Notes: generated from the letters alone by a model not told the origin. DNA of 64,000 nt from Ignavibacteriota bacterium (GCA_963776275.1 CAVZMI010000005.1:1-64000), one strand, 5' to 3'; numbered from the stretch's first letter, positions 1-64,000 are shown. Program-made: numbers and translations.

Positions 1-345
1 AAGGTAGGAATGTTTCTTATCGATGATAATATATCCGAGTATATCCATTTGACTTTTGGCGCATTATTTTTTCTTTCATTGTCATTTAATTCGATGTACC
101 TCTTCACAAAGCGTGAACCGGGTGGTCTTAGTAAGGAAAAAAGGCGAAGAAATATTATATACCGTTTTTGCGGTTTCATTATGATCCTGACAATACTCTG
201 TATGATTATGTATACACTATTCTTGAGGGACACACCAATATCGAAAATATACCCGGTATTAATACTCGAATCTATTGCATTATTAGCGTTCGGTATTTCA
301 TGGCTGGTAAAAGGAAATACATTATTTAAAGATAAAAAGAATTAA
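1..345 (+). CDS. C-terminal part of an integral membrane protein (DUF998-like), truncated by window start
   Basis: Frame is open from base 1. Three hydrophobic segments, including IHLTFGALFFLSL, RNIIYRFCG and ESIALLAFGISWLVKG. Confidence 0.6.
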   Translation, partial: KVGMFLIDDNISEYIHLTFGALFFLSLSFNSMYLFTKREPGGLSKEKRRRNIIYRFCGFIMILTILCMIMYTLFLRDTPISKIYPVLILESIALLAFGISWLVKGNTLFKDKKN

Positions 346-430
346 TATGGTTTGTTAAAGAAATGGGCACTGCATTTAACGGCACAAAAAGGATTTATCA
401 ATCATGAATAAACAGACCTGTCCAAAATAG

Positions 431-716
431 ATATCGCACCCCTACAGGGTGAGAAGTAACTTTCTTTTGACCCGGAGTATCCAACCCTTCGGGAGTCCCA
501 CATACGATGTGGGACTCCAGCACTTTAGTGACAGGGTCTGAATGCAATGTAATTTTTAAATTTCGCAGAATGAATATGCTTTTAAAACAACCCCAACACT
601 AAAGTGCCATCATCCCGATTCTATCGGGATTCAGGGGGGGTGGGATATGTCCGCAAGGGGCGTAGCCCCTTGAATCTATAAGGAAGAACATCAAAAACCC
701 TGAAGGGGTGAGATAT
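431..716. repeat. REP-like composite inverted-repeat element
   Basis: 431-450 and 697-716 are an 18/20 inverted pair. Inner IR GCACTTTAGTG (520-530)/CACTAAAGTGC (597-607). Hairpins at 492-518, 612-630 and 656-670. Confidence 0.7.
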
Positions 717-901
717 TTCTCAAGGTGGATCATTAATCATATTTTCATTCTTGAATGATTCTTTATACCATGTCTTGGACAGCATACCGGGGCCTTCTAT
801 GTGATGCTCGCATCACCATGTCCAATACTTCATGTTTTCACCGGTTCTTCGATAAGTATTAATTTATTTTGGACAGCACTGTACCGAAAGGATTCTTAAT
901 C

Positions 902-2910
902 ATGAATAAAAAATACTACATAAGACTTACAAGCATTCTTTTACTGCTAACCTGCGCTCAGGGAAACATTTTTACGCAACCAAACCCTGATTACAATTTT
1001 CAAGGAGTTTCATTTCATCAAGTGACGATCAACGACCAATTCTGGCTGCCGCGTATCGAAATCAATCGCACTGTTACTATTCCCGTATCGTTCAGGAAAT
1101 GTGAAGAAACCGGACGAGTTGAAAATTTTATCCTCGCTTCGAAAAAGAGCGGCAAATTTCTTACCACTTTTCCTTTCGACGATACGGATATATATAAAAT
1201 TATCGAAGGCGCTTCCTTTTCAATGGCTGTTCATCCCGACCCTGCTCTCGATAAGTACGTAGATAGCCTCATCAACATTATAGCACAAGCACAGGAACCC
1301 GATGGATATTTATATACTGCACGAACAATAGACCCGCAGAACCCGCACGAATGGGCGGGCAAAGAACGCTGGGTGAAAGAATCGATGTCAAGCCATGAGC
1401 TTTATAACTCCGGTCATTTGTTTGAAGCTGCAGCAGCACATTACATGGCTACCGGAAAACGGAACCTTTTAAATATAGCACTGAAGAATGCGGATTTGTT
1501 GAATACTGTCTTTGGTCCCGGGAAACGAAATGATGCCCCCGGACACGAAATCGTTGAAATGGGCCTGGTACGGCTTTATCGCATTACAGGTGAAAAAAAA
1601 TATCTTGACCTTGCCAAATTTTTTATTGATTGCCGCGGCAAAAAGATCGACCCCAAGCGAGCCTACTTCCAGACCACGAACCCATAAACCAACAGGATGA
1701 AGCTGTAGGTCATGCTGTGAGGGCCGGATATTTCTATTCGGGTGTTGCCGATGTGGCCGCATTGACCGGAAATAAGGATTACATTCAGGCGATCGATAGA
1801 ATTTGGGATAATATGGTTTCGAAAAAGTTTTACATTACCGGCGGCATCGGCGCAGTACACGACGGCGAACGCTTTGGAGAAAACTACGAATTACCCAACC
1901 TTACCGCATACAATGAAACGTGTGCTGCAATAGCCAATGTCTATTGGAATTACCGTATGTTTCTTTTACACGGCGACTCCAAATACATAGACGTATTGGA
2001 ACGCAGTCTTTATAACAATGTAATCTCAGGTGTAGGACTGGACGGAAAAACATTTTTCTATGTGAATCCGCTGGCATGCGATGCTGAATTCAAATTTAAC
2101 CAGGAAGCACTAACCCGTCAGCCCTGGTTCGATTGTTCATGCTGTCCGACAAATATATGCCGTTTCCTTCCATCGATTCCCGGTTATGTCTACGCGCAGA
2201 AACAAAACAATCTTTATGTAAATCTATTTATCGGCAGTTCTGCAAACATCAGGCTCAACGACAATATTCCGGTTGAAATCAGTCAGGAAACCCGGTATCC
2301 ATGGGATGGTGCCGTGAAAATCAAAGTGAACCCGGCAAAGAAAGCTTTCTTCACCGTTAATCTCCGTATTCCCGGATGGATTCGTAACCAACCTGTCCCG
2401 GGTAATTTATACTCTTACATTTCGCCCATTAAAGAAACATTTTCAATTAAGGTGAATGGCAAAGATGCTGAATATAGAACCGAAAACGGTTATGTAGCAA
2501 TGAAACGCGAATGGGAACAGGGTGATATTATTGAATACGTGCTGCCGATGAATATTCATAGAGTATCGGCAAACAATGAAGTTTCTAACGATAGGGGAAA
2601 GATTGCTCTTGAGCGCGGACCTCTTGTTTATTGTCTGGAGGGTATTGATAACGATAGCCAGATTGAAAATATGATTCTCCCGGACAACGCAGAATTGTCG
2701 ACCTCATTTAGGATTGATAAATTTAATGGAGTCAGCACGATAACCGGCGAAGCCGTTGTATTTAAATCCTCGTCGGATAGTCTATCCATTCAGGGTGGTA
2801 AATATAAATTTACTGCAATCCCGTACTGCTTTTGGAACAACAGAGGCGTCAATGAAATGAAAGTATGGATTCCTCGCAAAGTTAATGCGATCATAATAAG
2901 TAAGGATTGA
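902..2910 (+). CDS. Glycoside hydrolase family 127 (beta-L-arabinofuranosidase-like), secreted; one frameshift near 1670
   Basis: Signal peptide from ATG 902. Motifs SHELYNSGH, PGHE, GHAVRA, YNETCAA and CSCCP. ORFs 869-1687 and 1630-2910 join as ...AYFQ|DHEP. Confidence 0.9.
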
Positions 2911-2942
2911 AGAAATTAACGTACGCTGACAGGACATATTAG

Positions 2943-3345
2943 CATGCCTCGACTGGCCTTCCGCCTACGTCCGCCAAGTGCGGACTTCGGCGGACAAGCG
3001 GGTGGGCTCGGCCCGAGATGCTCGGCATGATGTGGACACTTTTTAATCTTTAATAGACACGACAAAAAAGGGAATACGTCGGCCCGCAGTAAAGTTTACC
3101 CTGAGCACGCTGAAGGCGTGCCGAAGGGTACGACTCCCGCTAATTAAATGGCGGAGAGGTCGTCGAGCGGCTGGGGCTGAGCTAGTGGTGAGCCCCTCGA
3201 TATACTCGGGACAAGCTTGCTCGCCGTGAGTCTACCTGCCCCGAGTCTTGGTTCGAGCTTGCCTGCCGTGAGTCTATCGAACGGTCGAGAACTTATCGAG
3301 GGGTCGAACGGTCGAACCACTTGCCGAAGCCAGTCGAGGGCCGCT
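2943..3345. repeat. Cluster of nested short palindromic elements
   Basis: CATGCC-TCGA...CTC-GGCATG (2943-3029), ACCC-TGAG...CCGAA-GGGT (3098-3129), and a multiply nested stack at 3166-3345 (see findings). Confidence 0.8.
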
Positions 3346-3396
3346 AAATGTTTCTCGGATTCCGCCCGTCAGCTTCCAGGCAATGATAGGTTCAAC

Positions 3397-3438
3397 TTGA
3401 CTTTGTACATTTCAATGTATATATTGGTTATATACATT
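3397..3438 (+). promoter_or_regulatory. Sigma70-like promoter of the TA operon with overlapping operator inverted repeats
   Basis: TTGACT (3397-3402), 17-nt spacer, TATATT (3420-3425). Perfect IR AATGTATATA-N5-TATATACATT (3414-3438) overlaps the -10. Confidence 0.65.
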
Positions 3439-3454
3439 TTGACCATCGTCAACT

Positions 3455-3769
3455 ATGCAGCAATTTCTACAATTTCAGGGATTTGACTGGGACAAAGCGA
3501 ATCGGGACAAAAATTGGCTTTGCCACAAAGTGACATGGTGGGAATGTGAAGAGGTTTTTTTTAATCAGCCGCTCTATGTCCATATCGACAAGCGGCACTC
3601 GTTAACTGAAAGGCGTTTTTACGCACTTGGCAGAACGAATGGCTCACGTCTGCTTTTTATAGTATTCACGCAGCGTAAGGCAAGGATTCGTATTATCTCG
3701 GCACGTGATATGCACAGAAAAGAAAGGAAAGTATACCTTGAAAAAGCTCAAAGAGATTCCAAAGTTTAA
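3455..3769 (+). CDS. brnT: BrnT family type II toxin (ribonuclease)
   Basis: FDWDKAN..KNW..H, E.EEVF, RF.ALG.T and RIRIISAR.M.RKER motifs; overlaps the downstream antitoxin. Confidence 0.85.
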   Translation: MQQFLQFQGFDWDKANRDKNWLCHKVTWWECEEVFFNQPLYVHIDKRHSLTERRFYALGRTNGSRLLFIVFTQRKARIRIISARDMHRKERKVYLEKAQRDSKV

Positions 3770-4034
3770 ATCTCCGGTGGATGAAGAAAAATTCTGGTCC
3801 ATTCACGACTCCACCGAATACATAGACTATTCAAAAGTCGAGCTGGGTTTTTTCCCGGAACTCAAACCGTCCAGTAAAACAATTTCGATTCGCCTTCCGG
3901 AATCTTTGATCGAGGCAATTAGACTCTTAGCAAACAAGCAGGATGTCCCTTACCAATCAATGCTTAAGATACTATTAGCCGAAAAGGTTCGCGAATCCTT
4001 AAACCTTCATTCTCAAAAGAACAACGCTGCCTGA
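3738..4034 (+). CDS. BrnA/CopG-like ribbon-helix-helix antitoxin
   Basis: IPKFKS..EE.KFW..HDSTEY and KTISIRLP...A....VPYQSMLK. Likely TTG start at 3738 after AGGAAAG. Confidence 0.85.
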   Translation: MKKLKEIPKFKSPVDEEKFWSIHDSTEYIDYSKVELGFFPELKPSSKTISIRLPESLIEAIRLLANKQDVPYQSMLKILLAEKVRESLNLHSQKNNAA

Positions 4035-4164
4035 TCCCGCAAAGCGGGATGTCGGACGGAGGGGGGAATTGAATGAATGAAACCGATGAATCGGTCATAA
4101 CACCACGATTAATCGTGGTGCTAAAAAATGATACCAGCTACAAAGGATAATCGTTTAAACGATT
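4034..4164. repeat. Palindrome cluster (REP-like)
   Basis: ATCCCGC-AAA-GCGGGAT (4034-4050), ACCGAT-GA-ATCGGT (4082-4095), CACCACGATTAATCGTGGTG (4101-4120), AATCGTTTAAACGATT (4149-4164). Confidence 0.7.
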
Positions 4165-4188
4165 TACTTATTTCAATAGAAGCCTATT

Positions 4189-4449
4189 ATGAAATATAAT
4201 CTGCAGTTGAAATCCGTTTATCTTGATGCGGTCGAGAGCCAATTGCGCAATAATAATCCACCGGAAACCCGGCAGACGCTTGAACGATTGCGGGAGGAAG
4301 GATTAAGCGAGGATGACGCGAAGCTCCTGATCGCATCCGCAATCGCAGCCGAAAGTTATTTCATTCTAAAGTCCAGAACGGAATTCAATCTCGAGAGGTT
4401 TGTCCGTAATCTGAAACGGTTGCCGGATCAGTCGTTCGACAGCGAGTGA
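4189..4449 (+). CDS. Conserved small helical hypothetical protein
   Basis: 86 aa; VESQLR.NNPPETRQTLERL..EG.SE..AK pattern recalled from a widespread uncharacterised family. Confidence 0.7.
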   Translation: MKYNLQLKSVYLDAVESQLRNNNPPETRQTLERLREEGLSEDDAKLLIASAIAAESYFILKSRTEFNLERFVRNLKRLPDQSFDSE

Positions 4450-4895
4450 TATAATATGCGCCTCTTGCATTCGACCTGAATTTAGTCTAACCTCGCTTCA
4501 AGAACGTCTGTTGCGATAGCTGCTACGATGATCTATCTTCTTGCCTTTGCCTGGATGCCGGATACAAAGCAAAATCAAAATACTGGCGATAAGAAGTCCC
4601 ACAAGAGACAAATCAAAGAATTCAGCCGAAGATGTAAAATCAGGCGATCTAAATCTACGATAAAAAGTAAAATTCTATGGATAGAGTGAATCATCAATCC
4701 TGACTACTTTTGCAGAATTTAACTTGCTTTTTTTCTCGTTACTACTTACGTTCTACTAACATACACCGGTGAACTATTCGTCTATATTTTTTTAGGCGAA
4801 ATAATATTCGTGAAGAAAATATAGATAGTAAAAACACACATACTTCTTAAACGCCACTCGAGAAATTCCATTTTTGGTTTTTCAGGATAGGTTTA

Positions 4896-5060
4896 ATTAA
4901 AAATATTTTTTGGTTTTTTGTGCTAATGGTTTTCATATTCACTAATACAAACCAATTGTATTGCACAATGAGTTCCAACTAATCGGACCGTGTACTGGAA
5001 CTATTATTTCTTTAACTATCGGCGTCAGCGGTACGAATCACTATGGCAGGGATTTGGAAT
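4896..5060 (+). pseudogene. Remnant of the N-terminus of a secreted beta-propeller protein
   Basis: With two indels and one TGA it reads KNIFWFFVLMVFIFTNTNQLY-AQ*VPTN-GPCTGTIISLTIGVSGTN, matching the signal peptide + AQWVxTNGP...VSGTN start. Confidence 0.45.
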
Positions 5061-5238
5061 TGCGGTGTATGGCTAAGGGCCCTGTACGAAATGACCACTG
5101 GAATCGAGGTAAAATAAAAATAGATTCCTCCACTTGATGGAGGTTAAGATGGTACGCTATATTATATTATTAAATTCTCATTAAGTATCTCGTTAATGAT
5201 GCTTTTAACCGGTTACGCCGCTTCACTGAAAGAATATA

Positions 5239-5523
5239 ATGAAAAAGTCGAAAGGGTTTGGATTATTTCAAATTACCAATCGAAGATACAAAAAGGAAAT
5301 ACCACACTATCCGTCTCGATCAGCAACCGCTCATTTCGAAATTGTCAATTGTATAAACAAGAATGTTGTATTCAAAAAGGATTATTCCCAGATGCAATCC
5401 GGTATGCACTGGATTTATAATATGGGAAGCCCGGACGAGGATCTGTACGAGGATGTCATCCCGGATTTGTGCGTTGATTTTCTGGATGATGTTAAAAAAA
5501 TGCCGACGACTGACTGGAAGTAA
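5239..5523 (+). CDS. Hypothetical protein or gene fragment
   Basis: 94-aa ORF with no recognisable motif, ending just upstream of the giant gene. Confidence 0.3.
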   Translation: MKKSKGFGLFQITNRRYKKEIPHYPSRSATAHFEIVNCINKNVVFKKDYSQMQSGMHWIYNMGSPDEDLYEDVIPDLCVDFLDDVKKMPTTDWK

Positions 5524-5588
5524 GAACATAGAATAATTCTTAACTATTCGAAAATAACTGAATCATTACAAGGCTGGTGTTGGCTGCC

Positions 5589-8500
5589 ATGAAAACTACT
5601 ATGCGCTGCACCGTAAAAACAATTATCATTTTCTACGTCCTGCTCACGATAGGATATCGTAGTAATGCCCAAAATTCTTCGTGGAGTTCGACGTTAATAA
5701 TAACTCCAAATCCATCTCCGTATCTTTCAGCCTGGCAGAGCGATCCGCGTATTCTAATGTTTATGGTGAATTACACCGGGAAATCGTCGGTCACAATAAC
5801 TTTCCAGGGTGCCGTAACGGGAAAGAGGTATGGTAATATTGCGACGGTCAAAGGCAATACCATATTAATGCCTCCCGGGCCGCAAAGCCGTGTTTATCGA
5901 AACACAGACATACTCAAGATTGAAGAATCTTCCTTCGAAGGAAAATTACCGGCAGTCGTAAGACAAACCGGACGATTACCCGAAGATAATTATACGTTAT
6001 GCATTTCTGTTCTTGACGAAAACGGAAACATTCTCACAAGACAGTGTGAACAGTTTTCCATTTCATTACCGGATCAGCCTCAGCTCGTGATGCCGCAAAA
6101 TAATGATACTGTTGTATTTGCCACGCCTACCTTCCAATGGACGCCGGTTATTACACCGCCGGGTGTGAATGTCCGATATGTAATTCGTATTTGTGAAATA
6201 CTCTCCGGGCAACTGCCGGTTAAAGCGCTTACAGCCAACGTGCCTCAATTTGAACGTATTCTTACCGGTCCAACATTGATTGTGTATCCATCGTATGCTC
6301 TTCCTTTCGAATCGGGAAAAACATATGTGTGGCAGGTTCAGGCGATCGATGCAAACGGCCAGCCTGCAGCGGCAAATCAGGGGAGGAGTGAAATCTGGAT
6401 CTTTACATATAAGAAAAGTACTCCATTGATTATCAGTACCAAGCCTTTTTATGTAACGTCAACGTCCGTGCACGGGACCCTCCAATATGAATGGCCCGGT
6501 TCCACTCGGCCCAGGCATGCCTTGGCGAATACATTGATTTCGCTGAATATTGAATATGTTTTTTATCCAAAAGGAGAACTCCCGGTTATTCTTCAAAAAT
6601 CACAGCTGCCTGCCTCAACAACCGATGTTGGGAAGGAAATCGCTACAACGACCACGAATGGGAATGGCGGCTTTTCATTTTCCCTTAGTGCACCGCAAGG
6701 TATCCCTCGAATCAGTAAGGATACTTCAATTCAAATTCCAAATCGTGGAGCTGTGAAAGGCGATTTATACCGGGTAGTACGAGTTATTGTTCATAATGCT
6801 TATTATCGCAGTCCCGACCATGACGTATCGTTTAACACCGGTTCTAACATCGATGTCGGTACGATAATCGCCCAAGCCCGCAGATGGGATCTGGTTGTGC
6901 AAGTAGGTATTGCAGGACAATCAAACAACACAATGCCAAGTGGATCAATTGCGTATCTATATCAGAAAAAAGTTTTTTCAGCCGCTCCGCAAGACATTGG
7001 CGACCTTAATCTCAAACCTCGTCCAATGTGGGGATCACGGACGTTAATTGCAAAGGATTCTGTCAGAAATGGGCAGGTTCTCTTTTCGTATCTTGTTCAG
7101 AATAAAATACCCGGAGATGAATATCTTGTCTTTATCCAAGCTCCGGGAATGTCCCAGATTAACTATGTCGATTCACTAACGGTAATGTACAGCGGGAAGC
7201 CAAATAAGAATTTGAATATCTTTTACAATGACAATTCAATATTCACAGATGAGGTGAAAAATTACCAGACCGGTCAAGTCAAAATTAGTCTGAAATACAT
7301 TTCAAGTGTTGTAACTGGGCATTTGACCTACAGTTTTTCATGTCCGATAATAATTCAGCAATCGAATAATAAATCCTTAAATATATCTCCAGGTCAGCAG
7401 CCAACAAATCAAACCTCGAATCCATTACAAATTCAAAATCCAGCGAATCAATTATCGAATATAAACCCTAACCAACAGCCGACAAATCAAACTTCGAATC
7501 CATTACAAATTCAAAATCCAGCGAATCAATTATCGAATATAAACCCTAACCAGCAGCCGGTAAATCAACCCTCGAATACATTACAAATTCAAAAGTCAAC
7601 AAATCAACCATCGAAGATAACCCCTAACCAACAGCCGACATATCAACCCTCTAATGTACACCTTCAACCAATGATGGTTCCTATTTGCAAACCTCTTGCA
7701 GGTGTCCGGGCACGGCTGGTTCTCAAATATGTTTTGGTTCTTACTGATGGGACGGAAAGCGTTAGTACCTTAGCCAGTTTTCCCGATGCAAATATGGAAC
7801 TTGGAGTAGCAACAAGTGATCCCTCCGGTACCGTGAGTTTCTCTGTGATGGTCCCCACCGGCTTTTTTGACAACTTAGGGACTTTTGGGTGTGTTGGAAC
7901 AGGCATCGCATATTGCAAACGTGTCATACGCGTGATAATCGATAATCCCTACTATTGCAGTCCAAACTCCGATATCGAACTCAAACCATTGAATTCCCAG
8001 GATTTTGGCACCCTCTGCTGTCAGGTGCGGACATTTCAGTTATACCTTGCGACCAGGGATGGCATCACAGACGATCCCATACCGTTTTTGTATGTGTACC
8101 TACTTCGTACGAAGCGTCCGCCGACTGTGCCCGAAGATGAATGCCCTGATTATAATGATAACATCTCCAAAATGATGTATGGCGGTAAAGTATACAACGT
8201 TATTGCAAAAATAGAAACCGATACATGTCATTGGATCATGTTTGCTGGTCTCGTTAAAAATGATAGTAAGAATAGCCAAGATTATTACTTTCTATTATTA
8301 AAACCGGATCCAAAGAGTAATATAAATTATGATACAACCTATAGGATTATACAATTTGATTGTCATGGAGAACATGCTGTTTTCAATGATGAATATAACC
8401 AGAATACATACATAGACACATTGATCTGTAAACTTAAACCGCTTCCGCCGTATGTTTCTGCGACAGTCATTAGGAGTGATGGTGGGAAACCGGCACCTGG

Positions 8501-11500
8501 TGCGCTTGTTGAATTGAAGAACATTGATAATAATAATTCTCCGAATGATATAGTAAAAATTGGCATAACTGATATTAATGGTTATGTAAAATTAGATAAT
8601 CTTCCAGCGAATCCCAGCGGACCCGACCGAGAATTAACTATTAATTGCCCTGGATTTGAGGTTAAAAAAATTGATACTATACCACGAATGCCTATGGGAA
8701 TTAAATGTGATATTCCATTGATATCAATCGATCCCGCAGGAAGTGTTTATGGAGAAGTAATCGATGAAACAGGCGAACCGGTTCATGCCTGGGTTAATGT
8801 TACGGGAGGTGCTAGTATAGAGACAGAATGTTTTCAGCAAATAAAATATATGAAAGGTGGAAAAACAGAAGTTGGTACTATGGTTGCTCCGGGAGCTGCC
8901 CAATTAGGACAAACCAAGATTGTTCCTGCAACTACTCCAGAGGTTATTAAGTCAGGGCAAACAAATATTGGACCTGCAGTAACTTTAGGACCTGCCCAAT
9001 CAGGGCAAACGAAAATTGGAACTGTGGTTGGTCAGGCAGTTAGCCAGCCTCTAATTTCCAAATGTCCAAAGTATGAATTTCATCTTCCGGCACCTAAAGG
9101 AAAGCAAATAATCCATATAACCGCGGATAGTAAATATCTAGATGCCGACACAACTATTAATATAACACAAGAAAATCAAAATGTAGGTAAACTTATCATC
9201 TATAAGAAACTTCATAGATTCCAAGTTATTGTTAAAACAATACCAAAAGTATATGATGACACGGCCTCTTTTGCACTTGAAGGTGCACAAGTTGATTTTC
9301 TGGGTCTCAATAATGTTTCGAAAACTACTGATTCATATGGAAGTGCGTATTTTGTTTTTGAAAGCGATGCCAAGGAATTTACTATTCAGGTGAAAGGACC
9401 ACCGGATCGCGATCTTGAAACACAATTTGTGACATTAACCGATTCATGCTCAAAGACCTGGCGAACAGTTATAGTGACTCTTCCGATAGCCGGCCGTGTG
9501 GTTGGTAAGGTCTACGTTGGTAAGAACAGACAGCCTGTAGAAGGCGCACATGTGTATATGGAAAGTCAGACAACTAATGAGGTTGCTCGAATTGAGACCT
9601 ATACAGGACCCGATGGGTCGTTTATACTACGAAACGTTCCACTCGGGAATCATACATTTTCCGCAGCAAAGGGCGGTTCTTTTACTATAGGTGATTCCGA
9701 ACGTGTCGTGGTCACTGATACAGGATTTGGAATATATACTAATGTCCCCGGATCGATACAAGGAGGAATACTGAGAGATATCAAAATATACCAGCAGCAG
9801 ATATTAATCAGCCCTCAGTATTCGACAGCAACATATACCTATAATTTTAAATCTATCGATTCATTACGATTTCTATTAACGATTTACAATAATATGGATA
9901 TTGACCGGCTGCTTGGCTTCCCCATTGAGGTTACACAGCTCAAGCAGGAAGGAGAAAAGGTTTCTATATGGGGCCAGTTTATTCGCCTGCCGTCAAATAA
10001 TCAATTCAAGATTAATTCAAGTAAGTGTCTTCGATTTTCTAACATCGCCATAGTCCCGGGAAATAAAGTTGATAGTATAAATATACCAATCGCCACACCG
10101 GCATCAGGAGTTGTTCCGGTAGATGACAATATGTTCGAGATTGATACAATTATGCAATCATTTAACGGCACCGTTACAGCCCGAAATGGCACACTCCAGG
10201 TAAAAGATGTAAATAATACCGGATCGGGAATCATCCGGGGGAAAGTAGCAATTTATGCGGGTTCTTTCCAGACCGGAGGAGCTGTTTCGTTTCCTCACGA
10301 TAGTGTTGTGTTGATGCTCCCCGGGACTTCAAGTGTAAACGAGCGGATGAATGTGCCTGTTGTGGCGGCGTCGGAATCGGATCTTGCGAATGTTCCGGAT
10401 GGTTTCAATGTTGTCGATATCAAAGGGAACCCGCTCCGCTACACACTTTACACATTTGATACAAGCGCGGTTGCTGATCCAAATGCATCGTTTGTTACTA
10501 ATGGATTATTAAAACTCGCTACACATCTCCATACAAATATTCCCACTGTTTCACCGTCCGACCTCAATCTTGATATAGGTATTGTATCTATAACTCCTAC
10601 CAGTGTGCAATGCAATCCAAAAGGAGATGCAATTTCTATTCAAATTGAAAAATGGAAATTGATGAGCAAGAATTGGTCTTTTGATAATCATGGATTGGTT
10701 CTTCATAATGATACGTTGAAAACAGGGGTGGTAGATATTCCAGTCATAAATGATTTTCCGATTTCTCCAACAGATTTAGAAACAGGTAGTCTACAGTTTG
10801 ATTTTAGTAATATGAAACTCGCTGGTTTTGTTCCAATGATGATAACCGGTAATCCATTCTTTGTATATAACCAGTCTATAGGAATTGATAAACAGGGACA
10901 TTGGTCTATCATGGTAGTCCCGAAATCGGGTACAGAGGAATGTGCCAGAATTAATTCACTTCCGGGTATGAATGCCGGCGATATTATTTCAATAAGTGAT
11001 TTCTATGTGTTAAGCAATGGAGAAACCGGTATTACAGCAAATCAGAATGCACCGGCTGTTACATTATATACTGTAGCTTCATTTAAACCGCTTCAAGTAG
11101 TTGAGTATGAAGACAAAATTGTTATTCAGGGGAATCTGAATTTACATATTCCAAATTTGGGAGAACAATACACATCGATTATCTATACAAGGAATCCTGA
11201 TCAAAGTATCGCTTTTACATTTGTGCCGACGCGAATTGAGTTCGATGTAAATGATGTTAGAATCACGATTCCCGGAGATGTTTCAATGCAATCTCTTGAT
11301 AAGAAAGGATTTTTGGCCCAGGGGAATATTTCCCAAGAGGGTAAATTTAATTTCAAGATGCATTTTTATCGTACTGTCGATTCGACATCTCTCTGGGTCG
11401 GTCCGGGGGATTCATCAAACATCTCATCCACTGGCAGCTCAAAACTTACAGGTATCGTAGGCAACATGTTTGTCACGTCGGATCATTGGAATAATTTTTA

Positions 11501-12380
11501 CTTTGAGGGCGATCTCACTGGTACATATGGTGTAAGTAGTCATATGAAATTTAACGTATCCAACGAGGTAATAGCCGAAGATCAGATATTCGGTATAGAG
11601 AATCTCGAGCTGCCGATCGGCAATATCACTATAATGTACGATTTTACCAATCACAGATTTATCGGCAGTGTCGATTTTACAAAGGGAATTGATTGGGGAA
11701 CAATACGTATATACGGCTGCGCTGAGATTGTGATTGACGAAGGTGGCTGGTATTTTCTAAGTGGTGCATATGTGAAAATTCCCGGATATGAGGCGTCGGC
11801 GGGATTGATAATAGGTAATTATGAAATGACGGAACATATCAAAAGTGTCTTTGCAAATTATTCATGGGTATATCTAAATAAAGGAGATTTCCCTCCAATT
11901 TTCCCGAAAGTGGTAAAGGGAATGTATACCGAGGGAGAATTGGCAGTACCACTTATTCCTCCCCTTATCGTTGATCTTGTCGTTGTCAATGCAGAAGCCG
12001 GGATTCAAATTGGAGCCGATGTGCGGTTGGGTATTACATTTGAACACGGAGCAACGTTTGGTATAGGTGCTGATTTATTCGGACAAGCTTACGCACAGTT
12101 AGGCGCTTCAATTATTGTTGCATGTGCCTATATTAATGTTTCAGTGCCGGTCGATTTATCATTCGACGGGCAAATCTCGACGGACGGAACTTGGTTTATG
12201 GACGGTGATGCTTCGATAGGATTGTGCGGTTCAGTTACAGTCGGATGGGGGATTTGCGATTCCGATTGCAGCTGGGATACCTGTGATACTGATTCATGGG
12301 GGGGATGTAAATATATCGGTCTGAAGTCACATATTGGCAGCGATGGCTTTTCGATCACACCATATATAAAAGAAGAGTAG
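5589..12380 (+). CDS. Giant secreted multi-domain protein (~2,260 aa): TANFOR-like/Ig N-terminus, duplicated ~280-aa module, carboxypeptidase-regulatory-like Ig domains, beta-rich C-terminal half
   Basis: 6.8-kb open frame with signal peptide (..SNA|QN). N-terminal motifs PSPYLS, GRLPEDNY.LC, P.LVMP.N, FQWTP, GKTYVWQVQA. Repeated G.V....G.PV.GA.V Ig motifs. Confidence 0.85.
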   Translation: MKTTMRCTVKTIIIFYVLLTIGYRSNAQNSSWSSTLIITPNPSPYLSAWQSDPRILMFMVNYTGKSSVTITFQGAVTGKRYGNIATVKGNTILMPPGPQSRVYRNTDILKIEESSFEGKLPAVVRQTGRLPEDNYTLCISVLDENGNILTRQCEQFSISLPDQPQLVMPQNNDTVVFATPTFQWTPVITPPGVNVRYVIRICEILSGQLPVKALTANVPQFERILTGPTLIVYPSYALPFESGKTYVWQVQAIDANGQPAAANQGRSEIWIFTYKKSTPLIISTKPFYVTSTSVHGTLQYEWPGSTRPRHALANTLISLNIEYVFYPKGELPVILQKSQLPASTTDVGKEIATTTTNGNGGFSFSLSAPQGIPRISKDTSIQIPNRGAVKGDLYRVVRVIVHNAYYRSPDHDVSFNTGSNIDVGTIIAQARRWDLVVQVGIAGQSNNTMPSGSIAYLYQKKVFSAAPQDIGDLNLKPRPMWGSRTLIAKDSVRNGQVLFSYLVQNKIPGDEYLVFIQAPGMSQINYVDSLTVMYSGKPNKNLNIFYNDNSIFTDEVKNYQTGQVKISLKYISSVVTGHLTYSFSCPIIIQQSNNKSLNISPGQQPTNQTSNPLQIQNPANQLSNINPNQQPTNQTSNPLQIQNPANQLSNINPNQQPVNQPSNTLQIQKSTNQPSKITPNQQPTYQPSNVHLQPMMVPICKPLAGVRARLVLKYVLVLTDGTESVSTLASFPDANMELGVATSDPSGTVSFSVMVPTGFFDNLGTFGCVGTGIAYCKRVIRVIIDNPYYCSPNSDIELKPLNSQDFGTLCCQVRTFQLYLATRDGITDDPIPFLYVYLLRTKRPPTVPEDECPDYNDNISKMMYGGKVYNVIAKIETDTCHWIMFAGLVKNDSKNSQDYYFLLLKPDPKSNINYDTTYRIIQFDCHGEHAVFNDEYNQNTYIDTLICKLKPLPPYVSATVIRSDGGKPAPGALVELKNIDNNNSPNDIVKIGITDINGYVKLDNLPANPSGPDRELTINCPGFEVKKIDTIPRMPMGIKCDIPLISIDPAGSVYGEVIDETGEPVHAWVNVTGGASIETECFQQIKYMKGGKTEVGTMVAPGAAQLGQTKIVPATTPEVIKSGQTNIGPAVTLGPAQSGQTKIGTVVGQAVSQPLISKCPKYEFHLPAPKGKQIIHITADSKYLDADTTINITQENQNVGKLIIYKKLHRFQVIVKTIPKVYDDTASFALEGAQVDFLGLNNVSKTTDSYGSAYFVFESDAKEFTIQVKGPPDRDLETQFVTLTDSCSKTWRTVIVTLPIAGRVVGKVYVGKNRQPVEGAHVYMESQTTNEVARIETYTGPDGSFILRNVPLGNHTFSAAKGGSFTIGDSERVVVTDTGFGIYTNVPGSIQGGILRDIKIYQQQILISPQYSTATYTYNFKSIDSLRFLLTIYNNMDIDRLLGFPIEVTQLKQEGEKVSIWGQFIRLPSNNQFKINSSKCLRFSNIAIVPGNKVDSINIPIATPASGVVPVDDNMFEIDTIMQSFNGTVTARNGTLQVKDVNNTGSGIIRGKVAIYAGSFQTGGAVSFPHDSVVLMLPGTSSVNERMNVPVVAASESDLANVPDGFNVVDIKGNPLRYTLYTFDTSAVADPNASFVTNGLLKLATHLHTNIPTVSPSDLNLDIGIVSITPTSVQCNPKGDAISIQIEKWKLMSKNWSFDNHGLVLHNDTLKTGVVDIPVINDFPISPTDLETGSLQFDFSNMKLAGFVPMMITGNPFFVYNQSIGIDKQGHWSIMVVPKSGTEECARINSLPGMNAGDIISISDFYVLSNGETGITANQNAPAVTLYTVASFKPLQVVEYEDKIVIQGNLNLHIPNLGEQYTSIIYTRNPDQSIAFTFVPTRIEFDVNDVRITIPGDVSMQSLDKKGFLAQGNISQEGKFNFKMHFYRTVDSTSLWVGPGDSSNISSTGSSKLTGIVGNMFVTSDHWNNFYFEGDLTGTYGVSSHMKFNVSNEVIAEDQIFGIENLELPIGNITIMYDFTNHRFIGSVDFTKGIDWGTIRIYGCAEIVIDEGGWYFLSGAYVKIPGYEASAGLIIGNYEMTEHIKSVFANYSWVYLNKGDFPPIFPKVVKGMYTEGELAVPLIPPLIVDLVVVNAEAGIQIGADVRLGITFEHGATFGIGADLFGQAYAQLGASIIVACAYINVSVPVDLSFDGQISTDGTWFMDGDASIGLCGSVTVGWGICDSDCSWDTCDTDSWGGCKYIGLKSHIGSDGFSITPYIKEE
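7383..7655 (+). repeat. In-frame 78-bp tandem repeat (26 aa, Q/N/P-rich), ~3.5 copies
   Basis: Units start at 7383, 7461, 7539 and 7617 (INPNQQPTNQTSNPLQIQNPANQLSN). Confidence 0.95.
8856..9030 (+). repeat. In-frame degenerate 48-bp tandem repeat (16 aa), ~4 copies
   Basis: GGKTEVG, LGQTKIV, SGQTNIG and SGQTKIG at 8856, 8904, 8952 and 9000. Confidence 0.8.
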
Positions 12381-12409
12381 ACATTGGAAATAGAAAGAGA
12401 GAATTAACA

Positions 12410-14434
12410 ATGAAAACAATAGGATATCCATTCATTTTCTGGATATTGATAGGAATTTCGTGCGCTTTTGCTCAGAAGTCGGAGAAAAGCATTGCAATGG
12501 GTGGGGCGCGGGGAATTTTTATCCACGCTGGAAAGGATGTCGCCTCAACATATTCACCGGTCAACGGGAAAATTGGATACAGAATCGAAAGAAAGAAAAA
12601 GCTGGAGAAAATATGGTCTCGATTGATTGATCTCGAAGGCCCTACATCTGAAAATGATTTCATAAATCGCTTTCGGGAAAGTGCAAATCTGGTTCCGGAT
12701 CCTCTTACAGAGAATGAAGCACCGATATCTCTTTTATGGGAAAAAATTAACAGGTGGCATAGAATTGATTCGTTGCACATGTGGAGTTCCGTTCTCCAGA
12801 TACGAATAGCGTTGGGTGTCATGTATGTGGATACGACCGCTGAGAAAGGGATACAATATGAATATCGTGTTTCCACTCTTACATCAGAAAGAAACGTGGG
12901 TACCGTTGCGATTTCGGCGCCGATATCGTATCCCGAGAAAGTTCAGTTTGCCGCAGTGAAGGCGAGTCGTAAAACCGCCGATCGGTATAAAATTGAAGTC
13001 AGGTGGAAAATCGGATACGGAAGATCGCCGGCAGCTTTTTCAATTTACCGGAACGACGGCCCGCAATCAGAGTTTCACCGGATTATGCCGAAGAGATTTT
13101 TTATAAGAGAAAAAGGTTCACTTTCGTACGTTATTCAGGACGAGTCGTTCCTGGGGCAGCAAAATTATTCGTATTATGTCGTCCCTCACGATGTTTTTGG
13201 TAACATCGGTTCGCCCTCCGATACGGTCGTCGTTGCTTCAACACCCATTTCTTCAATCAAGCTTCCTGAACGATTGAGGGCAGAAAGTCTCGATACTTTA
13301 GGCGGACTCCGTCTGCGATGGAAACTGGATGAGCCTGAGGCGATTAAAAGCCTTCTTATATATCGGAGTGAGGATTGGGATTCCGGATACCATCTGCTTG
13401 CATCAGTCGCACCCACGGATACAGAGTACATCGATCAATCGGTTCAGGCGATGAAACGTTATTTTTATTGTATGACAATGAAAAGTCCGTTCGACGAAGA
13501 ATCCGGGGCGACGGTGAAAATACTCGGATACTACAGGAGTGCTGATAAGCCTTTGCCGCCGCAGAATCTGCGCGGAGAAGGGATTGCTAAGGGTGTCCGT
13601 CTTCAGTGGGACATGAGTTCTGAGGATGTAATCGGATTTTATGTATTTCGCGGAAGAGGATGGAGCGATTCTTTAGAGCAGATATCACAGTTAATTCCAT
13701 ATAACAAAAAAGGGATGACCTATATCGATACAAGCTCTGCACTTGTCGGGAATATCTCTTATATCTATACCGTGAAAGCCGAAAGTAGAAGTCATGTTCT
13801 GGGTGGTTTCTCGGAGAAAATATCCGTCAGGCCCTTGATACCGACAGAGCCCCTCATGCCGTTAAAATTTTCGGCTGAGTTGGACGGAAAATATGTGCGT
13901 CTGCACTGGCTGGATATGAAAACCTCGGATGTAAATATTGCAGGATATTTTGTTCTCCGCCGTGAAAGTAAAGATAAGGAATTAAAGAAGAAAGAATTTG
14001 TAAAAATTGTAGATTCACTTCTTCCCTATACTCAAAATTATTATGTAGATAAGAGCATAGAGGAAGGCCATACATACGAATATGCGATCCAGTCTGTCGA
14101 TTATTTTAATGGAAAAAGCAAGCTGAGCTCCGTAGAGCGTGTTGTTGTTGGAATTGAATTACCATTGGCGCCGGTTGCTGTTCAAGCCGAGGTAAGATCA
14201 GATGGCGTTTTCATTCGGTGGGGAGCTGTGATTCATCCTAATGTTGCATCGTATAAAATTCACCGTTCTCAGCTTGGAGGGAAAGAAGCCGTCATTGCGA
14301 CTGTCAAACCGAACAAACTTGAATATCTCGACGACAAGGTCAAAAGTGGAACATTATATTTTTATACTATAACAACAATGTGGAAAAACGGCCGTGAGAG
14401 TATTCCAAGCAAAGAAATTACGATTCGTCCATAA
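12410..14434 (+). CDS. Secreted multi-fibronectin type III domain protein
   Basis: Signal peptide (..AFA|QK); about five P.P..L...V.L.W......Y.IYR...YID....G..Y.Y repeats. Confidence 0.85.
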   Translation: MKTIGYPFIFWILIGISCAFAQKSEKSIAMGGARGIFIHAGKDVASTYSPVNGKIGYRIERKKKLEKIWSRLIDLEGPTSENDFINRFRESANLVPDPLTENEAPISLLWEKINRWHRIDSLHMWSSVLQIRIALGVMYVDTTAEKGIQYEYRVSTLTSERNVGTVAISAPISYPEKVQFAAVKASRKTADRYKIEVRWKIGYGRSPAAFSIYRNDGPQSEFHRIMPKRFFIREKGSLSYVIQDESFLGQQNYSYYVVPHDVFGNIGSPSDTVVVASTPISSIKLPERLRAESLDTLGGLRLRWKLDEPEAIKSLLIYRSEDWDSGYHLLASVAPTDTEYIDQSVQAMKRYFYCMTMKSPFDEESGATVKILGYYRSADKPLPPQNLRGEGIAKGVRLQWDMSSEDVIGFYVFRGRGWSDSLEQISQLIPYNKKGMTYIDTSSALVGNISYIYTVKAESRSHVLGGFSEKISVRPLIPTEPLMPLKFSAELDGKYVRLHWLDMKTSDVNIAGYFVLRRESKDKELKKKEFVKIVDSLLPYTQNYYVDKSIEEGHTYEYAIQSVDYFNGKSKLSSVERVVVGIELPLAPVAVQAEVRSDGVFIRWGAVIHPNVASYKIHRSQLGGKEAVIATVKPNKLEYLDDKVKSGTLYFYTITTMWKNGRESIPSKEITIRP

Positions 14435-14459
14435 TAATCATCGAAAAGAGGATGCACCT

Positions 14460-16257
14460 GTGCATCAGACGAGAATACCATACTGGTTCATGACCCTGTT
14501 CTTTTGTATCGGTATCCATACCATCGTGTACGGACAAAATGGGCCCGATCGGGTTATCTCAAATTACACATCGAACGAACTCCAACCCGCCATACCACCA
14601 TCATCGCAAATGACGGATTCTTCTTCGCTAATTCAGAAAGCATTTTCCTTTTACGGTGATATTGGAACGTATGGAGAACTCTATAGTGTGTCAGGGATCG
14701 AAAAACGGAGGCCGACGGGAACCGGGAGAATATTTTTCCGTCCGACCCTTTCAATATTCAATACACTCACTTTTAATTTCGATTTGTTGCTTTCTACGGA
14801 GGGAAATGCTGCACGTCAGTCGATGAATCAAATCGCGGTCCATCCTGAATGGTCATGGGGGCGTGCGCAGCGCCGGTGATTTTGGTTTGCAACTTTCGGA
14901 ACTGACAATGAACGGTGTCCCAATTCGGGGTGGTGGTCTCGAATTGTACCCCGGATTGCTCCGGTTTATGGCTGTCGGGGGGATGACGAAACGGGCCGTT
15001 GAAGGAAATGTTGTTGACGCATCCTTCGACCGGGTTATTGCCGGGATGAAGCTAGGAATAGGCCGTGAAGGCGGGGATTTTTTTGATATCAATGTCGTTC
15101 GTGCCTGGGATATAGGCAGTTCATTATCACCCCCACAGAATATCGATTCGCTGTATAAAAAGGATAGTACCAATGTCATTGACTCTCTTTATGCCACCAC
15201 AGCAAATGATGCTTTTGTCACCACACCACAAGAAAATCTCGTTGCGGGAATCAGCACCGGCTTTTCGGTGTTCGACGGGATGGTGAAATTTAGTGGCGAA
15301 GCAGCCGGTAGCCTATATACAAGCGATATGAATGCATCTGGTATTTCCGATAGTTCTTCGTTGAAATTAAAGGCATTCAAATCACTGAACTCATTGTACC
15401 ACATACGGCTTAGTACTTCGGCAGATTATGCTCTTAAGACACAACTTTCACTGAATTTCCGCGCGTTGAACATCCATGCGGGATTTACCCGCATTGGAAC
15501 GAGTTATACCTCGCTCGGATTGGCTTCTCAGATCAATGACCGTCAGGGTGTTAACTTTGGTTTAACGACACAATTTCTCGACGGCGCCGTCGTCCTCACA
15601 GGCAACTATGATAATTCATCCGATAATCTTGTGAAGCAGAAGTTATATACAACCACCCGGTCCTCGATCACGGCAAATCTGGGTCTCCGTCCGAGCGCCA
15701 TCATGTATGTTATGCTGGTTTTCAGATCTGACATCCTCGGAAACGACGCAACCAACGACACTATGAAAATTGATAATAAAATCGCTTCATATATGGCAAA
15801 TGTTTCATTCTTTTTTACTTTAGGTACGATAAGCAATACACTGACGTTATCCGGTGCATATCAGAACTCGGATGACGGCAATATTTTGAGGATTGGATAT
15901 AATACCGGATCAACGAACTTGATGGTAAATATATCAAGTGCATTGAGTGCGGATCTGAGTATCAGTCCGTTTGTCGGTTTTACGGGAACAAAAACAGGAG
16001 AGACAAAAACAAATCTTATGACATTTGGCGGCGGCCTGAACTACCGTGTATTTGATGGAAAATTAAATAACAATATTTCGATCTCAGTGAGCAGCGGACA
16101 GGAAGCAAAAAATACTAGTATCCAGCTCCAGAGCAGTTATCCAATATGGATGAGCGACGCAGTAAGTTTAAGTCTGCGTTATACAACTGCCAGAGGAACT
16201 CAAACGAACTCTTTTAAAGAGAGCCTTGCTAGTTTGACCTGGACTCATAGATTTTAA
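14460..16257 (+). CDS. Predicted outer-membrane beta-barrel protein; one frameshift near 14870
   Basis: GTG start after GAGG and a signal peptide. ORFs 14394-14879 and 14863-16257 join at WGRA|AGDF. Alternating amphipathic strands and a C-terminal SLTWTHRF BAM-type signal. Confidence 0.75.
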
Positions 16258-16286
16258 TCGGCTGATTAATTGATATTAAGCGGGCA

Positions 16287-16475
16287 GTCAGGCGCCTACG
16301 CCGTTCAATAACCTCCAGTGAAGAATTTGCCAGAAAACTAAATACGTCGGAGAAGAAATATAACGCTCAATTCAAGGTTATTTTTTGCGCCGGGGGTGCA
16401 TCAGCCATTGGTTGAAAAGCGATCCGAGATTTATTTACGCCTCTCGAGCCGAAGTGACATCCGGTCGGTTTCAGT
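16287..16475 (+). pseudogene. Remnant of the C-terminus of an ORF6N-domain DNA-binding protein, interrupted by a 30-nt palindromic insert
   Basis: Translates VRRLRRSITSSEEFARKLNTSEKKYNAQFKVIF[insert 16386-16415]KAIRDLFTPLEPK*HPVGF. Confidence 0.55.
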
Positions 16476-16618
16476 CAATATGTGGAATAAAGTTTTTGCG
16501 GCGGCTGGAAAATAGGTGTCATAATGATTACATTTTGCTTGCAGTATGAGTTCACTTCCTCAGTATTTTAGTATTACGAGTGTGTAGAAAAGTAATTTGT
16601 ATTGGAAAGAAAAACTGT

Positions 16619-17512
16619 ATGAAATATTTTTTAAATGTTATTTATTTCATATTTCTCTGTGCTATTGTGACGTCGTTGGTTCAATATACGTTATACAGCC
16701 AGACTAAAACCGAATCCTGGTTTAAAGTAAAACAAATTGCAGACAAAGTGTGGCGCATTGACGATCACGGTAGTGATAACATATATCTTGTTGAAGGCAG
16801 GGATGAAGCCTTATTAATCGATGCAGGAACAGGCGTGGCTGATTTGTCCGGATATATTAAATCCATCACCGCACTACCTGTCATTGTCGTCAATACACAC
16901 GGTCATCTCGATCATTGTGGAAGCGATTACCAGTTTAAAGAGGTATATGCTCACCCACTGGAATTTGAGATGATTAAATTTTATTGCAACGAAGATTATC
17001 ATAGAGGAGCGGTTGAGAAAGTCGAAAATGACTCACCCCAACTCGCTCCGTTGTTGGTGAGAGATTTTGAAAATGTCGGTATGCCTGACCTATTGCCTGT
17101 AAAGGAAGGTTTTATTTTCGATCTCGGGAAAAGGAAACTTGAGGTGATCGAGGTACCGGCTCATACAAAAGGAAGTATTTGTTTGTTGGATGCTGAGGAT
17201 AAACTGCTGTTTACAGGAGATAACAACAATAATGTTGTATGGCTTTTTATGGATGGATGTCTTCCGGTCGAATCCTATTTAATGATTCTACAAAAATTGC
17301 AGCGGCGTTCGGGAGAGTTCAATACCGTTCTTTCAGGTCATGGTGAACCTATTGATAAGGAATTTATCGATGAACAGGTCGTCTGCGCTCAGAATATTCT
17401 AAGCGGCGATTGTAAAGGAGAACCGTATAAAACCTTTGTTGATTATGCAAAAGTGTGCTACTATAAAAGAGCCGGGATTGTTTTTAATCCGGATAATCTC
17501 CGTGTGAAGTAA
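16619..17512 (+). CDS. MBL-fold metallo-hydrolase, probably secreted
   Basis: LIDAG, THGHLDH (HxHxDH), PAHTKGS, LFTGD and SGHG motifs; hydrophobic N-terminus. Confidence 0.85.
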   Translation: MKYFLNVIYFIFLCAIVTSLVQYTLYSQTKTESWFKVKQIADKVWRIDDHGSDNIYLVEGRDEALLIDAGTGVADLSGYIKSITALPVIVVNTHGHLDHCGSDYQFKEVYAHPLEFEMIKFYCNEDYHRGAVEKVENDSPQLAPLLVRDFENVGMPDLLPVKEGFIFDLGKRKLEVIEVPAHTKGSICLLDAEDKLLFTGDNNNNVVWLFMDGCLPVESYLMILQKLQRRSGEFNTVLSGHGEPIDKEFIDEQVVCAQNILSGDCKGEPYKTFVDYAKVCYYKRAGIVFNPDNLRVK

Positions 17513-17605
17513 GAACATATTAAACTATACAAGCGTCGTTCCAATCACGGCTGTCGGTAAGTTGATCTATTACACCAAGGGCAAACGGCGAGCGCCATAA
17601 ATATC

Positions 17606-18565
17606 ATGTTTCGAAAAATTATTACAGTTACTTTAAATACTTCAATCGATGTTATAATTGAAGTCCCGCAATTTACCGATAATGCCGTACTCGATGCAGA
17701 ATCGTATACCAGAATTGCAGCAGGGAAAGGAATCAATGTCGCGCATGCGCTTGCAGCGTTGGGCGAGAAGGTTCTGGCTATGGGAATCGTCGGCAAAAAG
17801 TCGAAAAAAGACTTTGCCTCCGTCGCATCCCGGCGAATACAAACAAGTTTCGTCTATACAGAAGGATCAACCCGTAGGAATACAACCGTTATACAGAAAC
17901 AGAATGGAGCTACAACACATATCCGCTCAAAAGGGTATCAGGTCAATGACGCGATTATCTCGCGTATAAGGCAAAAATTAAAAAGTGCGGTTGATAAAAA
18001 CGACATAGTCGTTTTTTGTGGAAGTCTCCCGCCTGGTGCAAAGGGTGGAGTGTACGGTGATTTCACTGAGCTTTGTGTCGCAAAAGGGGCGTTTACAGTG
18101 CTGGATACATCCGGGATACCGCTTCTTGAAGCGATCGCAGCAAACCCGCAAATGATCAAGCTTAATCGTGCTGAGTTTCAGACAACCTTTGGTGTAAGTA
18201 GTTGTGATGATGAGCAAGTTATGCTTAATCGAATGAATGTGTTGGTGAATAACGGTATTTCGTATGTATCGGTAACGCTCGGTTCAGATGGTGTCATTGT
18301 AATAAAGGAAAATGAGAATGCTGCAATGAAGGTAAGTATAGATTTGGGTCCTGAATACGCAAATCGGAAAGTAGTAGGATCGGGTGATGCATCACTTGCG
18401 GGATTTGTCTACGGGATAAAGAAAAAGCTGCCATACAATGAAATGGTACGGTGGGGAGTAGCGTGCGGCGCGGCGAATGTGTTGTCGAAAATTCCGGGTT
18501 ACATCAATATTAAGGATGTAGAACGGCTGATGAAACGGGTGAGGCTAGAGTATATACAATTTTAG
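17606..18565 (+). CDS. 1-phosphofructokinase-family (PfkB) hexose kinase
   Basis: TVTLNTSID, AGKGINVA, GSLPPG, LDTSG and VGSGDA motifs. Confidence 0.9.
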   Translation: MFRKIITVTLNTSIDVIIEVPQFTDNAVLDAESYTRIAAGKGINVAHALAALGEKVLAMGIVGKKSKKDFASVASRRIQTSFVYTEGSTRRNTTVIQKQNGATTHIRSKGYQVNDAIISRIRQKLKSAVDKNDIVVFCGSLPPGAKGGVYGDFTELCVAKGAFTVLDTSGIPLLEAIAANPQMIKLNRAEFQTTFGVSSCDDEQVMLNRMNVLVNNGISYVSVTLGSDGVIVIKENENAAMKVSIDLGPEYANRKVVGSGDASLAGFVYGIKKKLPYNEMVRWGVACGAANVLSKIPGYINIKDVERLMKRVRLEYIQF

Positions 18566-18610
18566 GTAGAGCAGGCTTGTGGTGAGCTTGTCGAACCACT
18601 GCTCTACCTA
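18563..18610. repeat. GTAG-type REP-like hairpin with a TGAG/TCGAA element in its loop
   Basis: TAGGTAGAGCAG (18563-18574)/CTGCTCTACCTA (18599-18610) enclose GTGG-TGAG-CTTG-TCGAA-CCAC (18579-18599). Confidence 0.75.
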
Positions 18611-18641
18611 CATTGTGTGCAGTAACAGGAGGGCAACTCCA

Positions 18642-19205
18642 ATGAATAAAAAATTGACCTTTAAACCCCTTACCCACCAAACATGGGATGACTTCGTAGA
18701 ACTATTCGGATCGAACGGTGCGTGCGGCGGATGCTGGTGTATGTGGTGGAGGCTGCGGCGATCTCGATACGAAAAGCAACGAGGTGCAGCGAATAAACGA
18801 GCTATTAAAAAGATAATCGATAATGGAGGTGTTCCGGGGATTATCGCCTATATGAATGGCGAGCCGGTTGCCTGGTGCTCAGTCGGTCCGAGAGAAGATT
18901 ACATACTGCTTGAAGGTTCACGTGTTTTAAAGCGGGTCGATGAAAAATCCGTCTGGTCTATTGTCTGCTTTTTTATCAGGAGGGGATATAGGCGGCAGGG
19001 ATATCTTGAACTGTTGATAAAAGCGGCACTTCAGTTTGCGAAGAAAAAAGGTGCGAAAATCGTCGAAGCATATCCGATTGCTCCGAAGAAGAAAACGGCC
19101 GATGTGTTTGTCTATACCGGATTATTGTCTTCTTTCAAGAAGACAGGATTTGTAGAAGTTGCACGAAGATCGGCAACAAGGCCGATCATGCGATATTATT
19201 TATAA
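18642..19205 (+). CDS. GNAT family N-acetyltransferase
   Basis: GACGGCWCMWWR, WSIVCFFI..GYRRQG and VEAYP motifs; AGGAGG upstream of ATG 18642. Confidence 0.85.
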   Translation: MNKKLTFKPLTHQTWDDFVELFGSNGACGGCWCMWWRLRRSRYEKQRGAANKRAIKKIIDNGGVPGIIAYMNGEPVAWCSVGPREDYILLEGSRVLKRVDEKSVWSIVCFFIRRGYRRQGYLELLIKAALQFAKKKGAKIVEAYPIAPKKKTADVFVYTGLLSSFKKTGFVEVARRSATRPIMRYYL

Positions 19206-21856
19206 TGAATACAATGAAAAAATCATTTCTATTCTTTTCCTGTCTTACTGGAATTTTTTTCTTACAACCGGCATGGGCCCAATCCCATGAAACTATTGTG
19301 GACGACATACGAATTCAAGCTCTTTCAGAGAATCTCATTAGGATCGAGCAAAAAGGGCTGAAAGGATTTGAAGATCGTAACACCTTTACCGTGGTTGATC
19401 GTCACTGGCCCGGAGCGTCGATCGAGATTCAAAAAGAAGAAAATCGGACAATCCTCACGACCTCTAAATGCCAGATTGAAATTCCAAACCACTCTCGTTC
19501 ACTTGAAGGTATTCTCATTCGTTTAAAGAATGGGACAACTCAATATCAATTCAAAGGAATGCCGGTCGCGAGTTTTTTCCCCAGACCTGTGAGCGGTAAT
19601 CAATTCTGGTTTCTAGCTGATAGCCCGCGGTTGATTCCACCCGAATGGGGTGCGACACCGCCGCCGGAAAAATTCAAGGATCATTCCACTTCCGGATGGG
19701 ACACGACCAACGATGCACAGGATGTTTATGTTTTTCTTCTTGAGAAGGGACAGTACAGCCGTTTCAGGAGCGATTTCCTGAAACTCACGGGTCCGATTCC
19801 CATGCCGCCACTTTTTGCTTTCGGTCTATGGGACAGTCGTTACCATCCCTATTCCGAAGAGACGGCGCTTAACACCATCGATACCTATAGAAAGAAACAG
19901 ATACCGCTCGATATGTTCGTTGTTGATACCGACTGGCGACTCGGTGCTTCTCATGGTTATGCGGTAAACGATACATTGTTTCCGGATATGAAAAGGTTTA
20001 TCGACAGAGCGCACGAGATGCATGTGCATCTTATGTACAACGACCACCCGGAAGCACAAGGAAAAACAGCATTAGACCCTGAAGAATTTCACTATCGATG
20101 GAATGGACTCACAAGTCTGTTCGATAAGGGCATAGACATCTGGTGGTATGACCGGAACTGGTTCACCGGACTCCATGAACCCATGCCTGGCATCAGCAAA
20201 GAGATCTGGGGTATGTGTCTCTATCATGATATTACACAGAAGTATCATCCGGACAGACGTCCCATGATCATGTCGAATGTCGACGGTATCGACAACGGAT
20301 TTTGGAATACACCATCACATCCGGCCTCTCATCGTTACCCCATATGGTGGACCGGCGACCAAAAATCCCGCTGGGAATATCTGGAAATGGGTGTGGCCAA
20401 CGGGGTCAACAGCGGTATCTCCCGTTTGATGCCATACGTCAATGAAGACCTCGGTGGGCACACAGGGGGTAATCCGGAACCGGATCAGTATGTACGGTGG
20501 ATTCAGTACGGAGTATTTTCACCGATTACTCGTCTTCATTGCACACGCGGATTAACGCGATATCCCTGGGAGTATGGAGAAGAGGCCGAACGCATTGCTT
20601 CAGAATACATACGGCTGAGGTATCGATTATTACCCACACTTTATGCAGTGGCCCGCCGTGCATTCGAGGATGGTACACCCATCATGCGCCGCTGCGATCT
20701 GGAATGGCCCGATGAACCTGAGGCCAGACGGGACAAACAGTTTTTCTTTGGAGAAGATTTACTGATCGCTCCTTTCGCACTCAGTAAAACAAAAGACATT
20801 CCCTTGCCATCTGATTTTTTACAGGCCCTTGATGGAAAACCGGGGCTTACGGGTGAATACTTCGATAATCAGGACTTAAAAGGGAAACCGGTTTTTATCC
20901 GCGTCGATTCCGTATTGAATTTTGTCTGGGGGACTGGAAGTCCGGATCCCCGAATTCCTTCCGATCACTTCTCGGTACGTTGGACAGGGACAATCCATGC
21001 TCCGAAAAAAGGAGGAGTGTCGAAATTGAAAGTAATCTCAGATGATGGAGTACGTGTGTGGATAGACGATAGCTTTGTCGTCGATGCCTGGCACGATCAG
21101 GCTGCCACCGACTATCCGATAACAAAAGATTTAGAACCCGGTCGCTACTATTCCGTTAAAATTGAATTTTTTGAAAATATGGGTAGTGCGCACTTCCAGG
21201 CAATACAGACCATCGATGTTGAACAGGTCTTCAATGTCTGGATTCCACCCGGAAACTGGCAGGATATCTGGACAGGAAAAATGCTGCAAGGCCCGGAGAT
21301 GATCGTATTGAATCCCATCTTATGGAAATGCCCGATCTATGTCCGGAACGGTGGTATTATTTTTTCCTTACCGCAGATGCAGTATACGATGGAACATCCC
21401 TGGAATAGGATAATTATAGATGCTTTTATTCCGACAGAAAAAACTGCCGGTACCACCCGTATACTGTACGAGGATGATGGTTTATCGCCCGAATATCAGA
21501 AAGGTGCTTTCTGTAAAACGCCGGTGAGTCTGACCAGAAGCGAGGAAGGGATACAGCTTGTGATTGATAAGAAACAAGGGAGCTATAACGGTGCGATTTC
21601 TTTACGGGACTGGGTTATTCGATTTAACTTGCCCGAAAACAGTAAACCGGAAAACATCGAGGTGAATGGGGAAAAGCTGGAACCCAATTCATCGGATGGA
21701 TTGAAACTGATTACCGAGACAGAACTTCGGGAAGAAGTCATGCCCTTTCTTGGCTCTGGCAGAAAACCCCGTCCTAAGGCCGGCCCAGTTCTGGAATTGA
21801 CCATCCATCAAAAAGATGTAAGGGAATCGATTCGGGTGTCTTTTAACGTGAAATAG
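19205..21856 (+). CDS. Glycoside hydrolase family 31 with inserted PA14 domain, secreted
   Basis: FGLWDSRY, IPLD.FVVDTDW, WWYD, WTGD, DLGGH, RWIQYG.FSP..RLH motifs; PA14 (GL.GEYF, FSVRWTG, SDDGVRVWID). Confidence 0.9.
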   Translation: MNTMKKSFLFFSCLTGIFFLQPAWAQSHETIVDDIRIQALSENLIRIEQKGLKGFEDRNTFTVVDRHWPGASIEIQKEENRTILTTSKCQIEIPNHSRSLEGILIRLKNGTTQYQFKGMPVASFFPRPVSGNQFWFLADSPRLIPPEWGATPPPEKFKDHSTSGWDTTNDAQDVYVFLLEKGQYSRFRSDFLKLTGPIPMPPLFAFGLWDSRYHPYSEETALNTIDTYRKKQIPLDMFVVDTDWRLGASHGYAVNDTLFPDMKRFIDRAHEMHVHLMYNDHPEAQGKTALDPEEFHYRWNGLTSLFDKGIDIWWYDRNWFTGLHEPMPGISKEIWGMCLYHDITQKYHPDRRPMIMSNVDGIDNGFWNTPSHPASHRYPIWWTGDQKSRWEYLEMGVANGVNSGISRLMPYVNEDLGGHTGGNPEPDQYVRWIQYGVFSPITRLHCTRGLTRYPWEYGEEAERIASEYIRLRYRLLPTLYAVARRAFEDGTPIMRRCDLEWPDEPEARRDKQFFFGEDLLIAPFALSKTKDIPLPSDFLQALDGKPGLTGEYFDNQDLKGKPVFIRVDSVLNFVWGTGSPDPRIPSDHFSVRWTGTIHAPKKGGVSKLKVISDDGVRVWIDDSFVVDAWHDQAATDYPITKDLEPGRYYSVKIEFFENMGSAHFQAIQTIDVEQVFNVWIPPGNWQDIWTGKMLQGPEMIVLNPILWKCPIYVRNGGIIFSLPQMQYTMEHPWNRIIIDAFIPTEKTAGTTRILYEDDGLSPEYQKGAFCKTPVSLTRSEEGIQLVIDKKQGSYNGAISLRDWVIRFNLPENSKPENIEVNGEKLEPNSSDGLKLITETELREEVMPFLGSGRKPRPKAGPVLELTIHQKDVRESIRVSFNVK

Positions 21857-21912
21857 AAAACAATTACATAGCAACCGATTGTGCTAAAAAGGAGGGAACG
21901 ATAAAAGACACA

Positions 21913-22713
21913 ATGAAGGCATTTATAAAAGTACTGGTTCCAGCCAAGTTGCATCCGGGGCTTGGAGCAACATATAATAGGATATATTACTTTGGATTCA
22001 GGTATGAATGCCCGTTCTGCAATTCCTTTCTAAGGATATTCCTCCCGTCTGATCTCAGGTTTCCCGTTATCAAGGAAAAAAAAATTGTCGGGGGCGGTTA
22101 TTTTCCGAATAATCGCTGCCCTGTTTGTGGTTCCAATAATAGGGAGCGACTTTTGTATCTTTTTCTTTTGCATAAAACAGATATTTTTAAGAAGCCTCAA
22201 AAAATACTGCACATAGCTCCTGAAGCATGCGTGGAGGATAAATTACGGAATCAAGCCGCTGTAGACTATCTGACCGCAGATCTCCATTCGAAAAACGTCA
22301 TGGTCAGGATGGATGTAACGAATATTCAATTTCCTGATAATTCTTTTGATGCAATCATCTGTAACCATGTTCTGGAACATATAATCGATGATCGTAAGGC
22401 TATGTCCGAGTTATATCGTACTCTGAAACCAGGAGGTTGGGCAATCCTGCAGGTACCTTTTTCATTATCGTTGGAGAATACCTATGAAGATTTTTCGATA
22501 ACAACTGCAACAGGTAGAGAAGAAGCCTTCGGTCAATGGAATCATGTAAGAATTTATGCAAAGGATTACAGGGATAGACTCGAACAATCCGGCTTCAAGG
22601 TAAATGTTTTCAAATGGATAACTGAAGCTGAGAACTTTGGCGGCCATAAAAATAGGTTCGGTCTTGATGAGGAAGAATGCGTTTTCATGACAAGTAAGCA
22701 TGTAGAGCCGTAA
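21913..22713 (+). CDS. Class I SAM-dependent methyltransferase with N-terminal CxxC pairs
   Basis: CPFC, CPVCGS..RER, LHIAPE, FD.IICNHVLEH, RTLKPGG. Confidence 0.85.
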   Translation: MKAFIKVLVPAKLHPGLGATYNRIYYFGFRYECPFCNSFLRIFLPSDLRFPVIKEKKIVGGGYFPNNRCPVCGSNNRERLLYLFLLHKTDIFKKPQKILHIAPEACVEDKLRNQAAVDYLTADLHSKNVMVRMDVTNIQFPDNSFDAIICNHVLEHIIDDRKAMSELYRTLKPGGWAILQVPFSLSLENTYEDFSITTATGREEAFGQWNHVRIYAKDYRDRLEQSGFKVNVFKWITEAENFGGHKNRFGLDEEECVFMTSKHVEP

Positions 22714-22724
22714 TCAAAGGATTT

Positions 22725-22766
22725 ATCTCAATCTCAACCTCAACCTTTACCTTAACCTTTAACTTA
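22725..22766. repeat. Degenerate hexamer tandem repeat (ATCTCA/ACCTTA)
   Basis: atctca atctca acctca accttt acctta accttt aactta, at the accessory/core boundary. Confidence 0.6.
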
Positions 22767-22834
22767 TCCCTCTCTTTCATTTTTCCCCTCTTTTCGCTAT
22801 ATTCAGTACACATTTTCTTAGAAAGCAGGTTTCC

Positions 22835-23630
22835 TTGTCCACTACTCTTAATATCCTCTTTGTCGGGGATATCGTCGGAACGCCCGGTCTCGAAATCACA
22901 ACGAAACTCCTGAAAGGATTCCAGGACAAATACCATATCGACTTTACAATTGCCAACGGTGAAAACGTCTTCGAAGGGAAAGGACTTTCGGAAGAGCAGG
23001 CAAAACAATTGTACGATCTCGGAGTCCATGTCATTACAACCGGCAATCATCTGTGGGATCGATGGCAGGCGCGTCAGTTGATAGCTAAGGACCGGAACGT
23101 TCTGCGGCCCCTGAATTACCCGCGTGAAAACGGCGGAAACGGCTACGTTGTGTACGATATGAAAGAAAAGGGGAAAGTCGGTGTTCTTCATCTTCAGGGA
23201 CGGACGTACATGCAGCCTATCGACTGTCCTTTTAAAACCGCCGACTGGGTAATAAACAAAATTCATGAAGAGACAAAAGTTATTTTCGTTGATTTCCATG
23301 CCGAAGCGACCGCCGAGAAAATGGCAATGGCGTGGTATCTTGACGGTCGGGTGAGTGCAATGATTGGAACGCACACTCATATCCCGACGGCCGACGCTCA
23401 TATATTTCCAAAGGGAATGGCATACCAGACGGACTCGGGAATGACAGTGTCCATACGATTCCGTGATCGGATTAAAAAAAGAAATTGCATTACGGCGCTT
23501 TATTCATCAAACCCCCTATAAATTCGAGATGGCATCGTATGATGTGCGGTTCTGCGCTGTCTATGTGCAAATAGACATAGAGAGCGGGAAAGCACTTCAG
23601 ATCGAGCGCATCATTTTCCCGGAATACTGA
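22835..23630 (+). CDS. ymdB: YmdB/TIGR00282 family metallophosphoesterase; one frameshift near 23447
   Basis: GDIVG, ANGEN, TTGNH, DFHAEATAEK, GTHTH; after the indel it continues PYDSVIG...IERIIFPEY*. Confidence 0.9.
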
Positions 23631-23645
23631 TCAGAAGGATAAGCT

Positions 23646-24533
23646 ATGCAGGCAGAACTTATCGACGGAAAAAAAATAGCTGAAACGATTCGACGAGAAG
23701 TAACTGCTGCGGCAGAGGTTCTCAAGTCCCAGCGTGGTATCGTTCCCGGATTGGCTTTCATTCTCGTCGGCGACAATCCTGCATCCCAGTCGTATGTGAG
23801 GATGAAAGGAAAAGCCTGCGAAGGATGCGGGTTTTATTCCGTCACCGAGCATCTCGCTGAATCGACAACCGAAGAACGTCTTCTGCAGTTGATTAATAAT
23901 TTCAATCAAGATCCAAAAATACACGGAATTCTTGTCCAGGTACCGCTTCCGAAGCACATACACGAGCACAGTGTTATAGCGGCCATTGATTATAGAAAAG
24001 ATGTCGATGGATTCCATCCCATCAATCTGGGACGGTTGGTGATTGGTCAGGACACATTTCGTCCGTGTACACCATGGGGTGTGCAGGAGCTTCTCATCCG
24101 TTCTAATGTTCAAACGAGCGGTAAACATGTGGTCGTTGTCGGACGGAGCAACATCGTCGGTAAACCTGTAGCCAATATTTTACTTCAAAAGGCTGCAGGA
24201 GCGAATGCAATCGTGACTATATGCCACAGTGCCGCGACGGATTTAGCATACTATACGCTACAGGCGGATATCCTCATCGCTGCAATCGGTAAAGCCGAGA
24301 TGATTACAGGCGATATGATAAAGAAAGGGGCCGTCGTGATCGATGTCGGAACGAACCGCGTTGACGATCCCTCCTCGCCCAAAGGCTACAGACTTGTGGG
24401 CGACGTGCATTTTGAATCGGCAAGCAGGGTTGCATCGAAAATAACGCCATCGCCCGGAGGTGTGGGACCCATGACGATCGCAATGCTGATGAAAAACACG
24501 TTGCGAGCGGCACAAGGAGACGTACACTGGTGA
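23646..24533 (+). CDS. folD: Methylenetetrahydrofolate dehydrogenase/cyclohydrolase
   Basis: YVRMK, KDVDGFHP, PCTP, GRSNIVGKP, PGGVGPMT. Confidence 0.97.
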   Translation: MQAELIDGKKIAETIRREVTAAAEVLKSQRGIVPGLAFILVGDNPASQSYVRMKGKACEGCGFYSVTEHLAESTTEERLLQLINNFNQDPKIHGILVQVPLPKHIHEHSVIAAIDYRKDVDGFHPINLGRLVIGQDTFRPCTPWGVQELLIRSNVQTSGKHVVVVGRSNIVGKPVANILLQKAAGANAIVTICHSAATDLAYYTLQADILIAAIGKAEMITGDMIKKGAVVIDVGTNRVDDPSSPKGYRLVGDVHFESASRVASKITPSPGGVGPMTIAMLMKNTLRAAQGDVHW

Positions 24534-24547
24534 GAAAAGTTCTTTAA

Positions 24548-24765
24548 ATTGATGATTGATGTCTACGACCCAACGGGTCGTAGAACCTTCGGGATTTCTG
24601 ATTTATGAGTTTAAGAGTCTTTTTATGATTTTTTACCGACGAAATTCCATCAATGTGATTTATCCATTACAAACATAAATGGCCATTTCTACTTATCAAT
24701 CATCAATCCGCCTTCTACCGACATCGTCAGTATTCGGCGGACAGGTCAAAAATCATAAATCTCTT
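24548..24765. repeat. Inverted-repeat-bracketed intergenic region with inserted palindromes
   Basis: ATTGATGATTGAT/ATCAATCATCAAT inverted pair; hairpins TCTACGACCC-AAC-GGGTCGTAGA (24562-24584) and TCCGCC...GGCGGA (24707-24741). Confidence 0.6.
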
Positions 24766-24806
24766 AGCGCTTTTTATACCTTTTTTTCAATCGCAAGGAA
24801 ACAGCC

Positions 24807-25922
24807 ATGAACATCGGTATTGCAAAAGAGAATCCGCTTCGCGAACGTCGTGTTGTTTTGACACCGGCCGCCGCTCAGTCGCTCGTCAGAGAAGGGCACA
24901 CCGTCTATTTCGAGAAAGGGGCAGGAGAACGTGCACGTTTTTCGGATACAGACTATCTTGAGGTCGGCGGAAATATTGTATACTCTGCCGATGAGGTGTA
25001 CGGCCGTTCGAATATCGTATTAAAAATTACTCCGCCTTCGGTGGAGGATATCGAAAAGCTGAATACGGGTGAAGTCATTCTCTCCTCATTGAATCTTCCC
25101 GTTGCGGGCAGAAGGGTGACCGAGAAACTCCTTGAAAAACGGATTACCGCAATTGGATATGAATTGATCGAAGACAATGACGGATCATTGCCGGTACTTA
25201 CCATTATGAGCGAAATTGCCGGTCAGATGGTAATTCCGATTGCCGCGCGATTTCTTGAAAGTGGAAATGAGGGGCGCGGAATACTTCTCGGCGGTGTTGC
25301 GGGCGTACCGCCTGCGGCTGTAGTGATTCTCGGCGCCGGTACGGTAGGGCAGGCTGCGACACACGCCGCACTCGGCATGGGGGCACAGGTCATAGTTGTA
25401 GATAAAGATTTGAATCGACTCCGGCGTTTTGAAACGATTTTCCAACACCGTATTACGACGGCGATTGCCAACCAGTACGCAATTGAACGCGGAGTCCAAT
25501 TCGCCGATGTATTGATTGGTGCGGTCATGGTGAAAGGTGAACGAACACCGCATCTGGTAACCGAAGAAATGGTGAAGACAATGAAGCGTGGAGCGGTGAT
25601 CATCGACGTATCGATCGATCAAGGAGGATGTATTGAGACAAGCCGCCCGACTACACACGACAATCCGGTTTTCGTAAGGCACCATGTTATCCATTATTGC
25701 GTCCCGAATATTGCGGCAAGTGTGGCGCGGTCGGCAACATATGCGCTTACAAATGCGCTGCTTCCCTTCGTTCTGGAAATTGCGAAAAAGGGGATAACCG
25801 AAGCGCTCCGTGATAATCGCGGACTTGCTGCCGGTGTGTGTATACATAACGGGATCTGTACGAATAGTCATATCGCATCGTTCTATCAACTCCCAACAAA
25901 ACATATTCTCGAAGCCTTATAA
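24807..25922 (+). CDS. ald: Alanine dehydrogenase-like protein (AlaDH/PNT family)
   Basis: ERRV.LTP, MSEIAG, GILLGG..GV, GAGTVG, DVSIDQGGC.ETS, HYCVPN. Catalytic Lys/His positions are substituted (see findings). Confidence 0.8.
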   Translation: MNIGIAKENPLRERRVVLTPAAAQSLVREGHTVYFEKGAGERARFSDTDYLEVGGNIVYSADEVYGRSNIVLKITPPSVEDIEKLNTGEVILSSLNLPVAGRRVTEKLLEKRITAIGYELIEDNDGSLPVLTIMSEIAGQMVIPIAARFLESGNEGRGILLGGVAGVPPAAVVILGAGTVGQAATHAALGMGAQVIVVDKDLNRLRRFETIFQHRITTAIANQYAIERGVQFADVLIGAVMVKGERTPHLVTEEMVKTMKRGAVIIDVSIDQGGCIETSRPTTHDNPVFVRHHVIHYCVPNIAASVARSATYALTNALLPFVLEIAKKGITEALRDNRGLAAGVCIHNGICTNSHIASFYQLPTKHILEAL

Positions 25923-25923
25923 T

Positions 25924-27219
25924 ATGAACTGGATTGAGAGTTATAAAGGAAAAGTTGTCGCAATCGAGGAAGCTGTTCAATCCGTTAAAAGCGGTGACCG
26001 CATCTTCCTGAGCGGGAACGCGGCGACTCCGTTTGAATTGCTCCAGGCGCTCGCGAACCGGAAAGATGAGCTGCAATCTGTACAGGTTAACCATCTGCTA
26101 ATGGTCGGCGAAGATCCGCTGTCGCAGCCGGGAATGGAATCGCATTTCCGGCATAATTCTTTATTTGTGGGACCCGCCGATCGTCCTGCTATTGGTGAAG
26201 GAAGAGCAGATTATGTTCCTGTCTTTCTTTATGAAATCCCGTCTCTATTCACACAGCGGATTATTCCTCTCGATGTTGCGCTCATTCACGTTACCCCGCC
26301 GGATGAGCACGGTTTTATGAGTCTTGGTGTGGAATGTGTGGCATCAAAAGCTGCCGTCGAGAGTGCAAAAATCGTCGTTGCCCTGGTAAATGAAAGAATG
26401 CCTCGTACACTCGGCGATTCATTTATCCACGTCTCGCGTGTCCATAAAATAGTCGAGTGCACACGGGAGCTTCCAGAACTCCATAAGAAAGGATTTTCCG
26501 AGGTTGAACAGCAAATCGGCCGGAATATAGCGGGACTGGTCGAGGATGGCTCGACACTGCAAATGGGAATCGGCGGAATATCGGATGCGGTGCTGGCGGC
26601 ACTCGGTGATAAACGCGATCTGGGTGTTCATACAGAAATGGTCTCCGACGGGATCGTCGAAATGATCGAAAAGGGAGTAATCACCAATTCGCGAAAAACA
26701 AAGCATGCCGGCAAGGTCATCGGAACATTCATCTACGGTTCCAAATCACTCTATGACTTCGTCGATAATAATCCGCTGTTCGAAATCCATCCCTGCAACT
26801 ACACAAACGATCCTTTCATTATCGCTCAGAACGAAAAAATGGTGGCGATCAACTCGGCGATCGAGGTCGATATAACTGGACAGGTATGCTCCGATTCCAT
26901 CGGGCATAGAATTTACAGCGGATTTGGCGGGCAGCTCGATTTCATCCGCGGCGCCGCATATTCGAAGGGAGGCAAACCCATCATTGCCATGCCTTCGGCA
27001 ACAAAGAACGATACAGTTTCGCGCATCGTGATCTCGTTGAAACCGGGAGCAGGTGTGGTAACAACGCGCGCTGATGTCCATTATGTTATTACCGAATACG
27101 GAATTGCAAATCTTCATGGAAAAAATATTCGCGAGCGCGTACAGGCACTCATCAATATTGCACATCCGAAATTTCGCGATGAATTGACACAACAAGCCCG
27201 GGAACACCGGTTACTATAA
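25924..27219 (+). CDS. Acetyl-CoA hydrolase/transferase (4-hydroxybutyrate CoA-transferase-like)
   Basis: GRADYVP, PPDEHGFMSLG, LQMGIG, LGVHTEM, SGFGGQLDF, TEYG, IAHP.FR. Confidence 0.92.
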   Translation: MNWIESYKGKVVAIEEAVQSVKSGDRIFLSGNAATPFELLQALANRKDELQSVQVNHLLMVGEDPLSQPGMESHFRHNSLFVGPADRPAIGEGRADYVPVFLYEIPSLFTQRIIPLDVALIHVTPPDEHGFMSLGVECVASKAAVESAKIVVALVNERMPRTLGDSFIHVSRVHKIVECTRELPELHKKGFSEVEQQIGRNIAGLVEDGSTLQMGIGGISDAVLAALGDKRDLGVHTEMVSDGIVEMIEKGVITNSRKTKHAGKVIGTFIYGSKSLYDFVDNNPLFEIHPCNYTNDPFIIAQNEKMVAINSAIEVDITGQVCSDSIGHRIYSGFGGQLDFIRGAAYSKGGKPIIAMPSATKNDTVSRIVISLKPGAGVVTTRADVHYVITEYGIANLHGKNIRERVQALINIAHPKFRDELTQQAREHRLL

Positions 27220-27241
27220 AACTGCAAAGTCTGCCGACACG

Positions 27242-28714
27242 ATGGAAAAAATAACCGTTGCCCTTCCATATTCGCCGGAAGTATCTTCAGGTTCAACGCT
27301 CCAGCAATGGAGTAATTCTCCGCTCGTTGCAGAGATCATCATTCTCCATCGGGGTGATTACCGCGCTTCGCATCCGAAAACCCGAGGATTTGCATGTGAT
27401 TCCCTTGCTTCGGGGAAAGTACTCACACAACTCCTCAATGAAATCTCGACGCCATACCTCATCTTTGTTTTGCGTCCTGTCCAGATCACCCTCGGTCAGT
27501 TTTCACTCGAGCGATTGTTAGCCACGGCCGAGAATACCGGTGCGGGCCTTGTATATGGAGATTTTGATGAAATCAAGGATGGGGCAGTTCTCCATCATCC
27601 TCTTGTTGATTACCAGCTCGGGAGCGTCCGGGACGAATTCAATTTTGGTAATCTCCTTTTTTTCTCCACAGAAGCAATTCACCGAGCTTTGATCAATCAT
27701 GGTTCATTGCTCGACACAGTCGCTGCCGGTTTATACGATCTCCGTTTGAAAGTATCTATCGACTCACGGATCGTTCATCTCCCCGAATATCTTTATACAA
27801 TAGACGGGAGTGATATAAGAACATCGGATGAAAAAATGTTTGATTATGTCGATTCGCGAAACCGTGAAAGCCAGATCGAAATGGAGAGAGTCTTCACCGC
27901 GTATCTCAGGCGCATAGGCGCTTTTATCGAACCATCGACGCTGAAAAATTGCGGGGGTACCGACATTTTCCCGGTAGAAGCAAGCGTAATTATTCCTGTT
28001 CGCAACCGTGAGAAAACAATCGCCGATGCACTCCAAAGCGCACTTTCACAAAAGCTCGCCGTTCCATGGAATGTTATTGTTGTTGATAACCACTCGACGG
28101 ATTCGACATCGGCTATAGTGCGTGAGATTGCCGTCAAGAATCAACGGATTATTCATCATATTCCGCAGCGGACGGATCTCGGTATCGGCGGATGCTGGAA
28201 CGAGGCGATCTCATTGGCTTCCTGTGGTCGGTACGCTATCCAGTTGGACTCGGATGATCTGTACGCATCCGAGAACACGTTGCAGATGATTCTCGATGTT
28301 TTTCATCAGAACAGGGTTGCGATGGTGATCGGTTCATACCGGCTCGTGAATTTCCACCTCGAAGATATTCCACCGGGGATAATAGATCATCGTGAATGGA
28401 CTCCTGAAAACGGCCATAACAACGCACTCCGGGTCAATGGACTCGGAGCACCACGTGCCTATAATACCGGTGTGATCCGGGCATTGCGGTTTCCGAACGT
28501 CAGTTATGGTGAAGACTATGCCGCCGGCCTTGCCATTTCACGGCAGTATATAATTGAAAGAATTTACGAACCTCTCTATCTCTGCCGCCGCTGGGAAGGA
28601 AACAGCGATACAGGGATAGGTATTGACAATATCAATAGAAATGATTATTACAAGGATACAATTCGTTCGACGGAAATCCTTGCCCGGCAAAAATGCAATT
28701 CGAACCATAAATAA
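27242..28714 (+). CDS. Glycosyltransferase family 2 protein with N-terminal extension
   Basis: SVIIPVRNRE, VVDNHSTD, QLDSDD, NGLGAPRA, YGEDY, RRWEGNSD. Confidence 0.9.
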   Translation: MEKITVALPYSPEVSSGSTLQQWSNSPLVAEIIILHRGDYRASHPKTRGFACDSLASGKVLTQLLNEISTPYLIFVLRPVQITLGQFSLERLLATAENTGAGLVYGDFDEIKDGAVLHHPLVDYQLGSVRDEFNFGNLLFFSTEAIHRALINHGSLLDTVAAGLYDLRLKVSIDSRIVHLPEYLYTIDGSDIRTSDEKMFDYVDSRNRESQIEMERVFTAYLRRIGAFIEPSTLKNCGGTDIFPVEASVIIPVRNREKTIADALQSALSQKLAVPWNVIVVDNHSTDSTSAIVREIAVKNQRIIHHIPQRTDLGIGGCWNEAISLASCGRYAIQLDSDDLYASENTLQMILDVFHQNRVAMVIGSYRLVNFHLEDIPPGIIDHREWTPENGHNNALRVNGLGAPRAYNTGVIRALRFPNVSYGEDYAAGLAISRQYIIERIYEPLYLCRRWEGNSDTGIGIDNINRNDYYKDTIRSTEILARQKCNSNHK

Positions 28715-28723
28715 AGGAAAATC

Positions 28724-29272
28724 ATGATGAACATCGTTGTCCGACAATTGGAGGTGCGCGACATACAATCGGTACGCCATGTTACATGGGAAACTTGCCT
28801 TGCGACTTATGCGTCGTTTATCCCGGAGGCCGATCTGCGCGCCTATTTTGATGAAGAATACAGTATCACGGCACTTACCGAACTCTTTAAAAATCCGGAC
28901 GTCACAGGATATATAATCGAAATCGATGAAGTAGTTGCCGGATTTACAAGGACGGAATATAAAAAGAATGAAAATCGGTTTTATATTTCATCTCTCTATG
29001 TTCTTCCGATATATCAGGGAAGCGGATTAGGACAAAAGCTGCTTGAAATCGCGGAACGCAAAGCCCGTCAATATGGGATCGATAGGATGTGGTTGGGTGT
29101 GATATCAGATAACATCACCTTGTTTTCGTGGTACAAGAAACTCGGTTTCGAATTCATCGAAGAGTCACCATTATTAATAGGGAAAACGAAGGTTGTGAAT
29201 CGCATCGGGTATCGCGTCATTCCTCCGGAAACAGCATCGCGTGTCAGTAGAACCCAAAATAATGAACGATAG
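28724..29272 (+). CDS. GNAT family N-acetyltransferase
   Basis: SLYVLP.YQGSGLG and WYKKLGF. Confidence 0.85.
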   Translation: MMNIVVRQLEVRDIQSVRHVTWETCLATYASFIPEADLRAYFDEEYSITALTELFKNPDVTGYIIEIDEVVAGFTRTEYKKNENRFYISSLYVLPIYQGSGLGQKLLEIAERKARQYGIDRMWLGVISDNITLFSWYKKLGFEFIEESPLLIGKTKVVNRIGYRVIPPETASRVSRTQNNER

Positions 29273-29298
29273 CGTATCATCATAATAATTCTATCTCC

Positions 29299-30280
29299 TT
29301 GATCTACGAGAAAATTTTCGCATCATATTCTTCTGCCGGCACATCGTCCAGTACGCTCCCTGAGCTCTGTGCAGCATTGTTAGATGAACAAAAGTCGTCG
29401 TGGCCGTTGTTGCATGAAGGGTGGAACGCACTGAAAAGCAGTGCGAACCGTGAAATTGCGTGCAAGGGTTTTTCGGTTCGCGTGCAATATAATCCGAAAC
29501 GGATTATCAGTACCGGAGCAAAACTTGATGAACAGTCGATTCGCGGACGGGAGTGTTTCCTTTGTTCCAAAAATCTCCCTGCAGAACAAAAAGGAATTCT
29601 CTATGAGGATAAATTTCTGATTCTTGGTAATCCTATCCCCATTTTTCAGCAGCATTTTACCGTTGCGTACCTAGAACATATGCCGCAGGCATTTAATCCC
29701 TTTGTCGATGATTTTCTGACTCTAACCGCCGCGCTCAGTCCGGCTCTGACCCTTTTTTATAATCGGACCTCGATGTGGTGCTTCCGCCCCCGATCATATG
29801 CACTTTCAGGCCTGTTCTTCAGGTGCAATACCGATTGAACGTGATATCATGGATATATCGAAAAGACTACCTTTAAGAACGGTAAACGGTGTTTCTTTTT
29901 CCACTATCAAGGATTACGGCCGCGGAGTGATTTTGATCGAATCGAACGATCTGAAAAATTGTGCACATATGATACGTCGATTAGAAAATATCATGCAAGA
30001 GCCGGGCAACGATCCCGAAGAGCCGATGATGAACATACTCGGTCTATATCACGACAGGAAATGGAACATTGTGGTTTTCCCGCGCAGGAAGCATCGCCCG
30101 TCAGTGTATTTCAAAGATGAGCGTGTTGTGATAAGCCCGGCCGCCGTCGATATGGGCGGATTCATCATCACACCGATAGAAAAGGACTATCGAGGCATCG
30201 AGGCAAATCTGATTGAGTCGATCTATCTTGAAGTCGGTGTTTCGAATGACAGCATTAAAAAGTACATCGAAAAAATATGA
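29299..30280 (+). CDS. DUF4922-type HIT-like nucleotidyltransferase/phosphorylase; one frameshift near 29764
   Basis: QYNPKR..ST.AK, CFLC..N.P, NP.PIF..HFT; joined YN|GPRCGASAPDHMHFQA; FPR.KHRP and SPAAVDMGG. Confidence 0.85.
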
Positions 30281-31599
30281 ACGAACCGATCATAAAAATC
30301 GGACTTCTCGAACATGCATCCGTCGTCCATGGGACATTCGAGGGCAAATTTGAAGTGAACAATGAGTTTACCCTTGAAGGAAGTTTTGAGGTTCGGAATG
30401 ATCACGGTTCGGCTGTTATCATCGATAGAATGGGGAAGCCGTATGCCCGTGGTAATGAGATAAGGTGTCGAGCGGAGTCCGGATCGCGCTGTCGTATTCA
30501 CGATATGGTGGTAGGACAAAAATTTCACTGGGAAAGAAGGGAAGATCAGGTTTTCGACGGAAATTTTCTCTTTCTTAATCAACCTGATGGTACTCTGATA
30601 GTCATCAATGAGATTCCGCTTGAGCAATACCTGGTGAGTGTCATTTCGTCCGAAATGAGCTCATCGGCACCCTCCGAATTCTTACAGGCTCATGCTGTGA
30701 TCTCGCGAAGCTGGCTGATGGTGATGATAGAGAAGGGGAGGAGTAAGACCGGAGTCACGGCTCAATGTACAATAGAAAAAAAGGGGGAGATCACGCGCTG
30801 GTACGGACGTGAAGATCACCTCGATTACGATGTATGTGCAGACGATCACTGTCAGCGTTATCAAGGTCTTGGCCGTATTCAATCGGAATCGGTTCTTGCC
30901 ACCGTTCAGAAGACACGGGGTAGATTTCTAGTGCACAATGGCCAAATCTGTGATGCACGGTATTCGAAATCCTGCGGCGGGTGGACAGAAAATTTTGAGA
31001 ATACATGGGAAGATATTCCGGTTCCATATCTGGTCAGTGTGAATGATTCATCGCTGAATCGCACTCCGCTGAAAACCGAGAAAGAATCGATTCAATGGAT
31101 ATTGTCAACGCCGGAGGCGTATTGCCATACAAACGATGAATCGATCCTCAGAAAAATTCTTCCTTCGTTTGATCAGGAAACAAGGGATTTTTACCGATGG
31201 CGGGTGAGCTATGAACGCGAGGAACTTGAAAATATCCTTCTTGAAAAATCAGGAATCGATTTCGGTACGGTGATGGATATTGTGCCGATACGGCGCGGCT
31301 CCTCAGGACGAATTATTCAATTGCGGATATGCGGAACGAAACACACCATCAACGTGGGTAAAGAGCTTGAAATTCGCCGTTGGCTTTCGAAAACTCATCT
31401 CAAGAGTTCGGCGTTCGCCGTTGAAATAGAACAAGGTGCAAAAGAAATTCCGCAGAGATTTATTTTCCATGGAGCAGGATGGGGACACGGCGTCGGCTTG
31501 TGCCAGATCGGTGCTGCGGTAATGGCAATGCATGGAGTGAATGCAGAAAAAATCCTTCAGCACTATTATCGCGGCGCGGCGATAAGGAAACTTTATTAA
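30277..31599 (+). CDS. SpoIID/LytB domain lytic transglycosylase
   Basis: LEQYL.SVISSEM, AHAVISR, CADDHCQRYQG, SKSCGG, GWGHGVGLCQ.GA. Confidence 0.92.
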   Translation: MNEPIIKIGLLEHASVVHGTFEGKFEVNNEFTLEGSFEVRNDHGSAVIIDRMGKPYARGNEIRCRAESGSRCRIHDMVVGQKFHWERREDQVFDGNFLFLNQPDGTLIVINEIPLEQYLVSVISSEMSSSAPSEFLQAHAVISRSWLMVMIEKGRSKTGVTAQCTIEKKGEITRWYGREDHLDYDVCADDHCQRYQGLGRIQSESVLATVQKTRGRFLVHNGQICDARYSKSCGGWTENFENTWEDIPVPYLVSVNDSSLNRTPLKTEKESIQWILSTPEAYCHTNDESILRKILPSFDQETRDFYRWRVSYEREELENILLEKSGIDFGTVMDIVPIRRGSSGRIIQLRICGTKHTINVGKELEIRRWLSKTHLKSSAFAVEIEQGAKEIPQRFIFHGAGWGHGVGLCQIGAAVMAMHGVNAEKILQHYYRGAAIRKLY

Positions 31600-31612
31600 C
31601 GAAAGAAATTAA

Positions 31613-32968
31613 ATGTGCGGGACGCGGAATAACAGTTCAGAAATCATTCAGAAAGATCGGATAGCCGGCCTCTGGGTTTCTGTACTGTACTTTGCCGAAG
31701 GATTTCCCTTCACGATAGTCAACCAAACGTCGATTGTTTTCTTTAAAGCTCTCGGGGCGAGCAATCAATTCATCGGACTGACGAGTTTCCTCTACCTTCC
31801 GTGGGCGCTCAAAGGTTTATGGGGCCCTATCGTTGATTTGTATTCCATAAAGCGACGTTGGATTCTTGGTGCCGAGATTATATGTATCGGACTCTTTCTC
31901 GCTGTTGCCCTTGGAACTCTCACAACATCGGTAATTACCGTTTCGATTGCCTGTTTTGCATTGATCGCTTTCGTATCTGCTACACACGATATTGCAATCG
32001 ATGGCTTTTATCTCGACGCATTAAACAAGGATGAACAGGCATTATATTCCGGATTTCGTACGACCGCCTACAAAATATCCTGGCTTGTAGGAAATGGCGT
32101 ATTCATTTTTCTTGCCGGCCATATTGCCGATGGTTATGTCACCGGATTGAATGATGCAGGAGAAAAGATTTATCAATTCGTCAAGATCCCTCTTATAGAT
32201 CGGATGTTCTCGTTCCATCCCGTTCAATTCGGATGGGCGGTGGCATTTGGACTATCGGCTTTTATTTTTCTCATCATTTACATTTTCCAGACCCGGTACC
32301 TGCCATACCCCGCAAGCGAGATGAAGCAGAACACTTCCGCCGGCAACCGATATCAATTCTTTAATGCGTTTAAAACATATTTTGCACAGGAACACATCGG
32401 CTGGATCGTGACATATGTGTTGATCTTTCGTCTCGGTGATGCTTTTATGCTTAAGATGGCTCCTCCATTCTTGATGGATTCCGCTCATAAAGGCGGATTG
32501 GGGATATCCACCGCCGATATAGGAATTCTCTATGGTACAGTCGGGGTGATATTTCTCCTGGCCGGAGGAATTCTAGGCGGATATCTTGTATCACGGCATG
32601 GCTTGAAACGCTGGATGTGGCCAACTGCACTGCTTCAGAATTGTGCAATTGTAATCTATTGGCTTCTTGCGATCACCCGTCCTTCGATGTCATGGGTCTA
32701 TATCGCCAATTCATTCGAACAATTCTCGTTTGGAATGGGCGTCTCTGCGTATACCATTTTCCTGATGAGGACTGTCCTGCCGGAATATCGTGCCTCGCAT
32801 TATGCCATTACAACGGCGTTCATGGCCGCAGGGATGCTTATCCCGGGCGTCGTGAGCGGGTATCTCCAATCATGGATGGGATATCAAGATTATTTTTTAA
32901 TGAGTTTTCTGGTTGCAGTTCCCGGATTGGCGACCATATTCTTTTTACCGCTGGAAGAGAAAAACTGA
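31613..32968 (+). CDS. ampG: AmpG-like MFS muropeptide permease
   Basis: LYFAEGFP, LPW.LK.LW.P.VD, SATHDIAIDGFY; about 12 TM segments. Confidence 0.85.
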   Translation: MCGTRNNSSEIIQKDRIAGLWVSVLYFAEGFPFTIVNQTSIVFFKALGASNQFIGLTSFLYLPWALKGLWGPIVDLYSIKRRWILGAEIICIGLFLAVALGTLTTSVITVSIACFALIAFVSATHDIAIDGFYLDALNKDEQALYSGFRTTAYKISWLVGNGVFIFLAGHIADGYVTGLNDAGEKIYQFVKIPLIDRMFSFHPVQFGWAVAFGLSAFIFLIIYIFQTRYLPYPASEMKQNTSAGNRYQFFNAFKTYFAQEHIGWIVTYVLIFRLGDAFMLKMAPPFLMDSAHKGGLGISTADIGILYGTVGVIFLLAGGILGGYLVSRHGLKRWMWPTALLQNCAIVIYWLLAITRPSMSWVYIANSFEQFSFGMGVSAYTIFLMRTVLPEYRASHYAITTAFMAAGMLIPGVVSGYLQSWMGYQDYFLMSFLVAVPGLATIFFLPLEEKN

Positions 32969-33000
32969 ATCACCTTTAGATATGGAGTGGAAAATTTTCT

Positions 33001-34209
33001 ATGTGTTATCGATTCATTCTTGTCACCTTGCTGTCGATAGGAATTTGTTGGAGTTCGTCAGGTGGAGTCGTTAATTCTGAAAATCCACCTCACCCTAAAA
33101 AGCATATGCTACGCTGGGCAGATCCCAATAAGGCGGGCTTTAAGGGGAAAAAACTATCGATGGTCGATACCATAATTTGTAAGGCAGTCAGAGATTCAGC
33201 TTTTCCCGGCGCTGTACTTCTGGTTGCTAAAGATGGAATGATTATTCATCATAAAGCATATGGTCATCTTGAATACGGAGTGAATGCGGAAAAGGTCGAC
33301 ACAAACACCATATTTGATCTGGCTTCGCTCACAAAAGTGATTGCAACGACGAATGCCTGTATGCGTTTGATCGACGAACGGAAGCTGAGATTGAAAGATC
33401 GGGTCGTTAAGTATCTTCCTGATTTTGGAAAGAATGGGAAGAGTAAAATTACAATTCAAAATCTTCTTGTCCATAATAGTGGACTTCCCGCCTGGAAACC
33501 ATTCTATCGGAATTGTCATGATCCAAAATGCCTGCTTGATTCGATTTTCGCCTTACCGCTTGTCGCAGCAACTGGAGATTCAACTATCTATAGCGATTTC
33601 GGTTTCATCGTGCTCGGAAAAATTATCGAGAAGGTATGTGCAACGACTCTTGACAGGTATGTCGATTCGGTATTTTTCCGGCCGCTCGGTATGCGGACAA
33701 CGATGTATAATCCACCGGCAAATTTGATTCCGAGGATTGCTCCTACGGAGATCGATACACTACGGGAAAAAACAGGGAAGGCTTTACGCGGACGTGTTCA
33801 TGATGAGAATGCGGCTATTCTTGGAGGCGTCTCCGGTCATGCGGGTGTATTTTCGACGGCATCTGATCTGGCCGTTATTCTTGAAATGATTCGAAATGGT
33901 GGAGAATATGGGGGAGAACGTTTTATACGAAAGGCGACGGTCGAGCAATTCATCCATAGACAATCACAGAAAAGCACTCGTGCTCTCGGTTGGGACACAA
34001 AAAAGCCGCAGCGTTCATGGGCCGGAGAACTTCTCTCAAATAAAGCTTTCATCCACACGGGCTTTACAGGAGCATCCGTGGTCGTCGATCCACGATGCGG
34101 CGTTATAATAGTTCTTCTTACAAATAGAGTATTTCCTTCGCGGGAAAATGAGAAAATTGCCGAAGTTCGCCCAAGAGTTCATGATGGTATTCTAAGAGCT
34201 TTGAAATAA
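33001..34209 (+). CDS. Serine hydrolase, beta-lactamase/class C fold (AmiE-like candidate)
   Basis: SLTK (SxxK), YSD, VHDENA, GHAG.FS, HTGFTG; signal peptide. Confidence 0.88.
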   Translation: MCYRFILVTLLSIGICWSSSGGVVNSENPPHPKKHMLRWADPNKAGFKGKKLSMVDTIICKAVRDSAFPGAVLLVAKDGMIIHHKAYGHLEYGVNAEKVDTNTIFDLASLTKVIATTNACMRLIDERKLRLKDRVVKYLPDFGKNGKSKITIQNLLVHNSGLPAWKPFYRNCHDPKCLLDSIFALPLVAATGDSTIYSDFGFIVLGKIIEKVCATTLDRYVDSVFFRPLGMRTTMYNPPANLIPRIAPTEIDTLREKTGKALRGRVHDENAAILGGVSGHAGVFSTASDLAVILEMIRNGGEYGGERFIRKATVEQFIHRQSQKSTRALGWDTKKPQRSWAGELLSNKAFIHTGFTGASVVVDPRCGVIIVLLTNRVFPSRENEKIAEVRPRVHDGILRALK

Positions 34210-34261
34210 TTGATTCTCTCGCCATTTTTGGGTAAATTTCCATGATTTGAACAAAAAGGGT

Positions 34262-35212
34262 ATGATGAATAATATAAAAAGTACAAACTTAGTTATAGGA
34301 ATTGACGGGGGCGGGACAAAAACAGTAGCGCTTCTGGCCGACGAATCGGGTGATGTGTTATCGGAAGAAGTTGGTGAACCATCGAACTTTCACATCATCG
34401 GTGTCGAAGTCGCCGCAAAAACTCTGGTGAAACTCATCAAAACCTGCTGTGTAAAAGCCGGTTGTGCGACGGATATGGTCTCGGTCATCGTAATGGGATT
34501 AGCCGGAGCCGGGCGGTTACCGGACCAGAATCGTATGGCGGAAGGAGTAAAAAAGGTTGCACGTTCCCGTCGTCTTAAGCTCAATAAAATCATTGTTGAA
34601 AGTGATGCACGGATCGCGCTCGAAGGAGCTTTCCGTGGGGCTACCGGAATAGTTATGATAGTGGGGACTGGATCTATCGCGGCCGGAAAAGACAATGATG
34701 GCACCATTCATCGAGTCGGCGGCTGGGGGCGTACCCTTGGCGATGAAGGGGGCGGTTATTTCCTGGGTCAGGAAGCTCTTATCGCCGTTTTACGGCAGTA
34801 TGACGGACGGGGAGAATCAACAATACTCACAGATTTGATTGCCGGTAAACACCAGCTCGAAAACGTCGAAGCAATCATCACCGCCGTGTACAATAAAACA
34901 ATCGATATAGCATCACTCGCTCCGGATGTAATCGAAGCAGCCCGGGAAGGGGATCGGGTGGCCGAGAAAATTCTTCAGCGCGGGGCTGTTGAAATCGAAG
35001 AACATGTCCGCGTCTTAAGCTCGAAACTCAATTCCACCCAAAAAATTCATACCGTCCTCCTCGGCGGATTGCTCTCGGGTGACAACCTGTACTCAAAAAT
35101 TGTTCGAGAAAAAATATCCGGATCTTTGCCGAACGTTCAGATACAACCCGCAATGGCATCGCCCGGGTATGGTGCAGTTCTTATGGCGTTATCAGCTGCT
35201 CGGACGAGCTGA
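34262..35212 (+). CDS. BadF/BadG-type GlcNAc/MurNAc kinase
   Basis: GIDGGGTKT, GLAGAG, SDA.IAL, GTGSI, GGWG..LGDEGGG. Confidence 0.88.
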   Translation: MMNNIKSTNLVIGIDGGGTKTVALLADESGDVLSEEVGEPSNFHIIGVEVAAKTLVKLIKTCCVKAGCATDMVSVIVMGLAGAGRLPDQNRMAEGVKKVARSRRLKLNKIIVESDARIALEGAFRGATGIVMIVGTGSIAAGKDNDGTIHRVGGWGRTLGDEGGGYFLGQEALIAVLRQYDGRGESTILTDLIAGKHQLENVEAIITAVYNKTIDIASLAPDVIEAAREGDRVAEKILQRGAVEIEEHVRVLSSKLNSTQKIHTVLLGGLLSGDNLYSKIVREKISGSLPNVQIQPAMASPGYGAVLMALSAARTS

Positions 35213-35299
35213 CGTTCAAAATATATTCATTGGCTGGATCAAACCTCTGCCACGCGATTTTTAATTATTGCTTCTATTTGTTTTTCGATGGAGACCGGT

Positions 35300-36856
35300 A
35301 TGGCACGGCAGCAGTTTAAGAACAAGATATATACCGATTGGTCAAAAAAAGAAAATCGGTCCAGGATGGAGAAAGCGATCGCGAAGATCGAATCGGAATT
35401 TAACAGGGAATATCCAATAATCGTAGGGAATGAACAGATCATTCTCGATGCGAAACTAACATCATATAATCCGTCGAATCCCAGCCAGGTCGTGGGGGTT
35501 TTTCAAAAAGGGGGTCGAGAGGAGGCTCTAAAAGCGCTGAATGTCGCATTGAACGCTTTTGAAACATGGCGCTGGGTTGATTACCGCAAACGGGCTGCAT
35601 TCCTCTTCAAAGCCGCAAAGGTAATGCGGCGTCGAAGGTTTGAAATAAATGCGACAATGACTCTCGAAGTTGGCAAGACATGGCCCGAGGCCGAAGCCGA
35701 TACATCGGAAGCAATTGATTTTCTTGAGTTCTATGGCCGCGAGACGCTCCGCTATGGAGCCAAACAACCTGTCGTGCAGCTCAAAGGTGAGCGCGATGAG
35801 CTCCTATATGTTCCGCTCGGGGTGGGGTTGATCGTTCCACCATGGAATTTTCCACTGGCAATTCTGACGGGAATGACGATGGCTGCCGTTGTCACCGGGA
35901 ATACGGTGATTCTGAAACCTTCATCCGATTCGCCTCTGACCGGGTGGCGACTCATGGAAATTCTCGATGAAATCAAATTGCCGGGAGGAGTGGTGAATTT
36001 TATGACAGGCCCGGGGGCAACGGTCGGTGATACGCTCGTGTCACATCCGAAAATCCGCTTCATCTCTTTCACCGGATCAAAAGAAGTCGGCATCCGCATA
36101 AATGAACTTGCAGCAAGAGTACAGCCAGGGCAGATTTGGCTGAAACGAGTCGTGGCCGAAATGGGCGGGAAGGACTCGATGATTATCGACGATCAGGCGG
36201 ATCTTGATGAAGCCGTCGCGGCGACAATTGTTTCTGCATTTGGATTTCAGGGGCAGAAATGTTCGGCTTGTTCGCGTGCAATCGTTGTTGAGAAGATATA
36301 TGATGAATTTATTGAACAACTGAAAAAGCAGGTAGAGACGATTAAAGTAGGCGATGCAAAAGATTTTTCGAATTACATGGGTCCTGTTATCAACAAATCT
36401 GCGAAGGAAAATATACTGAAGTACATTCGCATCGGGGTTGCGGAGGGAGGACGCCTGATTACGGGCGGAGGAGAGGTACCCGGTGATGGATATTTCATTA
36501 AACCGACAGTGATTGCTGATGTCGATCCGAAAGCAACAATAGCGCAGGAGGAAATATTCGGCCCCGTCCTTGCGGTAATTAAAGCAAAAAATTTCGACGA
36601 AGCAATTGTGATTGCCAATAATACTGAATTTGGCCTCACCGGCGGGATTTTTACACGCAATAGAAAGAAGATAGAAAAAGCAAAAGATATCATTCATGTC
36701 GGAAATTTCTATATTAATCGTAAGATCACCGGAGCAATGGTGGGGGCGCACCCGTTCGGCGGATTTAATATGTCAGGAACAGATTCAAAAGCGGGCGGAC
36801 GCGATTATCTGCTTCTTTACCTTCAGGGTAAATCCATTGCGGAAAAAGTGAAATAA
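35300..36856 (+). CDS. pruA: L-glutamate gamma-semialdehyde (P5C) dehydrogenase
   Basis: PWNFP, FTGSKEVG, EMGGK, GFQGQKCSACSR, EEIFGPV, PFGGFNMSGT. GGAG precedes ATG 35300 (alternative start 35288). Confidence 0.93.
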   Translation: MARQQFKNKIYTDWSKKENRSRMEKAIAKIESEFNREYPIIVGNEQIILDAKLTSYNPSNPSQVVGVFQKGGREEALKALNVALNAFETWRWVDYRKRAAFLFKAAKVMRRRRFEINATMTLEVGKTWPEAEADTSEAIDFLEFYGRETLRYGAKQPVVQLKGERDELLYVPLGVGLIVPPWNFPLAILTGMTMAAVVTGNTVILKPSSDSPLTGWRLMEILDEIKLPGGVVNFMTGPGATVGDTLVSHPKIRFISFTGSKEVGIRINELAARVQPGQIWLKRVVAEMGGKDSMIIDDQADLDEAVAATIVSAFGFQGQKCSACSRAIVVEKIYDEFIEQLKKQVETIKVGDAKDFSNYMGPVINKSAKENILKYIRIGVAEGGRLITGGGEVPGDGYFIKPTVIADVDPKATIAQEEIFGPVLAVIKAKNFDEAIVIANNTEFGLTGGIFTRNRKKIEKAKDIIHVGNFYINRKITGAMVGAHPFGGFNMSGTDSKAGGRDYLLLYLQGKSIAEKVK

Positions 36857-36907
36857 GCGATGTGAGTCGGAGGCCGGTCGATACCGGGATATCGTGAGGG
36901 AGATGTT

Positions 36908-38071
36908 ATGAAGATTCATGAATACCAGGGAAAAGAAATTCTGAGGCGATATAATGTTGCGGTGCCAGAAGGCAGTGTGGCTTTTTCTCCCGAAGAAGCA
37001 GTCAGAGTAGCTGAATCCCTTGGAGGTTTTGTATGGGTCGTGAAAGCGCAAATTCATGCCGGTGGGAGGGGAAAGGGAGGCGGTGTCAAAATTGCAAAGA
37101 CCATCGAGGAAGTTCGGCAGCTTGCAACACAGATGATCGGAATGCGCCTCGTGACACATCAAACAGGACTTGAAGGAAAAATTGTCAAACGACTTCTCAT
37201 CGAGCAGGGAATCTCGATCGCACGCGAACTCTATGTCGGCATCACACTCGATCGTCAGCGCGCCCGGAATGTTGTGATGGCGTCCACCGAAGGAGGAATT
37301 GAGATTGAAAAAGTGGCGGCCGAGACTCCTGAAAAAATATTAAAAGAGTATGTCGATCCTGCCGTCGGGTTTCAACGATTTCAAGCACAGATACTTGCAT
37401 TCGGACTCGGTCTGACGGGCGAAGCGCTCGGATCAGGCGTAAAATTTCTAATGGCACTCTATAAAGCGTATGAAGGAACCGATGCTTCACTGGCAGAAAT
37501 CAATCCTCTCGTGGTCACTGATAACGGGAAAGTGCTGGCATTAGATGCAAAAATAAATTTCGATGACAGTGCGCTTGGTCGTCATCCGGATTTTGCCCGG
37601 CTTCGCGATTTGGATGAAGAGGATCCGCTCGAAGTCGAAGCTTCGAAGTCGAATTTGAACTATATCAAACTCGATGGTAATGTCGGCTGTATGGTAAATG
37701 GCGCAGGACTCGCCATGGCGACTATGGATATCATCAAACTTGCAGGAGGAGAACCAGCAAATTTCCTCGATGTCGGCGGCGGTGCAAATGTCGAGACAGT
37801 GGCGGAAGGATTCCGTATCATCCTCTCCGATGCCAATGTGAAAGCGATTTTGATTAACATTTTTGGTGGAATTGTCCGCTGCGATAGGGTAGCCAAGGGT
37901 GTTATCGAAGCGGCAAGACAGGTTCGGTTCGACATCCCGGTAGTGGTTCGGCTTGAAGGAACGAATGCCGTCGAGGCACGAAGCATACTAGCGGCATCAG
38001 GTCTGAATTTGATAGTTGCCACAACACTCGAGGATGCGGCTCGAAAAGTAACGGCAGCAATTACCTCTTGA
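36908..38071 (+). CDS. sucC: Succinyl-CoA ligase beta subunit
   Basis: [55 protein letters not shown]. Confidence 0.97.
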
Positions 38072-38208
38072 GAGAGAAAAAAGGTTGCTAGTGTCGAGTA
38101 CCCAAAATAACTTTATTATATCAGAGGATACTTTATGCTCAAATATGCCGGAAAAAGCGAAATTAAATACTATTATCTCATAAAGTTATTTTTGAATCGA
38201 GACACTCG

Positions 38209-39669
38209 ATGAACACAAAATATGAACCGGTCATTGGTCTTGAGGTGCATGCCCAGCTCCTGACTAAGAGCAAAGCATTTTGTTCATGTACTACACAGTT
38301 CGGCAATGATCCGAATTCAAATACCTGTCCTGTCTGTCTCGGCCATCCGGGTGTGCTTCCGGTACTCAACCACAATCATGCCGAATATGTTATCCGTATG
38401 GGACTGGCAACGAATTGTCGAATAGCCCCCAGATCGATCTTTGCAAGAAAGAACTATTTCTATCCGGATCTCCCAAAGGGATATCAGATCTCGCAATTTG
38501 AAGAACCGATTTGCCAGAACGGCCGGATTGAGATCGAGGCTGAAAAAGGAGTGAAAAAAAATATCGGCATTACGCGCATCCATATGGAAGAAGATGCGGG
38601 AAAATCGATTCACGATCTGGATATAGACACGCTCGTTGACGTCAATCGATGCGGTGTGCCCCTGATCGAGATTGTAAGTGAACCGGATATCCGAACGCCG
38701 AAAGAAGCGTATCAGTATTTGACAATAATCAAACAGATTGTGACATATCTTGGTATCTGTGATGGGAATATGGAAGAGGGAAGTCTGCGATGCGATGCGA
38801 ATGTTTCGGTTCGACTGAAGGGTGCGGAAAAATTCGGTACGAAAGTAGAAGTAAAGAACATGAACTCCTTCAGGAATGTCGAACGTGCACTCGAATATGA
38901 AATCAATCGGCAGATCGAGGTTCTTGAGGAAGGAGGGACGATCATCCAGGAAACCCTGCTCTGGGATGCAGATCAGAATGTGGCAATACCGATGCGGAGC
39001 AAAGAGCAGGCCCATGATTACAGGTACTTTCCTGATCCCGATCTCGTTCCGATTCTTGTTGATGAACCGTGGATCGCTAGTGTCCGGAAAAGTCTGCCCG
39101 AAATGCCCTGGGTTCGGCGCGACCGTTATGTGCGTATGTACGGATTACCCGAGTACGATGCGGATGTACTTACCGTAGAAAAGGGAACCGCTGACTATTT
39201 TGAGGATGCTGTCGAAGTGCTGACAGTCAAGTCGAATGAAAATATAAAGCTCATATCGAACTGGGTGATGACGGAAGTGATGCGTGTGGTTAAAGACCGG
39301 CAGATCGCGATTCGTGATTTTCCCGTTTCTCCTGTATCAATGGGGAAAATGATAAATCTGATTGTGAATGAAACGATCAGCGGCAAGATAGCAAAAGAGG
39401 TATTCGAAGAGATGATTACGACAGGCGGGGATCCTTTGACAATTGTCCAGAAAAAGGGGCTCACCCAGATTTCAGATGCCGGATCCATCGAGCTCGTTAT
39501 TGACCGCATTCTATCGGATAATAAAGAGCAGGTTGAGAAATATCTGGGAGGGAAGCAACAGGTGTTCGGATTCTTTGTAGGCGAAACGATGAAGGCGACA
39601 AAAGGGAAAGCGAATCCTAAAATGGTCAATGAGATATTGCAGCGGAAACTAGCAGGGATGAAACAGTAA
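38209..39669 (+). CDS. gatB: Asp-tRNA(Asn)/Glu-tRNA(Gln) amidotransferase subunit B
   Basis: [48 protein letters not shown]. Confidence 0.97.
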
Positions 39670-39705
39670 TGTTCTAAAATTGACAAGAATCAATAAAGGA
39701 GAGAC

Positions 39706-40467
39706 ATGAGAAAGAAAGTTATTGCTGGAAATTGGAAAATGTATAAGAATATTCAGGAGACAACTGAACTCATTAATGGATTAAGGGCCCCGCTCGCGCC
39801 GTTAACAGAAAAAGTTAATGTAATCATCGCGCCGCCGTTTACATCGCTCACCGTCGCGAAGGGACTGATTGTAAATACAAGAATTCACTTGGGTGCACAG
39901 AATATGTATCCGGAAACGGAAGGAGCATATACAGGAGAAATCTCGCCAAAAATGCTAATATCAATCGGAGTAGAATACGTCATCCTTGGACACTCTGAGC
40001 AACGTCAATACTTTAAGGAAACAGATGGGTTTATCAATATAAAAGCTAAAAAGGCCCTGGCAGAGGGTTTGAAACCGATTATTTGTGTCGGAGAAACACT
40101 TGAACAGCGTGAAGGGGGCGTGACAACACAGGTTGTCACAGAACAAATGAAAGGAGTTCTTGCCGGATTGACTGCAGAGCATCTCGCGAATGTAATAATT
40201 GCATATGAACCTGTTTGGGCAATAGGAACAGGAAAAACCGCTACGCCTCAGCAGGCAAATGAAGTACATCAACTAATCCGGGTGTTAGTGTCTGAGTTAT
40301 ATACGTCCTTGGTCTCTGAAAAGCTTATAATCCAATATGGTGGAAGTGTGAAGCCGGAAAACGCGAAAGACCTTCTCTCACAATCAGATATTGATGGCGC
40401 GCTTGTCGGAGGTGCATGTCTGCGTGTCGATTCGTTTACAGCTATTGTATCTGCCGCACTATTGTAG
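39706..40467 (+). CDS. tpiA: Triosephosphate isomerase
   Basis: AGNWKM, GAYTGEIS, LGHSE, AYEPVWAIGTG, YGGSV. Confidence 0.97.
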   Translation: MRKKVIAGNWKMYKNIQETTELINGLRAPLAPLTEKVNVIIAPPFTSLTVAKGLIVNTRIHLGAQNMYPETEGAYTGEISPKMLISIGVEYVILGHSEQRQYFKETDGFINIKAKKALAEGLKPIICVGETLEQREGGVTTQVVTEQMKGVLAGLTAEHLANVIIAYEPVWAIGTGKTATPQQANEVHQLIRVLVSELYTSLVSEKLIIQYGGSVKPENAKDLLSQSDIDGALVGGACLRVDSFTAIVSAALL

Positions 40468-40509
40468 ATAGGATGTAAACGCCATTTTTACAGACTTAGG
40501 ACAGAATGA

Positions 40510-40540
40510 CCGCCAGGATTGAGAAGAAGCATCCTGGCGG
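40510..40540. terminator. Hairpin downstream of tpiA (possible terminator or palindromic element)
   Basis: CCGCCAGGAT-N11-ATCCTGGCGG; no clear U tract. Confidence 0.4.
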
Positions 40541-40580
40541 CTACATATCACCGCAATTTTTCACAACTAGCAATTTTGCA

Positions 40581-40609
40581 TTGCTTTCCCTACCTTTTTT
40601 TGTTATATT
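40581..40609 (+). promoter_or_regulatory. Sigma70-like promoter
   Basis: TTGCTT, 17-nt spacer, TATATT with extended TGn. Confidence 0.5.
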
Positions 40610-40671
40610 CCTTTAAGTTAGGGGGTCATGTCCTGATTATTAGCACTTTTCTGAACAATTAAGCTTTCTCG

Positions 40672-43282
40672 ATGCATAAATTCCTGCAGTCATTTCATAT
40701 CTCAATCATCGTTTTTCTTGGCATCAGCGGTATTTCCCTCTCACAACAGCGTTTTCTTGAAAATGGGGAGCCTACATATCGAGGAACAGGAATCGGGACG
40801 TATATTGATACGCCGAAACGCATAAAACTCGATCTTTCAGGCGTGTGGAAATACACTCTTGATGACGAAAAGTGGGATGATGTTCGTGTGCCGAGTGCCT
40901 ATGATTTCCAGGGGAAGGTGACATTCGTCCGCTCTTTCGACGTTTCATCAGATTTGGTTGGAAATGCTGCATTCACACTTGTATGCTATGGTATAAACTA
41001 TAACGCAGAGGTTTATCTCAACGGATCGTTTGTCGGCCGGCATATCGGTGGATCGACGTCCTTCTCATTCCCGATTCCTGATAATTTGATACAGGTAGGG
41101 AGTGAAAACTCCATCCGTGTAGTAGTGAATAACACGTTGAACGCGAAGAATACCCTCCCATTGCGTCAGCAGATATGGGGATGGAGGACTTATGGAGGCA
41201 TTACACGTGATATCTTCATCCTTGTCACTCCCCGTGTATGGGCAGGGGATATCGAGATACGTTCGGCACTTGCTGAAAATCTTCTGAGTGCAACAATATC
41301 GTTTAAAGCTCGCATTGAGAATAATTATAATGAACCCCAGCGTGGTGGACAGACAGCTACGGATATTCTATCGCTGTCTCACTTTATGGTATATTCTGAA
41401 ATCGTCGATCAACAAACAGGAAATATTGTCGCCCACTCCGGTTTTATCCCGGTTCAGCCGGCATATCGAAAAACTACGACTTCCGAATTCTCTCTTATCC
41501 TTCAAAATCCAAGATTATGGTCTCCATCGGTACCCGATCTTTATGTAGCAAAATTATATATAACAAAAGATGGTGAGATTGTTGATGAATTTGATGAGAA
41601 TATCGGTGTTCGACGGGTGGTTAAAGAAGGGAACGAACTTTATTTAAACGGCTCCAGACTTACTCTGAAAGGTGTTGTATGGCGGGAAGATGATCCTCAT
41701 TATGGCAGTGCGATGACATATGATGCGATTGAAAGAGATATCGCTTTGATTAAGAGTCTCGGTGCAAATCTCATCCGTGTCGCCAACTCCAGTCCGCACC
41801 CATACGTTGTCAATCTCTGCGATCGGTACGGAATATTTTTAATGGAAGATCTCCCCGTCTGGGACATTCCCGCAGAAATTCTGGCAAAAGAATATGTGCA
41901 GGAGGAAGCCCGCACAATGCTTCGGGAAATGATCGAGCGGGACCGGAATCATCCATCGGTTATTGCATGGGGACTTGCCGACGCATTTGATTCTTCGGAT
42001 CCCCTGAACCCAGCAGTTTGTCTTTTCACTTTATACATTGGCCAAGACTCTCGATTCACAATTCACCTATGTTGCCACGAGCATGCTTGCCAACGATACG
42101 TGTTGTTCTTTCGTGGATCTTGCTGGTTTCAACTGGACCGGTTCGGAGGCAAAGGAATTTCGCAGTGCATTACAGCAATGGAAAAAAAAGCATCCTCGCC
42201 AGCCGATCATTGTCACTCGATATGGAAAAGAAATCGAACCTGAAAATCACAACGGATACAGCGATCCGATGTCGCTCGAATCGCAGGCCAGGTATTTTCA
42301 GCTTAATTACAAAATAATCCAGGATGCCGGAATCGCCGGCAGTACGGCCTGGGCCTTTGCAGACTGGCGTGGCGACCGTCCACTAATGACGGTCGATTCT
42401 CACGACCGGTATCTCTATACAATGGGGTTGGTGAACGCGTATCGGGAAAAGAGAATAGCCTTTGAAGTATTTAAAGCGCTGTTGAACGGAGAAAAAATTT
42501 CCGCTCTTCCAATAGGGAATTATAGTGAAATCTCACCAATGATCTTTCTGATTGTCGGGATGATTCTTCTCCTAACGGTTGCATATTTCTATAACAGCAA
42601 CAGGCGCTTCCATGAAAATATCAACCGATCATTGCTTCGGCCGTATAACTTTTTTGCCGATATCCGTGATCAACGATTTCTTTCGCCGCTCCAGACAATT
42701 ATTCTTGCCTTCTTTATTGCCGTAACGATTGCGATTGTGACATCTAGTGTGCTGTACCATTTCCGGAACAGTAAATTGCTTGATTATGTACTCACACATT
42801 TTATCGTATGGGATTCACTCAAGGCGTCCATTAGCTCTCTTGTGTGGAGTCCATGGCAATGCATCATTGTATTAACGGCCGGTATGCTGTGTAAGTATCT
42901 TTTTTTAATCATGATCGTTTTCGGATTGCAGCTCTTTACAAAGCAGAGAATATTTTTTTATCATGCATTTTCCATCACTGTGTGGTCGACGTTACCTATG
43001 TTACTTCTTGTACTGGTCGCGATGTTTCTCTATCGTGTTCTGGAGAACGATACCTTTGTGCTCCCGGTGCTCATATTTCTGGCGATTATTTCACTCTGGG
43101 TGATTGTACGACTGTTGAAATCGATCTCGATTATTTATGATATTTCAGCCGGAAAGGTTTATAGTATCGGCGTAGTCGTGATGATTCTCGTAGGCGGGAG
43201 TATGCTTGCGTATTACGACTTTACACAATCGACGATCGCATATTATAAATTTTTTGTCACCATGTTGCAACACGCTCATTAA
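40672..43282 (+). CDS. GH2-fold protein fused to a C-terminal multi-pass membrane domain; one frameshift near 42007
   Basis: GH2 motifs YGGITRD, PRLWSP..P.LY, G.N.IR, CDRYG, RDRNHPSVIAW, W.FAD.R; about 6-7 TM helices in the last 250 aa. Confidence 0.85.
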
Positions 43283-43294
43283 GGAACGGATTCG

Positions 43295-46200
43295 ATGTAT
43301 CTCTCGAAGCTCGAAATCGTCGGATTCAAATCATTTGCCAACAAGACCGCGATGCGATTCGACGCAGGAATAACAGCTATTGTCGGTCCGAATGGTTGCG
43401 GCAAAACGAATGTTGTGGACGCAATACGCTGGGCATTGGGTGAACAAAAAGTTACGACGCTGCGAAGCGATAAAATGGAAGACGTAATTTTTAACGGAAC
43501 ACGCAATCGCAAGCCGCTTGGAATGTCCGAAGTCTCGCTCTCAATAGAAAACACCAGGGGTATATTACCGACCGAATATTCAGAAGTAACGATATCGCGA
43601 AGATTGTTCAGGTCCGGCGAGAGCGAATATCTTATCAATATGACTCCATGCCGACTCAAAGATATAATCGATCTATTTATGGACACAGGTATGGGAGCTG
43701 ATGCCTATTCGGTCATCGAACTGAAAATGATAGAGGTGATTCTGAGCGATAAAACCGAAGAACGGCGGAAACTATTCGAAGAAGCAGCCGGCGTTACAAA
43801 ATATAAACAGCGGCGGAAATCAGCCTACAGAAAACTGGAGAGTGTGCAACAGGATTTACTCCGTGTCAATGATATTGTCAAAGAAGTCCAGAAGGCGGTC
43901 AACTCCCTTGAACGCCAGGCGAAGAAAGCGGAACAATATAACGAGATTGCCGCACGGTTAAGAACCCTTGAAATCGATCTTTTCGAGCATGAGTATGCTC
44001 AGCTCATCGCATTCACAAAACCCCTGCAGGAAAAACTTACAATTGCTCTTGATGATAAAAACCATATTGACGAAGAACTTTCACGGCAGGAGGCTCTTCA
44101 CGAGGTTCTGCAGGGTGAACTTGTCGCTCTTGAATCGAAACTTATCGATGCCCAGCGCGGGCTTTCACTGCAACTTGAACGTATTCGAAATGTCGAGCAG
44201 CGGAATCTAGTCGCCGCCGAGCAGGCGAAATCTCTAACTGCAAATATCAGCCGGTACGAACAGGAAAAGATAGATCTGACAAATCAACGGGTTCGTCTCA
44301 TCGATGAAAAACGGGAAACTCACAGGAAACGAGAGGCGGTGCATCAAGAGCTCAATGGCAGAGAGGCTGACTATACAACACGAAAAGAAGAACTCGACCG
44401 TTTCGAAGAAAAACTTCTGAGAAAGAAAACCGAGGTAAAAGCCGTTCATGAACCGGGCCATTGAATATGTGCATCGGATTAGCGAAAAAAAGGGGGAACA
44501 GGAAAGGCTGAAATCCCGGATCGAGAATATTAGGGGCCGCGTCGAACATCTTCAGGAAGAAAGTACCTATTATAAAGAAGATATAAAAGAAAAAAATGAG
44601 CTTGTCGGACGATTGAGCAATGAAGATCGTGAACTCCGGAAACAATATGCGGGTGCGCAGGTCCGGTTGAGCAGTATTGAAAATCTCCGCCAGCAGCTCA
44701 AAAATGAAATTGATGAGCTTCGTAATTCCGAATTGGAATTGCGGGCACAGATCGACAGGAAAACGTCGCGTATCGAATTCCTTCAGGGTCTGATCGAACG
44801 GCATGAAGGAATGACCGACGGTGCGAAGTATCTGCTGACATCGGCGGAATCGGACTCCGCAAGTCAAATCACCCTTGGTGATACGATTACGACCGATGAG
44901 CGTTACCGCATCGCTGTGGAGGCCGCCCTCGGCAATAGTACACATTTTCTCGTAGTGAATTCGGTTGAGGATGCATATCGCGGAATCCATATGCTGAAGC
45001 AAGTCAGGCAGGGGAAGGCGACGTTCATCTGCCTCGACAGGATTCCGGCCGTAAGATTGCAGAAAGTGCTTCCCGATAATCAGGGAGTCTATGGTTGGCT
45101 TGCCGATGTGATCACATGCGATCTGCAATATTATAATCTCCTTCACTATCTCCTCGAAGGGATCGTTCTTGTCGAAAATATTGACGTGGCGAAAGCCTGT
45201 CTCGATCAATCCACCGGTAGCAGTATTGCTGCGTGTGCGACACTCGACGGCGAAGTAATCAGTCACGATGGTGTCGTCAAAGGAGGAAGTCTTCGCCAGG
45301 ACGAAGGCGGACTCATCGGAACGAAATCACAGGTCAAGGAGTTGCAGCGCGAACTTAGCGCACTTCAGAAGAAACTCGGCGAAACACAGACTTCGATCGA
45401 AGAGAAACAACGACAGCAAAACGAAATCGACACCTCATCGAATGTCGGCGAAGTGAAGAATATAGAGAAAGAAATGACCGCTGTCGAGATGCGAATTGCC
45501 CAGGTAGAGTTTGAAAAAAAACGTGCCGGCGATTCGATCCGGCGCAATGAAGAAGAGTGTGATAAGCTTCAGCAGGAGATCGCAACTATAGAAACTCCTC
45601 TTTCGGAATTTACTCCGTTGATCAATCAGCTGGAGAAAGAACGATCGGAGGCCGAACGAAATCTTGGTGTCGCCCAGAATGAGCTTGAAAAACTGGAAGC
45701 GGACTGGGACAGGCATTCAAAAATTGTTAACGATCTCAGCGTTCAGATTGCAACACTCAAAGGAGAAGAGCGTAACCTGACCCGCGAGAGCGAACATGCC
45801 GATGAAACAATGAACGATATTCAAATGATGCTTGAAAAGCGTGATACTGATATCGACCTCGCCAGAAAAGAGATTCACCAGCGGGAAACCGAGCAGGAGA
45901 AGAATCTGCGAATTCTTAAGGATCTGAAGGCCGAATTTGAGGCCGGTGAAGGCAAACGTGACAATGTTCAGCGTGAGTACATCGCAAAAAAGGATGAAAT
46001 TCATTCCCTACAGATGAGAATCCGGGATGAGCGGCAACTGCACGATTCATCGATGAATAGTACACACGAACTGGAAATGAAAATTTCAGAGCTGACAATG
46101 AAGGCCGAACATCTGGTTCAACGGGCCAAGCAGGAGCTGGACGTTCGATCTCATCTTGAAAGTCTATCCGGAAGAAAAACAGTTCGATTTTACCGGTGTG

Positions 46201-46860
46201 AATGACGACATACGCGCATTGAAAGACAGACTCCGCTCGCTCGGCTCTGTCAACTTTGCTGCATTTGAAGAATATACGACGGAAAAAGAACGTTACGAAT
46301 TTCTTGAAGCCCAGCGGAGCGATCTGTGGGAAGCTGAGAAAACACTGCTCAATACAATCGAAGAGATCAATGCCACAGCGCAACAAAAATTTAACGACAC
46401 ATTTGCACAGATTAGGGAAAATTTCATTGCCATTTTTAAAGGATTATTTGAAGAAGGCGATGAATGCGATCTGAAACTCGAAGATCACATCGATCCGCTC
46501 GAAGCAAGGATTGAAATCACTGCGAAACCGAGAGGGAAACGACCGACTTCGATTGACCTGCTTTCCGGCGGTGAAAAGACACTGACGGCTATCGCCTTGT
46601 TATTCGCGATTTATCTGGTGAAGCCGAGTCCTTTCTGTATTCTCGATGAAGTGGATGCACCGCTTGATGATTCGAATATCGATCGATTCGTGCGCATTAT
46701 CAGACGGTTCAGCGATAACACACAGTTCATTATCGTAACGCACAATAAAAGGACAATGGAATCGGCAAACGCCATGTACGGTGTAACGATGGAAGAAGAA
46801 GGCGTATCGAAACTTGTATCGGTTCGATTTAAAGAAGGAGCGACAGTATCAGCAGAATAA
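43295..46860 (+). CDS. smc: Chromosome segregation protein SMC; frameshifts near 44452 and 46146
   Basis: GFKSFA, GPNGCGKTN, hinge (G.ATFI.LD, TLDGE), LSGGEK and ILDEVDA across three overlapping ORFs. Confidence 0.95.
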
Positions 46861-46861
46861 A

Positions 46862-47593
46862 ATGGCATATTCGTTGAAGATTTTTTGTGATTTTGACGGT
46901 ACGGTTGCGGCCAATGACGTTGGCAGAAGATTTTTTGAGACATTCGGAAACGAGGAAATCCCGAAGATCTTTGAGGATCTCTATAAAGGGATTATTACTC
47001 CCAGGGAGTGCTACAATAGAGAGTTTGCAGCGCTGCACGGACTGACGCTGGCATCGTTTGAGGAGTTTGTCCGGAAACAAGCAATTGATCCGCATTTCAA
47101 GGAATTTGTCGAATTCTGTCGTGAACGAAAGATCGATTGCTGGGTCCTGAGCGACGGATTCGATTTTTATATCGAACGGATCCTCGCGCGATTCGAATTG
47201 AAGGATGTACCGTTTTTTTCAAATCACCTTGTGTACTCAATTAGACAGGATTCGGACGAGTTGCTGGTTGAGCCGCAATTCCCATTTACCGACAGTGAAT
47301 GTGATCGCTGTGCAAACTGCAAACGGAATCATATGCTGACACTGTCGGGCGATGACGATATTATCGTCTATGTTGGAGATGGAATCTCCGATCGCTGTCC
47401 TGTACGGTATTCGGATATCGTGTTCGCAAAAGAAGAGCTTGTGAAATATTGCCAGGAAGAAAATATTACTTATTTCGAGTATAGAACATTCCGTGAAGTG
47501 ATAAATCGTCTCACAGAATTGCTCGGGCGGAAACGTTTAAAAAAACGCAGGGAAGCTGAAGTATGCAGGCGCGATGTCTTTGTACAGGGATAA
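46862..47593 (+). CDS. MtnX-like HAD-IB phosphatase
   Basis: FCDFDGT, LSDG, CK, YVGDG.SD, FAK. Confidence 0.88.
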   Translation: MAYSLKIFCDFDGTVAANDVGRRFFETFGNEEIPKIFEDLYKGIITPRECYNREFAALHGLTLASFEEFVRKQAIDPHFKEFVEFCRERKIDCWVLSDGFDFYIERILARFELKDVPFFSNHLVYSIRQDSDELLVEPQFPFTDSECDRCANCKRNHMLTLSGDDDIIVYVGDGISDRCPVRYSDIVFAKEELVKYCQEENITYFEYRTFREVINRLTELLGRKRLKKRREAEVCRRDVFVQG

Positions 47594-47597
47594 TATC

Positions 47598-48185
47598 ATG
47601 GATCTCCGAAAGGTATTATTTACTTACAGAAGCTACACGCCGATCCCTTTTCTGGTTGTGATGGTTCTCTGGGCGCATCCGACACTCGGAAGCCTTCTCG
47701 GAGGATTTTCTCTTGCACTCTTTGGAGAAACCTTACGGTTCTGGGGAGTCTCCATTGCAGGAAGCGAAACACGGACAACAGGAACAGTCGGCGCGAGTCG
47801 GCTGATTGTGGGCGCACCGTTTGCATATGTCCGTAATCCGCTTTATATCGGAAATATTATACTGTATTGTGGTATCGGCATCATGGCAAATGCGCTGTTG
47901 CCCTGGTTGCTTATCATCGCTTTCGTGTACTTCGTGTTTCAATATCTGATGATTGTTTCGAGCGAGGAGGAATACCTTGCACAGAATTTTGGCAAAGAAT
48001 ATACAGAGTATATGCGAAATGTTCCACGGTTTATTCCACGGTTTGTCCCCTGGGTGTCGGAACAACAAAAAGGGCAATCTGCGGATATACACCGCGGGTT
48101 ACAATCGGAGCGAAGAACTCTTCAGGCAGTTGCTCTCATCACGCTCCTGCTTATTTTGATCGGGCTCATACGAGGCGGGGCATGA
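47598..48185 (+). CDS. Isoprenylcysteine carboxylmethyltransferase/PEMT family membrane methyltransferase
   Basis: GE.LR.W, PFAYVRNPLY.G, EEEYL...FG..Y..Y...VPRFIP. Confidence 0.85.
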   Translation: MDLRKVLFTYRSYTPIPFLVVMVLWAHPTLGSLLGGFSLALFGETLRFWGVSIAGSETRTTGTVGASRLIVGAPFAYVRNPLYIGNIILYCGIGIMANALLPWLLIIAFVYFVFQYLMIVSSEEEYLAQNFGKEYTEYMRNVPRFIPRFVPWVSEQQKGQSADIHRGLQSERRTLQAVALITLLLILIGLIRGGA

Positions 48186-49318
48186 TCAATCGTGTTCTTA
48201 TTGTTGCGGGTGATCCATCGGGCGATCTTCATGGTGCAGGGGTTGTCGATGAACTCCGCCGCCGTCTCCCGGATATCGATCTATACGGAATCGGCGGTAA
48301 CAGGATGAAAAATGCGGGAATGGAATTAATATACAATGCGAATGACCTCTCTTTCATGGGATTCGCTGAGGTTGTGAAACATTTACCGTTCATCCGTCAG
48401 GTCGAGAAAAGTCTTGAGGGATATCTTGTCTCGCGGCGCCCGGATATTGTCCTGTTAATCGACTATCCCGGATTCAACCTGCGATTTGCCCGGAGAGTGA
48501 AGAATCATGGAATTCCGGCGGTTTATTATATCAGTCCGCAGGTGTGGGCCTGGGGCAAAAGAAGATTGAAGAAAATGAAGCATGTAATCGATAAAATGCT
48601 CGTCGTTTTCCCTTTTGAGAAGGAGTTATACGAGAATGAACGTATCCCCGCGGAGTTTGTGGGTCATCCTCTGCTCGATGTCATGCGCGTGAGATTGACG
48701 CGTGCTGAATTTTTTTCAGAACAAAGATTCGATAACGGGGATAAATTACTGGGGCTGTTTCCTGGAAGCCGCGCACAAGAAATCGAACGAATGCTTCCGG
48801 TGATGCTGGATGCGGTGCAATTGATACGCGAGCATCACAATATACAGGTTGCAGTGAGCAAGGCCCCGAATCTGCCGGCTGAATGTTATCGGAATTTTCT
48901 GTGCCGCTCACCGGACGCACGATTGGTGGAAGATAGAACATACGAGTTGATGAAATATTCGGATGCGGCAATTGTGACATCGGGGACGGCGACCCTCGAG
49001 ACTGCGTGTTTCGAAACACCAATGGTGGTTGTGTACAAAGCTTCACGGATTTCGTATTTTATCGGCCGGTTATTGGTGTCGGTGAAAAGCATCGGACTTG
49101 TGAATATCGTCGCCGGCAAAAGGATTGTTCCGGAACTTATCCAGCATGAAGCAAATGCTGAAGCAATTGCGTTTAATATAAATCAGTTTTTTGATAAACC
49201 GCTCCTCGCCGCAGAGATAAGAAGTGAACTTGCGAAAGTCAAGGGAAAACTCGGTGTTCCAGGGGCGGCGGGAAGAGTTGCTGAAACACTTATTAATTTT
49301 CGGCTCAACCGGGGTTGA
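48182..49318 (+). CDS. lpxB: Lipid-A-disaccharide synthase
   Basis: AGDPSGDLHG, IDYPGFN, SPQVWAW, FVGHP, PGSR..E, SGTATLE. Confidence 0.95.
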   Translation: MINRVLIVAGDPSGDLHGAGVVDELRRRLPDIDLYGIGGNRMKNAGMELIYNANDLSFMGFAEVVKHLPFIRQVEKSLEGYLVSRRPDIVLLIDYPGFNLRFARRVKNHGIPAVYYISPQVWAWGKRRLKKMKHVIDKMLVVFPFEKELYENERIPAEFVGHPLLDVMRVRLTRAEFFSEQRFDNGDKLLGLFPGSRAQEIERMLPVMLDAVQLIREHHNIQVAVSKAPNLPAECYRNFLCRSPDARLVEDRTYELMKYSDAAIVTSGTATLETACFETPMVVVYKASRISYFIGRLLVSVKSIGLVNIVAGKRIVPELIQHEANAEAIAFNINQFFDKPLLAAEIRSELAKVKGKLGVPGAAGRVAETLINFRLNRG

Positions 49319-49365
49319 AATAAAATCGGAGTGGTTAACAATCGATAAGCAATGGCAGTCGTGAC

Positions 49366-50481
49366 GTGAAAATCATTCTGACGCGGAAGCTTGTCTCTGC
49401 CCGTCCGCCTGTTTTTAAAGAGCGAACTGGCGAACGCCGTTGGCTGAGCGGGGCACTGATTCCGATTTCGTTGTTGTACGGTCTAATCATCATGTTGCGA
49501 AACTGGCTCTATGATCATGAGTTTCTACGATCAGTTGATGTCGGAGTACCGGTAATCTCGATTGGGAATATCACGGTTGGGGGTACTGGAAAAACTCCAC
49601 TGGTTGGATTGATTGCTTCACAATTGTGCAGAGAAGGGAAGCGCGTTGCGATTGTAAGCCGAGGCTACAGACGAAAATCAGCGGGTCCGGTAATTGTTAG
49701 TAACGGCAATGCCATCCTTGCTGATGCTGTGCAGGGAGGGGATGAGTCTGTAGAACTTGCTATAAAAGTTCCGGCGGCCATGGTTGCAGTAGATACAAGA
49801 AGGGTTCGGGTGAGCCGGATGATCGTCCAACAAGGAAAACCCGATGTGATTCTGATGGATGACGGGTTTCAGCATCGCGCGCTTTATCGCAATTGCGATT
49901 GTGTCGTCGTTGATGCTAATATGTTGCCGGACGAAACTCGGATTCTTCCTGCCGGGATGCGGCGGGAACCTCTACGGTCGCTGGAAAGAGTCGATGTATT
50001 TATTCTTTCAAAATGGCAGGAGGGAATCGACACGGAAAAAGTCCGGGCATGTCTGCATCGGTACTCTGACGCTCCGGTCGTGGTGTGCCGTTATGTTCCA
50101 ATAATGTTGCATGACATGATCAATAACATTGCCATGAATGTCGGTCAAGCCCGTGGACGACAGGGTATTGCGTTCTGCGGCATCGGATCTCCGGAGACAT
50201 TCTATCGGACACTAGGTGAACTGGGGGTTTCGATTGTATCGGTAGTTCAATTTGCCGATCATCACTATTACACTGCGAGTGATATAAAAAAAATTGTCGA
50301 ACTTGCATATGCTCAGGGAGCGGAGATGATTTTTACCACCGAGAAGGATGTAGTGCGGTTATCGGGGTCGTTAATGAAGGGATTCAAGACAGAAGTGCCG
50401 CTGGTAACCGTCGAAATGGCTGTGAGATTCGTCGAAGGGGAAGACCTTCTCTGGTCGAGGCTGCGGAAGGTGATGCAATGA
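49366..50481 (+). CDS. lpxK: Tetraacyldisaccharide 4'-kinase
   Basis: SIGNITVGGTGKTP, SRGY, DDGFQH, PAG.RE, F.DHH, TTEKD. Confidence 0.93.
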   Translation: MKIILTRKLVSARPPVFKERTGERRWLSGALIPISLLYGLIIMLRNWLYDHEFLRSVDVGVPVISIGNITVGGTGKTPLVGLIASQLCREGKRVAIVSRGYRRKSAGPVIVSNGNAILADAVQGGDESVELAIKVPAAMVAVDTRRVRVSRMIVQQGKPDVILMDDGFQHRALYRNCDCVVVDANMLPDETRILPAGMRREPLRSLERVDVFILSKWQEGIDTEKVRACLHRYSDAPVVVCRYVPIMLHDMINNIAMNVGQARGRQGIAFCGIGSPETFYRTLGELGVSIVSVVQFADHHYYTASDIKKIVELAYAQGAEMIFTTEKDVVRLSGSLMKGFKTEVPLVTVEMAVRFVEGEDLLWSRLRKVMQ

Positions 50482-51238
50482 ACGTCAATCCGGAGCGTAT
50501 GGTGATCGGGGTGACGGACTGCGGTGTGAAGTTCGAGAACTATACACGCTGGCTTGAAACATCGGCCCGGCAAATGCAGATCATAAGGCTTTCCGTAGCA
50601 TTGCACAATTACGGTGAAGTGGATCGATGTGATGGGGTATTGCTGACCGGCGGTGGTGATATTCATCCAAAGTTTTTTGGTAAACCGGATGCTGTTGAAG
50701 AACTCGATCCGAAGGAGGTTGATGAATACCGGGACGAGTTTGAGCTCAAGATCACAGAACGGTTAGTCAGGCGGGATATTCCGCTGCTCGGTATTTGCCG
50801 GGGGTTGCAGGTTGTCAATATATATCATGGTGGAGATATTATTCTCGATCTGATGAAATTCGGGAAGAAGGAACACGGGACGATCAATGGTTCCGGCGAC
50901 CCGGCTCAACTGAGTAATAGGGAGCAGGTGGAAAGTCGGGATCGGATGCACCAGATCGTCGTTGAACCCGGTTCACGGTTACAGGCCTATGTCCGGGCAA
51001 CACAGGGAGTTGTCAATAGCTCGCATCATCAAGCAGTCGGCCGTGTGGGCAAAGAGCTTCGCAGCACGGCATGGTCCAACGACGGTGTGATCGAAGCGCT
51101 CGAATCAGCAGAGACCGCGGAAATTTTTTGCTGCTTGTTCAGTGGCATCCTGAGCGTTTGGCGGTGGAGAATACATTCTCGATGGGTGTGCGTGATGGGT
51201 TTCTGGATGCCGCCAGGCAGTATGCGCTGGCGCATTGA
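50478..51238 (+). CDS. Peptidase C26/gamma-glutamyl-gamma-aminobutyrate hydrolase family; one frameshift near 51120
   Basis: LTGGGDI, LGICRG.Q, VNSSHHQA. The QWHPE motif is in the shifted frame, which ends at TGA 51236-51238. Confidence 0.85.
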
Positions 51239-51310
51239 CAGAACTAGTTTAGTAATTCATTGATGAATAAAAAAAGCACGTCTTACTGATTTAAGGAAGG
51301 ATACAAAAAC

Positions 51311-64000: not shown

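Follow-up and report, generated by a model that had tools for sequence, protein, structure and literature searches.

A six-level nest of tagged hairpins in an Ignavibacteriota genome: a probable record of REP-like repeats inserting into hairpin loops

Introduction

How could half a dozen small palindromes come to lie one inside another, each with arms of its own and all with the same core? The question is raised by positions 3166-3345 of a 64,000-nt stretch of DNA from an Ignavibacteriota bacterium (GCA_963776275.1, CAVZMI010000005.1:1-64000), hereafter the window, where left and right half-palindromes open and close like balanced brackets. A first-pass annotation of the sequence had proposed that an element of about 20 nt repeatedly inserts into the loop of its own kind, and that this implies an enzyme recognising structure rather than full sequence. 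Here we compare the locus with the rest of the genome that carries the window (G000), with the genome of a sister species (G001), and with genomes of the order, the phylum and beyond; contigs are given as C-numbers. On balance we favour the explanation that REP-like repeats, very small and mobile or at least able to copy and insert, have entered loops repeatedly, and that the stack is the record they left.

Results

Architecture of the stack and its surroundings

The stack lies in a GC-rich patch (GC 0.56-0.60 versus about 0.40 in the surroundings) with a split gene for a GH127 glycosidase (869-2910) on one side and, on the other, the toxin-antitoxin pair BrnT/BrnA (3455-4034), of which BrnT occupies 3455-3769 and the CopG-type antitoxin 3705-4034. 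A script searching for complementary arms that flank GAG...CGA recovered six perfectly nested units on the + strand between 3175 and 3331. Each has the form arm-(T)GAG-loop-(T/C)CGA(A)-arm', and all arms are perfectly complementary and directly beside the core. The outermost clear unit, level 1, is GGC-TGAG ... CCGAA-GCC (3175-3181/3325-3331). Level 2, AGTGG-TGAG ... TCGAA-CCACT (3184-3192/3313-3321), sits between the level 1 GAG and the level 1 loop, and its own loop holds a reversed unit on the - strand, CCC-GAG-TATA-TCGA-GGG (3194-3210). Level 3, CCG-TGAG ... TCGAA-CGG (3224-3230/3305-3311), directly abuts the TCGA of its parent with its 3' foot. Level 4, CCCC-GAG ... TCGA-GGGG (3239-3245/3297-3303), is preceded by the parental loop TCTA and the tag CCTG; level 5 is GTTC-GAG ... 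TCGA-GAAC (3251-3257/3286-3292); and level 6, the innermost monomer CCG-TGAG-TCTA-TCGAA-CGG (3266-3272/3278-3284), is preceded by the parental loop CTTG and the tag CCTG. Reading of the sequence adds an outer 6-bp stem around the stack, AGCGGC/GCCGCT (3166-3171/3340-3345, + strand). The six left and right halves, the reversed copy and the enclosing complementary stem had been described in the first-pass annotation, and sequence reading and script agree with it on every coordinate.

The script also returned a possible seventh, outer level with 6-nt arms (CGGCCC-GAG/TCGA-GGGCCG, 3009-3017/3335-3343, + strand). It is uncertain whether this 335-nt span (3009-3343) is a true level; in a paralog at G000 C18 196442-196557 the same two halves are only 45 nt apart. 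Two further units lie upstream of the stack. One is a separate unit with a plain hairpin in its loop, TACCC-TGAG-[CACGC-TGAAG-GCGTG]-CCGAA-GGGTA (3097-3130, + strand), and the other a reversed unit with 6-nt arms, CATGCC-GAG ... CGA-GGCATG (2943-3029, - strand), which encloses other GC-rich hairpins.

Chance, artefact and folding energy

The observed stack depth of six was set against two kinds of shuffle, a control that the first-pass annotation had itself named as a means of refuting its claim. Dinucleotide-preserving shuffles (n = 2000) reached a maximum depth of 2, in 17 cases, and none exceeded it; when the arms were permuted with the cores fixed (n = 5000) the maximum was 4, reached in 33 cases and never exceeded. 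Across the 3.70 Mb of the genome, a depth of at least 5 was found at seven loci with the real core versus one locus summed over 10 scrambled cores. The nested architecture is confirmed as real and statistically solid. A chance pattern or an assembly artefact is extremely improbable. The assembly is that of a draft MAG (5.3% contamination) and no read set crosses the stack, two public DNA runs having provided only short low-depth contig pieces, none of which spans 3117-3429. The shuffles and scrambled cores argue against this reading, and like architecture recurs at other loci and in independently assembled genomes (G001, a further genome of the phylum, G139, and a Pseudomonadota MAG).

Nearest-neighbour folding of the region gave a z-score of -1.1 as DNA and, as RNA, of -2.0 (+ strand) and -2.4 (- strand). 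The hairpins predicted for single units are weak as DNA (-1.5 to -2.2 kcal/mol, z -0.1 to -0.8), and the core is unpaired in these models of single units. Since neither the region nor the units exceed shuffles in folding energy, the case is combinatorial and comparative, not energetic. Folding had been suggested as a check from the outset; it did not single out the region, and we take the energies as evidence neither way on insertion.

The RNA values do bear on a different reading, in which the nest is a functional structured RNA, or an array of stabilising or terminating hairpins under selection, and nesting produces a long rod with tandem G.A mismatches. Tandem G.A beside a G-C pair is a common RNA motif, and the arms covary, so that motif, covariation and RNA z-scores would all suit such a molecule. 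Against it, an Rfam search of window positions 2500-4000 returned nothing better than E = 2.2, and both orientations occur within one stack. We hold an RNA or terminator function to be quite improbable, and two further lines of evidence, on orientation and on the sister species, are given below.

A genome-wide family with a tag and a G.A core

The genome-wide pattern search suggested by the first-pass annotation revealed a family of such hairpins. With GC-rich arms and a 4-6-nt loop, about 111 innermost hairpins were found in G000 versus 3-13 for 12 scrambled cores. When instead the arms had to reach 4 nt and loops of 2-8 nt were allowed, the count was 204 versus 37-108, again for 12 scrambled cores, and tight parent-child nestings numbered 69 versus 0-1 for 6 control cores. 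Pairing was also evident where it had not been presupposed: 41 of the 52 occurrences of GAGCTTGTCGA in G000 have at least 4 complementary flanking bases, for which the chance is 1 in 256 per occurrence, and these fall into 8 arm types. The arms therefore vary yet pair around a constant GA/GA core, as had been claimed.

Alignment of 69 distinct copies from G000 defined the boundaries of the unit. The four bases just upstream of the 5' arm have the consensus CTTG (45, 41, 48 and 45 of the 69 copies, base by base), with CTTG in 13 copies, CCTG in 9, GCTC in 8 and other tetranucleotides in the remainder; the loop consensus is also CTTG, followed by T. The unit thus consists of a 4-nt tag (CTTG or CCTG) and a 19-21-nt hairpin, and measures, tag included, 23-24 nt, somewhat longer than the 20 nt or so of the original estimate. 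The TGAG/CGAA core had been called non-complementary, which is too strong. The base before GAG pairs with the base after CGA (T-A or C-G), and a second pair is possible between the final G of GAG and the C of CGA. Since these two pairs are possible, only a tandem G.A/A.G would be left unpaired, and we infer from the sequences that this is probably the one constant unpaired part of the core.

Of the 111 copies, 66 are intergenic, in a genome with a non-coding share of about 15% by a crude gene call, and 9 are at contig ends. Their orientation is neutral with respect to flanking genes (21 co-directional and 23 anti-directional) and inside ORFs (15 sense and 21 antisense), which argues against a function in RNA. 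It is also neutral with respect to the sign of the GC skew (17:18 and 16:11, from few elements; genes gave 138:71 and 82:191). Neighbouring pairs within 100 nt are inverted in 6 cases versus 23 in the same direction.

Single units and whole stacks differ between sister species

At the loci of G000 and G001 compared here the flanks are 92-98% identical. The comparison involves one sister genome and no outgroup, so each difference may be an insertion or a precise deletion. Window positions 2936-4175 (1.24 kb, comprising the repeats at 2943-3345, BrnT and the CopG-type antitoxin) are absent from the orthologous site of G001, where C9 65415-68325 matches window positions 1-2935 and 68328-68605 matches 4176-4453. 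An ortholog of the stack is thus lacking in G001. Its outer shell has paralogs with fewer levels, carrying 1 and 2 inner ones: the one at G000 C18 196442-196557 has GGC-TGAG-CTTG-TCGAA-GCC with an empty CTTG loop (196487-196505), and one on G001 C13 has a GTGG unit with an empty CTTG loop within the GGC level.

Three differences between orthologous loci are the size of a single unit (20-24 nt). At G000 C15 (about 157.78k), a 24-nt unit, CTTG plus CCGC-GAG-CTCAG-TCGA-GTGG, lies between the CTTG and the TCGA of a parent monomer, CAC-TGAG...TCGAA-GTG, and the orthologous monomer of G001 is empty. At C20 (about 151.2k) the three outer levels are common to both genomes; G001 has an extra 20-23-nt GTGG-type unit in the GGTC loop, which is bare in G000, and in G000 the TCGA of a parent is immediately preceded by an additional 23-nt unit, CCTG-CCCC...GGGG. 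Larger differences were also observed. A full five-level stack of 136 nt at G000 C20 106846-106972 stands where G001 has 5 nt, the tandem array at C28 exceeds that of G001 by six 46-nt units of two levels each, a 1.6-kb repeat-rich segment of C23 including a 395-aa ORF compares with 41 nt, and a 0.9-kb segment of C18 made of repeats only compares with 19 nt. Both units and stacks have thus been gained or lost between the sister species, and whether gained or lost, the unit-sized differences have the boundaries of tag plus hairpin. The three orthologous single-unit differences, together with the 136-nt stack difference, support insertion into hairpin loops. The intermediate nesting states predicted for relatives exist, as single-unit differences and as paralogs with fewer levels, and the Russian-doll insertion model, backed by the orthologous single-unit differences, is largely right.

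The comparison bears on two other readings. A selected RNA does not accord with units that are gained or lost singly, nor with the absence of the whole block at the orthologous site of the sister species. The repeats could alternatively be attC-like recombination sites of gene cassettes, with the stack as the border of an inserted BrnT/BrnA cassette, and a repeat cluster does lie at one end of a strain-specific, gene-bearing segment at two of four loci (1.24 kb in the window, 1.6 kb at C23). At C20, however, the stack alone differs, the variable segment of C18 consists of repeats only, and the differing sites of G001 hold unrelated short filler and no empty recombination site. We give the cassette explanation little credence, about as little as a structured RNA.

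Rules of nesting and the loop as target

The parent-to-child spacers total 8 nt in 28 of 54 tight junctions (21 of 44 distinct ones), and these 8 nt equal the 4-nt loop of the parent plus the 4-nt tag of the child. In the commonest junction class, with 21 cases, the child lies directly against the TCGA of the parent, in the order parent GAG, CTTG, child tag CYTG, child hairpin, parent TCGA, and the children carry CCG, CCCC or CCC arms. The unit here stands between the loop CTTG and TCGA without target duplication. Other types use other positions of the 4-nt loop: units with TGG/GTGG arms are placed between the GAG of the parent and its loop and, on our reading of the junction table, GGTC units after the first loop base. 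Every junction class can be described without target duplication.

Hairpins of an unrelated kind are also targets. The bare monomer that the first-pass annotation had noticed at 18579 is present (GTGG-TGAG-CTTG-TCGAA-CCAC, 18579-18599, + strand, with the leader GCTT), and it occupies the apex of a GTAG-type REP hairpin (18564-18611, GTAGGTAGAGCAG ... on the - strand). The apexes of GTAG REPs at C2 1063 and 7420 are likewise occupied by units, the leaders seen being ACCT and GCTT, and an empty GTAG-type REP is found at G000 C23 156660. Since units lie together with a leader inside GTAG REP apexes, the tag travels with the unit and the target is the hairpin loop in general. This means that the proposed insertion into the loop of the same kind holds, on the evidence of the single-unit ortholog differences, the paralogs with fewer levels and the regular spacing, but was drawn too narrowly. 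Growth element by element, the other part of the proposal, similarly needs amending: single units do come or go, but composites too are found repeatedly, and are gained or lost as a whole. One composite (GTGG unit, reversed CCC unit and CCG unit) is found at G000 C5, C23, C31 and C8 and at G001 C1 and C7. As composites are copied as blocks, the independent insertion events must be fewer than the junctions counted.

The same junctions can be asked whether any enzyme is needed. Nests and arrays might arise by template switching or slippage during replication or repair, if a polymerase stalled at a hairpin and restarted on another copy via the shared CTTG and TCGA. The identity of the tag sequence and the loop motif fits this explanation, as does the recurrence of the tag TGTC of other phyla in the loop-core junction CTTGTC. 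It would also account for tandem runs of left halves only (L024 in Dehalococcoidia, L249 in G139), for the variation in array copy number between the sister species (the six extra 46-nt units of C28), and for the finding of neither a linked enzyme nor a strand bias. In the commonest junction, however, the parental CTTG and the tag of the child are both kept (8 nt), so no microhomology is consumed. Moreover, insertions are also found in REP apexes without CTTG, and the conservation of the G.A/A.G core from phylum to phylum, with arms that change, speaks for recognition by a protein. We therefore consider enzyme-free template switching rather unlikely, although it is the strongest of the rivals to loop insertion.

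Search for a moving enzyme

The enzyme postulated in the first-pass annotation, one that recognises structure, was found neither in the window nor by linkage to RAYT/Y1 genes. The window has, besides BrnT, 44 ORFs that reach 100 aa; those scanned against Pfam gave no match to a transposase or nuclease family, in keeping with the annotation's own remark that no such enzyme is encoded there. A Pfam search for IS91-type Y2 transposases gave no match in the genome, and control genomes were equally silent. The genome does have 9 Y1_Tnp matches, and the best of its RAYT-like genes, at C38 31286-31921, stands between GTAG REPs, with a TGAG/CGAA nest immediately upstream of it. RAYT was rejected as the moving enzyme since this proximity is not general: GC-rich units lie near only 3 of 30 RAYT-homolog loci in the order, two of these 3 being in G000, and near 0 of 5 Y1 loci in three other carriers of the repeat in the phylum (G205, G139 and G297). 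RAYT is present in 6 of 9 repeat-rich genomes of the order versus 11 of 32 others, a loose link only. The co-location with RAYT genes that had been suggested as a check was thus not borne out for the RAYT genes of G000, which appear to serve a different, GTAG-tagged REP family.

Distribution across genomes, phyla and viruses

The 13-mer TGAGCTTGTCGAA occurs 39 times in G000 and 125 times in 41 genomes of the order, versus 14 for the reversed control, with a count of at least 4 in nine of the 41. The nest junction seen most often, GAGCHTGCYTGCC, has 24 occurrences in G000 versus 0 for its control, and of 301 genomes in the phylum few show a clear enrichment (G205, 26 versus 0; G139, 14 versus 0; G297, 11 versus 0). 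G139 also has 35 monomer cores versus 0 in the control. Two genomes considered as carriers without a Y1 gene, G150 and G112, were discarded, their monomer counts being equal to those of the reversed-pattern control.

A scan with the 21-nt pattern RYSC-TGAGCTTGTCGAA-GSRY, in which each species was represented by a single genome, gave at least 140 matches, spread over at least 125 loci, compared with a calculated chance expectation of about 17 in the whole collection. The loci listed include Cyanobacteria, Actinobacteria, many Sphingomonads, other Proteobacteria, Nitrospirota, Planctomycetes, Dehalococcoidia, Acidobacteria, Bacteroidota, Verrucomicrobia and candidate-phyla bacteria. Among the 140 matches listed, the arms are fully complementary in 83, where 1 in 8 would be expected, and the tags include GTTC (42), TGTC (18), CCTC (10) and CGTC (8). 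An inverted pair is present at 30 of the 125 loci listed. Nesting in these other phyla is shallow, with a depth of at least 2 at 20 of the 125 loci listed versus 2 of 125 for the control core, and a maximum of 3. The pattern was also found on at least 130 viral-contig loci; five viral records examined, each a 10-25% fragment, contained no Y1. Tandem runs consisting of left halves alone were seen at the Dehalococcoidia locus L024 and at L249 of G139. Given the shallow nesting elsewhere and the wide occurrence of the core, deep stacks seem to be characteristic of few lineages, whereas the unit itself is very widespread. That a constant G.A/A.G core with free arms extends from this genome to Sphingomonads, Dehalococcoidia and viral contigs suggests a single recognition mechanism of very wide host range.

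Discussion

What kind of process could have built the stack? We picture the mobile unit as an unpaired 4-nt tag (CTTG/CCTG) followed by a 19-21-nt hairpin, in which a variable arm of 3-5 bp would be followed inwards by a T-A or C-G pair, then by the tandem G.A/A.G and a G-C pair, the loop being CTTG (about 4 nt) plus T. Tag and hairpin would be excised or copied at the base of the stem, 4 nt upstream and flush downstream. Units or ready-made composites would then be joined into a hairpin already present, at its single-stranded loop and with no duplication of the target, whether that hairpin is of their own kind or an unrelated REP, and repeated events of this sort would build the Russian doll. 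Since the loop of a hairpin stays single-stranded in a folded strand or a cruciform, existing hairpins would become targets and stacks would grow inwards. The acting form would presumably be a folded single strand, and the protein would read the foot of the hairpin and the G.A clamp, not the sequence of the arms. A protein reading shape and a few unpaired bases would preserve the constant G.A/A.G while leaving the pairing arms free. The lack of strand bias relative to GC skew is unlike the expectation for a lagging-strand single-strand transposon.

Several known systems share parts of this picture. The IS200/IS605 elements and their miniatures are recognised by means of hairpins, insert beside a short fixed motif without target duplication and need a single-stranded target, and a need of this kind would explain the preference for loops. 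The commonest junction class described here likewise represents insertion beside a fixed short motif without target duplication. In contrast to IS200/IS605, the present element is a single hairpin rather than two different ends, its orientation shows no GC-skew bias (in a small number of elements), and Y1 genes are not linked to the repeats.

The likeness to REP/REPIN-RAYT systems is closer. REPs, as described in the accessible parts of three studies (PMC2817692, PMC3479197, PMC3733652), are hairpins, short, GC-rich and imperfect, whose 5' foot bears four unpaired bases as a tag; they are mostly extragenic, occur in many copies, and form mosaics and subfamilies with compensating changes in both arms. 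The G000 repeats are likewise GC-rich imperfect palindromes, many-copy and mostly extragenic (111 hairpins, 66 of them intergenic). They differ in that the tag is CTTG/CCTG and not GTAG, the GTAG hairpins being a separate family in G000, and in that the stem has a constant tandem G.A. In place of inverted doublets they are nested up to 6 deep, with 6 inverted versus 23 same-direction neighbours, and the RAYT genes are not flanked by units, so that there is no REPtron.

REPs have been sorted into GTAG- and CGTC-tagged super-families by Di Nocera, De Gregorio and Rocco (2013, PMC3733652). According to the accessible part of that paper, the CGTC tag often becomes TGTC or CCTC, REP loops are 4-5 nt, CGTC repeats occur in several phyla and are without associated transposase genes, and some REPs sit within other palindromes; the CGTC class has an 8-9-bp stem starting A-T, T-A and a 3' tail CCA. 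Compared with this description, rather than with a consensus, the repeats studied here are similar in that the loop length fits (CTTG plus T) and there is no linked transposase either. The tag gives a mixed picture outside G000, where 36 of the 140 copies listed carry TGTC, CCTC or CGTC and 42 carry GTTC. The G000 repeats are dissimilar in three features: the tag is CTTG/CCTG, the arms begin with CCCC, GTGG, CCG or GGTC and not AT, and the 3' flank is T or TCGA and not CCA. Self-insertion itself has a precedent in the organelle genomes of Volvox carteri, whose short palindromic repeats are often inserted within one another to give larger, elaborate repeats (Smith and Lee 2009, PMC2670323). These too are hairpins with a constant loop of 3-5 nt, are spread through intergenic regions and have no known enzyme. 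Unlike the present repeats they are near-perfect palindromes, AT-rich and about 50 nt long, and belong to eukaryotic organelles, and the accessible text of that study mentions no tag, no G.A core and no unit-level comparison of orthologs.

The closest known kinds are therefore the tagged REPs, especially the CGTC class, and the self-inserting Volvox organelle palindromes, and the element is a variant among REP-like tagged hairpins, not a new category. The core sequence in both orientations and its short peptide read-outs were found nowhere relevant in full-text literature searches, and the literature on nested palindromic repeats and on Sphingomonad REPs gave no description of a TGAG/CGAA core. 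None of the core strings appears in the accessible main text of the RepRanger paper (PMC12306157). What sets it apart is how clearly unit and target are defined, how deeply it nests in itself, and that its core crosses phyla with no enzyme found.

A bolder reading, which we offer as a doubtful conjecture, is that many phyla and their phages share a minimal mobile DNA, this tagged, G.A-clamped hairpin of about 23 nt, and that a structure-reading enzyme other than RAYT, possibly a common host protein, integrates it into loops without target duplication. If that were true, nested stacks would be insertion records, and the same enzyme might explain the 'orphan' CGTC-type REPs. For the CGTC class of REP-like hairpins no transposase is known (PMC3733652). 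The locus and the sister comparisons define the unit, the target positions in the loop and the lack of target duplication, which makes loop insertion testable with a synthetic loop target. The units also have practical effects on the genomes that carry them, since they inflate intergenic regions, create spurious ORFs and break assemblies, as seen in the 9 of 111 copies that lie at contig ends.

Arrays and relatives of the small units

Head-to-tail arrays of five to eight identical single units, of the TGAG/CGAA family whose typical member is a 4-nt tag plus a 19-21-nt hairpin, with a period of 23-36 nt, are found in the source genome at C4 18784-18896, C16 27835-27952, C21 6956-7220 and C8 2252-2487, and the arms and loops differ from array to array. 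At L024, in a Dehalococcoidia MAG, and at L249, in the repeat-rich genome G139 of the same phylum as the source genome, it is the left half alone, comprising the tag, the arm, TGAG and the start of the loop, that occurs in tandem runs, each of which closes with one complete hairpin. These runs look like the product of slippage between the tag and an identical motif in the loop.

The source genome also contains a larger recurrent repeat, ..AGCCAGGT(T/G)(A/G)CC-GAG ... TCGA-GG(T/C)(A/C)AC.., which serves as a long-looped parent for the small units. It was located at C5 107273, C18 57399, C20 138888, C20 278381 and C23 523605, and at C18 213979-214895 it forms a tandem array of ~126-nt units that is absent from the sister species, G001. 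When C18 ~99.0-99.7k was compared with C13 of G001, two more unit-sized differences, of 35 nt and 28 nt, were seen in other GC-rich hairpins, the latter being TCGCC-GAG-CGAAG-CGA-GGCGA with its leader, and the source genome has an additional copy of a tRNA-like segment there. In two distant genomes (L067 and L025) the hairpin directly adjoins, or possibly lies within, a sequence resembling a tRNA, in which a T-arm and a CCA end are present.

Palindromes within RAYT-like genes

The palindrome of the GTAG REP, a separate hairpin family, is found inside the reading frame of RAYT-like genes at approximately residue 130-140, both in the source genome (C38 31286-31921 and C2 7205-7833) and in relatives. 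In the C38 gene the palindrome is in frame, while in the C2 pseudogene it has been made larger by a TGAG/CGAA unit. For several homologs in relatives the match is broken in two at the palindrome position.

Strain-specific segments and split genes

The 1.24-kb segment that is absent from G001 (window 2936-4175) carries a BrnT toxin/CopG-type antitoxin pair at 3455-4034. A similar strain-specific segment at C23 52388-53990 of the source genome consists of a repeat cluster and one 395-aa ORF.

The GH127 beta-L-arabinofuranosidase gene (window 869-2910), matched in G001 over its entire length at 93%, is present as two overlapping ORFs, 869-1687 and 1630-2910, corresponding to the first and second half, respectively, of the Pfam GH127 catalytic domain. 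The split is due to a frameshift or a sequencing error, or else the gene is a pseudogene. An SMC-like gene (window 43295-46205) is likewise an overlapping ORF pair, 43295-44464 (SMC_N) and 44448-46205 (SMC hinge), and may be a second frameshift of this draft genome.
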